A DNA stretch of 64,000 bases from Octopus vulgaris (lineage: Eukaryota). The notes under the pieces were generated by a model, which was given only the letters and a program-made list of their open reading frames with translations, made no database searches and had not been told where the DNA came from. Both the position numbers and the translations under genes were made by a program. Position 1 is the stretch's first letter. Each line of letters opens with the position of its first letter. Below, piece by piece: positions 1-64,000 of this stretch. The DNA is taken from positions 58,156,001 through 58,220,000 of the forward strand of contig OX597822.1 of NCBI GenBank assembly GCA_951406725.2. Reading direction: 5' to 3'.

Positions 1-1867
1 ACAAATCCAGTAGAATGGACACAGTAAATCACACAGACTAGCATAGGTCCAAATAAGTCCTGGTCCAGCCAGTAAACCAATGGACAATGACATTCCAGCT
101 GTAATCACCCTATCTTTTATTCAGAAGTAATAAACACATCTAAAACCACATTATCCAATGCGTCCTTTTTATTTTTAATTTTTAAAGGTTGTAGAATGTG
201 AGTGGAAGGAAATTGGCTGCTATTTCCAGTAGACAGCTATATAGAAGCCTATGGTAGCTGTGGTTGGGTTTCTTTTGTCAGTTGCCCTGCTGATAATACC
301 TTTTGAAGCAAAAACATGTGTCCATAACTGTCCTCTTATCTCCAAAAAAATCTATCCTTTTCCATAAAGACATGTCAAATTTAGATAATTCCTAAGTCTT
401 GAAGATACCTCTTCTTCTCATACAGAGCTGGCCTTAATTGCTATTTGGAAATTATGGCACATCCTCTAGAGGTGAAGATTATTTTAATGAATTAGGAACT
501 TGTGTTGTATGGGATTTGATATACCTGTATTCGCCTATATACATGCTTTTTTTGTTTTTGTTTTATTGTTGTTTTTTGTGGGGAGGCACAGGTATAGTTG
601 AGTACTTAAGAAGTTTGCTTCCTAATGACATGGTTTTGGGTTTAATCCCAGTCTGGCACCTTCTACTCTGAGCAGACCAAAGCTTTGTGAGGGGACATGG
701 TGGATGGAAACTGGAAACTGAAAGAAACCTATTGTATATATAAACAACAGCCTCCTGACAGTGTTGTTTGCTTGAAGTTTACCATGAAAGCATGTCCAAG
801 CTTCTTGACATGTTCTGATATGTTGAGTGATTTTTGTAAACATTAAGCTCATTAAATTAGTGTTATGTTTGATAGACAGTAAGGTCATTATGTCACTTGG
901 AAATAAAGAAAGTTGGCAACAGAAAGGGCAACCTCTGCAGCAATGTACTCTCTTCTGAGTGTAGAAAAGGAGACATTAAATCAATAATGATGATGATAAT
1001 GATGATGACATCATTTGTTTTTTAATGCTAACTTGGGATAGACAGGTATATTATTGAGGCATTGTAAAACAATACTGGATGTCCTTCCTGTCACTAACTC
1101 TTACTTATTTTTCAAGGGACCTCTTATTGTATATGTCTTCAAAGACACCACATCAGTGAATGATTTGTTGATAGGGAAAACTTGTAGCTCAGAGATTTTG
1201 GAGAAACACACACACACATAGTAGGCTTCTTTCAGTTCTTGTTTGCCAAATCAACAAGGCCTTAGTTGTGGTAGAAGACAACTTGCCCAAGGTACCACAC
1301 AGTGGGACTGAACTTTAAGACATATGACTGGGAAGTGAGCTTCTTAGCTACTCTGCCATACCTACATCTTGTATAGCAGGAAATTCATTAATTATTAACT
1401 ACCATTATTAAAATAATTATAATCACAGAAATTTGTTAGCTTTTCAGTGTTAATGTAACTTACAGAGTGTTTATTGTTTTGTTAGAGATTATAAAGAGAA
1501 ATAAAGCTGGTTTGTTAAACTCTCTCACACACACACACATAAAGAGCAGTTCCAGATGGTGAACTTTGAGCCAACAGAGAGCTAGATGAGGTACCTAATA
1601 TTTCTGACGTAGATTTATTATGTATTTGTCAAAAGTAATGAATTTACAATCCACTTAAGAATAAATTGGATATTTATATTTCAAAGAGAGCAGAAGTGAT
1701 GCTATAATTTCTCATTAGGCAGAATTGAAACATGAACTACTGGTATTGTTTTCTACTTGATATTGCTTTATTTTCTTTGTTATGACTCTGTCATATGTAA
1801 GGGTTCATATATGAGTCACAAAACCCAGTTGGAGCATAGCTTCATTGAACATTTACAATTCTATTCT

Positions 1868-2093
1868 TATTTCTTTATTGCCCACACGGGGCTAAACATA
1901 GAGGGGACAAACAAGGACAAAGGGATTAAGTTGATTACATCGACCCCAGTGCATAACTGGTACTTAATTTATTGACCCTGAAAGGATGAAAGGCAAAGTC
2001 GATCTTGGTGGAATTTGAACTCAGAATGTAAAGACAAACGAAATACCACTAAGCATTTCGCCCGGCATGCTAACGTTTCTGCCAGCTCACCGC
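1868..2093 (-). mobile_element. tRNA-derived SINE, family B (head GGCGGCGAGCTGGCAGAAACGTTAGC, B-box GTTCAAATTCC)
   Basis: Close match to other copies in the window (25248-25478, 42422-42663, 56170-56420 and others); has a pol III B-box and an A-rich 3' end. Confidence 0.85.
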
Positions 2094-2352
2094 TCTACAA
2101 CTCTATTCTATAATGCTATATACACTGGCACCAGTGTATATAGCTACATGCACTGATAGCAACTATTGTTGCAGGCTGATCCTTTAGCATTTAAACCAGC
2201 CATATCCAGCCTAAATATTCTACCTGTTTGATGTTAAAATTGATCATATCTGGCCTCTCACACCTACTCAACAATGTCATTCTAAAAATAAATTTCTATC
2301 TTTTTTTTTTGTCACTCTCTATGGAACATAGACATTAAATGATGATATATAT

Positions 2353-2388
<36 letters not shown>

Positions 2389-2724
2389 TGACAACATCAT
2401 CAGTTTCACATGTTTACCATGCTTACATAAGTTGGGCCACTTTTCTCCAACACAGCATCTCACTGCTTATTGTGTTTCATCTCTTTGTAGGTGTCACCAC
2501 ATCTACTCATGCACTCCTTGTCAGTCTTTCTCTTTCTCAAGTTCCCTCTACTTAAAATGTCTGGGATTTCTTCATCCAGCTTTCATCATTTATATATCTT
2601 ACTTCTCAGTATGAGTGCAGTCTCCTTTCATGTATATATTTTCTAACATAGAATTTATATAGCAATACTGAGAATGTTTCACTAAGACTTCATATTTCAT
2701 ATATTCAGCCTATTTAATCAAATA

Positions 2725-3105
2725 CTCTGTGGCTGTATGATAAGAAACCTTCTCCTCAATCACATGGTCCCAGGTTCAGTCCCACTGCATGGCACCTTGA
2801 GCAAAGTGTTTTCTACTTGTAGCCTCAAGCCAACCAAAGCCTTGTGTGTGGATTTGGTAGATAGAAACTGAAAGAAGCCTGTTGAATATATATATGTGTG
2901 TATGTCTTTGTGTTTGTGTGTGTCCCACCACTGCTTGACAACCAGTGTTGGCATTTATTACCCTGTCATTTAACAGTTCAACAAATGATACTGATAGAAG
3001 GACCCGGCTTTTAAAAAAATAAGCCCTGGGGGTGATTTATTCAGCTAATACCCTTCAAGGTGGTGCCCCAGCATTGCTGCAGTCAAAAGTAAATGAAAAG
3101 ATAAA
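2725..3105 (+). mobile_element. tRNA-derived SINE, family A (diverged copy)
   Basis: TGGCTGT..TAAG head, GGTTCAGTCCC box, CCTTGAGCAAAGTGT core, internal (TA/TG) tract and GTAAAAG-like tail. Confidence 0.8.
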
Positions 3106-3573
3106 AGCTATACTTAGGGCTTCATCATATATTGTATACCTCAGAATATTGCATTGAAATGTATACAGGCACAGGCATGGCTGTGGAGGTGCAAGCATAG
3201 CTTTGTTAAGGATTTAGCATCCCAATCATATGTTTTTAGGTTCAGTCCCACTGCATGAAAGCCTATTGTGTGTAATGTTTGTCCCACACCATGCTTGATA
3301 GCTGATATTGGTTTGTTTACATCCCTTAGCAGTTTGGTGAAAAAGACCAGTTGAATAAGTACCAAACTTGAAAATAAGTACTGGGGTCAATTTATTTAAG
3401 TAAACCCTTCAAGGCAGTGCTCCAGCATGACCACGGTCCAATGAGTGAAACAAGTAAAAGATACTCAGGTTTTCCTAAAATACTTTATATACCTCAATAT
3501 TTTATTACTGTGTGCATATTCAACATATTTTATTAAATACTTCATGTACTCTCAGAACCTTTTAAAATACTAT

Positions 3574-3620
<47 letters not shown>

Positions 3621-5316
3621 GTTTAAGGATACTTCATATATCTTTCTTTCACTTGTTCTTTTACTTGTTTGAGTCATTAGACTGTGGCTATGCTGGGGCA
3701 CCACCTTGAATTTTTAGTTGAATGTATTGACTCGTGTACTTACTTAAAAAAAAAATTTTGCCCAGAATATTTTATTAAATACTATTATGTTTATGTAGAA
3801 AGGTTCATTATAAAATGATGAAGATGGAGAAGGTGATTGGTCTTGTTGACATTCGTGACACTACCTGTGTACTTTAGACAACAATATCATTAGCCCCAGT
3901 TCATCATTATCACATGTTCTTTAAAGATCCTAATATTCGTGGAAAGCAGGGCAGAGAAGGAAAAAGAAAAAGAAGTGATAAGACAATATTTCTCATGAAC
4001 TTATTAGTTGAGAAAAAAAGGGCCCTATAAAATAGGGGCAGTAGTTCAGGTTATTTAGAGATCCCAGGTACTGAAGTGACAAAGTAAATCCTGCCACGGG
4101 GCATAACTAAATGTACCACTTATATCATTTCAATCATGTCTCCCTAACCCCTCCACATATGCTGCCCCACTTCACCCCTCACTTCTGTCTGCTGACTATT
4201 TTCTTGTTTTTTTTAATTGACCTACTAAATATTTCACCCTGATTGATATAGTAAATTGCTAAGAAGCCCCATATTTCTTCCTCACTTTCCCCTCTTTTAC
4301 CTCTGTTCTTAAAGCCAGTGAAGTAGGAGAGAAATGGCTGCAAGGAATGTTTGGAAGATTATTTAGGAAATAAGGTTATGAGATGAGAATTTTCATACAG
4401 GGCTTTTTCTTTTTCTGCTCCCATCATCTTAATTTTAATCCTTAACCTAAAACAAATATGTATTAATCAGTGTGATAGTAAGATCTTGAGTTTAAATCAC
4501 ATACAATGACTGTGGTGATCATGTGCATCTCACTGAGCTAAGTTATTCTGTGCACCTCAATCTCACATCTGTGATAAGAAAGTATATCATCTGTGCTAGT
4601 TGGCCAAGAAAGAAATTGCAGAACACCTCATCTGACATCTATGATAGGAAAGTCTATGGAAGAAAACCAAAGTTTTGATAGTGTTTACAATAGGATTTTA
4701 ATTGGGGTCATGAAAGAGATGGACTTCACAATTATGATTTTGCTAATGTTTACAATGAACATTTGACAGGAGAGGAAAGGTAGTAACCTTCTTAATTATG
4801 TTAAATAACGTTTGCAAATTTCGGCACAAAGCCAGCAATTTTAGAGGGAAATGACGAGTCCACTACATTGACAAGTGTTTGACTTGTACTTGTAATATCA
4901 ACTTTCAGAGGATGAAAGGTGAAGTTGACCTAAAAGGGGTTTGAACTCAAAATATTTAAGTGTTAGAATAAATGCTGCTAAACATTTTTTTCCCAACATG
5001 CTAAGAATTTTGTCAGCTTGCCACCTTGATTATGTTAAATAATGATAGTACCTTTAATTAGTGTTAAATTTGCAATTACTGTGACACCATAAATTTTAAA
5101 CCAATCAATATATAATATAATATTTAATAGTACATGCAGCATTTCACCAGAAGATAATTTGCTTATATTGACGTAGTTATGATATACAAAAATTTTCCAC
5201 GGTTAAACTGACTCAAAATTAATTGAGAGAGAGAGGAGAATCAGATAGATAGATTTGATTTTGGATAAATACTTATATTATTTAAAAACTTCTGTTTGTA
5301 GTTTAATTTTATATTA

Positions 5317-6375
5317 CAGTGTTCCCTCTCAGTGTGAAGGTGCATGGCTTAGTGGTTAGGGGCATTTGGCTCATGATCGTAAGGTCATGAGTTCAATTCC
5401 CGGCAGCGCATTGTGTCCTTGAGCAAGACACTTTATTTCACGATGCTCCAGTCCACTCAGCTGGCAAAAATGAGTAGTACCTGTATTTCAAAGGGCCGGA
5501 CTTGACACACACTGTGTCATGCTGAATCTTCCCGAGAACTACATTAAGGGTACACGAGTCTGTGGAGTGCTCAGCCACTTGCACGTTAATTTCATGAGCA
5601 AGCTGTTCCGTTGATCGTATCACCTGGGAACCTCATTGTCGGAACTGACGGAGTGCTCCTCCTCCCACAGTGTTCCCTCTTTATAGGGTGGTTGATGGGG
5701 GGGGGTCTAAGAAAATCAACTATATCCTGTTTGGGGGTGCGGCAGGTGATAATAGAAGAAAATGAGATATTTGGTTTGATTAGTAAAGTGCACGAACAGA
5801 AAAAAAAAACATATTCAATCAAGTTTAACATTTATTATTACAAAATATCAAGCACTTACAACAACTTTAAAAAAATATTTACATTGTTTACTTCCTATTG
5901 ACTATAAAATAAGAATTTTCAATAAATACTTATGAAATGCTTTTACATTGCATTTTTGATGTCATGCCACCTAGTGAATGATTTGAAAGCCCTTAAAAGT
6001 ATGTTTAATATCAATTTGTTTCACTCATTCAAACCCTTTGATTGGCCGAAGCTTCTCCAAACAATCCAATCAAATCATGGAAAACAAGCTGTCAAAAGCA
6101 CTCAGCAGTCAAAAAGGTGTTGTTTTCATTACAAAATCAACGAAACCTATAATTGGCACCCAATTACATGGTAACCAATTGCAATATTTTCAAGCTGTTG
6201 GTTAAGGTATGTATTTTATTGAAATTTGCTGAAATTCTGCTTTTGATCAAGATTTTTGCAAGTTGTGAGCGATAATGATGGAAATTCTGCTTCAAGTTAT
6301 TTGGGGTTCATCAAACCACCCGCATTATATGTGGAGACACGGTATAGTGAGACGCCTTTTAAAGAGGGAGCACTG
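5317..6375. mobile_element. Non-autonomous Tc1/pogo(Tigger)-like DNA transposon, TA-flanked, with a SINE inserted in its left TIR
   Basis: The ends read TA|CAGTGTTCCCTCT(TT)...AAAGAGGGAGCACTG|TA, a terminal inverted repeat pair with TA target sites. Confidence 0.7.
5330..5666 (+). mobile_element. tRNA-derived SINE, family E, with a 14-bp TSD
   Basis: A-box TGGCTTAGTGG, B-box GTTCAATTCC and a CORE-like TCCTTGAGCAAGACACTT. The direct repeat ACAGTGTTCCCTCT lies at 5316-5329 and 5667-5680. Confidence 0.85.
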
Positions 6376-6624
6376 TATATTCTTACTCTAACATTATTTT
6401 ATTAACCAATCAAATCATTTATTCTACATTCTTCCTAAAACAAGAAAATAAATAAACAGGAAGTTATAATCTATATACATGTATTAATCTTACCCTTAAT
6501 TTACAGATACTTACATGAGAACTAATGGATATTTTTATGAAGTTAAAATATACGGCTACTGAACACACAAGTAATTATGAACCAGATGATGACAATGTAA
6601 TGAAATCAAAAGAATTTGTACAAA

Positions 6625-6997
6625 GGTGCAAAGTGGCTGTGTGGTAAGTAGCTTGCTAACCAACCACATGGCATCTTGGGTAAGTGTCTTCTGCTATAGC
6701 CCCGGGCCGACCAAAGCCATGTGAGTGGATTTGGTAGACGGAAACTGAAAGAAGCCTGTCGTATATATGTATATATGTATGTGTGTGATGTTTGTGTGTC
6801 TGCGTTTGTCCCTCTAGCATTGCTTGACAACCGATGCTGGTGTGTTTACGTCACCGTCACTTAGCGGTTCGACAAAAGAGACCGATAGAATAAGTACTGG
6901 GCTTACAAAGAATAAGTCCCAGGGTCGATTTGCACGACTAAAGGCGGTGCTCCAGCATGGCCACAGTCAAATGACTGTAACAAGTAAAAGAGTAAAG
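6625..6997 (+). mobile_element. SINE family A, near full length
   Basis: Collinear with the copies at 15328, 19795, 24257 and 40974. Confidence 0.9.
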
Positions 6998-7289
6998 ACT
7001 AATCTAAGCCTTGCCCATCATACCATCATGCATATATATATGTATGTAATATATATCTATATATATATTTTCTTTAAATTGTTTCAGCTTTAAAGCTGCA
7101 GTCATGCTGGGGCACAATATTTCTTTTAAATGTTTCAGCCCAAAGACTGTGGCCATGTTGACATTAAAATAAAGATAGAGAACTATACATATATGCAGTT
7201 TTTTTTTTTATTACAGTCTTTTAGCTATCTCTCTCTTTCTCTCTCTCTTTTTCTGTCTTCCCACTCTCTCTGTATATATCATCTATTCA

Positions 7290-7466
7290 CATTGTATAAA
7301 TTGATAATGCATTATCACATTATCACATAGCTTTGAGATCCTGGTGATGTGATCGTTTATTTTTATATTGTAGGGAAGGTGTGAGAGACCAGACTTGGCC
7401 AGTTTGAAGATAAAACGGGTCAAATATTTGGGTTGATTATGGCCTGTTTAAATGCTAAAAGGTTAA
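7290..7466. mobile_element. piggyBac-like TTAA MITE (partial)
   Basis: Ends in AATGCTAAAAGG|TTAA; the body matches 34516-34735. Confidence 0.65.
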
Positions 7467-7537
7467 TGATCTCAGCATCTCTGTGAAGGACAGCTTCCTG
7501 TTTTACAATTCCAAGCAAAACTGATTGATGAAAATGA

Positions 7538-8005
7538 ATCATCATCATCATCGTTTAACGTCTGCTTTCCATGCTAGCATGGGTTGGATGATTTGACTGA
7601 GGACTGGCGAACCAGATGGCTGCACCAGGCTTCAATCTGATCTGGCAGAGTTTCTACAGCTGGATGCTCTTCCTAATGCCAACCACTCTGAGAGTGTAGT
7701 GGGTGCTTTTATGTGCCACTGGCACGAGGGCCAGTCTGACGGTACTGGTAAAGGCCACGCTCAAATGGTGTTTTTTACGTGCTACCTGCACAGGAGTCAG
7801 TCCAGTGGCACTGGCAACGACCTCGCTTGACTGCTTTATTCACGTGCCACTGGCACAAGTGCCAGTAAGGCGACACTGGTAATGATCACGCTCGAATGGT
7901 GCTTTTTACATGCCACTGGCATGGAAGCCAGACAGCTGCTCTGGCAGTGATCCCGCTCGGATGGAGCTGTTAGCGCTCCACTGGTACGGGTGCCAGTCAT
8001 CGAAT
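7538..8005 (-). mobile_element. 3' UTR of an RTE-clade LINE with (GAT)n tail and internal ~65-bp tandem units
   Basis: The same sequence adjoins RTE ORF remnants at 46900 and 49450; (ATC)n on the plus strand marks the tail. Confidence 0.8.
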
Positions 8006-8709
8006 TCAGTTACTTGACAAAATATCATTGCAAAACAATCAACAAAGTTGACTAAAGAAGATCCTTGGAAAATGGACAGAGATCTGAAACTTGAAAGAAA
8101 GGGTCACAATTGGTATGCCTGTGATCATAGTGTTGCTTGATCAGAGCTGATGTGGGGTTAAACAGCAGCATTAACATCACTCGCAACGATGACGTCAGCA
8201 ACATTAGTATCATCCTCAACAGCATCCGCAATTCTATCTCAACAGCATCACCATAATAACATGCAGTACACCACCATCTCCGCTATCACCATTACACAGG
8301 CACAACATCCTCCTCTATAATCATAACTATTATTATTTCATTGTTTCTTCAGTTCTGCCTTTCTTTACTTCCTCTGAAGTAATCACTTCACGAAAACAAT
8401 AACAAACAAATAAGCACACCCCTCACCAAAAGAAAAAAAAAGAAAAAAGAAACACAAAGAGAGAGGGAGGAGGAGGGAGAAGGAGGGAGAAGAAAAGCAG
8501 TTCCAAGTGAAGTAGAAGTGTGGGATCTAACCCATACCACCTCATATTTATCTCAGTACTTATGGAATTTTGAAAGATTCCCTTAATAGCACTCAAGTGA
8601 CAATTAAAATAACGTTGGGTTACTTAAAAGTGATTGGCTTTCATAAGCAGATATACAGCTGTGCTAGAACAGATGTCGAAGACATATTTTACATTGAATG
8701 CATTTAATA

Positions 8710-8744
<35 letters not shown>

Positions 8745-9060
8745 AACAATAATAATCCTTTCTGTTATAGGCACAAGGCCTGAATAATAATAATAAAAGT
8801 TCCAAATTTTGCCACAAGGGCAGCAATTTGGGGGGAGGAGATGAGTCAATTACATTGACCCCCCGGTGTTCAACTGGTACTTATTTTATCAATCCTGAAA
8901 GGATGAAAGGTAAAGTTGACCTTGGCGGAATCTGAATAATAATAATAATAATAATAACAATTCTTTCTATCTAATTTCAGCACAAGGCCAGCAATTTTGA
9001 GTGGAGTGGTGTTAGTTAATATCATCAACCTCAGTACCTGATTGGTACTTTTATTTTACC

Positions 9061-9400
9061 TTGGGCAAGTATCTTCTACTATGGCCTCAGGCCGACCAAA
9101 ACCTTGTGAGTGGATTTGGTAGATGGAAACTGAAAGAAGCCCGTCGTATATATATGTATATGTATATATATATATGTGTGTGTGTGTGTTTGTGTGTCTG
9201 TGTTTGTCCCCACCAACATCGCTTGACAACTGATGGTGGTGTGTTTACGTCCCCGTAACTTAGCGGTTCAGCAAAAGATACTGATAGAATAAGTACTAGG
9301 CTTACAAAAGATAAGTCCTGGGGTCGTTTTGCTCGACTAAAAGAAAGGCAGTACTCCAGCATAGCCGCAGTCAAATGACTGAAACAAATAAGAGTAAGAG
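9061..9400 (+). mobile_element. SINE family A, 5'-truncated
   Basis: Core and 3' part closely match other family A copies. Confidence 0.85.
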
Positions 9401-11099
9401 TATAAATAAATGTTCTCTCTGAAAAAATTTTTGTGTCATTTAATGATTAACATTAGAGAGGTTGTGTTGTCCCTACAAGACAAATTAGACATTCCAAAGC
9501 AGTTTCATCTCAAGCACAACTAAAGGAGAGTCTTATTTTCCATGCATTATCTCTGTTAGTTCCTTTCTGTTCCATACAACTGGATGACAAATAAGCACAA
9601 TGAGAAAGTGGAAAAGTAAAAGGAGAGAACCAGAGATGTAGGGAGAGTGGGGAACAGGAAAGCAAACAATGGAAGAGGGGAAACAGTAAGACAGCTACAT
9701 GAAGGTTCTTGGTAAGGGGAGGGAATAAAAGCAAAGATTATCATATCACTACCATTTTTATATTTGCTTTCCCTGGGTGACAAATGTTAAAATTTGTATA
9801 AAAAGTCAGGTCTGCAATGAAGGTTTATAAAATCTGTACTTGCTCATTTGTTATCAAGCTTGACAAAAGATCTATGCTATTGTTTCAGCAATTAGAGAAA
9901 CAACATTGTGTAGAAATCAGTTTGACAAGTGTAACAATTGCACATCAATCTTGTAACCCTGTTCATTATGACAATATAGATTGTGGTGGATTACATCTGC
10001 TGTTGTTTGGTTCCAGTTTGCCTCTGATGAGCACACACATGATCAAAAACACTCCCTATCTGTGACCATCCCATCTGTTTGGACAGCATTAGGCTTTAAT
10101 GTCTCTCTTTCCATGCTTGTACGGGTCAGACAAAATTCATTGAGTTAGATATTTTGTGGCTGGATGCTCTCCTGTTGCTAACCTTCACCTGTTTCAGTCT
10201 AAATACATTTTCATTGAATTTGATTGCAAATAAACAACCCTGCTTGTGTGACAATGCTGTTTGTTTACAATTAGCACACAATGTCAAAGACAAGGACACA
10301 CACAAACACTCACATATATATGAGGACCTTTGTTTCAGTTTCTACCAATCAAATTCACTCATCAGACTTTCGTTAGCTATACTAGAAGACACTTGCCTAA
10401 GGTGCCTTGCAATGGGTCTAAACTCAAAACCACTTAGTTGTGAAGCAAACTTCTTAAGCACATAGCCATGCCTGCACATAATGATTTAATAAAAATGACT
10501 GATTTAATAATAAAAATAATTTAATAATTTAATAAAAATAAGTGGAGTTTGGTTGAGGGCTATAGTTATATCACTCTGTGCATATGTGTGTCTGTGTGTA
10601 AGTGTAATTCCATTGTGAAGGCAATGTATAATGGAGACATACACTTCAACAGTAACAGTTCACCACTGGATCATTACTTTCTGCCATGCTATACTGTACA
10701 TTGTCATATTGTCAAGGATGATGAATGACATCAGAAAAAAAGACTTAGGAAGAAATCTGTGGCAGCAGGCCTACATGTGTCAGTCATTACTCACACACTA
10801 AAACAATTACACACACAGACACACTAATTTATGGCAAAAATACATATTCTAAAACCAATATTAAAAATTACTTTTGAAGGCTCTTATTTACAAACTGCAT
10901 GACCTTTTTTTTTTGTGTAGTTTCTTATTTTGAAAGGTAAATATGGCTGACTCTCAAAACAGACTTATGATAGATCTCGGATGTCTGAAAGCTGATTTAA
11001 ATGTAGTATATTAAAAATTTTTTTCTGAAATCTTTGGTGAGTAATGTGTAATATTTATTTTCACTGTAATATATGGAGTTTTGGTCTTAATGTCTTGAT

Positions 11100-11460
11100 A
11101 TATCAGGTGCAATCCCACATATGTAATATTACCAAAACTACATCACAAAAATTAAGATTCTTTTCCCAAGCCAGAAAATACTTCATTCCTCATCCTGACC
11201 AAATGCAGACCCTCTACAAAGTTCAAGTTAAAGTCACATTGCTATGCTACCGTCACTTCTGGAAGTGTACTGCTATTACACAAATATACTGATCTTTGAT
11301 CACACCCAAACAAAAGCCATTTGACTAACTGACATTGTTTCACTCACTCACACACAACAACCTCTGGTCCATAGATGCTAAATTTAAACTCTTTGTCTTT
11401 TCTTACATTACTCTGCACCTCTGAATGAGCTAGCTGCATAGCTATTGCTCTCAGAATTAA
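11100..11460 (+). pseudogene. Degenerate CR1/L2/Jockey-group LINE ORF2 C-terminal fragment (continues at about 12270-12420 after the piggyBac)
   Basis: SHICNITKTTSQKLRFFSQARKYF...QTLYKVQVK...CYRHFW...FDHTQTKAI resembles the post-RT region (HI..IAK.ASQKLGFL.RARKYF..LLTLYKAQIRP.LEYCSHIW...LDRIQ.KAIRL). Confidence 0.7.
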
Positions 11461-11495
11461 GTGACAAATACATCACACTCCTCCTATAATCTTAA

Positions 11496-12265
11496 CCCCT
11501 TAATGGATTATCTCGAGTTTACTCGTGCATCACAAATGTATCTTTTTAGAACCAGATGAGTATACTTGGTCAAAATTAACTTTTAATTTTAGCACTCAAA
11601 CAAGTTTATTTGTTTTGTGTCATTGTTTATTATGTTTTGTATAAAGCATTTTTGGAAACTTCAGCTTCTGCTATGAAACCGCTGAAATTTAGAATGCAAA
11701 TAATCACCAAGATTATTGAAAAATATAGGCCCTTATTACCTCCCACAAAACCAGGAAGACCATCATCGATCCCACATCCAACAAGATTTGCACCAGCTGG
11801 TCACTTTCCCATGGAAATACCACCAAGTGAGAAGAAAAAGAACTCTACAAGACAGTGTGCAAAATGTGCAGATAAGAGAGACGCTAAAGGAAAGAAGATT
11901 CGTAGAGAAAGTAGACATGTGTGATGTCTGCAAGATAACTTTGTGTGTAACTCCTTGTTTTAAAAATTACCATTCTAAATAAACTGTCTATCTCATTTAA
12001 AAAAAAATTTCCTTTGATTTAAAAGTAATACATCTTATAAAAAAAATCAAAGATAGTTAAGTTGTATGTATTTTTTCAATGTCCGAGTTAACTCATTTAA
12101 ATCCAAATGAGTAAAAGTACATTTTAATTTCTATAATAAAAAAAAAGGAAACAAGATAAAAAAAACTTTTTTTGTAATTAACACAGTGTATATAATTAAA
12201 AAAGGAAATTTAAAAATATGCTCTGAAATGAAACGCCATGTCAAAATAATTGATCCATTAAGGGG
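11496..12265 (+). mobile_element. Internally deleted piggyBac element (770 bp) retaining the transposase C-terminal Cys-rich domain
   Basis: TTAA|CCCCTTAATGGAT ... ATCCATTAAGGGG|TTAA gives perfect 13-bp TIRs and TTAA TSDs. The element encodes GHFPMEIPPSEKKKNSTRQCAKC...RRESR/MCDVCKITLCVTPCFKNYH with one frameshift near 11918. Confidence 0.92.
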
Positions 12266-14414
12266 TTAATTTCCCACCTTTCATAACATACACAAATCAA
12301 CAATCCAATTATCTGAAATTCTTCAACCCCATATACTGCTGTTCCAATCATATTCTTCTTGCAAATGTTCAACAAATGCACATATAAATGTTCAAATTGA
12401 TTAGCAATGAAATCGATCTATACAAAGAGCATGGTCCTTGCTTTTACCTTTCTGGACTAATTTATTTTATTTCTTTACTTGTTTAAGTCACTGGACAGCA
12501 CTCATGATGGGCATCTTTGTTAAGATGCAACCACTACACTTTGTGGAGTGGTTGGCATTAGAAAAGCATATCCAGCTGTAGAAACCATGTCAGAGTAGAC
12601 ATTGGAGCTTGGACAGTCCCCTGGTTTGTCAGCTTCTGTCAAACTGTCCAACACATGCCAGCATGAAAAATGGATGTTAAATGATGATGATGATGGTGTG
12701 TGTGTGTGTGTGTATTGCGCATGTGTGCAGGAATCTGTGTTCATATTTAGACCAGTCTAAAACAAATGGTGTTGTATGCTGTATCATTTCATGCTCCATA
12801 CTTTACCAGCTTAGCAAATATAGATCAACAAAGTTAAGGCACAACTGAAATCAGTGAACTGGAGGAGGGGTCAATTCTATTGCCCAAACCCTTGAAGGTG
12901 GTATCCTATGTGTGGCTGCAGTCCAATGACTGTGACTAATAAAAGAAACAAAATAGACATATGGGTACATTATAAAGGAAAGAGAGAAAGAGAAAAAAAT
13001 CTGAAAAGTATGTAGTACATGAGGCTAAACAGCCTAACTTATACAACACTTTTTAATTTTTGTTATTTTCTAATGGCCCAAAACATTTCTGAATAAATTA
13101 TATTTCATTATGAACAATAACAAAAGAAAACAAACTAATCATCATCTATTCTTCTCTCTTGTAACATTATTCTGAATGGTGACAGATGTTGATTCTAAGA
13201 GAAGGAGTTGAAGGGTACTTGGTAAAAAACAAAAACAATTTCCATTAATGAGGTAGTCAGGTGATTCTAAACACCTGTTACGTACATGATAGATTATAGG
13301 TACAAACGTTTTGGTTTTGTTTTTCAACAAAAAGAAACATTTGTAAACATCCTGTTACATTATTAGTGACTTTTCAGCCAGAACTCTTACAAAGGCAATC
13401 CCTAATTCTAATTTTTTTTTTGTTTTTAAAAAAAACCATCATTATCATTACTGTCATCATTTGGTTAAACTGTAATGTACTAGTATTTTAATATCTCAAT
13501 GCTTTATATCTAAGTAAAAATGCATTTTAAAAACATTCTCTGTGTGTGTGTATGTGCATGTATGTCTGTGTGCATGTGTGTGAGAGTGAGAGGGAGACAG
13601 AAAGAGTGAGAGGGAGAGACAGACAAAAAGTGACAGACTGACAGACAGGGTGTGTAAAGGTTTTAAAATAAGTTTTATTGTTATGTATTACTTGTAAGGA
13701 GCTGATCAAAAGTAGAATGGCTGTGAGAATATTATTAAGTTAGCTCACAAATTCTGAGAATCAGAAGGACCGATGGCACCAATGCTTATCTCTTTCTATA
13801 TCCAACCTCATAGCATTAATAAAATGAGGAACAAACAATATTCTAAAAAAGACTTTTGGTTTATGAGAGGGGTTTCTATTTTTTTCACTACTGCAGTGTT
13901 CTACACTCCATGGTACCTACATAGAATAAGGTACACTTAGCTACTGAGGGTTAAATAGTGAGTCACATGACAAAATGCAATGGTGATGATAGCACATTGA
14001 CTATTCTTCCTCTTTGTTAGCTGCTCAGCACCAAATCAACTCATTAATCTCTACTTTCAAGATTAGAAAGACTTTGATAACGTACATGAATGATATTCAA
14101 GTTTTAAAAAAAAACCTAAACCCCTCAAATATAATGTGTGTGCATGTGTTGTTGTTGTTATTTCCAATCTTCTATGAAAACATATCTGGCCACGGGGAAA
14201 TATTACCTTTACATGGGAACAGATGAGGGTTGGTAACAAGAAGGACATCCGACCATAACAATCTAATTCAATGAATTCTGTCTGATTCATGCAAGAATGG
14301 AAAACTGGAAGTTAAAACAATAACAATGATAATAGTGAAGATGATGATGATGATGATGGCAGTCATGATGTCCTATGTATGCTAAGTTTAAAGTCACAAA
14401 CAGCTAGTGCAACT

Positions 14415-14828
14415 TCTTGAGACAGCATTCACCCAGGGTGGGTTGAGCTTGCTTCATTCATCCTCAATGCTGCATCTCTCACAAACGCCGACCAGGCCTG
14501 GCGATTTGAGGCTAACGACCGCGTGATCTCCAACCACTCCTTATTCCAGCAGTGAACACCGTAGACATGGGGGCCTAGGTTGGGTTCCAGATCAGCCTTG
14601 ACTGTCATCAGCCAGGTTTTTCGTTGTCCACCACAGGGTTAGCGATAGCGATGTAGTGGAGAATGAAAAACCTGGCTGATGACAGTCAAGGCTGATCTGG
14701 AATCCAACCTAGGGCCCCATGTCTACAGCGTTTGCCGCTGGAATAAGGAGTGGTTAGAGATCATGCAGTCATTAGCCTCAAATCACCAGGCCTGGTCGGC
14801 ATTTGTGAGAGATGTAGCATCGAGGAGG
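14415..14828. mobile_element. Fold-back (inverted duplicated) 3' end of an RTE-clade LINE with an 8-bp TSD
   Basis: Arms 14461-14635 and 14652-14826 are ~90% identical reverse complements and translate to GGQRKTWLMTVKADLEPNLGPHVY..RWNKEWLE...LASN.QAWSAFVRD. The direct repeat GTGCAACT lies at 14407-14414 and 14829-14836. Confidence 0.88.
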
Positions 14829-15327
14829 GTGCAACTCACAAAAAATCTCTAAGCTAATACTGAAACTGTATTTCAGTAAGTGTTTCTATGATCAAAGCTT
14901 GCGCAGCGGGAATGGTATAATGTAAGTATGTATAGAAGCATATGGTAGTTGCGCACTATTAGCCAAGACCATACTGACTGAAACAGAGTAGGAAATGAAA
15001 ATATATAACATGAAGTTAATGGTCCAATCTTTATTTAGCTCTCAAAGAAGAACTTATTTCATACTGAAATACTCTTTACAAAGTGAAAATAGCAAAATCC
15101 TTGGCCATTATGTTATGTTCATAATCCACCCTACTGTTTTATTAGGTCCCTGCTATGTAAGATGTTAGTGATTTCCTAACTGACCTACCATATCTTATTG
15201 ATTTATTAATTAGTTGTTTTAGCAGCAGTACATGTTGCTGTTGTTGCTGTGGTTGTATTTAGTAGTTTATGTTGTTGTTCTCGAAGTAGTAGCAGTTTGA
15301 ATAGCTTAGGATCTAGTGCCACAGGAA

Positions 15328-15692
15328 CTCTTTTACTTATTTCAGTCATTTGACTGTGGCCATGCTGGAGCACTGCCTTTAGTCGAGCAAATCGACACCA
15401 GGACTTATTCTTTGTAAGCCTAGTACTTATTCTATTGGTCTCTGTTGCTGAACTGCTAAGTTACGGGAGAACAAACACAGACAGACATACACATATACAT
15501 ATATGTATATATATATATATATATATATACGACAGGCTTCTTTCAGTTTCTATCTACCAAATCCATTCGCAAGGCTTTGGTCGGCCTGAGGCTATAGTAG
15601 AAGACAGTTGCCCAAGGAGCCACGCAGTGGGACTGAACCCAGAACCATGTGGTTCGTAACCAAGCTACTTAGCACACAGCCACTCCTACGCC
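15328..15692 (-). mobile_element. SINE family A, full length
   Basis: Reverse complement of the family A consensus, including the head GGCGTAGGAGTGGCTGTG. Confidence 0.9.
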
Positions 15693-15841
15693 AATCAAAA
15701 ATTTAAAAGCAATGCACAAGTTTAGCATCTGATATCTACAGAACTGAAGTCATATTCTATATCATATAAATGCTTGGTTACATAGAGTACAGTGCATCAA
15801 TCAGAGTATGTTACGTTAGAAACACATCCAACAAAAGTGCT

Positions 15842-16065
15842 TAACCCTTTGGTATTTAAACCAGCCATATCTAGCCCAAATATTTTACCTGTTTTATGTT
15901 CAAACCAGCCAGATTTAACTTCTCATACCTACCCTACAATGTCATTCTAAAAAGAAACAATAATGCTACAGTATTCTTGAAGCTACAAGATAATGTATAA
16001 TTAATTCAAAACAATATGAATAAATAAGCGTTGTATTTGACATAGTAATCTGAATGCTAGAGTTA
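15842..16065. mobile_element. piggyBac-like TTAA MITE
   Basis: TTAA|CCCTTTGGTATTTAAACC at the left end, decayed right TIR; the body matches 42826-43057. Confidence 0.7.
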
Positions 16066-17269
16066 CACTCATTTCTTCTTTCTCCTTACAGCCATCATCA
16101 TCATTATCATCACTGCTGCCGGCACCGTTGCTACCACTACCATTTTACTGTCATTGTTGGGTGAGCAACTATTTTTAATGGTGTCATGAACTTGACTAGT
16201 CTACAAGAATTCTACTCTACTTCCACTCTAATATATTACAGTATCATCAAAAATAATATTATTTTTTTATGGTCGAATCCAAGCTGTTTACCTAGTAATA
16301 AGTACCCTCAAGGACAATACAAATATACTATATTTAATTGAGAAACAACCCAATAAACAATTAAAGCAAGTAATGGATACAACTAAGAATTGTTAGATTA
16401 AGTCCTGACAGTTTGTACTGAATGTTATTCACAAACAATTATTAATTGAAATTTCTGTCTTTTTCAGAGAAAGGAAATAAAAACCGAGCAGCAATTTTTA
16501 GAATTCAAAACCTTATGGTCGGAAAGAGAACTTCTTAATCACACAGCCATGCCTGCCTCTACATATAACATGCACATGCATGTCCATGTGGTTAAACTTC
16601 ATTTCCCAACTATGTAGTTTTGGGTTCAGTCTCTCTGCACAGCACCTTGTCTTTTACTATAACCATGAGCTGACTAAAGCATGAGTGGATTTGGCAAACA
16701 GAAACTGAAAGTCAATTTTGTATGTATGTATATGTATGTTTGTGTGCATTTTCATGTTTTGCATAGGCATAGTGATACCTAGTGTTAGAACTCAAAATAT
16801 ATATGCTTCAGAATAAAGTATTTGCATCCTATAGAAGAAACAAGTGTAAGCTAATGAAGTTCAATATATAATTCCTTTGTCATTTATTTAATTTTGTGTG
16901 TGTGTCTCTCTCTCTCTTACTCTCTCTCTCTCTCTCTCTCTCTTTCCGTGCATGTGTGTGTCTCTCTCTCTTACTCTCTCTCTCTCTCTCTCTCTTTCCG
17001 TGCATGTTTGTTTACACTTGTGCTGAACTACAAGCTGGGATTTTACAATACCTCAGTAATACATTTATCAAACCCATACTCAGATGATAAAACAGACAGA
17101 AAAACAAAAGAATGATATTGAAATATAAAGGCTTTTGACCTGATGGTTAGAGAATTAAGTTCATGATCAATTCCTGGACCAGAAAGTTTGCTGTGTCTTG
17201 AGGTGATACATTTCATTTGCTTCAGTCTACTCAGCTGATGATACAATCAAATGATGATACAGCTCTCTC

Positions 17270-17460
17270 TCTGACTTTAGTTATCACCTCCTTGAAATTC
17301 TGTTGATTCAAAAGTAAAAGGGCTGAGAGAGTACCTGTGTCTGCTTATGACTGCATAGATACCGAAAACAATTATGAATATAATGCACCACCTGATCTGG
17401 GAATTGAAACCGTGATCTCACGATTGTGAGTGTAACACCCTAACCACTAGGCCATGTGCC

Positions 17461-17463
<3 letters not shown>
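17270..17463 (-). mobile_element. SINE family E (diverged)
   Basis: Minus-strand head TGGCCTAGTGGTTAGGG...GTTTCAATTCC. Confidence 0.7.
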
Positions 17464-17497
<34 letters not shown>

Positions 17498-17553
17498 CCA
17501 ACTTCAAATAAGATGGTATTGAACAAGAAATATAATAAGATTGTTCAACTTAC

Positions 17554-17665
17554 ATGCCTTCTTTTATCCTGGATTCATTGTACTGTTTGTGGAAATCTAG
17601 CAGCTCACTGACAAGACCTCGCTGAAGCATGTCATCAACTCTTTTATCAAGACGTTCATTCAAGA
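17554..17665 (-). CDS. TRIT1: Internal coding exon (112 nt) of tRNA dimethylallyltransferase / tRNA isopentenyltransferase
   Basis: On the minus strand a polypyrimidine tract and ...TTTTTCAG acceptor precede the exon, which reads (x)[40 protein letters not shown] and ends at a GTAAGT donor. The [10 protein letters not shown]...GL..E..DFH motif is characteristic of the MiaA/MOD5/TRIT1 IPP-transferase family. Confidence 0.9.
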
Positions 17666-18316
17666 CTGAAAAACAAAATATAGAAAAGAGTGAAAAAAAA
17701 GGACATGCCTGATTATTGCTGATCAATATTTCAAAAAAAAAAAAATTACCTGCATCCCACACTCAGAATTTGTAGTCTTGCAGCATGGTGACCTCACAAG
17801 AGCTGATGGCATGAAAAAACACCCAATATATTCTATAAAGTGGTTGGTGTTAGGAAGGGCGTCCAGACATAGAGACCATGCCAAAACAGACACTGAAGCA
17901 TAACACAGACCATTGACCCATTGGATCCTGTCAATCCATCCAATCCATGCAAGCATTTAATATGGATTTCAAATTATGCTAATGATAATTCTGAGTTCAA
18001 ATTTTAATCAAGTTTTTTAGAGTTTTTCACCAAATGAAGGTTTATTAAAAAATGGAGATGAATAATTCAAGTATGCGATTGCAGTGGTGTCACTGTCTAT
18101 CATTGTCTATCAAATGTGACACGAAGCTCCCCAAGTGAGCTTCATGTCACATTTAATTAGACGCTAAACACTTTTATTTTTAGAGAAGGAATCAATGAAA
18201 TTAACCTCGATACTTATTCTATCAGCTATTTTACCAATCTACTGTTACAGGGATGTAAACAAACTTACACCAACTGTTCAGTAGAGAGAGACAAACTCAA
18301 ACATGTCTCCCACTCC

Positions 18317-18351
<35 letters not shown>

Positions 18352-18352
18352 T

Positions 18353-18565
18353 GGAGGCACGTGACTTAGTGGTTAGGGTGTCAGCATCATGATCGTAAGA
18401 TTGTAGTTTTGATTCCTGGACCAGGTGACATGTTATGTTCTTGAGCAAAACACTTAATTTCATGTTGCTCCAGTCCACTCAGCTGGCAAAAATGAGTAAT
18501 GCTGGGGAACACATACGCCACTGAAACTGGGAAACCGGGCCCATGAGCCTGGTTAGGCTTTAAAA
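18353..18565 (+). mobile_element. SINE family E
   Basis: Head GTGACTTAGTGGTTAGGG and core TCTTGAGCAAAACACTT...CCAGTCCACTCAGCTGGCAAAAATGAGTA, shared with the 5330 copy. Confidence 0.8.
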
Positions 18566-19616
18566 GGAGCATATTTTTTTTTTTTATATATACACACACA
18601 CACAGTGTGTGTGTGTATGAATGGTATCCAAGAGATCGGAAAAGATCACTTAGATGGCTTCCATGATGATGGGAAAATGATTTAGTCAAGCAGTTTGGGT
18701 CAAGATAGAAAAGGATGGTGCAATCAAGACAAAATTGGAGGCACATTGTAACTAGCAGCGTATAACAACATCTGATGACCTGGTCAAGAGTGTGTGTGTG
18801 TGCACATATGTGTATGTACATCCTTTAAACTGCATCCAGTAGTGGTGCCTTGGTGCAAAAGTTCCAATGTTTTTGAGGAATGAAGAACCATTTCTTTGCC
18901 ATTATTGTTCACAGATGTACTCAGACAAGGAATTGTAGCACCTGTCAGGGTCCCTAGTTATGGGTTAAATAGCAATAATGGGCTTGTTTACCTATATATG
19001 GGAAGACTGGATCTTGTGGACTCTGCAGAAGTAGCCTTAATTGTTCAATGGAGAAGTCAGCTGCAGCAACACACTGTGAACTGCAGAGAGTAAATTGTGG
19101 CAACCAAGATATTTTGATCACATTTTGATAATCCATCACATCTGTTTCCATCCCCAGTTATCTCAACTTTATCATGCCACTGGATTGAAAATGGCCAAGG
19201 ATGAAAGAGAAAGGTTGACAGCATGCAATTCTCCTCCAATCAAAACAAGTTTGCCATGCAAGTCATCAGTCATCCATAAGGATTGCTAGATGGTCCTCAT
19301 TACTTCCAGGGATGAACGTGTATTTATAGCAGATTAAAGTAAATTGAGAAATCCGAATGGCTTCTTCAGTTAGTGCTCCTGCTAATACTAGCCAACAGAA
19401 CGCATAGAAATGAACAGCTTTCCTTAAAAGAACCATTTCATAAAAACTATAATTCCAGGAAGGTAATATCATTATTTCATTCTTGGAATTAATATATTAT
19501 GTAATAGTCTACTCAGCTGGAAAAATGAGTTGTACTTGTATTTCAAATGGCAACATTATCACACTCTCTGTTACACTGAATCTCCCTGAAAACTGTTGAG
19601 CATTTTTTGATTGTCT

Positions 19617-19679
19617 TAATAACTGACAAGATGCCGGAGCAGATTTCCGCTCCGACATCCAAAACTCAGAGTTTTATTA
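19617..19679 (+). ncRNA. Degenerate type I hammerhead ribozyme motif (Penelope-like)
   Basis: Stem I TAATAA/TTATTA; core CTGACAA (from CTGACGA); stem II GATGCCGGAGC/GCTCCGACATC; CAAAA (from CGAAA); stem III ACTC-A-GAGT; cleavage triplet GUU. Confidence 0.65.
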
Positions 19680-19794
19680 TGGCAACTGAATAATTGTCAC
19701 ATATTATATTACAGATAAATTCCTCTATTTACATAATATCAAGGTCTCATTCATTCTTTTGTTGTCATACCATTACTATTTATATATATATATA

Positions 19795-20181
19795 GGTACA
19801 GGATGGCTGTGTGGTTGCTTAACACACAGCTTGCTTACCAGCCACTTGGTTCCATGTTCATTCCCACTGCGTGGCACCTTGGGCAAGTGTCTTCTACTAT
19901 AGCCTTGTGAGTGGATTTGGTAGATGGAAACTGAAAGAAGCCCATCGTATGTATATATATATATATGTGTGTGTATATGTTTGTGTGACTGTGTTTGTCC
20001 CAACAACATTGCTTGACAACCGATGGTGGTGTGTTTACGTCCCCATACCTTAGTGGTCTGGCAAAAGAGACCGATAGAATAAGTACTAGGCTTCCAAAGA
20101 ATAAGTCCTGGGGTTGATTTGCTCGACTAAAGGCAGTGCTCCAGCATGGCCACAGTCAAATGACTGAAACAAGTAAAAGAG
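19795..20181 (+). mobile_element. SINE family A, full length with a small internal deletion
   Basis: Family A head, core and tail. Confidence 0.9.
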
Positions 20182-20212
20182 AAAATGATAAAGAAATATA
20201 TATATATATATA

Positions 20213-20601
20213 CTAGCAGTATCACCCAGTGTTGCTTGGGTTTGTTTCGACCCTTTAGAATTGGAATTTTTGAAAAGTAAAAATTTTGCATTATGCAACT
20301 TGTTATTCTCTTCAAGTGAACATTTTTTCAGTTGAAATACACCGAAAAATGGTGACACAGCAGTCAAAAATCGTAAAATTTAGGGATTTTCATAGAAAAA
20401 AAGCACCTTTTTGATGTAAATAATTTTTGGTGTTAACATGGTCCGATTTGAATTTTATCTTCTACAGAATGAAGAGCAAGCCTTCTTCTATCATACTCTC
20501 AATTTTGGTCAACTTGCGCTGCAGGGTCTCAAAGGAGATAGTGTTAGTTGAAGACTACCAAACCTGCCACACACAGACAACTTCAGCTTTATATATATAG
20601 A
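20213..20601 (-). mobile_element. Non-autonomous Helitron (~390 bp)
   Basis: The minus strand runs A|TCTATATAT...CCCAAGCAACACTGGG hairpin...CTAG|T; homologous copies lie at 41828 and 61431. Confidence 0.85.
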
Positions 20602-21295
20602 TTTGCTACACACTACTTACCATCCTTAATAATGAAACTTGGTAGATCCAAAAGTTAAACACACAGACACGCACACAGATACACACACAGACACACAAGT
20701 TGAGTTTTATATATATAGATTTCTCAATGGGGATTTCAGGGGAGAGTTTCAGGGAGTCGCTGGCGATGTATCCGGCCTGCTAAAATTTGGTTAAAGTGAT
20801 TCAAACTGCAGACTCAACACAAAATGGTTACATTAAATTCAAAGCGTTAAAAATGTTATGAAAATAATTGGTATGTGTTCACAAAGTCTAAATGATTAAT
20901 ACGAAAAAACCCTCCAGGCTACATCCCGAAAATTAATTTCTTTGCCGAATTTCTACAATGTTTACGGCGATTCGTTTTTATATCTTGATTTTTTAATTTT
21001 TCATGCAATTTACGCATGCTTGCACGCGTGGTGAACACAGTTTACGTCAAACAGCTGACTGAGTAAAGTTCACTATTCAATGCACGGGATAAGGCCTAAA
21101 CAAACACATTATCGATTTTTACACTTGCAAGATGAATTTCGGAACAGAAATAGCGCAGTTCAATTTTCATTCGCCTAAACTTTAAGTGACCCATTTTTGG
21201 TGGTTCTACGATTTGTTGGCTAGGAGGAGATGTGCTGGGAAGTTAAACACACAGACATACAAGTTGAGTTTTATATATATATATATATATATATA
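20602..21295 (-). mobile_element. Two further Helitron-like 5' modules stacked upstream of the Helitron
   Basis: AAGTTAAACACACAGAC...AAGTTGAGTTTTATATATAT recurs at about 20650-20720 and 21240-21295 and resembles the 5' end of the adjacent Helitron. Confidence 0.55.
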
Positions 21296-21412
21296 AAGTT
21301 AATCCAAACAAGAAAACACAGGAAAAAAGGGGAAAAAAAAGAAAAAAACACAGCAACGCAGGACGTGGAACAATTAAAGTATTATTGACGCTCAGGAAAG
21401 AAGGGAAGGAGG

Positions 21413-21447
21413 GTTTAACGTTTCGAGCGGAGCTCTTCGTCGGAAAC
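21413..21447 (-). ncRNA. Minimal type I hammerhead ribozyme motif in a Penelope-like terminal repeat fragment (about 21296-21480)
   Basis: The minus strand reads GTTT-CCGACGA-A-GAGC TCC GCTC-GAAA-CG-TT-AAAC: stem I GTTT/AAAC, a variant core (U4C), stem II, GAAA, palindromic ACGT stem III and a GUU cleavage site. Confidence 0.7.
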
Positions 21448-23299
21448 AAGGAGAAGGAAAGATCCCAAGGAGGGAAGACAGAGGAGACAATATTTGAGCT
21501 GGTGGTGCTTAAGAGATCACATGTTGAAAAGAACAGAATTTGGAGGTAGTTGAAAAATGGTTTTATAATGCAAGAGAGTTCCAAATAAAGGGAATGCCTG
21601 TGTGTGTGTGTGTGTGTGTGTGTGCAAGATGACAAGTGTGTTTGTGCATGCGTGTGTGTGTGTGTGTGTATTTTTGGTGAATAGATAATGACAAAGCCAG
21701 CTGTGGTGATGACTACTAGCTGTTTGTGTCAAGGTAGGTCAAAGACAGGTCAAAAAACATCATGTGTGTGTGTGTGTGCGTGTGTGTATGCGTAGAGTGT
21801 GGGTGTGTGGCGTAACCCTAGTACATGTGTGTGTGTGTGTGTGTAGGGGGATGTATATATATATGACAGGTTTCTGCACAGTTTCCATCTATCATATTCA
21901 CTGATATGGCATTGGTCAACCCGGAGCTATAATAGGTGCTGTGTAGTGAGACTGAACTTGAAAACTCAGTCGCAAAGTGAACTTCTTAACCATACAGCCA
22001 TGTTCATTATTTCATTGTCTCAAATTGATCAGCTTCTGGAGTTTTTTGTTTTAGATTATATAAGATAATGGCCAAATTTATTCTTTCAATAGCAGAAGCA
22101 GCAGCAATTTCTTACAGCTTTCTAAATATCCAGGAAATTCATTTTTTTTTTCCACCTCCCATTTCAAGAATGTCATTTTGTAATCTATCAACAGAGGTGA
22201 CCTTTGACGTAATTTAAAACAGTTTTTGTCTTTTCTTTAATATAAGACACTGCTATCCTTCCACACAGAAAGAAAGAAGTTTTTTTTCTTTAAATTTATT
22301 CAGTGACAGCTAATGAGTCTGCAGACAAAACTCCTTCTTAGTCAAAACACAAAGGTTACAAGCAACAACAGGATTAACACCAAAGTAAATGTCAAGACAA
22401 AGAAACCATTTATAAGGAAGGGATTCTTGAGAAATACCAGAAAATAGAACAGATAAAAGCCAAGATGAGAATGTTCAGACTTTTTCTTTTCTTTTTTTTG
22501 CATATTTATATATTTTTTCTTTACTCTAAACTAGAACATTATTCAAGATACACAAAGGATTTGAAAATAACTCTCACATCTGTTCTTTCATTATATCTGC
22601 AATGGATGAGGAGTAGAGGTGTGGATACCTTAGAGTTAAATAACAATTTTATCTATTTTTACTCTTTCATTGCTTTTTCAATTTATTTGTATTACAAATA
22701 GAAGCCCTGCTACCACCACCACCACCACCACCACCACCAGCAGCAAAACCACAAAGATATCTGGTGTGCAACGACTTGAAAAGGATATTTAGAAGACCAA
22801 GATAGCCATTTACAATTTACCTTACTGTTGTTAAAGGAAAAGAAAGAATCTGGTTGAGGATAAACACACATAGGAAGAGTGTTTTAATGTTGAATGATCT
22901 AAGGAAATAAAATGAATTTGTGAAGCTTAGATTAAGCCTTGATGTAATACATTGAAAAATAAATCATAGAGGGAATATACTACTGTGGCAAAAACTTGAA
23001 TTGGGCTTGATCAGAATGTATACTACAAGAGTGAGTTTCATGTGAAAAGAAGAGAGAATAAAACAGCCCAAATTACCTATGGTGGATATAGCAATAAAGG
23101 TTACATTGGTAAGTATAAATTGGTGCAAATAAAATGTTATACTACTTGAAAAGGTTCACTTAGAACATAAGAATATGATTTAACACTGAGGAACACATTC
23201 CAGAGGAATCACAGCATTGACCATGACAACAATAAAACAGTGTTTGACAATATAACATCCATCAACATCCAAAAAGCAAGACTTGATGCTGCTGCTGCT

Positions 23300-23511
23300 G
23301 TTGTTGTTGTTGTTGTTGTTGTTAAGCAATAAGACAGGTAAGGGTGATTAGGTGATGGTCAAGGGCTTAGGATCAGGAGACCCCAGACCTTGGAAGAAAA
23401 AAAAAACTTTGGTCGTCTTGTAGTCGAGGGCTCTTCGTTGATGCCCGACACCACTGGGTGGTGGCCCTTGAAGTCGCTGGAAATGGAGATCTCCAGGTCC
23501 AAATTCTTGAA
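23300..23511 (-). mobile_element. Unclassified ~190-bp short retroelement with (AAC)n tail
   Basis: The reverse complement matches 44669-45120 from the same 5' start (TTCAAGAATTTGGACCTGG) to the GCTTAACAACAAC tail. Confidence 0.75.
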
Positions 23512-24256
23512 CAGCTGCTACTGTTGCTGATGGTAATGATGACAATGAGTATGATAAATAAGGTATCTGATGGGGAGTGGTATGAGCAAGATTTTGCAAG
23601 TGCTATAATAATTGCATACTTACTTTCTCTGTAATGAAATTATATACCAGAGAACCATAAACTGTATTCATTTTCAGTTATAACCTTTCACTCAATTTAT
23701 TCTTATTTATGTAATTATACCAGCCAAATATTATTTGTAACTTTTCTTCTGATACTTACGTCTTTGTCAACTGACCATGTAGGCCTGATTAAACTGTACT
23801 CTAACAGAGACATATATCCATATTATCCCTTGCCTGCAAACAAAGATCCAAGATCTTTTTCCTATTAATCTTCCAAATTAATTTAGAAAGATTAATTTAC
23901 AGATTCATCATTATATGCACAACAGACAGCAAGATTCAAAGTGATGACTTGCATATGAATATGCTAATCACTGTCATATTTGACACAGGGGATCATCTTT
24001 TCCTCTACGATGAATGTGTTCATAACATAACACTGTGGCTATTTGCTTCCCAACCATATGGTTCTGGGCTCAGTCTTACTATGAGGCAAATAGGGCAAGT
24101 GTCTTCTACTGTAATCCTGAGTTAACCAAAGACTTGCAAGTGAATTTGGTTGATGAAAACTGAGAAAAACCTGATGTATGTATATGTATATGTGTGTGTG
24201 TGTGTGTGTGGGGGGGTATGTATATTTGTCTCCTTGTCCTGACATTGTGTGATAGT

Positions 24257-24653
24257 TACTCTTTTACTCGTTTCAGTCATTTGACTGTGGCCATGCTGGA
24301 GCACCACCTTTAGTCGAGCAAGTCAACCCCAGAACTTATTCTTTGTAAGCCTAGCACTTATTCTATCGGCCACTTTTGCCGAACCGCTAAGTTACGGGGA
24401 TGTAAACACACCAGCATCGGTTGTTAAACGCTAGTGGGGGGACAAACACAGACACACATACATATATATATATATACACACATATATACGATGGGCTTCT
24501 TTCAGTTTCCGTCTACTAACTCCACTCACAAGGCCTTGGTCGGCCTGAGGCTATAGTAGAAGACACATGCCCACGGTTTCACGTAGTGGGACTGAACCCG
24601 GAACAATGTGGTTGGTAAGCAAGCTACTTACCACACAGCCACTCCTCTATGCC
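24257..24653 (-). mobile_element. SINE family A, full length (faces a partial plus-strand copy at about 24035-24240)
   Basis: Family A consensus in reverse complement. Confidence 0.9.
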
Positions 24654-25247
24654 TATATAAATGGTTGTCAAGCAGTGTCACTCATTTCTAATATTCTTCA
24701 AGACCATGTCTGTTCATGGAGAAATATTATCTTGCTTAGAAACAGATGAGGGTTCGCAATAGGAAGGGCATTTGGCTGTAGAAAGTCTGCCTCAATAAAC
24801 TCCATCTGACCCATACATGCATGAAAAAGTGAATGTTAAACTGATGACGATGATGACAAATATACTCAATTCATTAGTACAAAGGAATCTGGTTGTAAAG
24901 AACCGCGGGTGTCTTGACATCATTATGTCTCATCAGTCAGAAGCAGCTCCAAACCAATGAATCTAACAAGAGTCCATGTTCATAATCATCATCATCCTTT
25001 AACATGTTTTTCCTGCTGGCAAGGGTTGGATGGCTTGAAAGGAACTGGCAAAGCCAGGACACACACCAGGTTCCATAGTCTGTTTTGGCTCAGTTTCTAC
25101 AACTGTATAGCCTTCCTAATGCCAACAACTTTACAGATTATACTGGATGCTTTTGATGTAGCACCATTACTACTACTTTCTAAGTGGCATCATCTTCAGC
25201 AAACATTTTGGTCACTGATCAATTCTGATATATGCCAACAGATATAA

Positions 25248-25478
25248 GGCGGCAAGCTGGCAGAAACATTAGCGCACCAGGCAAAATGTTTAGCAGTATT
25301 TCATCTGTCGTTACATTCTGAGTTCAAATTCCGCCGAGGTCAACTTTGCCTTTCATCCTTTCAGGGTCAATAAATTAAGTACCAGTTTCGCACTGGGGTC
25401 GATGTAATCGGCTTAATCCCTTTGTCTGTCTTTGTTTGTCCTCTCTATGTTTAGCCCCTTGTAGGCAGTAAAGAAATA
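25248..25478 (+). mobile_element. SINE family B with TSD
   Basis: Head GGCGGCAAGCTGGCAG and B-box GTTCAAATTCC; GCCAACAGATA is repeated at 25234-25244 and 25484-25494. Confidence 0.9.
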
Positions 25479-26577
25479 TATAAGCCAACAGATAAAAAAA
25501 TGCATATTTTGAAATTATCTTCCCTCCTTCTTAGGGAGTTTCTAACAACTGCCACTAACTATCTTTTTGATTTGTATCTTTTATTAAGAGGGAAATTTCA
25601 ATTAAGAAATATTAGTGTATGGCATTCATTACATTCACTCCTTTACTTCTGTATTTAATTTGGCCAATAATTAAAGTTTCTAGTTTTGACACATCTCAGA
25701 TTATGTCTGCAGGACTTCTGTAAAAATTTAGAGTTGAGGGAGTATGACCAAATGCATGTGTGTATGTATTTTTTAAATTTTTTTTCTAAGGCATTAATTT
25801 ACAGCTGTTACATTCTAAATTCAAATTATTAAGTTATGTAATTACAGGAAATCCATGCTAATTAATGGTGTTTATTGAAATTTAATTTTTTTTTATATTG
25901 CTATTTGATTGGGTGCACATTGTTCAAACCAAAGAAAATGTCAGTGAGTTATGGAACAACAAGGTGTCAAAGACATAAGTGCAGGCATGGCTGTGTGGTT
26001 AAGAAGTTTCTTTCCCAACTGTGTGGTTTTGGGTTCAGTCCTACAGCAAGGCAACTTTGGTGTCTCCCACTAAGCCCTGGACCAATCAAAGCCTTATGAG
26101 TGAATTTAGTAGGCAGAAACTGAAAGAAGCCAGTCATGCACATGTGTGTGTGTATGTGTGTCTTTATACTTCCATGTTTTCACATTGTAGAATAGTTGTA
26201 AAGAAATGTCGTCATCATCATACGAATGGTGTTCTCCATTTCTAGCATTCCATGAAAACATGTTTGGCCATAGAAAATCTGCATCACTGAATTCTGAATT
26301 ACATATGCAAGCATAGAAAATTGGATGTTAAAAATGATGGTGGTGATGGTGGTGGTAGCTATGTATGTGTATATGTATGATTGAGTAAACCTATGTTCAA
26401 AGACATTCAAGTCATGATTATCCCATCCTGTTTTCAGGCATAGTGTATCAAAAATTATGGTATCCAATTCTTTTTTTTTTTTAATGCAGTAAAGTGTGAT
26501 TTAAAGAGTTATTCTATTCATACTTTTAGCAAGCTTGTGTCTCTCAATTCTATATGTCAGTTATTGTTAAGGTGGAG

Positions 26578-27135
26578 TGGAGGCATGTGGCCTAGTGATT
26601 AGAGCAGTGGACTTGTGGTCAAGGAATTGTAGGTTTGAATCAAAGACTGGGCGATGTGTGTGTTTATGAGCAAAACACCTAAGCTCCACACGGCTCCAGC
26701 AGAAGGTAATGACAAACGTCTGCAGACTCTTTCGCCACAACTTTCTCTCACCCTTTCCTCCTGCATTTAGCAGTTCACCTGTGCCGGATCAGCGTTCCAT
26801 CCAGATGGGGAATCTATACGCCAATGAAACCAGGAAACCAGCCCTTATGAGCCAAGTATGTGTCTTTCACTTTTATATGTCGAGCATGGCTCGAGAAGGA
26901 ACAAACAACAACATTGTTAAGGTGGCAAGCTGGCAGAATTATTAGCACACTAGGCAAAATGCTTAATGGTATTTCACCGCTCCTCATGTTCTAAGTTCAA
27001 ATTCTGCCAAGGTTGACTTTACCTTTCAACCTTTTGGGTTCAATAAAAAAAGCACCAGTTGAGTGCTAGAGTTAATGTAATCGATTTTGCCCATTCCCCA
27101 AAATTGCAGGCTTTGTGCCAAAATTTGAAATCAAT
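26578..27135 (+). mobile_element. Tandem SINEs: a tRNA-headed SINE with AAC tail followed by a family B copy
   Basis: TGGCCTAGTGATTAGAGC...GTTTGAATC head and ACAACAAC tail at about 26910, then GGTGGCAAGCTGGCAG...GTTCAAATTC. Confidence 0.7.
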
Positions 27136-27557
27136 ATATCAGTTATTTGCTCCAAAGACAGCCCTCAGTGGACTAAATATTAAAAGAATTCCAGCCATGA
27201 CCATGTTGTTTTTCTGTTGGACATTGCATATCCAGGAATAAATTATCCAATATTTCCTTTCTTTTTCAAGAAGGTTGTCTGTGATTTATAGATTTGGTTG
27301 CTATGTCAAGCAAGTTGAATAACCACATAGAGGCTGTTACATTGGTTGATTTTCTCTTTTTATAACTTCGGACTAGAGGAAGGAGCAGTACTTATAACCT
27401 TCACAAGCTCAACAATATCTGTAAGAGCAATGTGGTTTAATGTTCCACTCAAATGGGTGAAAGTTTAACAATTGCAAAAAAGGCACATGCAGGCAGGGAA
27501 TTCCAGCAGGACAATATTCTGAACATAGGGTAGGACCAGGCCTGTAGAATTTAAAGC

Positions 27558-27882
27558 CAGTGGTTCTCAACCAGAATCCAAATGAGCCCTGGGGAGTCCA
27601 TGTAAGATTTTTGGGGGTGCATATTAGCAAAATAGTAAATTGGGGATCTACAGTAATATTTCAAGGGTTCAAGAAAAATTTCAATTGCAAGAGACAGATA
27701 GGTTTCTTTCTCTAGCACTTTACATAGTTCAACCTGTACAAGTTAAAGTGTTAATAACAAAATAGAAATTTGGAAGAAGTTTCTATAAAAGTCACTTTTA
27801 AACATCAAATGGCTATGGGAGTCCACCAGAATAAGATGATAATAAAAGGGGTCCATAGATAAGAAATGGTTGGGAACCCCTG
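27558..27882. mobile_element. hAT (Charlie-like) MITE
   Basis: TIRs CAGTGGTTCTCAACC / GGTTGGGAACCCCTG. Confidence 0.75.
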
Positions 27883-27890
27883 GTTTAGAC

Positions 27891-28053
27891 CATTCATGAT
27901 CAAACTGTGGTTTGCAAACTGTATGCCACCTTAGGGCTTTCTGAATGGCACACCTAATGAAAAATTACTTTGAATGTTTTTAGTAGTGCAGTCCAACCGA
28001 TGGTGAGTCATATCTTATGCAGCTAACTTCTTAAAAAGGGTTGCCCCTGCCTA
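27891..28053. mobile_element. Second, older hAT-like MITE with 8-bp TSD GTTTAGAC
   Basis: GTTTAGAC occurs at 27883-27890 and 28054-28061; a related copy lies at about 53664-53810. Confidence 0.55.
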
Positions 28054-28327
28054 GTTTAGACACAACATGGATAATTAGAGAGGAAGAGATCAGTGAACCA
28101 AGAGTCCTGAGTTCAAGTAGCTTCAAGGAGCAGAGCAAACATTGTTAGAGTAACAGAACAGGCAGAAGGAGGAGACAGATACATTGGTGAGTCAGTGGCT
28201 GGAGTATGTCTGGGTGGGACATTATGCCAATCATTCAAGTGGTTTTCTTTGGATGCAGTTTGTAGGAGAGATGAGTATATGAGATATGAACAAAGAAAGC
28301 ATGTTTATTGGAAGACTGTAGAGGAAG

Positions 28328-28720
28328 AGGCATGGCTGTGTGGTTAAGCAGTTCACTTTGCAACCATGTGGGTTTGGGTTCAGTTCCGCTGCACAGAACC
28401 TTGAGCAAATGTCTTCTACAATATAACCCAAGATCAACCGAATGTCTTGTGGGTGAATTTGATACACAGAAACTGTGTGGAAGCCCATATGTGTGTGTGT
28501 GTGTCTCTTTGTGCTTGTGTTTCCTGTCCCCCTCTTGCTTGACAACCAGTGTTGGTTTATGCTCCATTAACTTAGCAGTTTGGAAAAAAGAGACTGTTAA
28601 AGTAAATATCAGACTTAAAAAATTAAGTAATGGGGTTGATCCATTCGACTAAATCTCTCTAAGGTGGTGCCCCAGCATGGCTGCAGTCCAATGACTAAAA
28701 TAAGTGAAAAATAAAATAAA
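28328..28720 (+). mobile_element. SINE family A (diverged)
   Basis: Head, core and tail are recognisable. Confidence 0.8.
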
Positions 28721-30104
28721 AGTTTGAAATAGTAATTAGATCAAAATTAAGATACAAGGGAATTTACTGTATTACAGACCTGTACAACCCATAGTAACAG
28801 ATGTTATAATGATAACAGCAACAATTTTGGTGTTTAACTTCTCTTAGTAAAAAAAAAAAAAATAAATGCTTGTTCTTTGTTTGCAAAGCAGAAACACACA
28901 CATGTTTGTGTATATATGCACATATATATAAGTACACATATATTTATACACACACACACACACACATGTAATGTGTGTGTGTGTGCGTGCATGCGTGTGT
29001 ATGTGTGTGTGTGTGTATATATATATAGGCCACAACAGTGAAATGCCGTTTATTTTCATATATGGCATTTTGCCATTCCAAAACAGTACCATTCTCAGCT
29101 TTTATGAAATGGTCCTTTCTGATGTTTTTGAACATTTAGTCTATTGCATTCTCAGCAGTAGGTTCCACTATAGAAATAGTCTCATTTTACCATCTTTGTT
29201 CTCTCTCTGTCTCTTTCTTTTTAGTCTGTCTGTCTGTCTGTCTCTCTATCTATCTATCTGTCCATCCATCTGTCTGTCCGTCTGCCTGTCTGTCTGTCTA
29301 TCTCCTTACTTTCAAGAAATTGTGCCAGATGTTTTCTGCCTTGTATTTTTTAAGTTTAATTTTAACTTTCTTTTTTTTTCTTGCAATGTAATAAAAATAT
29401 TTATGAAAAAAAGCACACACAAACACAAAGAAATATCAATGCATAAGTTAGAATAATCTAGAAACAATGTTAACATTCCTTTGAAAGAGTAGAAATATAA
29501 AAGAGAGAGAAAGAGAGAGTAGTAACCATTATTGTATTTTTCTTAACTAATTAGAATTTACTTGTCCACAGAGACAGCAGTGATTCTCTTCAAATATCTT
29601 CTACTTAACAATGAATATTCAGCTAGCTGCAATTTCAAAGAACAACAAGTACAGCAACAATAAAAACTATAATTCTGAAGCATTTGGTAAATATATCAAT
29701 GTATGTGTATTACTTCCTATTGGCCATTGAAGAGGTAAGATGAGAGGTAAGCTTGTTTACATAGATAAAAAGCCTTAATGAGTTTTAGGCTAACATTTAA
29801 TTTTGGGGCTCAAATTCTGCCAAGATTAATTTATCTGCTTTTCATAGTTCCTGGTTCAAAAATTATGTCGCTGATCATTTAATGGGTCAACATATATCTG
29901 TAATTTATGAGCAAGAATGCCATTGGTTACAGGTTTGCAAAGGCCCAATCACTGCTTTACAGTATATCTCATGTCAAAATTAATAAGGGAGTGTTTGTAA
30001 CTCAATGCATTCTTAAATATTCTAAAGAACATTATTATTAACCCTTTGGCATTTAAACCAGCCATATCCAGTCCAATTATTCTACAGCTTGATAATATAA
30101 TATA

Positions 30105-30660
30105 CAGGGCGTCCCAGAAAGATTTACCCATGTTTAAAATTCTTCCTAAAGAATATTGGTTCTGGTAATATTATCTACATTTTACATAAAGATTTGCATA
30201 TGTCATTTGTTCATGCGTCTAATTTTTTATTCATCTATAACAGGTTTGCAAACAAACATGGTAGCAAAAGCAAAACATGACCAGATCGTCACTTTAAAAA
30301 CAACTGGAGTGAGCAACAAGGACATAACAAAACAGTTGAATATGTGCTGTAAATCAATGTTCAATACCTGGAAATGATATAAGGAGTTTTCTACTACCGC
30401 TAGTAAGCCAATTCTTAATAGGAAATGATCAATTCATACCAAACAAACTGTTGAAGCTGTGAAGAAGTGAATGAACTGAAACCCCTGCAAGAGTGCAAGA
30501 AAAACTGCAAAGGCTCTTGATATTTTGGAATCACCAATGCACAGGATCTTTTAAAGAGGATTTAAAGCTAACTGCAATCCTGGCAGTTAATTTCAGTAGC
30601 TTCCAAGAAGAAATTGTTCAACAGAGACAGAGATATGATTGTATGGAACAGCCTGAAATT
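30105..30660 (+). mobile_element. Tc1/mariner (maT/DD37D-like) 5' fragment with pseudogenised transposase N-terminus
   Basis: TA|CAGGGCGTCCCAGAAA TIR. From ATG at 30258: MVAKAKHDQIVTLKTTGVSNKDITKQLNMC...K*YKE...NRK*SIHTKQTVEAVKK*MN*NPCKSARKTAKALDI...MHRI..EDLKL, a paired HTH pattern with several in-frame TGA stops. Confidence 0.8.
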
Positions 30661-30695
30661 GGGAAATTGATTTGGTAGTTTATTATGATAAAAGT

Positions 30696-30698
<3 letters not shown>

Positions 30699-30767
<69 letters not shown>

Positions 30768-30809
30768 AGGGAGGGAGGGAGGGAGAGGGAGAGAGAGAGA
30801 GAGGAGAGA

Positions 30810-30866
<57 letters not shown>
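30699..30866. repeat. (GA)n/(GGGA)n microsatellite
   Basis: Direct inspection. Confidence 0.97.
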
Positions 30867-30868
<2 letters not shown>

Positions 30869-33800
30869 TGTGTGGATGCACGCATGTACACACAACCTAT
30901 AGAAACTAATACTTGTCCCCTAAGTGTTATCTGCATCTATGTTACAAACAGTATAAGGGGCTAAGATCGACACTTACAAGCAGCATTGTTTGTGAAAGAC
31001 AGGACTGAATGGATACTGTGTGTCACTGCCTACTACAGAACCAGTTTTACAGGAACAGTAACTTGTAAAAAGGACAACAAAAATGTTTACAGGTGGAAGA
31101 AAATAACCTTAGTTTCACCTGGAAACAAGGTAAATACTGCTATAAGAGAATGTCCCTAAACTGTTCACAGGTTATCTGCCAGTCAATGCAAGAAATGTGG
31201 AAAAGATCCATTATCACATTTGGATGAGTCAGTTGATACACCATAAACAACTGTTTTATGGAAAAGATTGTCACCTGTGACAGGTGAGTTATGGAAGAGA
31301 ATGTGACCATTATATCAGGTTTGTTCAATCATTTGTGACAGGTGAGATATAGAAGAGACTGTTATTTTTGTGGATTAGATAGTTTTCTTTTGGAAACCCT
31401 AAATAAATAAAGGGGCTGATAGTACTGTTCTTTACCTATATCACTAAACTTTTAGAAAGGACATTGAATAATGATTAATGTTCATCCTCTTACCTTTTTT
31501 TTTACTTTGGGTCAAAATTTAACTCCTTACATCGGTTTAAACAAATACTTATAAAAACAAAACTAGCTAAAACAACAAAATAACAATACATTGTAGTATG
31601 GCTAAGGTGTTGGTGGTGGTGGTGGTAGGGGATTGTGGAACTTAATCATTTTTGGACTAAGGTGGTTTATTCTTATCTAAAGAGTTTCAGTTCAGCTGGG
31701 AAGCCATCAAACTCATTGCCAAATCTATGAAACAGCATCTATAACAAAACAAAACATACTGAATAAGGTAGGAGGATATAGTACAATGCCAGTGATTGGA
31801 TACAAATCTATGACTTCTCATTTTGTAAAACTGATTACTTTATCCACCTGACCAAAAAATCAGTGTTTTGGCTCTGGCAACTGAAATTGTCATGGTTACC
31901 ATGACAATTTGTACTCTTTGCATACAGTAGTTTTTTAGTTTAAGTTTCTATTGGGAAAAAGTACATGATTCCAGCTGGTTAAATCCACCTACTTGTAATA
32001 GGTATGCTAGGTAGGTACAGTAGATTACCTTAAACAAGGAGTTTGGATTGGATTGCTTCTGTTCAGACTACAGCAGGACAAAGGCCTCAGGATGTTCTCT
32101 CTACCAACCATGGCCTGATATGGAAGCCATATATTTAAGCTTGAGATCATATTGGTTTGATGAGCCTATTCTGCCACACTGGCTCGACAAGGCTTGGCAG
32201 AGGGGTGGAGTTTTTATACTCTTTCCCAGGAGTGGTTAAGTCAATTACATTGACCCCAATGCTCAACTGGTACTTCTTTTATTGACCCTGGAAGAATGAA
32301 AGGCAACGTCAACCTTGGTGGAATTTGAATTCAGAATATAAAGATGGATGAACTACTGCTAAGCATTTCGCCCAGCATGCTAATGATTCTACCAGCTCAC
32401 AGCCTTACTTTAAACAAGAATCTACTATAATAATACTTGTGTTTTCCCCCCATCACAGCATATGAATGAGAAAGGAAGGGGTGATAGATGAATAAGGAAG
32501 GAAGGGGTGATAGCAAATTTGGTAGTGGGATGGTGAACATTCAACACTAAAAAGAAAAATCAAACAGTGTTTCAACTCTGTGAGTATATGTGTGCGCATG
32601 TATGCATGTACAAGGGAAATATATGAATGTATGTGAACATTGACAAGTAAATTAAGTTGATGTACCATCCATATTTATATATAAAATACTACAATTAGCT
32701 GTCATTTTTGATGGCACAGGGCCAGCTAGTAGTGTATAATTGAGGAGTGTATAATTGAGGAGTGTGTAGTTAGCTTTTAATGTGAAGTATGCCTTGAGTC
32801 TTAGGATGCATAGGGTCAGTAAACAGATTTCCATAGCGCATAAGTGACTGAGATCACAATGTTCCACCTGAATGGGATGCTAGGCCATTGCATGATTACT
32901 CATTTACAGCTGAGTGGAGCACAAGATGTTCTTGCCTAACAAAAGGTGAAATCTCGCCCACATGCAAATTTGAAACTGCCCACTGTGAAATGAAGTGTTT
33001 TCTCAAAAACCCAATGCATTGTCCAATGCTGGAATTGAAACCCTGATATTGCGATCACGAGTGCGACTCTTTAACCACAAGGCCACACACCTTCTAAATG
33101 AAATGCATGGCTCGGATCTCCCGGTGGAGGAGTGGAGAGGAGATAGCAACCACCAAATTTATTAACCAAGACAGAAGAACTAAGTGAGGAAGAATTCAAA
33201 GACCACTAGATTTACTAAAACATGTTAAAAATAATGCTATGACTGACAATCCTGCAAAACAAACCAAGCATTAGAGTACTTTGTCCAAGAGGCAGAAAAT
33301 TTATGGAATCAGAGAAAAACAAGCTAATTTCCATGTTAACGACCTTTGAAAGTTTGTAATTAATTAGAAGGATGATTTTAAAGGAAATTCTTGATTACTT
33401 TTTGAATTTTTTATATTTAATGACTTATTCAGATGAGGAAGGACCCGAAATATGGATTTTCTAAGAGAAGAAACTTGAGAATAATTAATTAAAACATTTG
33501 ATACCTCCTACCTAGTTTTAATCATATTCTGGCATTTAAAAAATTTGTTTTACCCTATTAAGGCCTATATTTTTACACAGGTCTTATAGGAAATTCTTGG
33601 AGGAGAATTTACAGATATTATTTTCAAGATAAGGTACAACTGAGGCCAGCAATGTTAATGAGTGGAGCTCAATCAACTACATCAGTCACATTACTAGACT
33701 GGTACTTTGTTTTAACGATCTCAAAATGATGAAAGCCAAAATTGGCCCTGGTAAGATTTGAGCTCAGAATATGAAGAGCCAGAAGAAACACAACTAAACA

Positions 33801-33990
33801 TTTGTTCCACTGTGCTAACAATGCTGCCAGCTCACCACCGGCTTGCTAGAAATAATAGCACCTAAACCTCCTTTAAATTAATCATTAAAAATCTTATAAA
33901 ATATAGATTTATTAGACAATGAAATCTTCGATATACAAGAAAAGTGAGGATGGTCACCCCCACCCCCCCCACCAGCAAATGTACTACTTT

Positions 33991-34089
33991 CTGCTGGTGC
34001 TGCTGCTACTACTATTACTACTACTACTGCTGCTGCTGCTGCTACTACTATTACTACTACTACTGCTGCTGCTGCTGCTACTACTACTA

Positions 34090-34187
<98 letters not shown>

Positions 34188-34213
34188 GCTGCTACTACTA
34201 CTACTACTACTGC
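33991..34213. repeat. Compound (CTG)n/(CTA)n trinucleotide repeat
   Basis: Alternating CTG and CTA blocks, about 74 triplets; this generates the spurious poly-L and poly-C/Y ORFs. Confidence 0.97.
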
Positions 34214-34515
34214 ATGAAGAAAATTTATGACATGGTTGGTGACAGCTGTTTACAGGGAAAATGGACCAGACATAGACTAGACGGAGGTTAGTTCATAGCT
34301 GATATTAACCTTTAATTTATGAAGTTTGAAAATTGGTATTAATCTGTCTTTTGCCTTGTTTTGTTTTGTTTTTGACCCCATTCTATCTCTAGAATAAGTG
34401 ACAATAGTTAAGTAAGCAGTTGAACACCTAAACAAAACTTGATACTTTCCTGGGCCTTCCTTAATCACCAATTACCACACCACATTCAGCCTTTCAACCT
34501 TCTTATTAGGCTTAA

Positions 34516-34735
34516 CCCTTTAGTATTCAGATTTGTTTGTCAAAAGCATCGCTTATTCAATAACATTGTTTTGAATTAACCATGCAATATTTTGTAGCTT
34601 CAAGGCTTCAATGGTGTGTTCGAATATTTTTAGAAAGACATTGTAGGGTAGGTGTGAGAGGCTGGATCTAGTCAGTTTTAACATAAAACAGGTACAATAT
34701 TTGGGTTGGATATGGCCAGATTAAATGCTAAAGGG
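34516..34735. mobile_element. Complete piggyBac-like MITE (220 bp)
   Basis: TTAA|CCCTTTAGTATT ... AATGCTAAAGGG|TTAA. Confidence 0.88.
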
Positions 34736-35649
34736 TTAATAGGACCCGGGGTATGACTGGAGAAATGCACTCTGCTATTAACATACCTAACTAAATCTCA
34801 TTTCTTATCTCTCTTTCACCCTCAGACAGACAGATAGAAAATTTGTTTGTCCATCTACTTACTCTTATATTTATCTATTATATTTCTAGCCACTTAATTA
34901 AAGTATTATTTAATTAAATATGAAAATATTAAAAATAAAAGAATCAGGTAATTAAATGATTTTTAAAAGCCACCACCTTCATTACAACCTTTATCAATAA
35001 CACTACTACAAAAATAACAACAAGAGCAACAGCAGCCGCCACCGCCACCACCACCACCATCTTCATGAAATAGCAAGAATTGCAGTCCAAAGATAGGCTC
35101 TTCTTTTCAAAGCCAGAGGAAACTCCAGACTCAGCCTTCTCCAACAATAACTGACATTCTACAAAGCTAAGGTGGGGACCATATGTGGGACTATGCTGCT
35201 ATTGCAGCACACACAGACAACCTAGGCTGCATCTTGCATTGAATGAAAGGTCACTTGACCAACCAGTGGCATAAAATCCCTCACAGACACACTCCACTCT
35301 CTGGCCCACAAGTATGCTGTCTCCTCTACTTTTTCTGTTTCTACTATAATGGCCTCTATTCCTCAATTCTGACTAATCTCATGCTACCTCCACTTGGACA
35401 CTCTCAGCTTACTTGTCCCCCTTCTCCTCCCCTCCCCTCATTACCCTTATCTTAGGTTCTGCATTAACCAATATGATCAGTCCTTTCTCCCCAGAAAGTC
35501 ATCCATCTGGAATCTCCTCTCTGCCTGTGTCTTTCTGGCAGGTGTTGATTTACATCAACTTGAAAGGAACATTCACAGTCACTATCTCATCAGTCTTGGA
35601 GTGAAAGCCATGCAAATTACCAATTCTTTCAGATACAGTAAATTTTTAT

Positions 35650-35841
35650 CTTCTACTTGTTTCAGTCATTGGACTGTGGCCAAGCTGAAGCACTGCCTTC
35701 TCAGAGGGTTTAGTCAAATTAACCCCAGTATTTGTTTTAATTCTAAGCTTATTCTATTGGTTTCTTTTTGCTGAACTACTACAGGGATATAAACAAACCA
35801 ACACTAGTTGTCAAGCGATAATGGGGGACAAGCACAAAGAT

Positions 35842-35887
<46 letters not shown>

Positions 35888-36036
35888 GATGGCTTCTTTC
35901 AGTTTCGTTTACCAAATCCACTCACAAGACTGGTCAGCCTGGGGCTCTTGTACAAGATACTTATCCAAGGTGCCACACAGGGACTGAACCCAGAAACAGA
36001 TGGCTGGGAAGCAAACTTCTTACCACAAAGCCACAC
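35650..36036 (-). mobile_element. SINE family A (diverged)
   Basis: Reverse-complement match to family A. Confidence 0.8.
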
Positions 36037-37532
36037 CTAAAACAAACAAAACTCATGAACATCATCATACACATTACAATCTTCACCACCACCACTACCA
36101 CTCTCCCAATCAGTGCTCCTCTCTTCACTCCTAATTTGATCAGCCCGTATGTAGTTGTTTGATCTGCTAGAAACAACAGCCAAATAGTTCTCATCTCATA
36201 GCCATACCATATTGAAAAAAAAAAAAATGAAGAACACTTTAGATAATGGAGTCCTAGAGACAATATCCCCCCCAAAAAAAAAATATAGGATGGTCATGGT
36301 GGGAATGCCTTTCAATAAAACTCTGTTGGAGTAGGAGTTAACCAAGGAACAATAACAAATCATTATCATCACCAACTCAGGTGGTGGTAATGGTTATGAT
36401 GATGATGGTGGTGGTGGTGGTGGTGATGGTGATAGTGGTGGTAGTGATGGTGGTGCTGGAGATAGTGATGGTGGTGGTTGTTCCTGCCAGATGAAGGTAT
36501 GGAATGTGCAATGCATTGGATCTATGGAACCAACTAGGATTTTTTAAATCAGTAGATCTATGTATCAAAGGTCAGCTGAAACAGGCTTAACAACAACAAC
36601 AACACTATTGACAACAGTAATACAAACTTAGCCAATGAAGGAAAATCTATGCAGTCATTTGTCCTGTTAGAAATAGCAGCTAAATCTCCCCCAAACCACA
36701 CTCTACTATCTTATGAAAAATAAACATTGTATAATGTGCAGGGAATATACCATTGTAGAAGAAAAGATTGTTTGGTCATAGGCTTGGAATGGTCATTGAT
36801 CATAGATTTACTTTATCAGGTTTGACCTGGGGCTAAACAACAACAGTTCCAAAAACAAGAATAAGAACAGGGATTATGACCAGTATTGACTGTCTGGTAA
36901 ATTTCCTGCATTTATGTAGGATCAGATGGCAAGAGATTGATCATGTCTTAAAGAATGTCTGGGAAAGTGAAAAAAAAACATAAGGAAGTACTGAAATATT
37001 GGAATGTAGGTTATCTATACCTAAGACTTCCTCTACCTTGATTTAAGATATTCAAATTTCAAATTAAAAAAACCTACATCGTAATTTTATGTAACAAACA
37101 TGAATTCTTTGTGATTTTGAAAGGTGTGTATGTGTGTGTGCATGCGTGCGTGCATGCATTCATATACATGTATGTGTATCTTTCTGGTGCAACAGACACA
37201 TTTTTGAACAATCAATAGAAAAAAATCTTCATTCAGTTGATAAGTAGTCAAGACATATATTTCTACCATTTTTAACAAATACTTTATCTATTGGTGGAAA
37301 ATAGTCCTTTACTGCTTTGTAGAACGGCACCCAATGATATTATATGTTCCTGTTTAAGTAAAACTTTTCCTTGGATACCAACAAATCTTTAACTTTTTTG
37401 AGACACATGGTGTTTTGGTATGTGTAGCCAAAAAAGAGCAAAATGTTTATCTGTTGAGACTGAAATTGATATTGTTGGGTGCATGCAGAAAACAAAGGAT
37501 AAATTGCCTAAAACAACTTTATTAGTAAGTAA

Positions 37533-37583
<51 letters not shown>

Positions 37584-37943
37584 TCATTGGGCCAATGGAT
37601 CAGCCTCAAAGTCTTTTCAGCTTGTATCACCCGGGTCGATCAATCAGCCTGAGTGTCACAAGAGGGTTAAGTAATTTCTTTCATTCATCCTTGATGATAA
37701 CAAATTCTTTTAGCAAATGGGGATCACAATAAATTTGAAACTTAGTCTCCCCAAAGCATTTTCGTTTACTTTCCAGCATAAATATATATATATATATCAT
37801 CATCATCATCATCATCATCGTTTAGCGTCCGCTTTCCATGCTAGCATGGGTTGGACGGGTCAACTGGGGTCTGTGAAGCTGGAAGGCTTCGTCAGGCCCA
37901 GTCAGATCTGGCAGTGTTTCTACGGCTGGATGCCCTTCCTAAC

Positions 37944-37990
<47 letters not shown>

Positions 37991-39189
37991 GTACACATAG
38001 ATATGTCATTACCATTTTACGTCCACTTTCCATATTGGCATAGATTAGACAGGTCGTTAGGGTCACAGTCAGTTATTTTGGAGTTACTACTCTCAAAGGT
38101 GGCAAGGGCCACATCTTGCATGTATGTTTCATTTTTGCCATGGTTTCCTGAACTGGAGCGCCCACTGATTACCAACCATTTACAGAACATATTGATAGCA
38201 GCACTGGAAAAGTTGACATCTCTTTGACAAAATGAACAGGCTCTCTTGATCCCACACTCCAGAGTGCACTGGGTGCATTTTACTGAAGCACCAGCACTAG
38301 TGGGGTTGATTTTTATCCTAAAAGTTTAATGAGTCCTCACTACTATGATGTGTTCATTCACTCAGAGCTACATGGATAAAGAGGTGAATAGAAAAGGGAG
38401 TAAAAAGAACCAGGATGAGTAGAGGGGAGGCAAAAAAGGTGTAATATTAAAAACAGTGATTAAGGCAAGGAAGCAATGGATAGTAATAGAGATTGATAAA
38501 TGGTAAGTGGGGGAGGATGATGGATGTCAATATGAAGTAATCTGAGATGGAGCATGGGGTAGGAAGTGTATATGGGTTAATGGTAGAGTGTATGTTGTAC
38601 ATGAACATCTGAAGTGATCTCTTATATATACTCCTTGAGATGGGCAGGAGTGTGAGGTTGGTAAGGAATACAAGGGGTTAAGTGTTACAGAGAAGGTCAG
38701 AGTAATCCAATTAGACTGGAAGCATGGTTACAGTGAGGAGATAGATATTCACTGCAATCGTTAGTCATACCAATAACAAAATATAAAATGAAAATGGAAA
38801 CAAAAAATGATAGAGAGATGAGTGCTTAAAGGCATGAGCATTGGAGACACAAGCGATAGAGGTGTAGGTGGTAGACAGACGGGTAACATTGGTTTGAGTG
38901 ATAGTGGTGTTAAAAAGATGAGAGAATATATATATAGAGAGAGAAGATGTAGATTTGATTTTTTCTCACTCTCTCTCTCTCTCACACACACACATACGCA
39001 CATGCACACACAACATGCTCTCCAGTCTTGTTAACCAATCAAATACTTGATGGACATGCCCTCCATCTCTACCAATTTTAATATATGTTCCATCTTGCTT
39101 GCACAAGTGGGCAGATCTCCCACAATGATGGCACCAACTGATGTGGTCCTTTGTCAGCCCTTCAATGTGATGCAACAAGTTCAGATCAG

Positions 39190-40135
39190 TCTTCACCACT
39201 TTATCCTAAGGCTTTCTTGGTCTCCATCTTCCACTGTTTCTGTATATTTTGAGCACATGACACTTCTTTATACAGCTGTCCTCCTCTATATGCATCACAT
39301 GAGCATACCAATGCAGTTTTCCCTTTTGCAGACTACATTTGATTCAACTTGCATTCAGCTGTTCTCTCAGCTCATTTGTACTTTGTTATTCATGTGCACT
39401 AATATTACACATCCAGTGGAACATACTTTATCTCTTTCTATTTTTCACAAATGCTCTGCATTCAAGGCCCACATCTTACTATCATGGAACACTGTACATT
39501 ATACATAAGCACCATACAATCTACCTTTCACTCTGAAGGAAAAAAAACCTTTTGTTGTTAGCAGAGGCAAATAGCAACTTGAAACTTTTCCAACCCCTTT
39601 TTCACTCTGATTAAAAATACTTTCAGAAACCCCACCCCCACTGATAATTAGAGTGTCTGAGTAACAAAAGCCATCAGCTACTCTTATAGAACCACCTGGG
39701 CCTATGAAAGACTTTATTTTACATGCACTTTTAGTGCTTGAGTACCTGCTGCTTGTAATGATTGCCTACACCATTAGCTGCTTTTATCTTGCAATACCTC
39801 TTTTGTGCTAATGGTTTATACTGGGTACTGTGTGGAATTCCTAAGCTCCTTTTCTATATATTGAGCATAGCCATTTCCTTGGTAGCAGGGTCCTGTTTTC
39901 TCTCCTATTTATTAATACTTTGGTCTTTGCTAAGTTTACATTGAGGCTTCTCAATTCTTGGTTTTACTTCCATGTCCAAATTTCTTCTGTAGATTCCACT
40001 ACAGATTCTGCTATAAGAATTAGATAATCAGCATATAGGAGTTTTCATAAGCAGCCAGTCTTAAACTTCTCTGTTATGGCTGAGAGAATTATAATAAGAC
40101 AGAAGGGCATCTGAGACCTGAGTCCTAAAGGACCT
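39190..40135 (-). pseudogene. Old RTE-clade LINE ORF fragment (RT YADD region to C-terminus)
   Basis: The minus strand reads AITEKFKTGCL*KLLYADYL near 40030, followed by the Cys-finger and C-terminal region shared with the younger copies. Confidence 0.75.
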
Positions 40136-40418
40136 CTAACTAAATTCATCACAACTAAATTCAAACTAAATTCATTACAAAACTCATGTTTGCATAGATC
40201 ACATAAGGTTTGCTCAGGCAGAATTTTCTGTGGCTAGATGCACTGCCTGTTATCAATTCTCATCTCTTTGAACAAGTAATATTCTCCTAGTCCAATAAAC
40301 AATGAACAGCCCAGATATGCTTTTACAGTGGATTGCAAAGAAATGATAACATTTGTATGAATAGTGATTCTTTATTTACAATTAGCACATACAGTGGAAA
40401 TATGCACTCAGTTGCAAG

Positions 40419-40467
<49 letters not shown>

Positions 40468-40973
40468 ACACACATACACACACATGACAGGCTTCTTCCA
40501 GTTTTAGTCTAAAAAATTTCACTCACAAGATATTAGTCAGCTCGTGACTATAATAGAGGACATCTGCCAACAGTGTCCATGCAGTGGAAGTGGACTCGAG
40601 TAATGTGGTTCTAATGTGAACTTCTTATCCATGCAGTCATGCCTACACACACACACAATTTGAAAAACACAGGAAAATTATGCCTGATTTACATCAGAAT
40701 TTTACCATTTATTGAATTTACATTTAATTTTATGTATTTCATTTGCATTATTATAATGATTTGGAAATAATTTGCTTTCCATAGTGAATAATTAATATTT
40801 ATAGTTTTAGTTTGGGTGACCACCACCTACTTTGCCTACCCAGACAGCATGTCTCAGGATTAAAGATACAAAGTAAAGGCACAAGTGCTTCATCAGTATT
40901 AAATATGATACTGTATCATTTGCTATCCAAGAAAGTCACAGAAAAGAATACAAATATCATGGTAGAGATATAC

Positions 40974-41188
40974 TTACTCTTTTACTTGTTTCAGTCATTT
41001 GACTGTGGCCATGTTGGAGCACTGCCTTTAGTCGAGCAAATCAACCCCAGGACATATTCTTTCTAAGCCTAGTACTTATTCTATCGGTCTCTTTTGCCAA
41101 ACCACTAAGTTACAGGGACGTAAACACACCAGCATCGGTTGTCAAGCGATGTTGGGGGACAAACACAGACATACAAACATATACACAC

Positions 41189-41219
<31 letters not shown>

Positions 41220-41386
41220 CATATATACAACAGGCTTTTTTCAGTTTCCGCCTACAAAATCCACTCACAAGGCTTTGGTCGGCCCGAGGCTATAGTAGAA
41301 GACACTAGCTCAAGGTGCCACGCAGTGGGACTGAACCGGAACCATGTGGTTGGTAAGCAAGCTACTTACCACACAGCCACTCCTAC
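40974..41386 (-). mobile_element. SINE family A, full length
   Basis: Family A consensus in reverse complement. Confidence 0.9.
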
Positions 41387-41827
41387 TTTAAAATTTCTTG
41401 TAAAAATAAATGCTTATTTTTAGATATGAGGGAATATTGAATAGTAAACACAGAAGGAAACTAAGATTGTGCACTTTAAGATATAATGTAGAGGCTATAC
41501 AACATAGTAGGAGGAGGAAGAGGAGGGGGAATATTATTAAGGATATCAATAACTAAGTTATTCTCGAAACATTTCAAGTGTGACAAAATGTGATCTGATA
41601 GCCTAAAACTGATACGATTTTCTACAATTGCTACAGCAAATTATCTGAGAACATATGTTACCTCTTACTGGTGTTGTGTAGTATTATGATGGAGGTGGAT
41701 ATATAAATAGTGTACATAATCAAGTAAACATTTTATGGAGTAGATAACTCTTGTAGAACATAACTAGGGCTGTAGGCAGCATGTTATCTTATACATCTAA
41801 TGTATAAGTTAAGCTTTTAGATAGTTA

Positions 41828-42220
41828 CTAGCAGTATTGCCCGGCGTTGCTCGGGTTTGTTTCGACCCTTTAGAATTGGAATTTTTGAAAAGTAAAAATT
41901 TTGCATTATGTAGCTTGTTATTCTCTTTAAGTGAACATTTTTCTGGTTGAAATACACCAAAAAATGGCGACACAGCAGTAAAAAAATGGTAAAAAATAGG
42001 GCTTTTCATAGAAAAAAAAGTACCTTTTTGATGTAAATAATTTTTGGTGTTAACATGGTCCGATTTGAATTTTTTCTTCTACGGAAGGAAGAACAAGCCT
42101 CCTTCTATCATACCCTCAATTTTAGTCAACTTGCGCTGCAAGGTCTCGGAGGAGATAGTGTTAGTTGAAGGCTACCAAACCTGCCATACACAGACAACTT
42201 CAGCTTTATATATATAGAGA
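41828..42220 (-). mobile_element. Non-autonomous Helitron
   Basis: Minus strand has a 5' TC, subterminal hairpin CCCGAGCAACGCCGGG and 3' CTAG|T; closely similar to 20213-20601. Confidence 0.88.
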
Positions 42221-42229
42221 TGTCCTTTC

Positions 42230-42700
42230 TGCTACAGGCACAAGGCCTGAAATGTAAGAGGAGGGTGCAAGTCAATTACATTGATCTCAGTACATGACTG
42301 ATACTTATTTTATCAACCCCGAAAAAATGAAAGGCACAGATGACCTTGGTGGAATTTGAATTCACAATATAGGGACAGAAGAAATTCCGCCAGGATTTTT
42401 GCCCAGCATGTTAATGATTCTTATTTCTTTATTGCCCACAAGGGGCTAAACATAGAGGGGACAAACAAGGACAGACAAAGGGATTAAGTCGATTACATCG
42501 ACCCCAGTGCGTAATTACATCGATCCCAGTGCGTAAGTACATTGACCCCGAAAGGATGAAAGGCAAAGTCAACCTCGGCGGAATTTGAACTCGGAACGTA
42601 ACGGCAGATGAAATACCGTTAAGCATTCTCGCCCAGTGTGCTAACGTTTCTGCCAGCTCACTGCCAGCATGTTAATGATTCTGCTACTTTGTCACCTTAA
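42230..42700 (-). mobile_element. Family B SINE with a younger family B SINE (42422-42663) nested inside
   Basis: 19-bp TSD CCAGCATGTTAATGATTCT at 42403-42421 and 42664-42682. Confidence 0.85.
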
Positions 42701-42825
42701 GCTTTTACTTAATTATATGACCATTGAGAAATACATGTCAAATCTTCTCAAATCATGCCCAATCACATTGAATAATATAATGTTGCAACATCGGTCATCT
42801 TCTGTCAGAAATTATCCTAGGTTAA

Positions 42826-43057
42826 CCTTCTAGCATTTAAACTGACCAGATCCAGCCCAAATGTTCTACATCTTTTACATTCAAACTGGCCACATCTAAT
42901 CTCTCACACCAAACCTGCACTTACATTCTAGAAAAAAAAAAAAACAATTACATCATCAAATCCTCAAAGCTACAAGATAATGCATAATTAATTCGAAACA
43001 ATTTGGATAAAAAAACAAAAGGATTACATTTGACAGAGTAATCTGAACACTAAAGGG
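42826..43057. mobile_element. Complete piggyBac-like MITE
   Basis: TTAA|CCTTCTAGCATT ... AACACTAAAGGG|TTAA. Confidence 0.8.
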
Positions 43058-44668
43058 TTAAAAGCATGTCAACCAAAATGTAAGCACCCCCACATACTGA
43101 AAGACCTACAACCCCTAAAGGTCCCAGGTACAATCACTGATGATTTGTGCAGGAGCATCACAAGATGATGTGTATATATATATTTACAAATTTCATATAT
43201 ATGATGATAATGATATATATATATATACACACACACACACATTATGTGTGTATGTGTATAAGTGTTCATGCATGTGTGTGCACACATATACACATGCATG
43301 TAGAAGCCTACATATGTCAATAAACTTTGTCAAGCAGTCGCTGTTCAAGATATCAGAAAAAAAGAAGAAAACTTGAGACACGGGGCTCCTGCAACATTCC
43401 TTTTGTTAATTGCTATTGCATTCTATCTTATCCTCCCCCCCACCTCTGTCACCTCCACTTCATCTTGCTTGCCACACTCCCCCATCTCTACCCCCCACAC
43501 ACACACTTCACCCTGTTGTTATTTGTTTTCTTCTTTTATGTGTGTTATCAGCTTCCTTTCTGTCTGTCTGTGTTTCAGCTCCATGCCTTGCCAGGCTTGC
43601 CTGCCGTAACAACAATCAGCTGCAGACAGACAGCACGTGGCTGCACTACGGTACAGAGGCAGGGAAGGAGGATGGGGATGGACTAACAGAACCAATAAGC
43701 AAGGCTCTCGACTGATGGCACGAACCACATACATCTGTAACACCAGCAGCAACAAGCTAATGACAGAGATTTCTATGCAATTTTTCAACATGCAAGAAAT
43801 ATCAGCCAAAATCTCTTTCATACTACAACCTACTGTTTTGTTTGTATTATTCTTTTTTTATTTTAAAATTGGATAATGTAATTCTAGATAAGATATATAT
43901 AAAAAAAGAAAAAAGATGGAATTGTAACAGCTGGAGTGATTTTAATCATAGGGCTAGGGTCAGTTGGATGAGGTTTGACCTTGGGCTAAACAACAATCAC
44001 ATAAACTACCGTATTTTCCGCACACAAGTCAACATAGTATATGGTGTAAACACGGAGTGTAAACCATATCAGTAATGAAGAACGGACATAAAACTGTTGA
44101 TGATGTGCACAAACACACACACGCATGCATGCGCGCATGCACGCACACGCTTTTGCACCTGTGCCTCCATGCACTTTTTTGGTCCTCCAAAGTTGTTTTG
44201 GTGTATAAGTTGACATAGCTTTCTTAACTGTAGATTTTGATCTGAAAAATTTAACTTGTATGCTGGAAAATTCAGTAGTGAGATAAGTTTTACATGTTCA
44301 TCAAATCCAAAATGGAAACCTACAAGTTTGGCATCTAAGGTTTTCGGACAACTGACCAGTAAGATATTGAAGATGACCATGGTTAGTATAGCTGATCTAA
44401 TAGCTGTATGTGTGATATAAAGTCTGTTGGTCTTGTAGAGCTCATACAATGTAGCAACAACGCCAGTCAATAGGCCTACTAAATCTTCCTCAAAGAATAC
44501 ATTGGACAGTCTGAGTAAAAGACAGGCCAATCAGAACTGAACTGCCTGATCTGGTGCTAAACAACAATAATAACAGCAGGAACAAGAAATGCAGGCTGCA
44601 ACAGTAACAACTGCAACTAAAAGTCACAAAAGCAACAATACTGCCGCTGCCAACAACAACAGCAGCCA

Positions 44669-45120
44669 TTCAAGAATTTGGACCTGGAGATCTCCATTTC
44701 CAGCGACTTTGAGGGCCATTCTGAAAAGCTCTATCTGCGACGATTTCATCTCAATTGAAGGAGAGGGGCTTTCTCCGTCCGGGTTGTGGATCCGTGGAAT
44801 AAGCTGCCGGACGAGATGGTGAAGATGCCAACGACCGCTCGGTTCAAAGTCTCTCTTGACCACAAGTGGCCTGAACTCTTTACATGAACACCACCCTGTA
44901 CATAACTCCATGTCCCCCTACATGGCCTTGCTTTTTGCTTTTTGAGCAAAAACACTAACTAACTAACCTCCCAGTGGTGTCGGGTGTCAACGAAGAGCCC
45001 TCAACTACAACAAGATGACCAAAAATTTTTTTTTTTCCAAGGTCTGGGGTCTCCCACCTCTAAGCACTAGACCATCACCTAATCACCCTTACCCGGCTTG
45101 TTGCTTAACAACAACAACAA
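44669..45120 (+). mobile_element. Second copy of the ~190-bp element, interrupted by a CR1 fragment
   Basis: Segments 44669-44717 and 44968-45120 match the reverse complement of 23300-23511. Confidence 0.75.
44714..44967 (+). mobile_element. CR1-clade LINE 3' end with (CTAA)n tail
   Basis: Encodes GHSEKLYLRRFHLN*RRGAFSVRVVDPWNKLPDEMVKMPTTARFKVSLDHKW, the typical CR1 ORF2 C-terminus, followed by a short UTR and CTAACTAACTAAC. Confidence 0.88.
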
Positions 45121-46899
45121 GTTGGATATGAAAACAACATTTGACATGACCTGAGTTTCACTGCACTATAATAACAACTAATAATAATTGTATGGTAGCA
45201 AGGGGACAGGAGGGAATGTTAAGGACTATGGGATGTCCTCAAGTATTTGATTGGTTAACAAACATGATATATGTCTGCTTAAATGCAGCTAAATGGGTGG
45301 GGTGGGTGGGTGGGGTTAGGCTGCAACAGTAGCAAAAGCTACACAAGCAACAATAACTGATAAGTAAGTAATAACAACAACAGCAGTAACACTACAACAC
45401 TAAGAACAACAACGATACCAATAACAGATCTAGCTGCAACAGCTGCATTAACAACAACAGCAAAAAAACACAACTATGTAAAACAAGGGACAGTTGCATA
45501 AAAAACTGCATTAGCAACAGCAGAAACAACAACAATCGTTTTTGTTGTTGTTTTTGCATTCATTATTGACAGTGGTACAGTTTTAGTAGAGAAGTAGGGG
45601 GAGAGGAGAGAAAGAAAGAAAGAAAGAAGATAAGAAGGGTGAGGGCACGCGTATAAGGATCTAGGTGGTGGAAGGGCGATGTAAGGATTGTGGCCCGAGT
45701 GTAGTAGTAGTAGCAGTAGTAGTGGGGGGGGATTAGTGGAAGGGTATGTTACGGAAGGGGCGAGGGTGGGGTGGTGGTGGTGATGATGGCGGTCGGGTTG
45801 CTGCCTCCATGTTTTTGCGAGGAGGAAAGGGGCGGCAGAGGTGGCGAGGTTGACAAGCTTTGCATGTGCATCTATGTGCATGTGTGTGGGTGGGTGGTGA
45901 GATGGAGAGCAGTGTGAGGCAGAGGCAGGACTAGAGCATTCCAACTGAAGAATGGAGGGAGTGAGAAGACAAAGGAAAAAGAAAGGGCGGGGGTAGGGGG
46001 GGTAATGGGGGGGGGGGGGTTCTTTTTCAGCAGAAGAGGGAAGCCGGCAGCATTGGTGGTGGAGTGGAGGGGGAAGGTGGTGTTGGTGAATAAGACAACA
46101 GTGGTGATGATGGTGATGATGATGATGACTGATGATGACTGATGATGATAGTGTTGGTTGTGAATGGATGGGTGGGTATTATTAAGTAGGCAAGAACTGG
46201 TAAGGTGCTGACGACAGGGTGGGTGCTGAGAGTGTGGGGGTACACAGAGGGGTGTTGTTAAGTAAGAGGTGAAGGGGATAATATGCCATGTGCCATTATG
46301 TGTAAAGCATATGCATGGCATGTGTGTGTGTGTGTATGAATGTGTATATGTGTGGAGATGCATGCATGCTTGTTTCTGTTTTTTTGTTATCGCTTTTGTA
46401 TATTTTTTAGCTTGTTTTTTTTTTTATTATTTATCTAATGTTATTTTGATTATATGTTTACATATTCTGTATTTCTTCTGTATTTACTCGGCTGCCTCAC
46501 TATGGACACAGAAATAGACATGTCTGCACAATAATGTACCTCCTCCCTCACTTCTCTTTCTCTCTCTCTCCTCTGTATCTCTAGAGGAACACACAGCTAC
46601 GTCCATCGCACAGACATGTACACATAACATCTCACTCAGACTTTCACTCTCTTCTCAGTATCTCTCTCGAAAGGCACAGTGATAAGTCCATCACATAGGA
46701 CACACAGACACATCTATACAACAATCTCTCTCTGTCCATCTCTCTATCTCTCTCTCTCTCTTTTTCTCTGACTGTCTTTCTGTCTCTCTTCCTCTCCAAT
46801 ATCCCTAGAGCAGTGTTTCTTAACCATTTTTGTCCCATACCCCTCTTCAATTTAAAAAATGAAATGCACTCCACCATGAACAAATTTACAAATTTAGTA

Positions 46900-47795
46900 T
46901 CATCATCATCATCATTTAACGTCCGTTTTCCATGCTAGCATGGATTGAATGGTTCGACCGGGGTCTGGGAAGCCAGGAGGCTGCACCAGGCTCCAGTCTG
47001 ATCTGGCAGCGCTTCTACAGCTGGATGCCCTTCTTAATGCCAACCACTCCGTGAGTGTAGTGGTCGCTTTTTACGTGCCACCGGCACAGAAGCCAGTCTT
47101 TCGTCATTGCCCCTGTGATGCTCAATGTTCGAAGGTCATGCTTGACCTCCACATCCCATGTCTTCCTGGGTCTACCTCTACCCCAGATTCCTTCAACTGT
47201 TTGGGAGTGGCACTTCTTCACACATCTCTCCCCATCCATCCATAGTACATGACCATAACAGCACAAACGTTTCTCTTGCATGCCACATCCAATGCTTCTT
47301 ATGTCCAACATTTCTCTCAGGGCACTTACACTCTGTTGTGTGTGCATAATTACATTACACATCCAGCAGATCATGCTAGCTTCATTTCTTTCGAGCCTCT
47401 GCAGTCACGGCCCATGTTTCACTGCTGTGAAGCATGGCAGTTCGCACACATGCATCGTACAATCTACCTTTCATTCTGAGCGAGAGACCCTTTGTCACCA
47501 GTAGGGGTAGAAGCTTTCTAAACTTTGCCCAGGCTATTCTTATTCTAGTGGTAACATTCTCTGAGCATCCACTACTAACTTGGTCACCTAGGTAGTGGAA
47601 GCTATCAACTACTTTTAGTTTCTCACCCTGGAGTGTGATGGAATCTGTTTTCTAAGCATCTGTGATGTCTATTGCCCCTATGCATCTGCCGCACAGGAAA
47701 GCTATCTTTTCGGTTAATCTTCCTTTGATGTTGCTGCACCTCTTATGTGTCCATAGCTTACACTGGGTACAGCATATGGAGTTTCTACCTACACT
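46900..47795 (-). mobile_element. 5'-truncated RTE-clade LINE (Cys/His finger, ORF C-terminus, 3' UTR, GAT tail)
   Basis: VGRNSICCTQCKLWTHKRCSNIKGRL...CGRC; RLCCYGHVLWM...VEGIWGRGRPRKTW. Confidence 0.9.
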
Positions 47796-47995
47796 TTTCT
47801 CCTCCCTATTCTTTGCCACTCTGCCTCTTACTTCAACTATACTTCTTCTGCTTAGCAAGTTTCATTTCTCTCTTTTTACCTTTTCCTTTCAACTAAGTGT
47901 GACACACACAACAGGTACGTACCTACATAACTACATAGGTATTAGCATATTAATATAACAATTTTTATAACTTGGAAATATATTTGGGAATAATC

Positions 47996-48250
47996 GAAAT
48001 AAACCCAGATCAAATGGCAGCCAGGAGAGCTTCTAATGCTGAGAGTATGCAAATACTTAGGAACCTTTAAACTCCTGAACAAGCTGCATCCAGGAGAGCA
48101 TCAAATGCTCTTACAAAGAGGAGCAAAAGGGCATTAGAAACACCTGAGTAAGCTTCTAATGTAGCCAACATGAGAAGAGTAAGGGATTCAGAATCACTAG
48201 AGCAATCAGAAACCAGCAGGGCATCCAATATTGTACAGGAGGTAGCTTAA
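47996..48250 (+). pseudogene. Degenerate STPR-like 23-aa repeat coding fragment (Helitron RepHel N-terminus-like)
   Basis: INPDQMAARRASNAESMQILRNL / *TPEQAASRRASNALTKRSKRAL / ETPE*...RRVRDS / ESLEQSETSRASN shows 23-residue periodicity with ETPEQ starts. Confidence 0.65.
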
Positions 48251-48402
48251 AATAGATAGATAGATAGATCAAATTAAATACACAATCAAAAGACCTTTCA
48301 TGCTATTATTATACTTGAAAAGGCATATTTATAAAATACGCCATGTATCTATCAGACTCTGTTTATGCATTATATATATATACATACTGTATATATACAC
48401 AC

Positions 48403-48675
48403 ATATTATTATACTTGGGAGTGGTCATCTTTTGCTAATTAAACACACTATATGTTTGATCTTTTATCACACATTCTGTGACTGCTTCAGTAATTCACTG
48501 TCCCATGGAATAGGCAATCCAAGGGGAGACACATAGGACAGAGAGTCACTGAAAAACTCACAGAATGTGTGACAAAAGACCTTTGATAGAAATAATACTG
48601 ATAAAGCTAAAGTGAAAATCAAATAAATAATGAGTTTAATTGGCAAAAGATGACCTTCCCCAAGTATAGCAATAT
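48403..48675. mobile_element. Long-TIR hairpin MITE
   Basis: Outer arms 48403-48460/48618-48675 and inner arms 48460-48507/48532-48579 are reverse complements; the two opposing ORFs share ILG.GHLL.IK. Confidence 0.8.
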
Positions 48676-48769
48676 CTGTCTCATCACATGTTTTCACATC
48701 AAGAACTGTGCAAAACAAATACATAAATGTGTCAAAAGTAAATAACAGAAACTTGCCACAAAGCAGAAG

Positions 48770-49190
48770 AGATATTCAGAGGAGGAACTCCCATCTGACA
48801 AGTGTTTTGGCCCTTATACCTGAAACTCTACAGGAGCCGGGTCTACACAGGTCATGACTCGTAGGTGGCCTCCTGCTACCTTCCAAAATCCTCTCTTCAG
48901 CAGAATTTGAACCTGAGGTGTTCTTTTGTTCCTAGGTTTCTGTTGCAGCCCATCAAGCCACTGGTCCATTCATCATTCCTCTTCGCCCTTATCCACAGTG
49001 AGCTCTTTTCAGCAACATCAACAAGCATTTGATTGTGGCAGTTCTTCTGCGGCCTTTGATACCCAAGTAGCCAACAGGTTGATGCGGCCATGAATCCTCG
49101 TGATCCAACTTCAACTGGCTTCACAGTACGTTAGTAACCCTCACTCCCCAGCTGCTTTGCTAGCTCACCATATTTGCTCATCTTAAAGAT
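48770..49190 (-). mobile_element. 3' fragment of an RLE-type non-LTR retrotransposon (Hero/NeSL-like)
   Basis: KMSKYGELAKQLGSEGY..VKPVEVGSRGFMAAS...AEKSSLWIRAKRNDEW matches the C-terminal restriction-like endonuclease end (K..KY..L...G...PVEVG.RGF...AE..S.W). Confidence 0.75.
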
Positions 49191-49449
49191 GTGTATACAC
49201 TTATTCTTTTCTTTTATTTGTTTCAGTCATTTGACTGTGGCCGTGCTGGAGCACCACCTTTAGTTGAATAAATTGACTCCAGGACTTATTCTTTGTAAGC
49301 CAGGTACTTATTCTATCAGTCACTTTAGCCAAACTACTAAAATATGAGACGCAAACACACCACCATCGGTTGCCGAGCAATGGTGGGGGGACAAACACAG
49401 ATACACAAATAGATACATACATACATACATATATATATAAATATATATA

Positions 49450-50985
49450 TATCATCATCATCGTCGTCGTCGTCATCATTTAACGTCCACTTTCCATGCT
49501 GGCATGCGTTGGACAGTTTGACTGGGGACTGGTGAGCCAGAAGACTGCACCAGGCTCAATTTGATCTAGCAAAGTTTCTACAGCTGGATGCCCTTCCTAA
49601 CACCAAACACTCCGAGAGTGTAGTGGGTGCTTTTACATGCCATCGGCATGAGGGCTAGTCAGGCAGTTCCAGCAACGACCACACTCAAAAGGTGTTTTCT
49701 ACATGCTACTTGCACAGGAGCCAGTCCCGCAGCACTGGCAACGACCACACTTGAATGTTGTTTTCACATGTGCACTGGCAACGGATCACACTCGAAGGGT
49801 GCTTTTTACATGCCACCGGCACGGGAGCCAATCCATGGCCCTGGCAATGATCATGCTCCACTGGCACGAGTGCCAATCAGGTGGCACTGTCATTGGCCAC
49901 GTCAGTAATTTCAATTTGATTTCACTTGCCTAATAAGTCTTCGCAAGCAAAGTTTATTGTCCAATGAATGAGGGATACACATAAGTGGGCTGGTTACACC
50001 CCATGCTCAGATGTGCTTTTAACATTCCACTGTCATGAGTGCCAATCCGGCGATACTGTCATTGGCCACGTCAGCGATTTGGATTTTAATTTTGATTTCA
50101 CTTGCCTCAATAAGTCTTCACAAGCAAAGTTTATTGTCCAATGAATGAGGGGTACTCATAAGTGGCTGGTTACACCCACTGGCATTGGCCACTTGTCTTT
50201 TCGATTGTTCTTAAGCACAGTATATCTCCAAAGGTCTCAGTCACCAGTCATCGCCTTGGTAAGGCCTAATGTTCGAAGGTCGTGCTTCACCACCTCATCC
50301 TAGATCTTCCTGGGTCTACCTCTTCCACAGGTTCCCTCAACTGCTAGGGTGTCACACTTTTTCACACAGCTGTCCTCTTTCATTCGCAACACATGACCAT
50401 ACCAGCGCAATCATCTCTCTTGCACACCACATCTAATGCTTCTTAAATCTAACTTTTCTCTCAGGGAGCTTACACTCTGTCATGTATGCACACTGACATT
50501 ACACATCTAGCGGAGCATACTGGTTTCATTCCTTGCAAGCTTATACATGTCCTCAGCAGTCACGGCCTATGTTTCACTGCCATGTAGCATGGCTGTTCGT
50601 ACACGTGCATCATACAGTCTACCTTTTACTCTGAGTGAGAGGCCCTTTGTCACCAGCAGAGGTAGGAGCTCTCTGAACTTTGCCCAGGCTATACTGATTC
50701 TAGCAGCTACATTTTCTGAGCATCCACCCCTGCTGGTGACTTGGTCCCCTAGGTAACGGAAGCTATCAACTACTTGTAGTTTTTCTCCCTGGAATGTGAC
50801 AGAAGCTGTTCTCTGCACATTTTCAGTGTTTATAGCACATGAGCATTTGCCACATACAAAAACTATCTTCCCAGTTAACCTTCCTTTGATATTGTGTCCA
50901 TAGCTTACACTGGGTACATCTTATGGAGTTTCTACCTATGCCTTTTCTACAGATTGAGCAAGGCCATCTACCTGGATTTCATAAA
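49450..50985 (-). mobile_element. 5'-truncated RTE-clade LINE with a long repetitive 3' UTR
   Basis: GRWPCSICRKGIGRNS...; VDSFRYLGDQVTSRGGCSENVAARISIAWAKFRELLPLLVTKGLSLRVKGRLYDARVRTAMLHGSET; (GAT)n tail at about 49450. Confidence 0.92.
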
Positions 50986-51039
50986 TGGAAACTGAAAGAA
51001 GCCTATTTCAAACATATAAAAGTGTGTATGTGTGTGAGC

Positions 51040-51091
<52 letters not shown>

Positions 51092-51154
51092 AATTTCTCA
51101 AGGTATTGCCCCAGCATGGCTGCAGTCTTATGACTGAAACAAGTAAAAGATAAG

Positions 51155-51543
51155 AAACTGTTTTGAATTAATTGTGCATTATTTTGTAGCTTTGAGATCT
51201 TGATAATGTGATTGCTTATTTTTAGAGCAATATTGTAGGGCAGGTGTAACCAGCTATATCTGGCTATTTTGAACATATGAAAGAGGCAGAATATTTAGGC
51301 TAGATATGGTCCGCTAAAAAGCTAAAGGGTTAACTCTTTAGTATTTAGATTACTGTCGAATGTAATGCTTATTTACTCACATTGTCTTGAATTATTCATC
51401 TATTATCATGTAGCTTTGAGATTTTAATGATATGATTGTTTATTTTTAGAATGACATTGTAAGGTAGGTGTGACAGGTTGGATCTGGCTGTTTCGAATAT
51501 AAAACAGACAGAATATTTGGGCTGGATAAGCTAAAGGATTAAA
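51155..51543. mobile_element. Two piggyBac-like MITEs in tandem sharing one TTAA (51330-51333)
   Basis: Junction ...GCTAAAGGG|TTAA|CTCTTTAGTATT...; both bodies match the 220-bp MITE. Confidence 0.75.
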
Positions 51544-52925
51544 GATGGTTTGGCTATTTCTAGCAACCACACACAAGTTCCCTTAATGGCTTGTGATAAT
51601 TGATAGCAATGAGTTTACAGGATGGAAGTGATAATGCAACAGTGTGGTGAAGAGTAATGATGATGGTGTTCGGTGGTGTGTGCAACAGTAATAGTAATAG
51701 TAGCAACAGCAGCAGTAGCAGCAGCCAAGACAACAGTAATAGCTGAATAACTCTGGCTACACCTCAATTTTTAGAGATAGTGGATTGGAGGATGTTTCTG
51801 TAACTGTCTTAGCTGTGATCATTACTTTGTAACTGTCCAAACATTCACATCTGAAATGTGTTGTCCACAATGTTGGGTGGTGGGAAGTTCTTTGAATGAC
51901 ATTGAACTATCTCAGTGAGCATGTCTAGTGACAATATTTGAATACTTTACTAGGTTTATAGTTGCTATTGTCAATTAACCCTCAAGTCAAAGCAGATACA
52001 ACAAACCTATAATTAAAACCATTCCGGTTATAATAATCCTGTCTGTTTACTATGTATCTATGTGTACACAATCTAATGTAGCTTTCCATTTTGTAATATT
52101 GTGGGAATGGTTTCAGGGAGATTTGGCTGCTATTTTTAGCAAGATGAACAACCATGCATAGGCTCATTATTTGGCTCGGTGTGATGATAGTTGATGTTGT
52201 AGTGTAGTCCCAGGTCAGCTCTGTGACCTACAAATCTATTGTTCCCTATATACCATACCTTTTCTTAATTAAGGAACATCCAGTACATTCCACCAAGCAG
52301 TGGTTAATTGCATTTTAAGGGTTAATTTGGTGAAGGGGTGACTGTGATAGCTGCGTTAACAGCCGAAGGACAGTCAGATCATGGAGACAAATAAGGGTTA
52401 CAATGTCAATGTACCACGAAGAAAGAGATAGTATTTCTGGTGGTTGAAATAGGTAGACAAGCAGGGCTGGAAGAATTGTAGTGAAGATGATGTTTCATGA
52501 TGGGGATGTATAGTATGATGCTGATGGTGGTGGTGGTGAAGAGATGGTTAGGATGTTGCAATGTGAGAAGGCTTGAGGTAAGATTCACAGCTGGGTATTA
52601 ATGAAGGATGAGGGTGAGGTTTAGGATGGGGAAGGTTTAGAATGGCATAAAACATCTGATGCTGAGCTTTGCATTGCTACCCTTCTTCCACTGCTTAATG
52701 TGTGTGTGTGTGTGTGTGTGTGTGCATGTAAGTTTGTATGTATTTATATGTGTGTGTAAATGACTATAAACATACGATATTTAGATACATAATCTGTACA
52801 TATTAATGCCTATATATGTATAAAAGTATATTTGTACACATGATATGCACATCTGAATGTTAAGCTTGTGTGTGTATATATATATATATAAAATATTATA
52901 TATATATATATATATATAAAATATT

Positions 52926-52988
<63 letters not shown>

Positions 52989-54192
52989 GGGAATAAATCC
53001 AAACTTACAGGGAAAAATCAGATTTAGGATTGAATCCAATTTTATAGTAAAATATTATATTATATTAAATTAGAGATAAAACCACTATTAGGCAAATCAA
53101 ACAATGAAAAACTTAAGCCAATACATAAAATTAATTAATTAAAATTATTTTAAATATATATCAAAAGTATTAAAAGATTAATAAAAGATAATGATTAAGA
53201 CACTACGATTGTTATTTGAGATGCTCTGTGTTTCATTCAATTAATTTTAAATATAACAGAGAATTTAGTAAAATAACTTTGTTATCATTAAGCTAGTGTT
53301 AGGAACATAAACTGTGACTAAGGTTTGGTGGAAGATTTTAATTTGAAACTTAAGAAAACAAGACATTTGTACTACAGAGTCAGAGCCAGTTTAAGCCAGG
53401 TTGGTAACGAAAGGGTTAAGGCTGTTTTTCATGCAATAAACCAGCTGACATGAAAAACTACAAGGAAAAGGCAGTTACTTTAAGTGAGCAAAAAAGTGAA
53501 AAAAGATCAAATAAATAATTGGTGATTACTCAATTTTCTGAAGATATTCTCAAACAAAATTCAATTGAAAGTAGAAAAGACTAATTGATTACAAACCCAT
53601 ATCTAAAGAGCTTATCTCGAACCAGTAAAGCTCCTCTGCAACATTGCCAGGCCAGGGACTTTTGGTAATGGGCAAACTGTGGTATGTGGGACTTTCTAGA
53701 TGGCATGCCTAATGAAAAATTACCTTAATTTTTTTAGTAATGTAGCTCACTTGAAGATGAACCAAGTCTCATGTGGCCCATTTCTTGGAAAAAGTTGCCT
53801 GTGCTTGTTCTAGATATAGATTACTAGATGTGTCAAGCTTCTTCACTTCATTACTGTTCTATCAGAATTCCAGTTGCTGCAGAGAGGAAATCTTGGAAGA
53901 TCATTGAATTACATCTAGTTCAGTCCGCACAGATTGAACTAAAAGAAGACTACAGCAGGAGTCAATAACATAAATGATTGAGAACAGGAGTAACATGAAT
54001 TCTTTTTGTCTCGTTCTTCAGTATCCACCTTGCCAGTTATTTGCTTGTTGTTACTATTGCATGTTGTTGCTATCTTGGTAATGTGTCAAAAGTCATGTAA
54101 GGGGTCTGAATTAAAATTTTTTTAATAGTTTTAATTACTTTGTTTTGTATTTTTCTTTACAGATTCTGTAAAGAAGACCTTGACAATTAAAC

Positions 54193-54732
54193 ATGGAAAA
54201 ATTCATTACCAAACAACACACAGAAATTATGAAATTTTACAATCAAAACTGAGGATCAATAATACTAAGCTAACAAGCATATTGTCACCATTACAACATG
54301 AGAAATTCTCCAAGGGAATCAAGGATAAGATATCTTATTGGTAATTTTGAGAAGTAGGATTCAATAAGTGACATTCTATGAATAGGCAGACATTGCCCAG
54401 TTAGGAGCAAAGCTATAGTTATGCATGTAAGGAAGAGTGTTGCAGAAGACCCAACCCCATTGATTTAAAGGCAGTCTAAACAGGTTGGAGTCTCCCAGAC
54501 ATCACTCGGGTATATGCTTAAAACCTTGAATGTGTTTCCATATAAGATGCAGTTAGTGCAAGTACTGAAGTCAGCAGATTATGTCCGCAGACACAATATG
54601 CAGTTAGATTTCGAGAATTAGCAAGAGGAAATCCAAAATTTATCTACAAGCTGATAATGACAGATGAAGCACATTTTTATTTGAATGGCTTCATTAAAAA
54701 ACACAATTACAAGATTTAGGATTCAGAAAATC
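54193..54732 (+). pseudogene. Mariner-like (rosa/DD41D-type) transposase pseudogene, N-terminal HTH to first catalytic Asp
   Basis: HTEIMKFYNQN...VRKSVAEDPT..RQSKQVGVSQTSL..ML..LNVFPYKMQLVQVLKSADY.RR...KLIMTDEAHFYLNGFIKKHNYKI*DSEN, with stops and frameshifts. Confidence 0.85.
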
Positions 54733-54899
54733 AGGATCAAGAAAAAGTCTAATTGAGATGTCACCAGACAGTATTTCTGATCAAAGTACAAATCATTAAA
54801 GTAGATCCAATATTATATCTATTTCTTAGGTTATCATGTCTACTAAATAAAACATAACAATGATCTAAACACTGAATCATAATTCTAATTAATTAGAAT

Positions 54900-55420
54900 C
54901 GTTAACAATGTTCAGGAGTTGTCGTCTTTCACCTACTTGTTGTAACACCCATTCATTTGTCCAATGATCTTAGTAAGAGACACAGAGCATTCTCCTATAC
55001 ACCCACATTTCAAATACAATATGTTCACTTAATCTGCTTAGAGTACATGCTTCACAACCACAAATGCCTATTGGCTGAATGATTGCTTGCACTAGCCTTG
55101 TTTTTAGCTTAGTTGGTTATTAGTACTTCTTTCAAATAATGGACCTAGTTTGTAATGAAGCATTTTTGCAAATCTATAGAAAACTTTTTAAGGTGTGTTT
55201 TCCTATTTTCTACAGTCTAAGTTTTCTGAACAGATCTCTCATTTTTGTGGAGAATTTTGCTCTCAATTTCTGAGTGACATTCTGAAATTAATATTTTTTC
55301 CCATGTTAATGGTTTATCCATTTAAATAATATAAGTCCTGTGTTCTTTGTCACATGAGAATTTTTCTGTCACTGGGAATGATACTCTCTTGAACATTAAC
55401 CTTCATCTCAGGGACATGTT
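54900..55420 (-). pseudogene. Old RTE-BovB-like LINE ORF fragment
   Basis: The minus strand reads KTRLVQAIIQPIGICGCEACTL...FEMWVYRRMLCVS. Confidence 0.6.
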
Positions 55421-56499
55421 CAATGCATATTATTTGCATTGTTGACATAAATTGCTTTCAGATTCATGTCATTGCCTTGCACAGAATCTTGGGTCTGTTC
55501 AATTTGCAAATACATCCATTCAAATACACACACACACACACACACAATTTCTACTCTATCCTCATGTTTTTCAACCAATTGTGTGTATACAGTGCTGGTA
55601 GCAATAAATAAATAAAATAAAATAGAAAATAGAATAAAAAGCATAAAACCTGATGGGTTATGTTTTAAACAGAAACAGACAAGTTGGGAAAAAAATAATT
55701 CATGATTTATGACACAAGTGCCGACTGAACTACAACCAGACCCACAACCAGGTAAAAGTAAACAATGTCAGAAGTGGAAAATATATGAGCCAGCAAAAAC
55801 TTGAGTTGGGAAAAATGAAAGCATCATAGCTTGAAATATCCACATCAACAAACATAATGGCAATAGATTCAAATAACAGTAGGTGTAAACCAATATCTTC
55901 TGTTTTTCTGTCAACTCAATGGTGATGACAATAGATTATCTTTTGATACAATATTACAGTGTATGAACTTCATATCAAGCAATAAAGATAATATGTAAAT
56001 AACAGAAAAATTGAAACCAAACCCACAAGTCATATCCTTATCAAACTGCAACCAAAGTCCTGGAAGAATACTGTAAGGGACTATCCAACTCCCATGTTAC
56101 ATGTTTTTTAGTTGTGCTTTATTTGGGGAATAAATCACAACAAAGGAAAAACTATCTCTACGATATATTGGTTTCCAATTTTGGCACAAGGCTAGCAACT
56201 TTGGAGGTGGGAGGGGATAAGTCAATTACATCGACCTTACTGCTCAACTGGTACTTATTTGGATGAAAAGCAAAGTCAACTGTAGTGGAATTTGAACTTG
56301 GGATGAAAGGATGAAAGGCAAAGTCAACCTCAGTGGAATTTGAACTCAAAATGTAAAGACAGACAAAATGCCAGTAAGCATTTTACCCAGCATGCTAACA
56401 ATTCTGCCAGCTTGCTGCCTTATTTCTGTGATATATTAAAGATGATCAATCAAGCACTGATCAGTTAAAATATCAACTGGACTGTTTGAATTATTATTC

Positions 56500-57520
56500 A
56501 ATTTTGCCAGTGAAATAATAGTACCATTGTTGCTTCGTAAACAACTGAAAAGTTATCTGCTGCAGAAACAACTCATGTCAAATAGTCATTTGGTTTCTAT
56601 CAAAATCATGACACCATACAACTTCTCTCTATCCTTTTTCAGACAAACAACAATATGCTGCACATATGTCAAGGAGTATATGTGGCTTGAGTATCAAAGG
56701 AGCATTTGATAGACCTTGGCACAATGATCTTTGTACCAAGATGAAATTGAAAGGGATACACATTTTGCAGTTCAGTATAACAACACCACCAGGTACATAG
56801 TTACCTTCAGATGTGTTCATTCTGTTGTAAGTTTTTGAACTGGTGTCCAAGCCAAATACTCATGACAGAGAGAACACAGTTGCAAGCATTTACAGTTATT
56901 ACAACCATATGACACACCAACGCCCTCTAAATTTTCCTTGATGTTAAAAACTAAATTCAGACGACAATTCTTTCCCCATCTTCTTTAACATCTGTTGACT
57001 CTATTCCAACCTCTTCTAACACACAAACTACACAACCTATTACTCCCCAACACAAATCCTTCCACTGCACATATATATAAGCCAAGTGTGCAAATACCTT
57101 TGTTTCTTTCAAACCAACAAAGCCACTAAACTTGACAATATTTATTCTATTAACCTCAAACAATATGTTCCAGAGCTAATCCTTATTCTTACCAAACTTC
57201 AATCTCTCCACAAGGATATACACTGATTTATGAAAATATAGTACGGTGTGTTCTTTTTCTAGAAGAATAACTCCTCTAACTCAGTCAACTCACTTTAAAT
57301 ATCCCAACAAAGGTGACAGAGACAACAATTAACAACTTTCACTTTCATTTTTAATCTCTCATTCTCTTTAATGACCACCAGTATGACTCTCACAAAACCA
57401 GTGCAATGTCAACCTACTCTCTTATTTCATACTAATGAGTTCTTGACTTAGAAATTTTGGGAAAGCAATGTTGTTGCCTTCAGAGCCATCCATGCTTTGA
57501 ACAATGTTTGGCACCTGAAT
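56500..57520 (+). pseudogene. Two degenerate CR1/L2/Jockey-group reverse-transcriptase fragments
   Basis: RKQLKSYLLQKQLMS..FGF.QNH and SIKGAFDRPWHNDLCTKMK (compare LDIKGAFDRVWH); then NKATKLDNIYSINLKQYVPELILILTKL...KGDR and VVAF....NNVWH. Confidence 0.65.
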
Positions 57521-59819
57521 TTCATATTAAAACTACCCATCTATGAGTGGTTCCAACTGTGACTCACCTCTTGGATCAGTAGCTTCCTGTGAGATTACAG
57601 TTAAGCCTACCTCTGCAGAACATTGGTCCTCTGAAAATGAATCCTTGCATATATTTTCCCTGTAGCCATCAACTTGGTAAGTGTTCAACAGGAATGTTAC
57701 TAAAATCAGCCCTATAGATCTCAGAAAGCCAGCAAAGAACTTGGTCACAAACCAAACCAGAAAAAAAAACAAACAACCAAGAACATCAGCTCAAGAACAT
57801 TCTACACTCGAACTACTTCTGTTCTATTTTCATGAATAGTCTTGGCAAAACCTGTGAACATGATCTGTACCTTTAAGCCAATGAACCAATGCTTTGCATC
57901 AATAAGATCAGCAATAGAAAGTGGTCTTATTGAAGTGAGCTAACATAGAGACATTGTAAGAATGAAAGTCTGAGCAAATAACTTCTATAATGTTCATCAA
58001 AAGCTACTGCTTAGCATGTAAGTAACCACAACAACAGATAAAAAGCAAGCAAGGATTCTGGTGTAAAATAGTATATACTAGTGTAGCATCATTTTGCTTT
58101 CACTGTGCAGTAGTCTGTAGAACTCATGATGTCAGAACCTCAATCTGTTAAGGACTACTGGGTGCTGTCAACTGTAAGTAACTGAATTCAGACACACAGT
58201 GAGTAAGGCTGCTACTCCCTGAACTAACTAACCAAGATGACTGGAAGGTGACATTTGTGCCATCAAATTTATTACCAAGGAAAAGGAATGCATCAGAGTA
58301 AACTCTCTCTAAGAAAAACATTTTGAGATTCTAAATACAACAGAAGTCAAGTGGTGGGAAGCATTTAACTCCTGTCTCCATCATATCTACACAAGGAGGC
58401 AGCTATCGATAAAGTGTAAAATCAATGCATTGTGAACTACATCTGTTTATCTGAGACAGCATTGCATACTCAGACAATTGGATAGTATCTGAATGAAAGC
58501 TATCAAGATCGATCTCTACAGTAAATAGTAGAGAGGCTGCCTAAGAACTTCCCATGAGCCTACATCACAAGAGATTGCTATAGCCCATCAATAGTCAGAG
58601 CATGCTACCACTGTAGTATGACATACAATGTTGTACAAGGACTACTACTTTCATGCTGGCACAGACATATACACTCCCAATACCCAATGCCAAAATTCAT
58701 ATCTTGGATATGAGTTTTTCTGTACTCAGCTGCTAGCATATGGTATAAACTTCTGGAAGTTATAATTGGGACCACCTCAGTTAAAGGAATATAAACTTTC
58801 AAAAGTAAGTAGACAAACACCTACTGCTACTTTCACTGTGGTCAACTGGAGCCTCTCTTTCAGACCAATTGTCAAATGAGGCTACTATTCAAGTATCACC
58901 TCTTCTTCGAAGCCTGTTGGAGTGATATCAAAAGCAAGAATGATGGATAGACAGACAACCAACAAATCTAAAGATTTTCTTTAGTCCCAGGTCAACTCTG
59001 ATCAAGCTGATGTATTACATTCAAAAACATTCAAACCATGGCCATCACATCCTTTCAGAGATATCTAGAATTAAATGATCTAATGCCATCCATCCTTCCT
59101 TGTTGTAAAACAGCAGAGTGTGAGAATTATTCAGCTACTATTTCTAGTATACAGAGTGGCTGCTTAGAGGTTTCCTTGGTTGGCTCCCAAACACAAAGTT
59201 GTTCAACTCAGCACCAACATCACTAATCTACAGACAAAAGATTCTAAGAGACCAAATATTCATAATATTTTTTCCTTTCTCCAAACCAGAGGGCTATTGT
59301 TTAACATGCTTCAAACATTGTAATGTAAGAAAGACATAACATACAGCTGTTACTATTAACCACAACATAATATAAGACATGAGGTTCCATTGCTTACTCC
59401 CTTTCCTCTTCCTGTTAAAATCATATTTTATTGAGAAAAATTTTTAAACAAAGACATGAATAATTATGTGAGACATTTGGAGAAATTTATCACTTCTGTG
59501 TTACATAAAAATGGTTGCTTACCAAGGCAGGTAACATGATAGGTATATGTGTATGTATGTAAACATACAAATACTATACACCTACACATTAATACGCATT
59601 GTAATATGTATGTACACACACATATATATGTATATACACACATACACGCATATATATATATATATATATATACATACACATACATACACATGCATACACA
59701 CATACATACATACATATATATATATATATAAACATATTTACATTCGTATGTAAATATATATATATATATATATATATTAATCCATATAAACATGGATGAC
59801 TACACACACACACAGGATT

Positions 59820-60590
59820 CTACTTCCTTCAGGAAAAAGGCCCTTCAGTAAAAGAGTAGATAGAGATTCCATATGGTGTATTCAATGTAAGCCAGGGACA
59901 CACAAGAAGTGCATCAGAACCAGAGGAAGGTTAACAGAGAAAGTAGATTTTGAATATGGCAGATGCACAAGAGCAATAAATACTTAGAACATATAGGAAA
60001 CAGGAGGTTCCCAAGAGGTAGAAGATAGATTTTGTTACCTAGGTGACCTAATTAGTATTAGAAGAGGATGTTCTGAAAATATATTTGCGAGAATAAGAAC
60101 AGGATGAAGAAAGTTTAGGGAACTATTACCTCTGTTAATAACAAAAGGTCTCTCTCTCTCTTTCTCAAAGTGGAAGGCAGATTGTATGATGTTTGTGTAC
60201 AAACAGCAATGCAACATGGTAATGTGGAACCTGAATGCTGAGGATATGCAAAGTCTAAAAATAATGAATCTAGTATTCTCCATTGAATGTGGAACGTCAA
60301 TGTGCATGTTTGACAAAGTGCAAATGTATTTCAAGAAAACTTAGACATAAAAAAATCAGATGCAGTGTATAAGAAAGCAGACTGCACTGTTATGGTAATG
60401 TGATGCATATGGATGAGAACAACTGTATAAAGAAGTGCTGATGACTAATTTTGGATTTTGAAAATCCAGGAAGATATGGGATGAAGTTATGAATGATGAT
60501 CTCAAGAGGTTGAGCCTGATGGAGGGGATGACAAAAGGCTGAGATGATTGGCTATTCACTATGCTCAAGAAGACCCATCCATTTTTGTTT
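59820..60590 (+). pseudogene. RTE-clade LINE fragment (Cys finger to ORF end)
   Basis: DSIWCIQCKPGTHKKC..RGRLTEKVDFEYGRC; EVEDRFCYLGDLIS..GCSE..ARIRTG. Confidence 0.8.
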
Positions 60591-61006
60591 TTTTGAAAGT
60601 GAGGCCCGAAAAACATGATTATGTATAAATACTCATCAAACCCTGGCCTTGCACCCAATCTGTCCCTGTCAAGCATTCCCTGCATCTCATCTTTCTAACA
60701 CTCATCCCCCTATCACTCTACTAACACTAGCACTGTTCTACTGCTGTAATCATATAATATTAGAATCTGCACATATTTCATCCTGCCTTTATGCTACCAG
60801 ACACCTCCTCTTCCTCCTATTGAAACTGCTTCCTTTTAAAATCTATCTTACATTTTCAATATCATAGATCACCCTCTTCTATACTTTCAGTTATCTCTGC
60901 CACTCCTTTGAACTACATCTTAGAACTGACATGCAATATATGGAGTAATTCTTCATTTTAATGTTAAATTGTTTTTATCTAAAACTTGACCTAAAATGTA
61001 ACATCA

Positions 61007-61133
<127 letters not shown>

Positions 61134-61430
61134 GTAACAGTCGTTTCCATTACTGAATAAACAATCATATATGGATCTGTCATTTAATGTTACAGTTATT
61201 GCAGTTTAAAATATCAATGTTGCAATAACGTTTAAATGTTTAGATGTTCAATATAACACTTATTTATGAACTATGATTTACTATTTTCCATACAAACATG
61301 TTAATAATACCTGCTGTCTCAAAGACATTGTACAGCCAGAATTGGTAGAATGACAAAAAAATGTATTGCACCATATAATTATGTGTTAAGTTCAAATCCA
61401 GCATGCTCAAATTTGCATTTCACCACTCCA

Positions 61431-61883
61431 TCTATATATATAAAGCTGAAGTTGTCTCTGTGTGTGTGTGTGTGTTTGGCAGGTTTGGTAGCCTTCAACT
61501 AACATTATCTCCTCCAAGACCTTGCAGCACAAGTTGACCAAAATTGAGAGTATGATAGAAGAAGGTTTGCTCTTCATTCCATAGAAGAAAAATTTCAAAT
61601 TGGACCATGTTAAGACCAAAATTATTTACATCAAAAAGGTGCATTTTTTTTCTATGAAAATCCCTATTTGTTTACGATTTTTTGACTGCTGTGTCGCCAT
61701 TTTTCTGTGTATTTCAACCAGAAAAATGTTCACTTAAAGAGAATAACAAGCTACATAATGCAAATTTTTTACTTTTCAAAAAATATTGAAATTATGTCAA
61801 AACTTTGTTAACGCGACATCAAAGTCTGCTGTTTTAAGTGCAACTAAAAAAAAAACCCGAGCAACGCCAGGCTATACTGCTAG
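61431..61883 (+). mobile_element. Non-autonomous Helitron, variant with a different 3' internal segment
   Basis: A|TCTATATATA ... CCCGAGCAACGCCAGG hairpin ... CTAG|T. Confidence 0.88.
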
Positions 61884-63980
61884 TGGTCAATAAAATAAAG
61901 TACATCATATTTTAGTAGAAAAGACTAAAGTATATCATCATTGTTTTACCATCTATTTTCCCATACTTGCACAAGTTGGACAGAAATTACTGAGGCAAAT
62001 TTTTTAAAGCTGGATGATCTTCCTGTCACCAAACCTCACTTGTTTCCAAGCAAGGTAATATTTCTCCATGGCCAGATATGTTCTTGCAGAAGTTTGGAAA
62101 TGAATGACACTGCTTGTATGACAGTGACACTCGTTTACAACAAACATGCAATGGCAAGACAAAGCAGCACCAACACACACACACAACATTGGTTTCAAAT
62201 TTTGGTACAGGGCCCGCAATTTTGGGGAAGGGAAACAAGTTGATTACATATAGATATAATCTTGCCAAGTACAATAGTTGGCACAAAATTGACAGTAACA
62301 TTCTCACCAGTTATATGTCATAACCAGCAATATACTGCTTAACAGTAGTATATAAGAATATATGACAGGTTTCTTTCAAAGCTCATCTACCAAATCCACT
62401 CACAAGACTTTGGTTGGTCTGGGGCTATTGTAGAAAACACTTGCTCAAGGTGCCACAAAATGGCACTGGGCCTGAAGCCATGTGATTTGAAAATAAACAT
62501 CTCAACTACACAGCAATGCTATAATTGTTCTCTTTCCTCAAAATTTTTGGTCTTGTGCCTCTGCAAGAAAATTAATTTTGTTACGCAGTATTGATGATGT
62601 AAGTGTGGTTTAGGACGAGAAGCCCATTTTTGCCCCTTCTCTTGTAAAAGTCCTTTTATGCTGTTTATGTCTGTCCTTTACTTTGAATTGAGAAATTTTC
62701 TAAATAGATGTTGCTGAACCATGCAGACAAGTTTTCTGCAAGCACTCACTCTCTGTTACTAATAACTATTTCAGTATGAACTATGTTGATCTTTAGCTAT
62801 TCTTATATGATAACCAGATAATCAACAGAAAATTGTTCCCTAGAATATCCAGTTCTGAATTCATCAAGTATTATAACTAGAAAGGAACCTTGATGAACAC
62901 TATACATTTACATTTATTTTTCTATTGAAGTCTCTTCCTCAGCTCTTATGTTGATCTCAACACATAATGCAAAATTTAAATTGTTTTCGTGAGCTATTCA
63001 GATAATCCTTAACTTGCTCAGCGCTCAACAAACTACAAGAGCAGAGAGTAGAAACCATCTTTATCCAAACTCACCCTATTTATTACCTTGTGGTTTCTGC
63101 AATTTTCTTTTTCCAGAGAATTTTTATTGAATCACTCAGGAACTGGATTAGAATGGGGTAGGGGTTGGATTAATTCTGTAATTCTTCAAACATACTATAA
63201 GCTTATAGTGGATAAATATGTCCTCAGTTTTATAAAAGCAGAAAATGAGTTGTGGTGATATAAATGCTTTTCACCAAAAGTATTCATTGTGCTGGGGTGA
63301 TGTGAAACAATTTAATTTATGTTTTACTGTTTGGTATGAACCATTTTGTAGCATTATGTGAGTCACAAGAACTAACAAAGGTTTTAAGGAAAATTCTGTC
63401 TTGTGAATCAACAAGAAAAGAATGATTTGAAATTATAAGTTTCTTTTTTTAGTTAGAATAAGAATAAAAATGGAGAGCTGAGGATATGGGCTACAAAGCC
63501 AAGGCAAAGCTTAATGCAAAGGTTGAGAAATAAAAATGGGAGAAAGTGGGGTCCACTGACAGATTAAATGAGACAAAGTAACTTGCAAAGAGAATAAGAA
63601 TGGAGCGATGAGTTAAGAGGGAAAGTATAGGGTACTGGAAGTGTGAGGTGGAGTGCATAATGACTTATTGAGAGAAACAGGTAACTATTAGAGAAACAGA
63701 AGGATCAGAATCACAGAAAGCTACCACTGTCACATGAAATTAACAGTGAGACAGAAGCTTTTTTTCCAACAGGTTTATTCTTTCAGCAGCTGTGGGCCCT
63801 AGCTTCTAAACTATCACCTGTCACAAACTGCTGACTTTATTGATACTGCAACTTGTCCATTACCTTTAATATTTCGATTAATGCTAGTCATAGCTTTTGT
63901 TCAAACTGTTATTTTGGTGCAAGCTGAGAACAGTGAAGTTGGTTTGTTGCTGTAATTTGAGCAATTAGAGAGCAACTTAC

Positions 63981-64000
63981 TGGTCAGTTTACAATCCATT
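63981..64000 (-). CDS. TRIT1: Possible 3' end of the preceding TRIT1 exon (truncated by the window edge)
   Basis: The minus strand reads A ATG GAT TGT AAA CTG ACC A|GTAAGT. Its phase-1 end joins the 17665 exon (A+TC = Ile) to give [17 protein letters not shown], which fits the spacing upstream of LxERL in the family. Only 20 nt are visible, and the usual Trp before the hydrophobic residue is not encoded. Confidence 0.35.

What the first reader, a model, noticed from the sequence alone, without database searches (positions are those of the whole stretch)
14407..14836. Single-event fold-back RTE insertion forming a ~175-bp intronic RNA hairpin
Seen: two head-to-head copies of the same RTE ORF 3' end (14461-14635 and 14652-14826, about 18 differences, nearly all transitions) are separated by a 16-nt loop. 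The whole palindrome is flanked by one 8-bp direct repeat, GTGCAACT, and only the left arm carries the LINE 3' terminus. Inference: one retrotransposition in which the nascent cDNA folded back and copied itself. This would be an inverted duplication, not the non-overlapping inversion of classic twin priming. On the TRIT1-sense (minus) strand most differences become G:U wobbles and the rest are largely A:C mismatches. That would make it a strong candidate ADAR or Dicer substrate ~2.7 kb downstream of the exon, in a lineage known for extensive A-to-I editing.
Basis: partly seen in the sequence, partly recalled or inferred. Interest (0 to 1): 0.7.

Follow-up and report, generated by a model that had tools for sequence, protein, structure and literature searches.

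The report
Doubly primed LINE with self-copied hairpin
A short fragment of a common octopus jumping gene sits in a gene's intron as two mirror-image halves, likely made in one insertion primed from both DNA ends with the second copy folding back on itself; it is an unusually long example of a known kind of junction, with no sign yet of a function.

Summary
The palindrome is real: 175-nt arms, 18 differences, a 16-nt loop and one 8-bp TSD, inside a 20.3-kb TRIT1 intron. It is unique in the genome.

The loop continues the tail-less right arm in RTE sense, so the tail-primed cDNA cannot have folded back to make it. A second, internally primed cDNA is required, which is twin priming. Most likely that second cDNA snapped back and copied itself. 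A sister copy (L104) has this geometry and copies back into target DNA.

Inversions are a family habit (6 of 100 listed copies); this locus has the longest stem seen. The scan noted a similar inverting RTE family in another genome.

Unexplained: the arms differ from the family majority at 4 versus 16 sites (p≈0.01). Six independent runs hold the right junction but differ from this assembly at four bases there.

The G:U argument is empty (10 versus 6, p=0.45; the strands fold alike). ADAR editing is plausible but untested, a stronger hairpin lies in the same gene, and mis-mapped family reads would mimic editing at all six A:C sites. Low interest.

The parts
14407..14414 (+). Left copy of the 8-bp target-site duplication GTGCAACT, at the element's 3' end
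   Evidence: calibration
14415..14460 (-). Last 46 nt of the RTE-like LINE (ORF stop at 14431-14429, very short 3' UTR, one CAAGA tail unit), present only on this side; inferred to be the first, tail-primed cDNA
14461..14635 (-). Left arm: RTE 3' fragment, sense on minus, continuous with the tail; 4 differences from the family majority in 175 nt
14634..14635 (.). 2-nt microhomology (CA) at the inversion junction, readable as the end of the left arm or the start of the right piece
   Evidence: sequence against family copies: query 1-221 and 220-412 overlap by 2
14636..14651 (+). 16-nt loop: RTE sequence in sense on plus, continuous with the RIGHT arm
   Evidence: family hits cover query 220-412 in one piece; reference coordinates 1025-1217 versus 1043-1262
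14652..14826 (+). Right arm: RTE fragment, sense on plus, ending 46 nt short of the element's 3' end; 16 differences from the family majority; inferred to be the internally primed second cDNA
   Evidence: junction to unique flank seen in 6 runs
14827..14828 (+). Two bases matching neither element nor TSD (GG here; the first is A in all six other runs)
14829..14836 (+). Right copy of the target-site duplication
17554..17665 (-). TRIT1 (tRNA dimethylallyltransferase) exon upstream of the hairpin; the intron runs from 17553 to G000:C9:58153243, 20.3 kb
   Evidence: Pfam IPPT E 6e-5, just under the curated cut-off; homologues P0001 and P0002; exon map

Best explanation
This is a 5'-truncated RTE-like LINE fragment lying as two head-to-head halves between one 8-bp target-site duplication, likely made in a single insertion in which both target ends primed reverse transcription and the second cDNA then folded back and copied itself. 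Steps: (1, inferred from tail plus TSD) the first nick primes cDNA1 at the RNA tail. (2, required by the geometry) the other target end primes cDNA2 internally, 46 nt from the RNA 3' end, and it runs 193 nt. (3, inferred) the 3' TG of cDNA2 pairs with a CA 18 nt back in itself and extends, copying up to 175 nt. (4, inferred) that copy anneals to cDNA1, which leaves no seam at 14460/14461. The result would give a 175-bp stem in the TRIT1 pre-mRNA that is likely edited incidentally by ADAR like other octopus repeats, with no selected function.
For: The loop and right arm are one continuous RTE-sense piece. The TSD is beyond chance and within the 7-15 bp reported for RTE (PMC6007223, passages). 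There is a 2-nt junction microhomology. Both arms share a minority family allele (14566/14721; 46 of 151 copies). Sister copy L104 has the same geometry, its arms share a base absent from the other aligned copies, and the copy-back runs about 12 nt into the (AT)n target flank before joining the tail piece; this is what snap-back of the second cDNA predicts. L133 and L157 show fold-back of the target flank at the 5' junction. Classic twin-primed copies with 11-16-nt TSDs exist in the family (L092, L105, L159, L174, L184). One RNA suffices, and the model explains an overlap far above the human L1 median of 12 bp (PMC12016303, passages). No donor copy for the right arm was found: best 92%, and at most 2 of 9 non-CpG alleles shared among 151 copies.
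Against: Arms born identical should be equally diverged, but they carry 4 and 16 differences from the family majority (binomial p=0.012; 3 versus 15 without the shared site, p=0.008). Only 1 of 378 pairs from a 28-copy reference sample differ by as much. The right-arm changes are spread evenly (3,4,3,3,3 per 35 nt), so they are not one local cluster. The 18 arm-to-arm differences are also what two unrelated same-age copies would show. No clear microhomology was found at the internal priming site. The product cannot be told from direct end-joining of two RNA-templated cDNAs.
Confidence: 0.5

Rival explanations
1. One insertion by twin priming in which both cDNAs were copied from RNA over the same 175 nt, either from one RNA by displacement or from two RNAs (the second possibly from an older copy), and were then joined end to end at the CA/TG microhomology.
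For: It gives the same geometry and TSD. Twin priming with a second, different RNA is described for snRNA/L1 chimeras (PMC4476161, passages). A diverged second template would explain 4 versus 16.
Against: No donor was found (though only 40 of 1237 candidates were scored). Human overlaps have a median of 12 bp. The shared minority allele slightly favours one template.
Confidence: 0.25
2. Two events or later remodelling: an older RTE piece plus a younger insertion, or gene conversion of the left arm by a near-source copy.
For: Left arm is 97-98% identical to its best family copies, right arm 92%. The left arm has no change over 14461-14550.
Against: One TSD bounds both arms. The right arm has no tail, and no TSD lies at the centre. 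An average donor carries about 9 differences, so conversion would not make an arm look younger. The family is sparse: this is its only locus in the 347-kb gene.
Confidence: 0.1
3. One reading: the tail-primed first-strand cDNA folded back and copied itself (R2-type snap-back).
For: This route exists in the family: L082, L140 and L172 have the loop on the tail-bearing arm, and the arms of L140 share a 1-nt deletion. cDNA snap-back is described for R2 (PMC11371274, passages).
Against: Here the loop lies on the tail-less arm in sense orientation, and the inverted arm reaches 18 nt further 5' than the forward arm. The first-strand cDNA would have had to copy sequence it does not contain.
Confidence: 0.05
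4. Assembly artefact: the hairpin, or part of the arm divergence, comes from consensus errors at an inverted repeat.
For: All six other runs differ from the window at 14821, 14827, 14838 and 14844, although run X1 differs by only one substitution in 402 nt of right flank. Inverted duplicates lower nanopore accuracy (PMC7229812, abstract); the platform used for G000 is not known to me.
Against: The right arm-TSD-flank junction stands in 6 of 6 runs laid. Right-arm changes at 14801 and 14815 are shared with those runs, inferred from contigs covering 14799-14900 with only the four listed differences. A read chimera would duplicate flank DNA, not end in a TSD, and would not give CpG-type decay.
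Confidence: 0.05

Closest known systems
[quoted passage not shown]
   Same: Two opposed cDNAs, one tail-primed and one internally primed, head to head, with one TSD and microhomology at the junction.
   Different: Overlap is 175 nt against a human median of 12 bp (quartiles 4-17), the internal priming site is only 46 nt from the 3' end, and the element is RTE-like in an octopus.
R2 cDNA snap-back 5' junctions (PMC11371274, passages)
   Same: A cDNA 3' end primes synthesis on itself and leaves antisense element sequence at the 5' junction.
   Different: There the first-strand cDNA snaps back (loop on the forward arm, like L082, L140, L172). Here the geometry needs the second, internally primed cDNA.
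L1 foldback inversion / inverted duplication of target DNA (PMC10191854; bioRxiv 10.1101/2024.12.14.628481; passages)
   Same: The non-tail target end folds back through about 2 bp of homology and copies 52-220 bp, with the TSD kept. One of the cases in PMC10191854 combines this with twin priming.
   Different: There flanking genomic DNA is duplicated (like L133 and L157). Here the duplicated DNA is element cDNA.
Inverted-repeat ADAR substrates in introns; repeat-directed editing in coleoids (PMC9068888, passages)
   Same: A long repeat-derived stem in an intron; ubiquitous editing in squid falls mostly in introns and 3' UTRs overlapping repeats.
   Different: One insertion makes both arms, with a 16-nt loop. 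No editing has been shown at this locus.

Membership tests
RTE-clade LINE | Non-LTR reverse transcriptase ORF upstream in longer copies | tested here: met
   RVT_1 over the cut-off in 3 of 4 ORF pieces of L237/L239, weak DUF6451; atlas hits are RVT_1
RTE-clade LINE | Very short 3' UTR ending in short tandem repeats rather than poly(A) | tested here: met
   (CAAGA)n, (TCAAG)n and (AAG)n tails across the copies; that this marks RTE is my recalled knowledge, and microsatellite ends are noted in PMC9115989 (passages)
RTE-clade LINE | TSD of 7-15 bp | tested here: met
   8 bp here; range from PMC6007223
RTE-clade LINE | N-terminal APE endonuclease and placement in the RTE clade on an RT tree | not tested
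   The three longest copies fetched did not yield the 5' part and no tree was built; the RTE label rests on the features above and on recall. Identity with RTE-2_OV was not tested.
Twin-primed 5' inversion | Tail-bearing piece and inverted piece head to head inside one TSD, the inverted piece starting at an internal site | tested here: met
Twin-primed 5' inversion | Microhomology at the inner junction | tested here: met
   2 nt CA; too short to exceed chance by itself
Twin-primed 5' inversion | Complementarity between target end and RNA at the internal priming site | tested here: inconclusive
   Two unmatched bases at 14827-14828, and the first differs between assembly and runs
Twin-primed 5' inversion (classic form) | No or short overlap between the two pieces | tested here: not met
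   175 nt against a median of 12 bp: works like twin priming, but is not the classic product
First-strand cDNA snap-back (R2 type) | Loop continuous with the tail-bearing arm | tested here: not met
   Loop is on the inverted arm
Amplified palindromic element (MITE- or SINE-like family) | The junction recurs elsewhere in the genome | tested here: not met
   The exact 17-nt junction pattern occurs once in G000; none of the 40 scored candidates other than this locus holds both arms
ADAR-edited intronic hairpin | Long stem within a transcribed intron | tested here: met
   Predicted fold and exon map; transcription of this intron was not observed directly
ADAR-edited intronic hairpin | A-to-I changes in RNA against matched DNA | not testable with these tools
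   No raw RNA reads were available; only contigs of runs recorded or guessed as DNA or of unknown kind were laid
Dicer/Drosha small-RNA precursor | Phased or discrete small RNAs from the stem | not testable with these tools

The most novel reading that the evidence does not exclude
This octopus RTE family resolves stalled insertions by snapping back any free DNA 3' end at the junction: the first cDNA (L082, L140, L172), the bare target end (L133, L157), or the second, twin-primed cDNA (L104 and this locus). The last route, which I did not find described, writes long perfect hairpins into introns in one step. Each such hairpin would be a ready ADAR substrate, with two arms of equal age that record strand- or arm-biased mutation (4 versus 16 here).
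Probability: 0.3. Interest if true: 0.5.

Novelty: new variant of a known kind. Interest (0 to 1): 0.25.

Why it matters
If true, it extends twin priming, mostly described for mammalian L1, to an invertebrate RTE-like LINE. It also adds a sub-route (snap-back of the second cDNA) that loop orientation alone can tell apart from first-strand snap-back, so a genome-wide census is easy. It shows one way long intronic dsRNA arises in a lineage with heavy editing. For this single locus the consequence is probably nil: the hairpin is 2.7 kb from the nearest exon, it is not amplified, and nothing suggests selection.

Tried and rejected
Palindrome as its own family: rejected, the junction is unique.

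Empty site in a paralogue: the right flank is single-copy. The left flank was not searched.

Empty site in other samples: no joint skipping the element was listed in the 4 runs. However, 14360-14405 had no cover in any of them, and no contig was listed across the loop junction. These are holes in filtered, cut contig tables, so they are uninformative; the left and central junctions remain unconfirmed outside the assembly.

Donor for the right arm: none.

G:U enrichment as a sign of selection: rejected.

Pattern slip: one search used a base private to this locus and found only 5 places; it was repeated with the family base.

Motif scan for further TRIT1 exons inside the window found only the one exon.

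Papers: Ostertag and Kazazian 2001 and Gilbert 2005 are not held, so their treatment of inversion-duplications was not seen. No supplements were read; the breakpoint tables of PMC12016303 could hold long-overlap cases. Rfam and complex or structure prediction were not used.

Full report
Observation. The inverted repeat is there: arms 14461-14635 and 14652-14826, 175 nt, 90% complementary, with a 16-nt loop. It has 18 differences, 16 of them transitions. Both strands fold far better than 100 shuffles (z -32 and -29). GTGCAACT flanks the structure at 14407-14414 and 14829-14836. Its chance is about 1e-5 per position and 2.6e-4 with slack. In 87 family copies, 24 true flank pairs share a word of 8 nt or more, against 0 of 87 swapped controls, so it reads as a TSD.

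Host gene. An exon at 17554-17665 (minus) matches Pfam IPPT (E 6e-5, just under the cut-off) and two Octopus tRNA dimethylallyltransferases. Mapping P0001 gives a gene of about 347 kb whose next exon starts at G000:C9:58153242. The hairpin therefore lies in a 20.3-kb intron, 2.7 kb after the donor site.

The element. The arms are the 3' end of a dispersed LINE family: 1466 first-look candidates, and 666 and 788 exact hits to two short motifs. Longer copies encode RVT_1 (3 of 4 ORF pieces) and end in short tandem tails. The RTE label rests on these features and on recall; no tree was built and no endonuclease was recovered. The junction 17-mer occurs once in the genome, so the palindrome is not an amplified family.

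Geometry decides the mechanism. On a 1262-nt natural reference copy, the locus reads TSD, inverted 1217 to 1025, forward 1043 to 1262, tail, TSD. The loop belongs to the inverted, tail-less arm, and the two pieces share a 2-nt CA. A tail-primed cDNA that folds back can only copy what it already holds, and it leaves the loop on the forward arm. Two resolutions give this product. Either that second cDNA snaps back, copies itself and anneals to the first cDNA, or two RNA-templated cDNAs are joined at CA/TG.

Sister copies. Among 95 other distinct copies, chosen by similarity or by an upstream motif, 4 carry an inverted element piece. Of the 100 places listed for a 3'-end motif, 89 were examined and 5 were inverted. 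The 11 left out were 10 already held, one of which (L105) is inverted, and one inside L202; that gives 6 of 100. This is a lower bound, because the reference covers only the last 1262 nt, and the two samples overlap. L092, L105, L159, L174 and L184 are classic inversions with 11-16-nt TSDs. L082, L140 and L172 are first-strand fold-backs with 17-50-nt arms, and the arms of L140 share a 1-nt deletion. L133 and L157 fold back target DNA. L104 has this locus's geometry: its arms share a base absent from the other aligned copies, and the copy-back continues about 12 nt into the (AT)n flank. L104 is why I favour snap-back of the second cDNA. I saw it after reaching this reading and did not test it.

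Evidence against identical birth. Over 175 columns the left arm differs from the family majority at 4 sites and the right arm at 16 (51 copies; p=0.012). A sample picked by a motif outside the arms (28 of 30 usable; L107 and L112 dropped for short or failed alignment) spans 3-15 differences, mean 9.0, variance 7.7. Only 1 of its 378 pairs differs by 12 or more. The right-arm changes are evenly spread, mostly C-to-T or G-to-A, with 7 at CpG. No donor was found: the best other copy is 92% (40 of 1237 candidates scored), none of the 24 other hits to a private 21-mer has fewer than 2 mismatches, and at most 2 of 9 non-CpG alleles are shared among 151 copies. Both arms share one minority allele (46 of 151). 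The asymmetry remains unexplained; chance, a second template, conversion and consensus error all stay open.

Independent data. Contigs of 6 of 6 runs laid (X1-X4, X6, X7; four organism labels) join the right arm to the TSD and the unique flank, so that end is real and shared across these samples. All six differ from the window at 14821, 14827, 14838 and 14844, and probably at 14798 (inferred from clipped ends and counts), while X1 differs at 1 of 402 flank bases. This points to local consensus errors or a mutation cluster at the hairpin end. The changes at 14801 and 14815 are shared with the window, so part of the right-arm excess is real. The left and central junctions were not covered.

Function. 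The 10 G:U versus 6 A:C split is what transitions give at random (p=0.45), and the arms fold to -322 and -315 kcal/mol on the two strands. No compensatory change exists. Within the gene, 2 hairpins have arms of at least 100 nt at 80% or more identity and a loop up to 100 nt: this one and a 415-nt, 98% one. With loops up to 1 kb there are 7, and up to 5 kb there are 16. Of 106 loci (some duplicates), 43 hold an inverted repeat of 60 nt or more within about 3 kb. This is a good stem but not a rare one. Repeat-directed intronic editing is reported in squid (PMC9068888, passages), so incidental editing is likely, but it is untested here. At all six A:C sites the family majority has C on the plus strand, and contigs of the runs laid already show T-to-C at 14553, 14703 and 14733; mis-mapping would fake editing there. 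Dicer access to an excised nuclear intron is less likely than ADAR access (my knowledge).

Literature. Twin priming with overlap (median 12 bp; PMC12016303), first-strand snap-back (PMC11371274), target-flank foldback (PMC10191854; bioRxiv 10.1101/2024.12.14.628481) and two-RNA twin priming (PMC4476161) are described; I saw passages of each. Searches did not show snap-back of the second cDNA or twin priming in an RTE element. The two founding papers were not held, most subscription papers are outside the library, and no supplements were read.

Verdict. A real, single-copy, probably single-event LINE junction variant with a long stem. The mechanism is corrected from first-strand fold-back to twin priming plus snap-back. 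Function is unshown and probably incidental. Interest 0.25.

Noticed in passing
L234:4500-5327 (G000:C9:58394500-58395327): A second, stronger palindrome in a TRIT1 intron: arms of about 410 nt at 98% identity around a (TA)n centre. It looks like a fold-back duplication at the microsatellite, or an assembly artefact.
   Followed up: partly
L012, L029, L043, L054, L055, L057 (contigs C27, C29, C30): Copies of this LINE carry internal tandem arrays of a 103-bp unit, up to about 12 units, just upstream of the 3' end; several share the same unit boundary, which suggests a subfamily.
   Followed up: no
L104:1315-1444: Snap-back hairpin of the internally primed cDNA that copies back into the (AT)n target flank; the clearest example of the proposed route.
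   Followed up: yes
L133 and L157, 5' junctions: Short inverted duplications of target DNA directly at the element's 5' end.
   Followed up: partly
L105/L106 (G000:C1:214089714-214090545): Two copies tail to tail about 330 nt apart, 89% alike; one is itself 5'-inverted and interrupted by another repeat.
   Followed up: partly
window 14798-14844: Four (probably five) bases differ from all six other runs although the nearby flank is nearly identical in X1: possible consensus errors or a mutation cluster at the hairpin end.
   Followed up: partly
L010:2503-2852, L052:841-1284, L092:146-423, L108:618-1107: Unrelated palindromes of 280-510 nt at 80-92% beside family copies; long hairpins are common in this genome.
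   Followed up: no
G000:C9:58072785-58419953: TRIT1 spans about 347 kb and has a 167-codon internal exon of low-complexity sequence (residues 153-319 of P0001).
   Followed up: no
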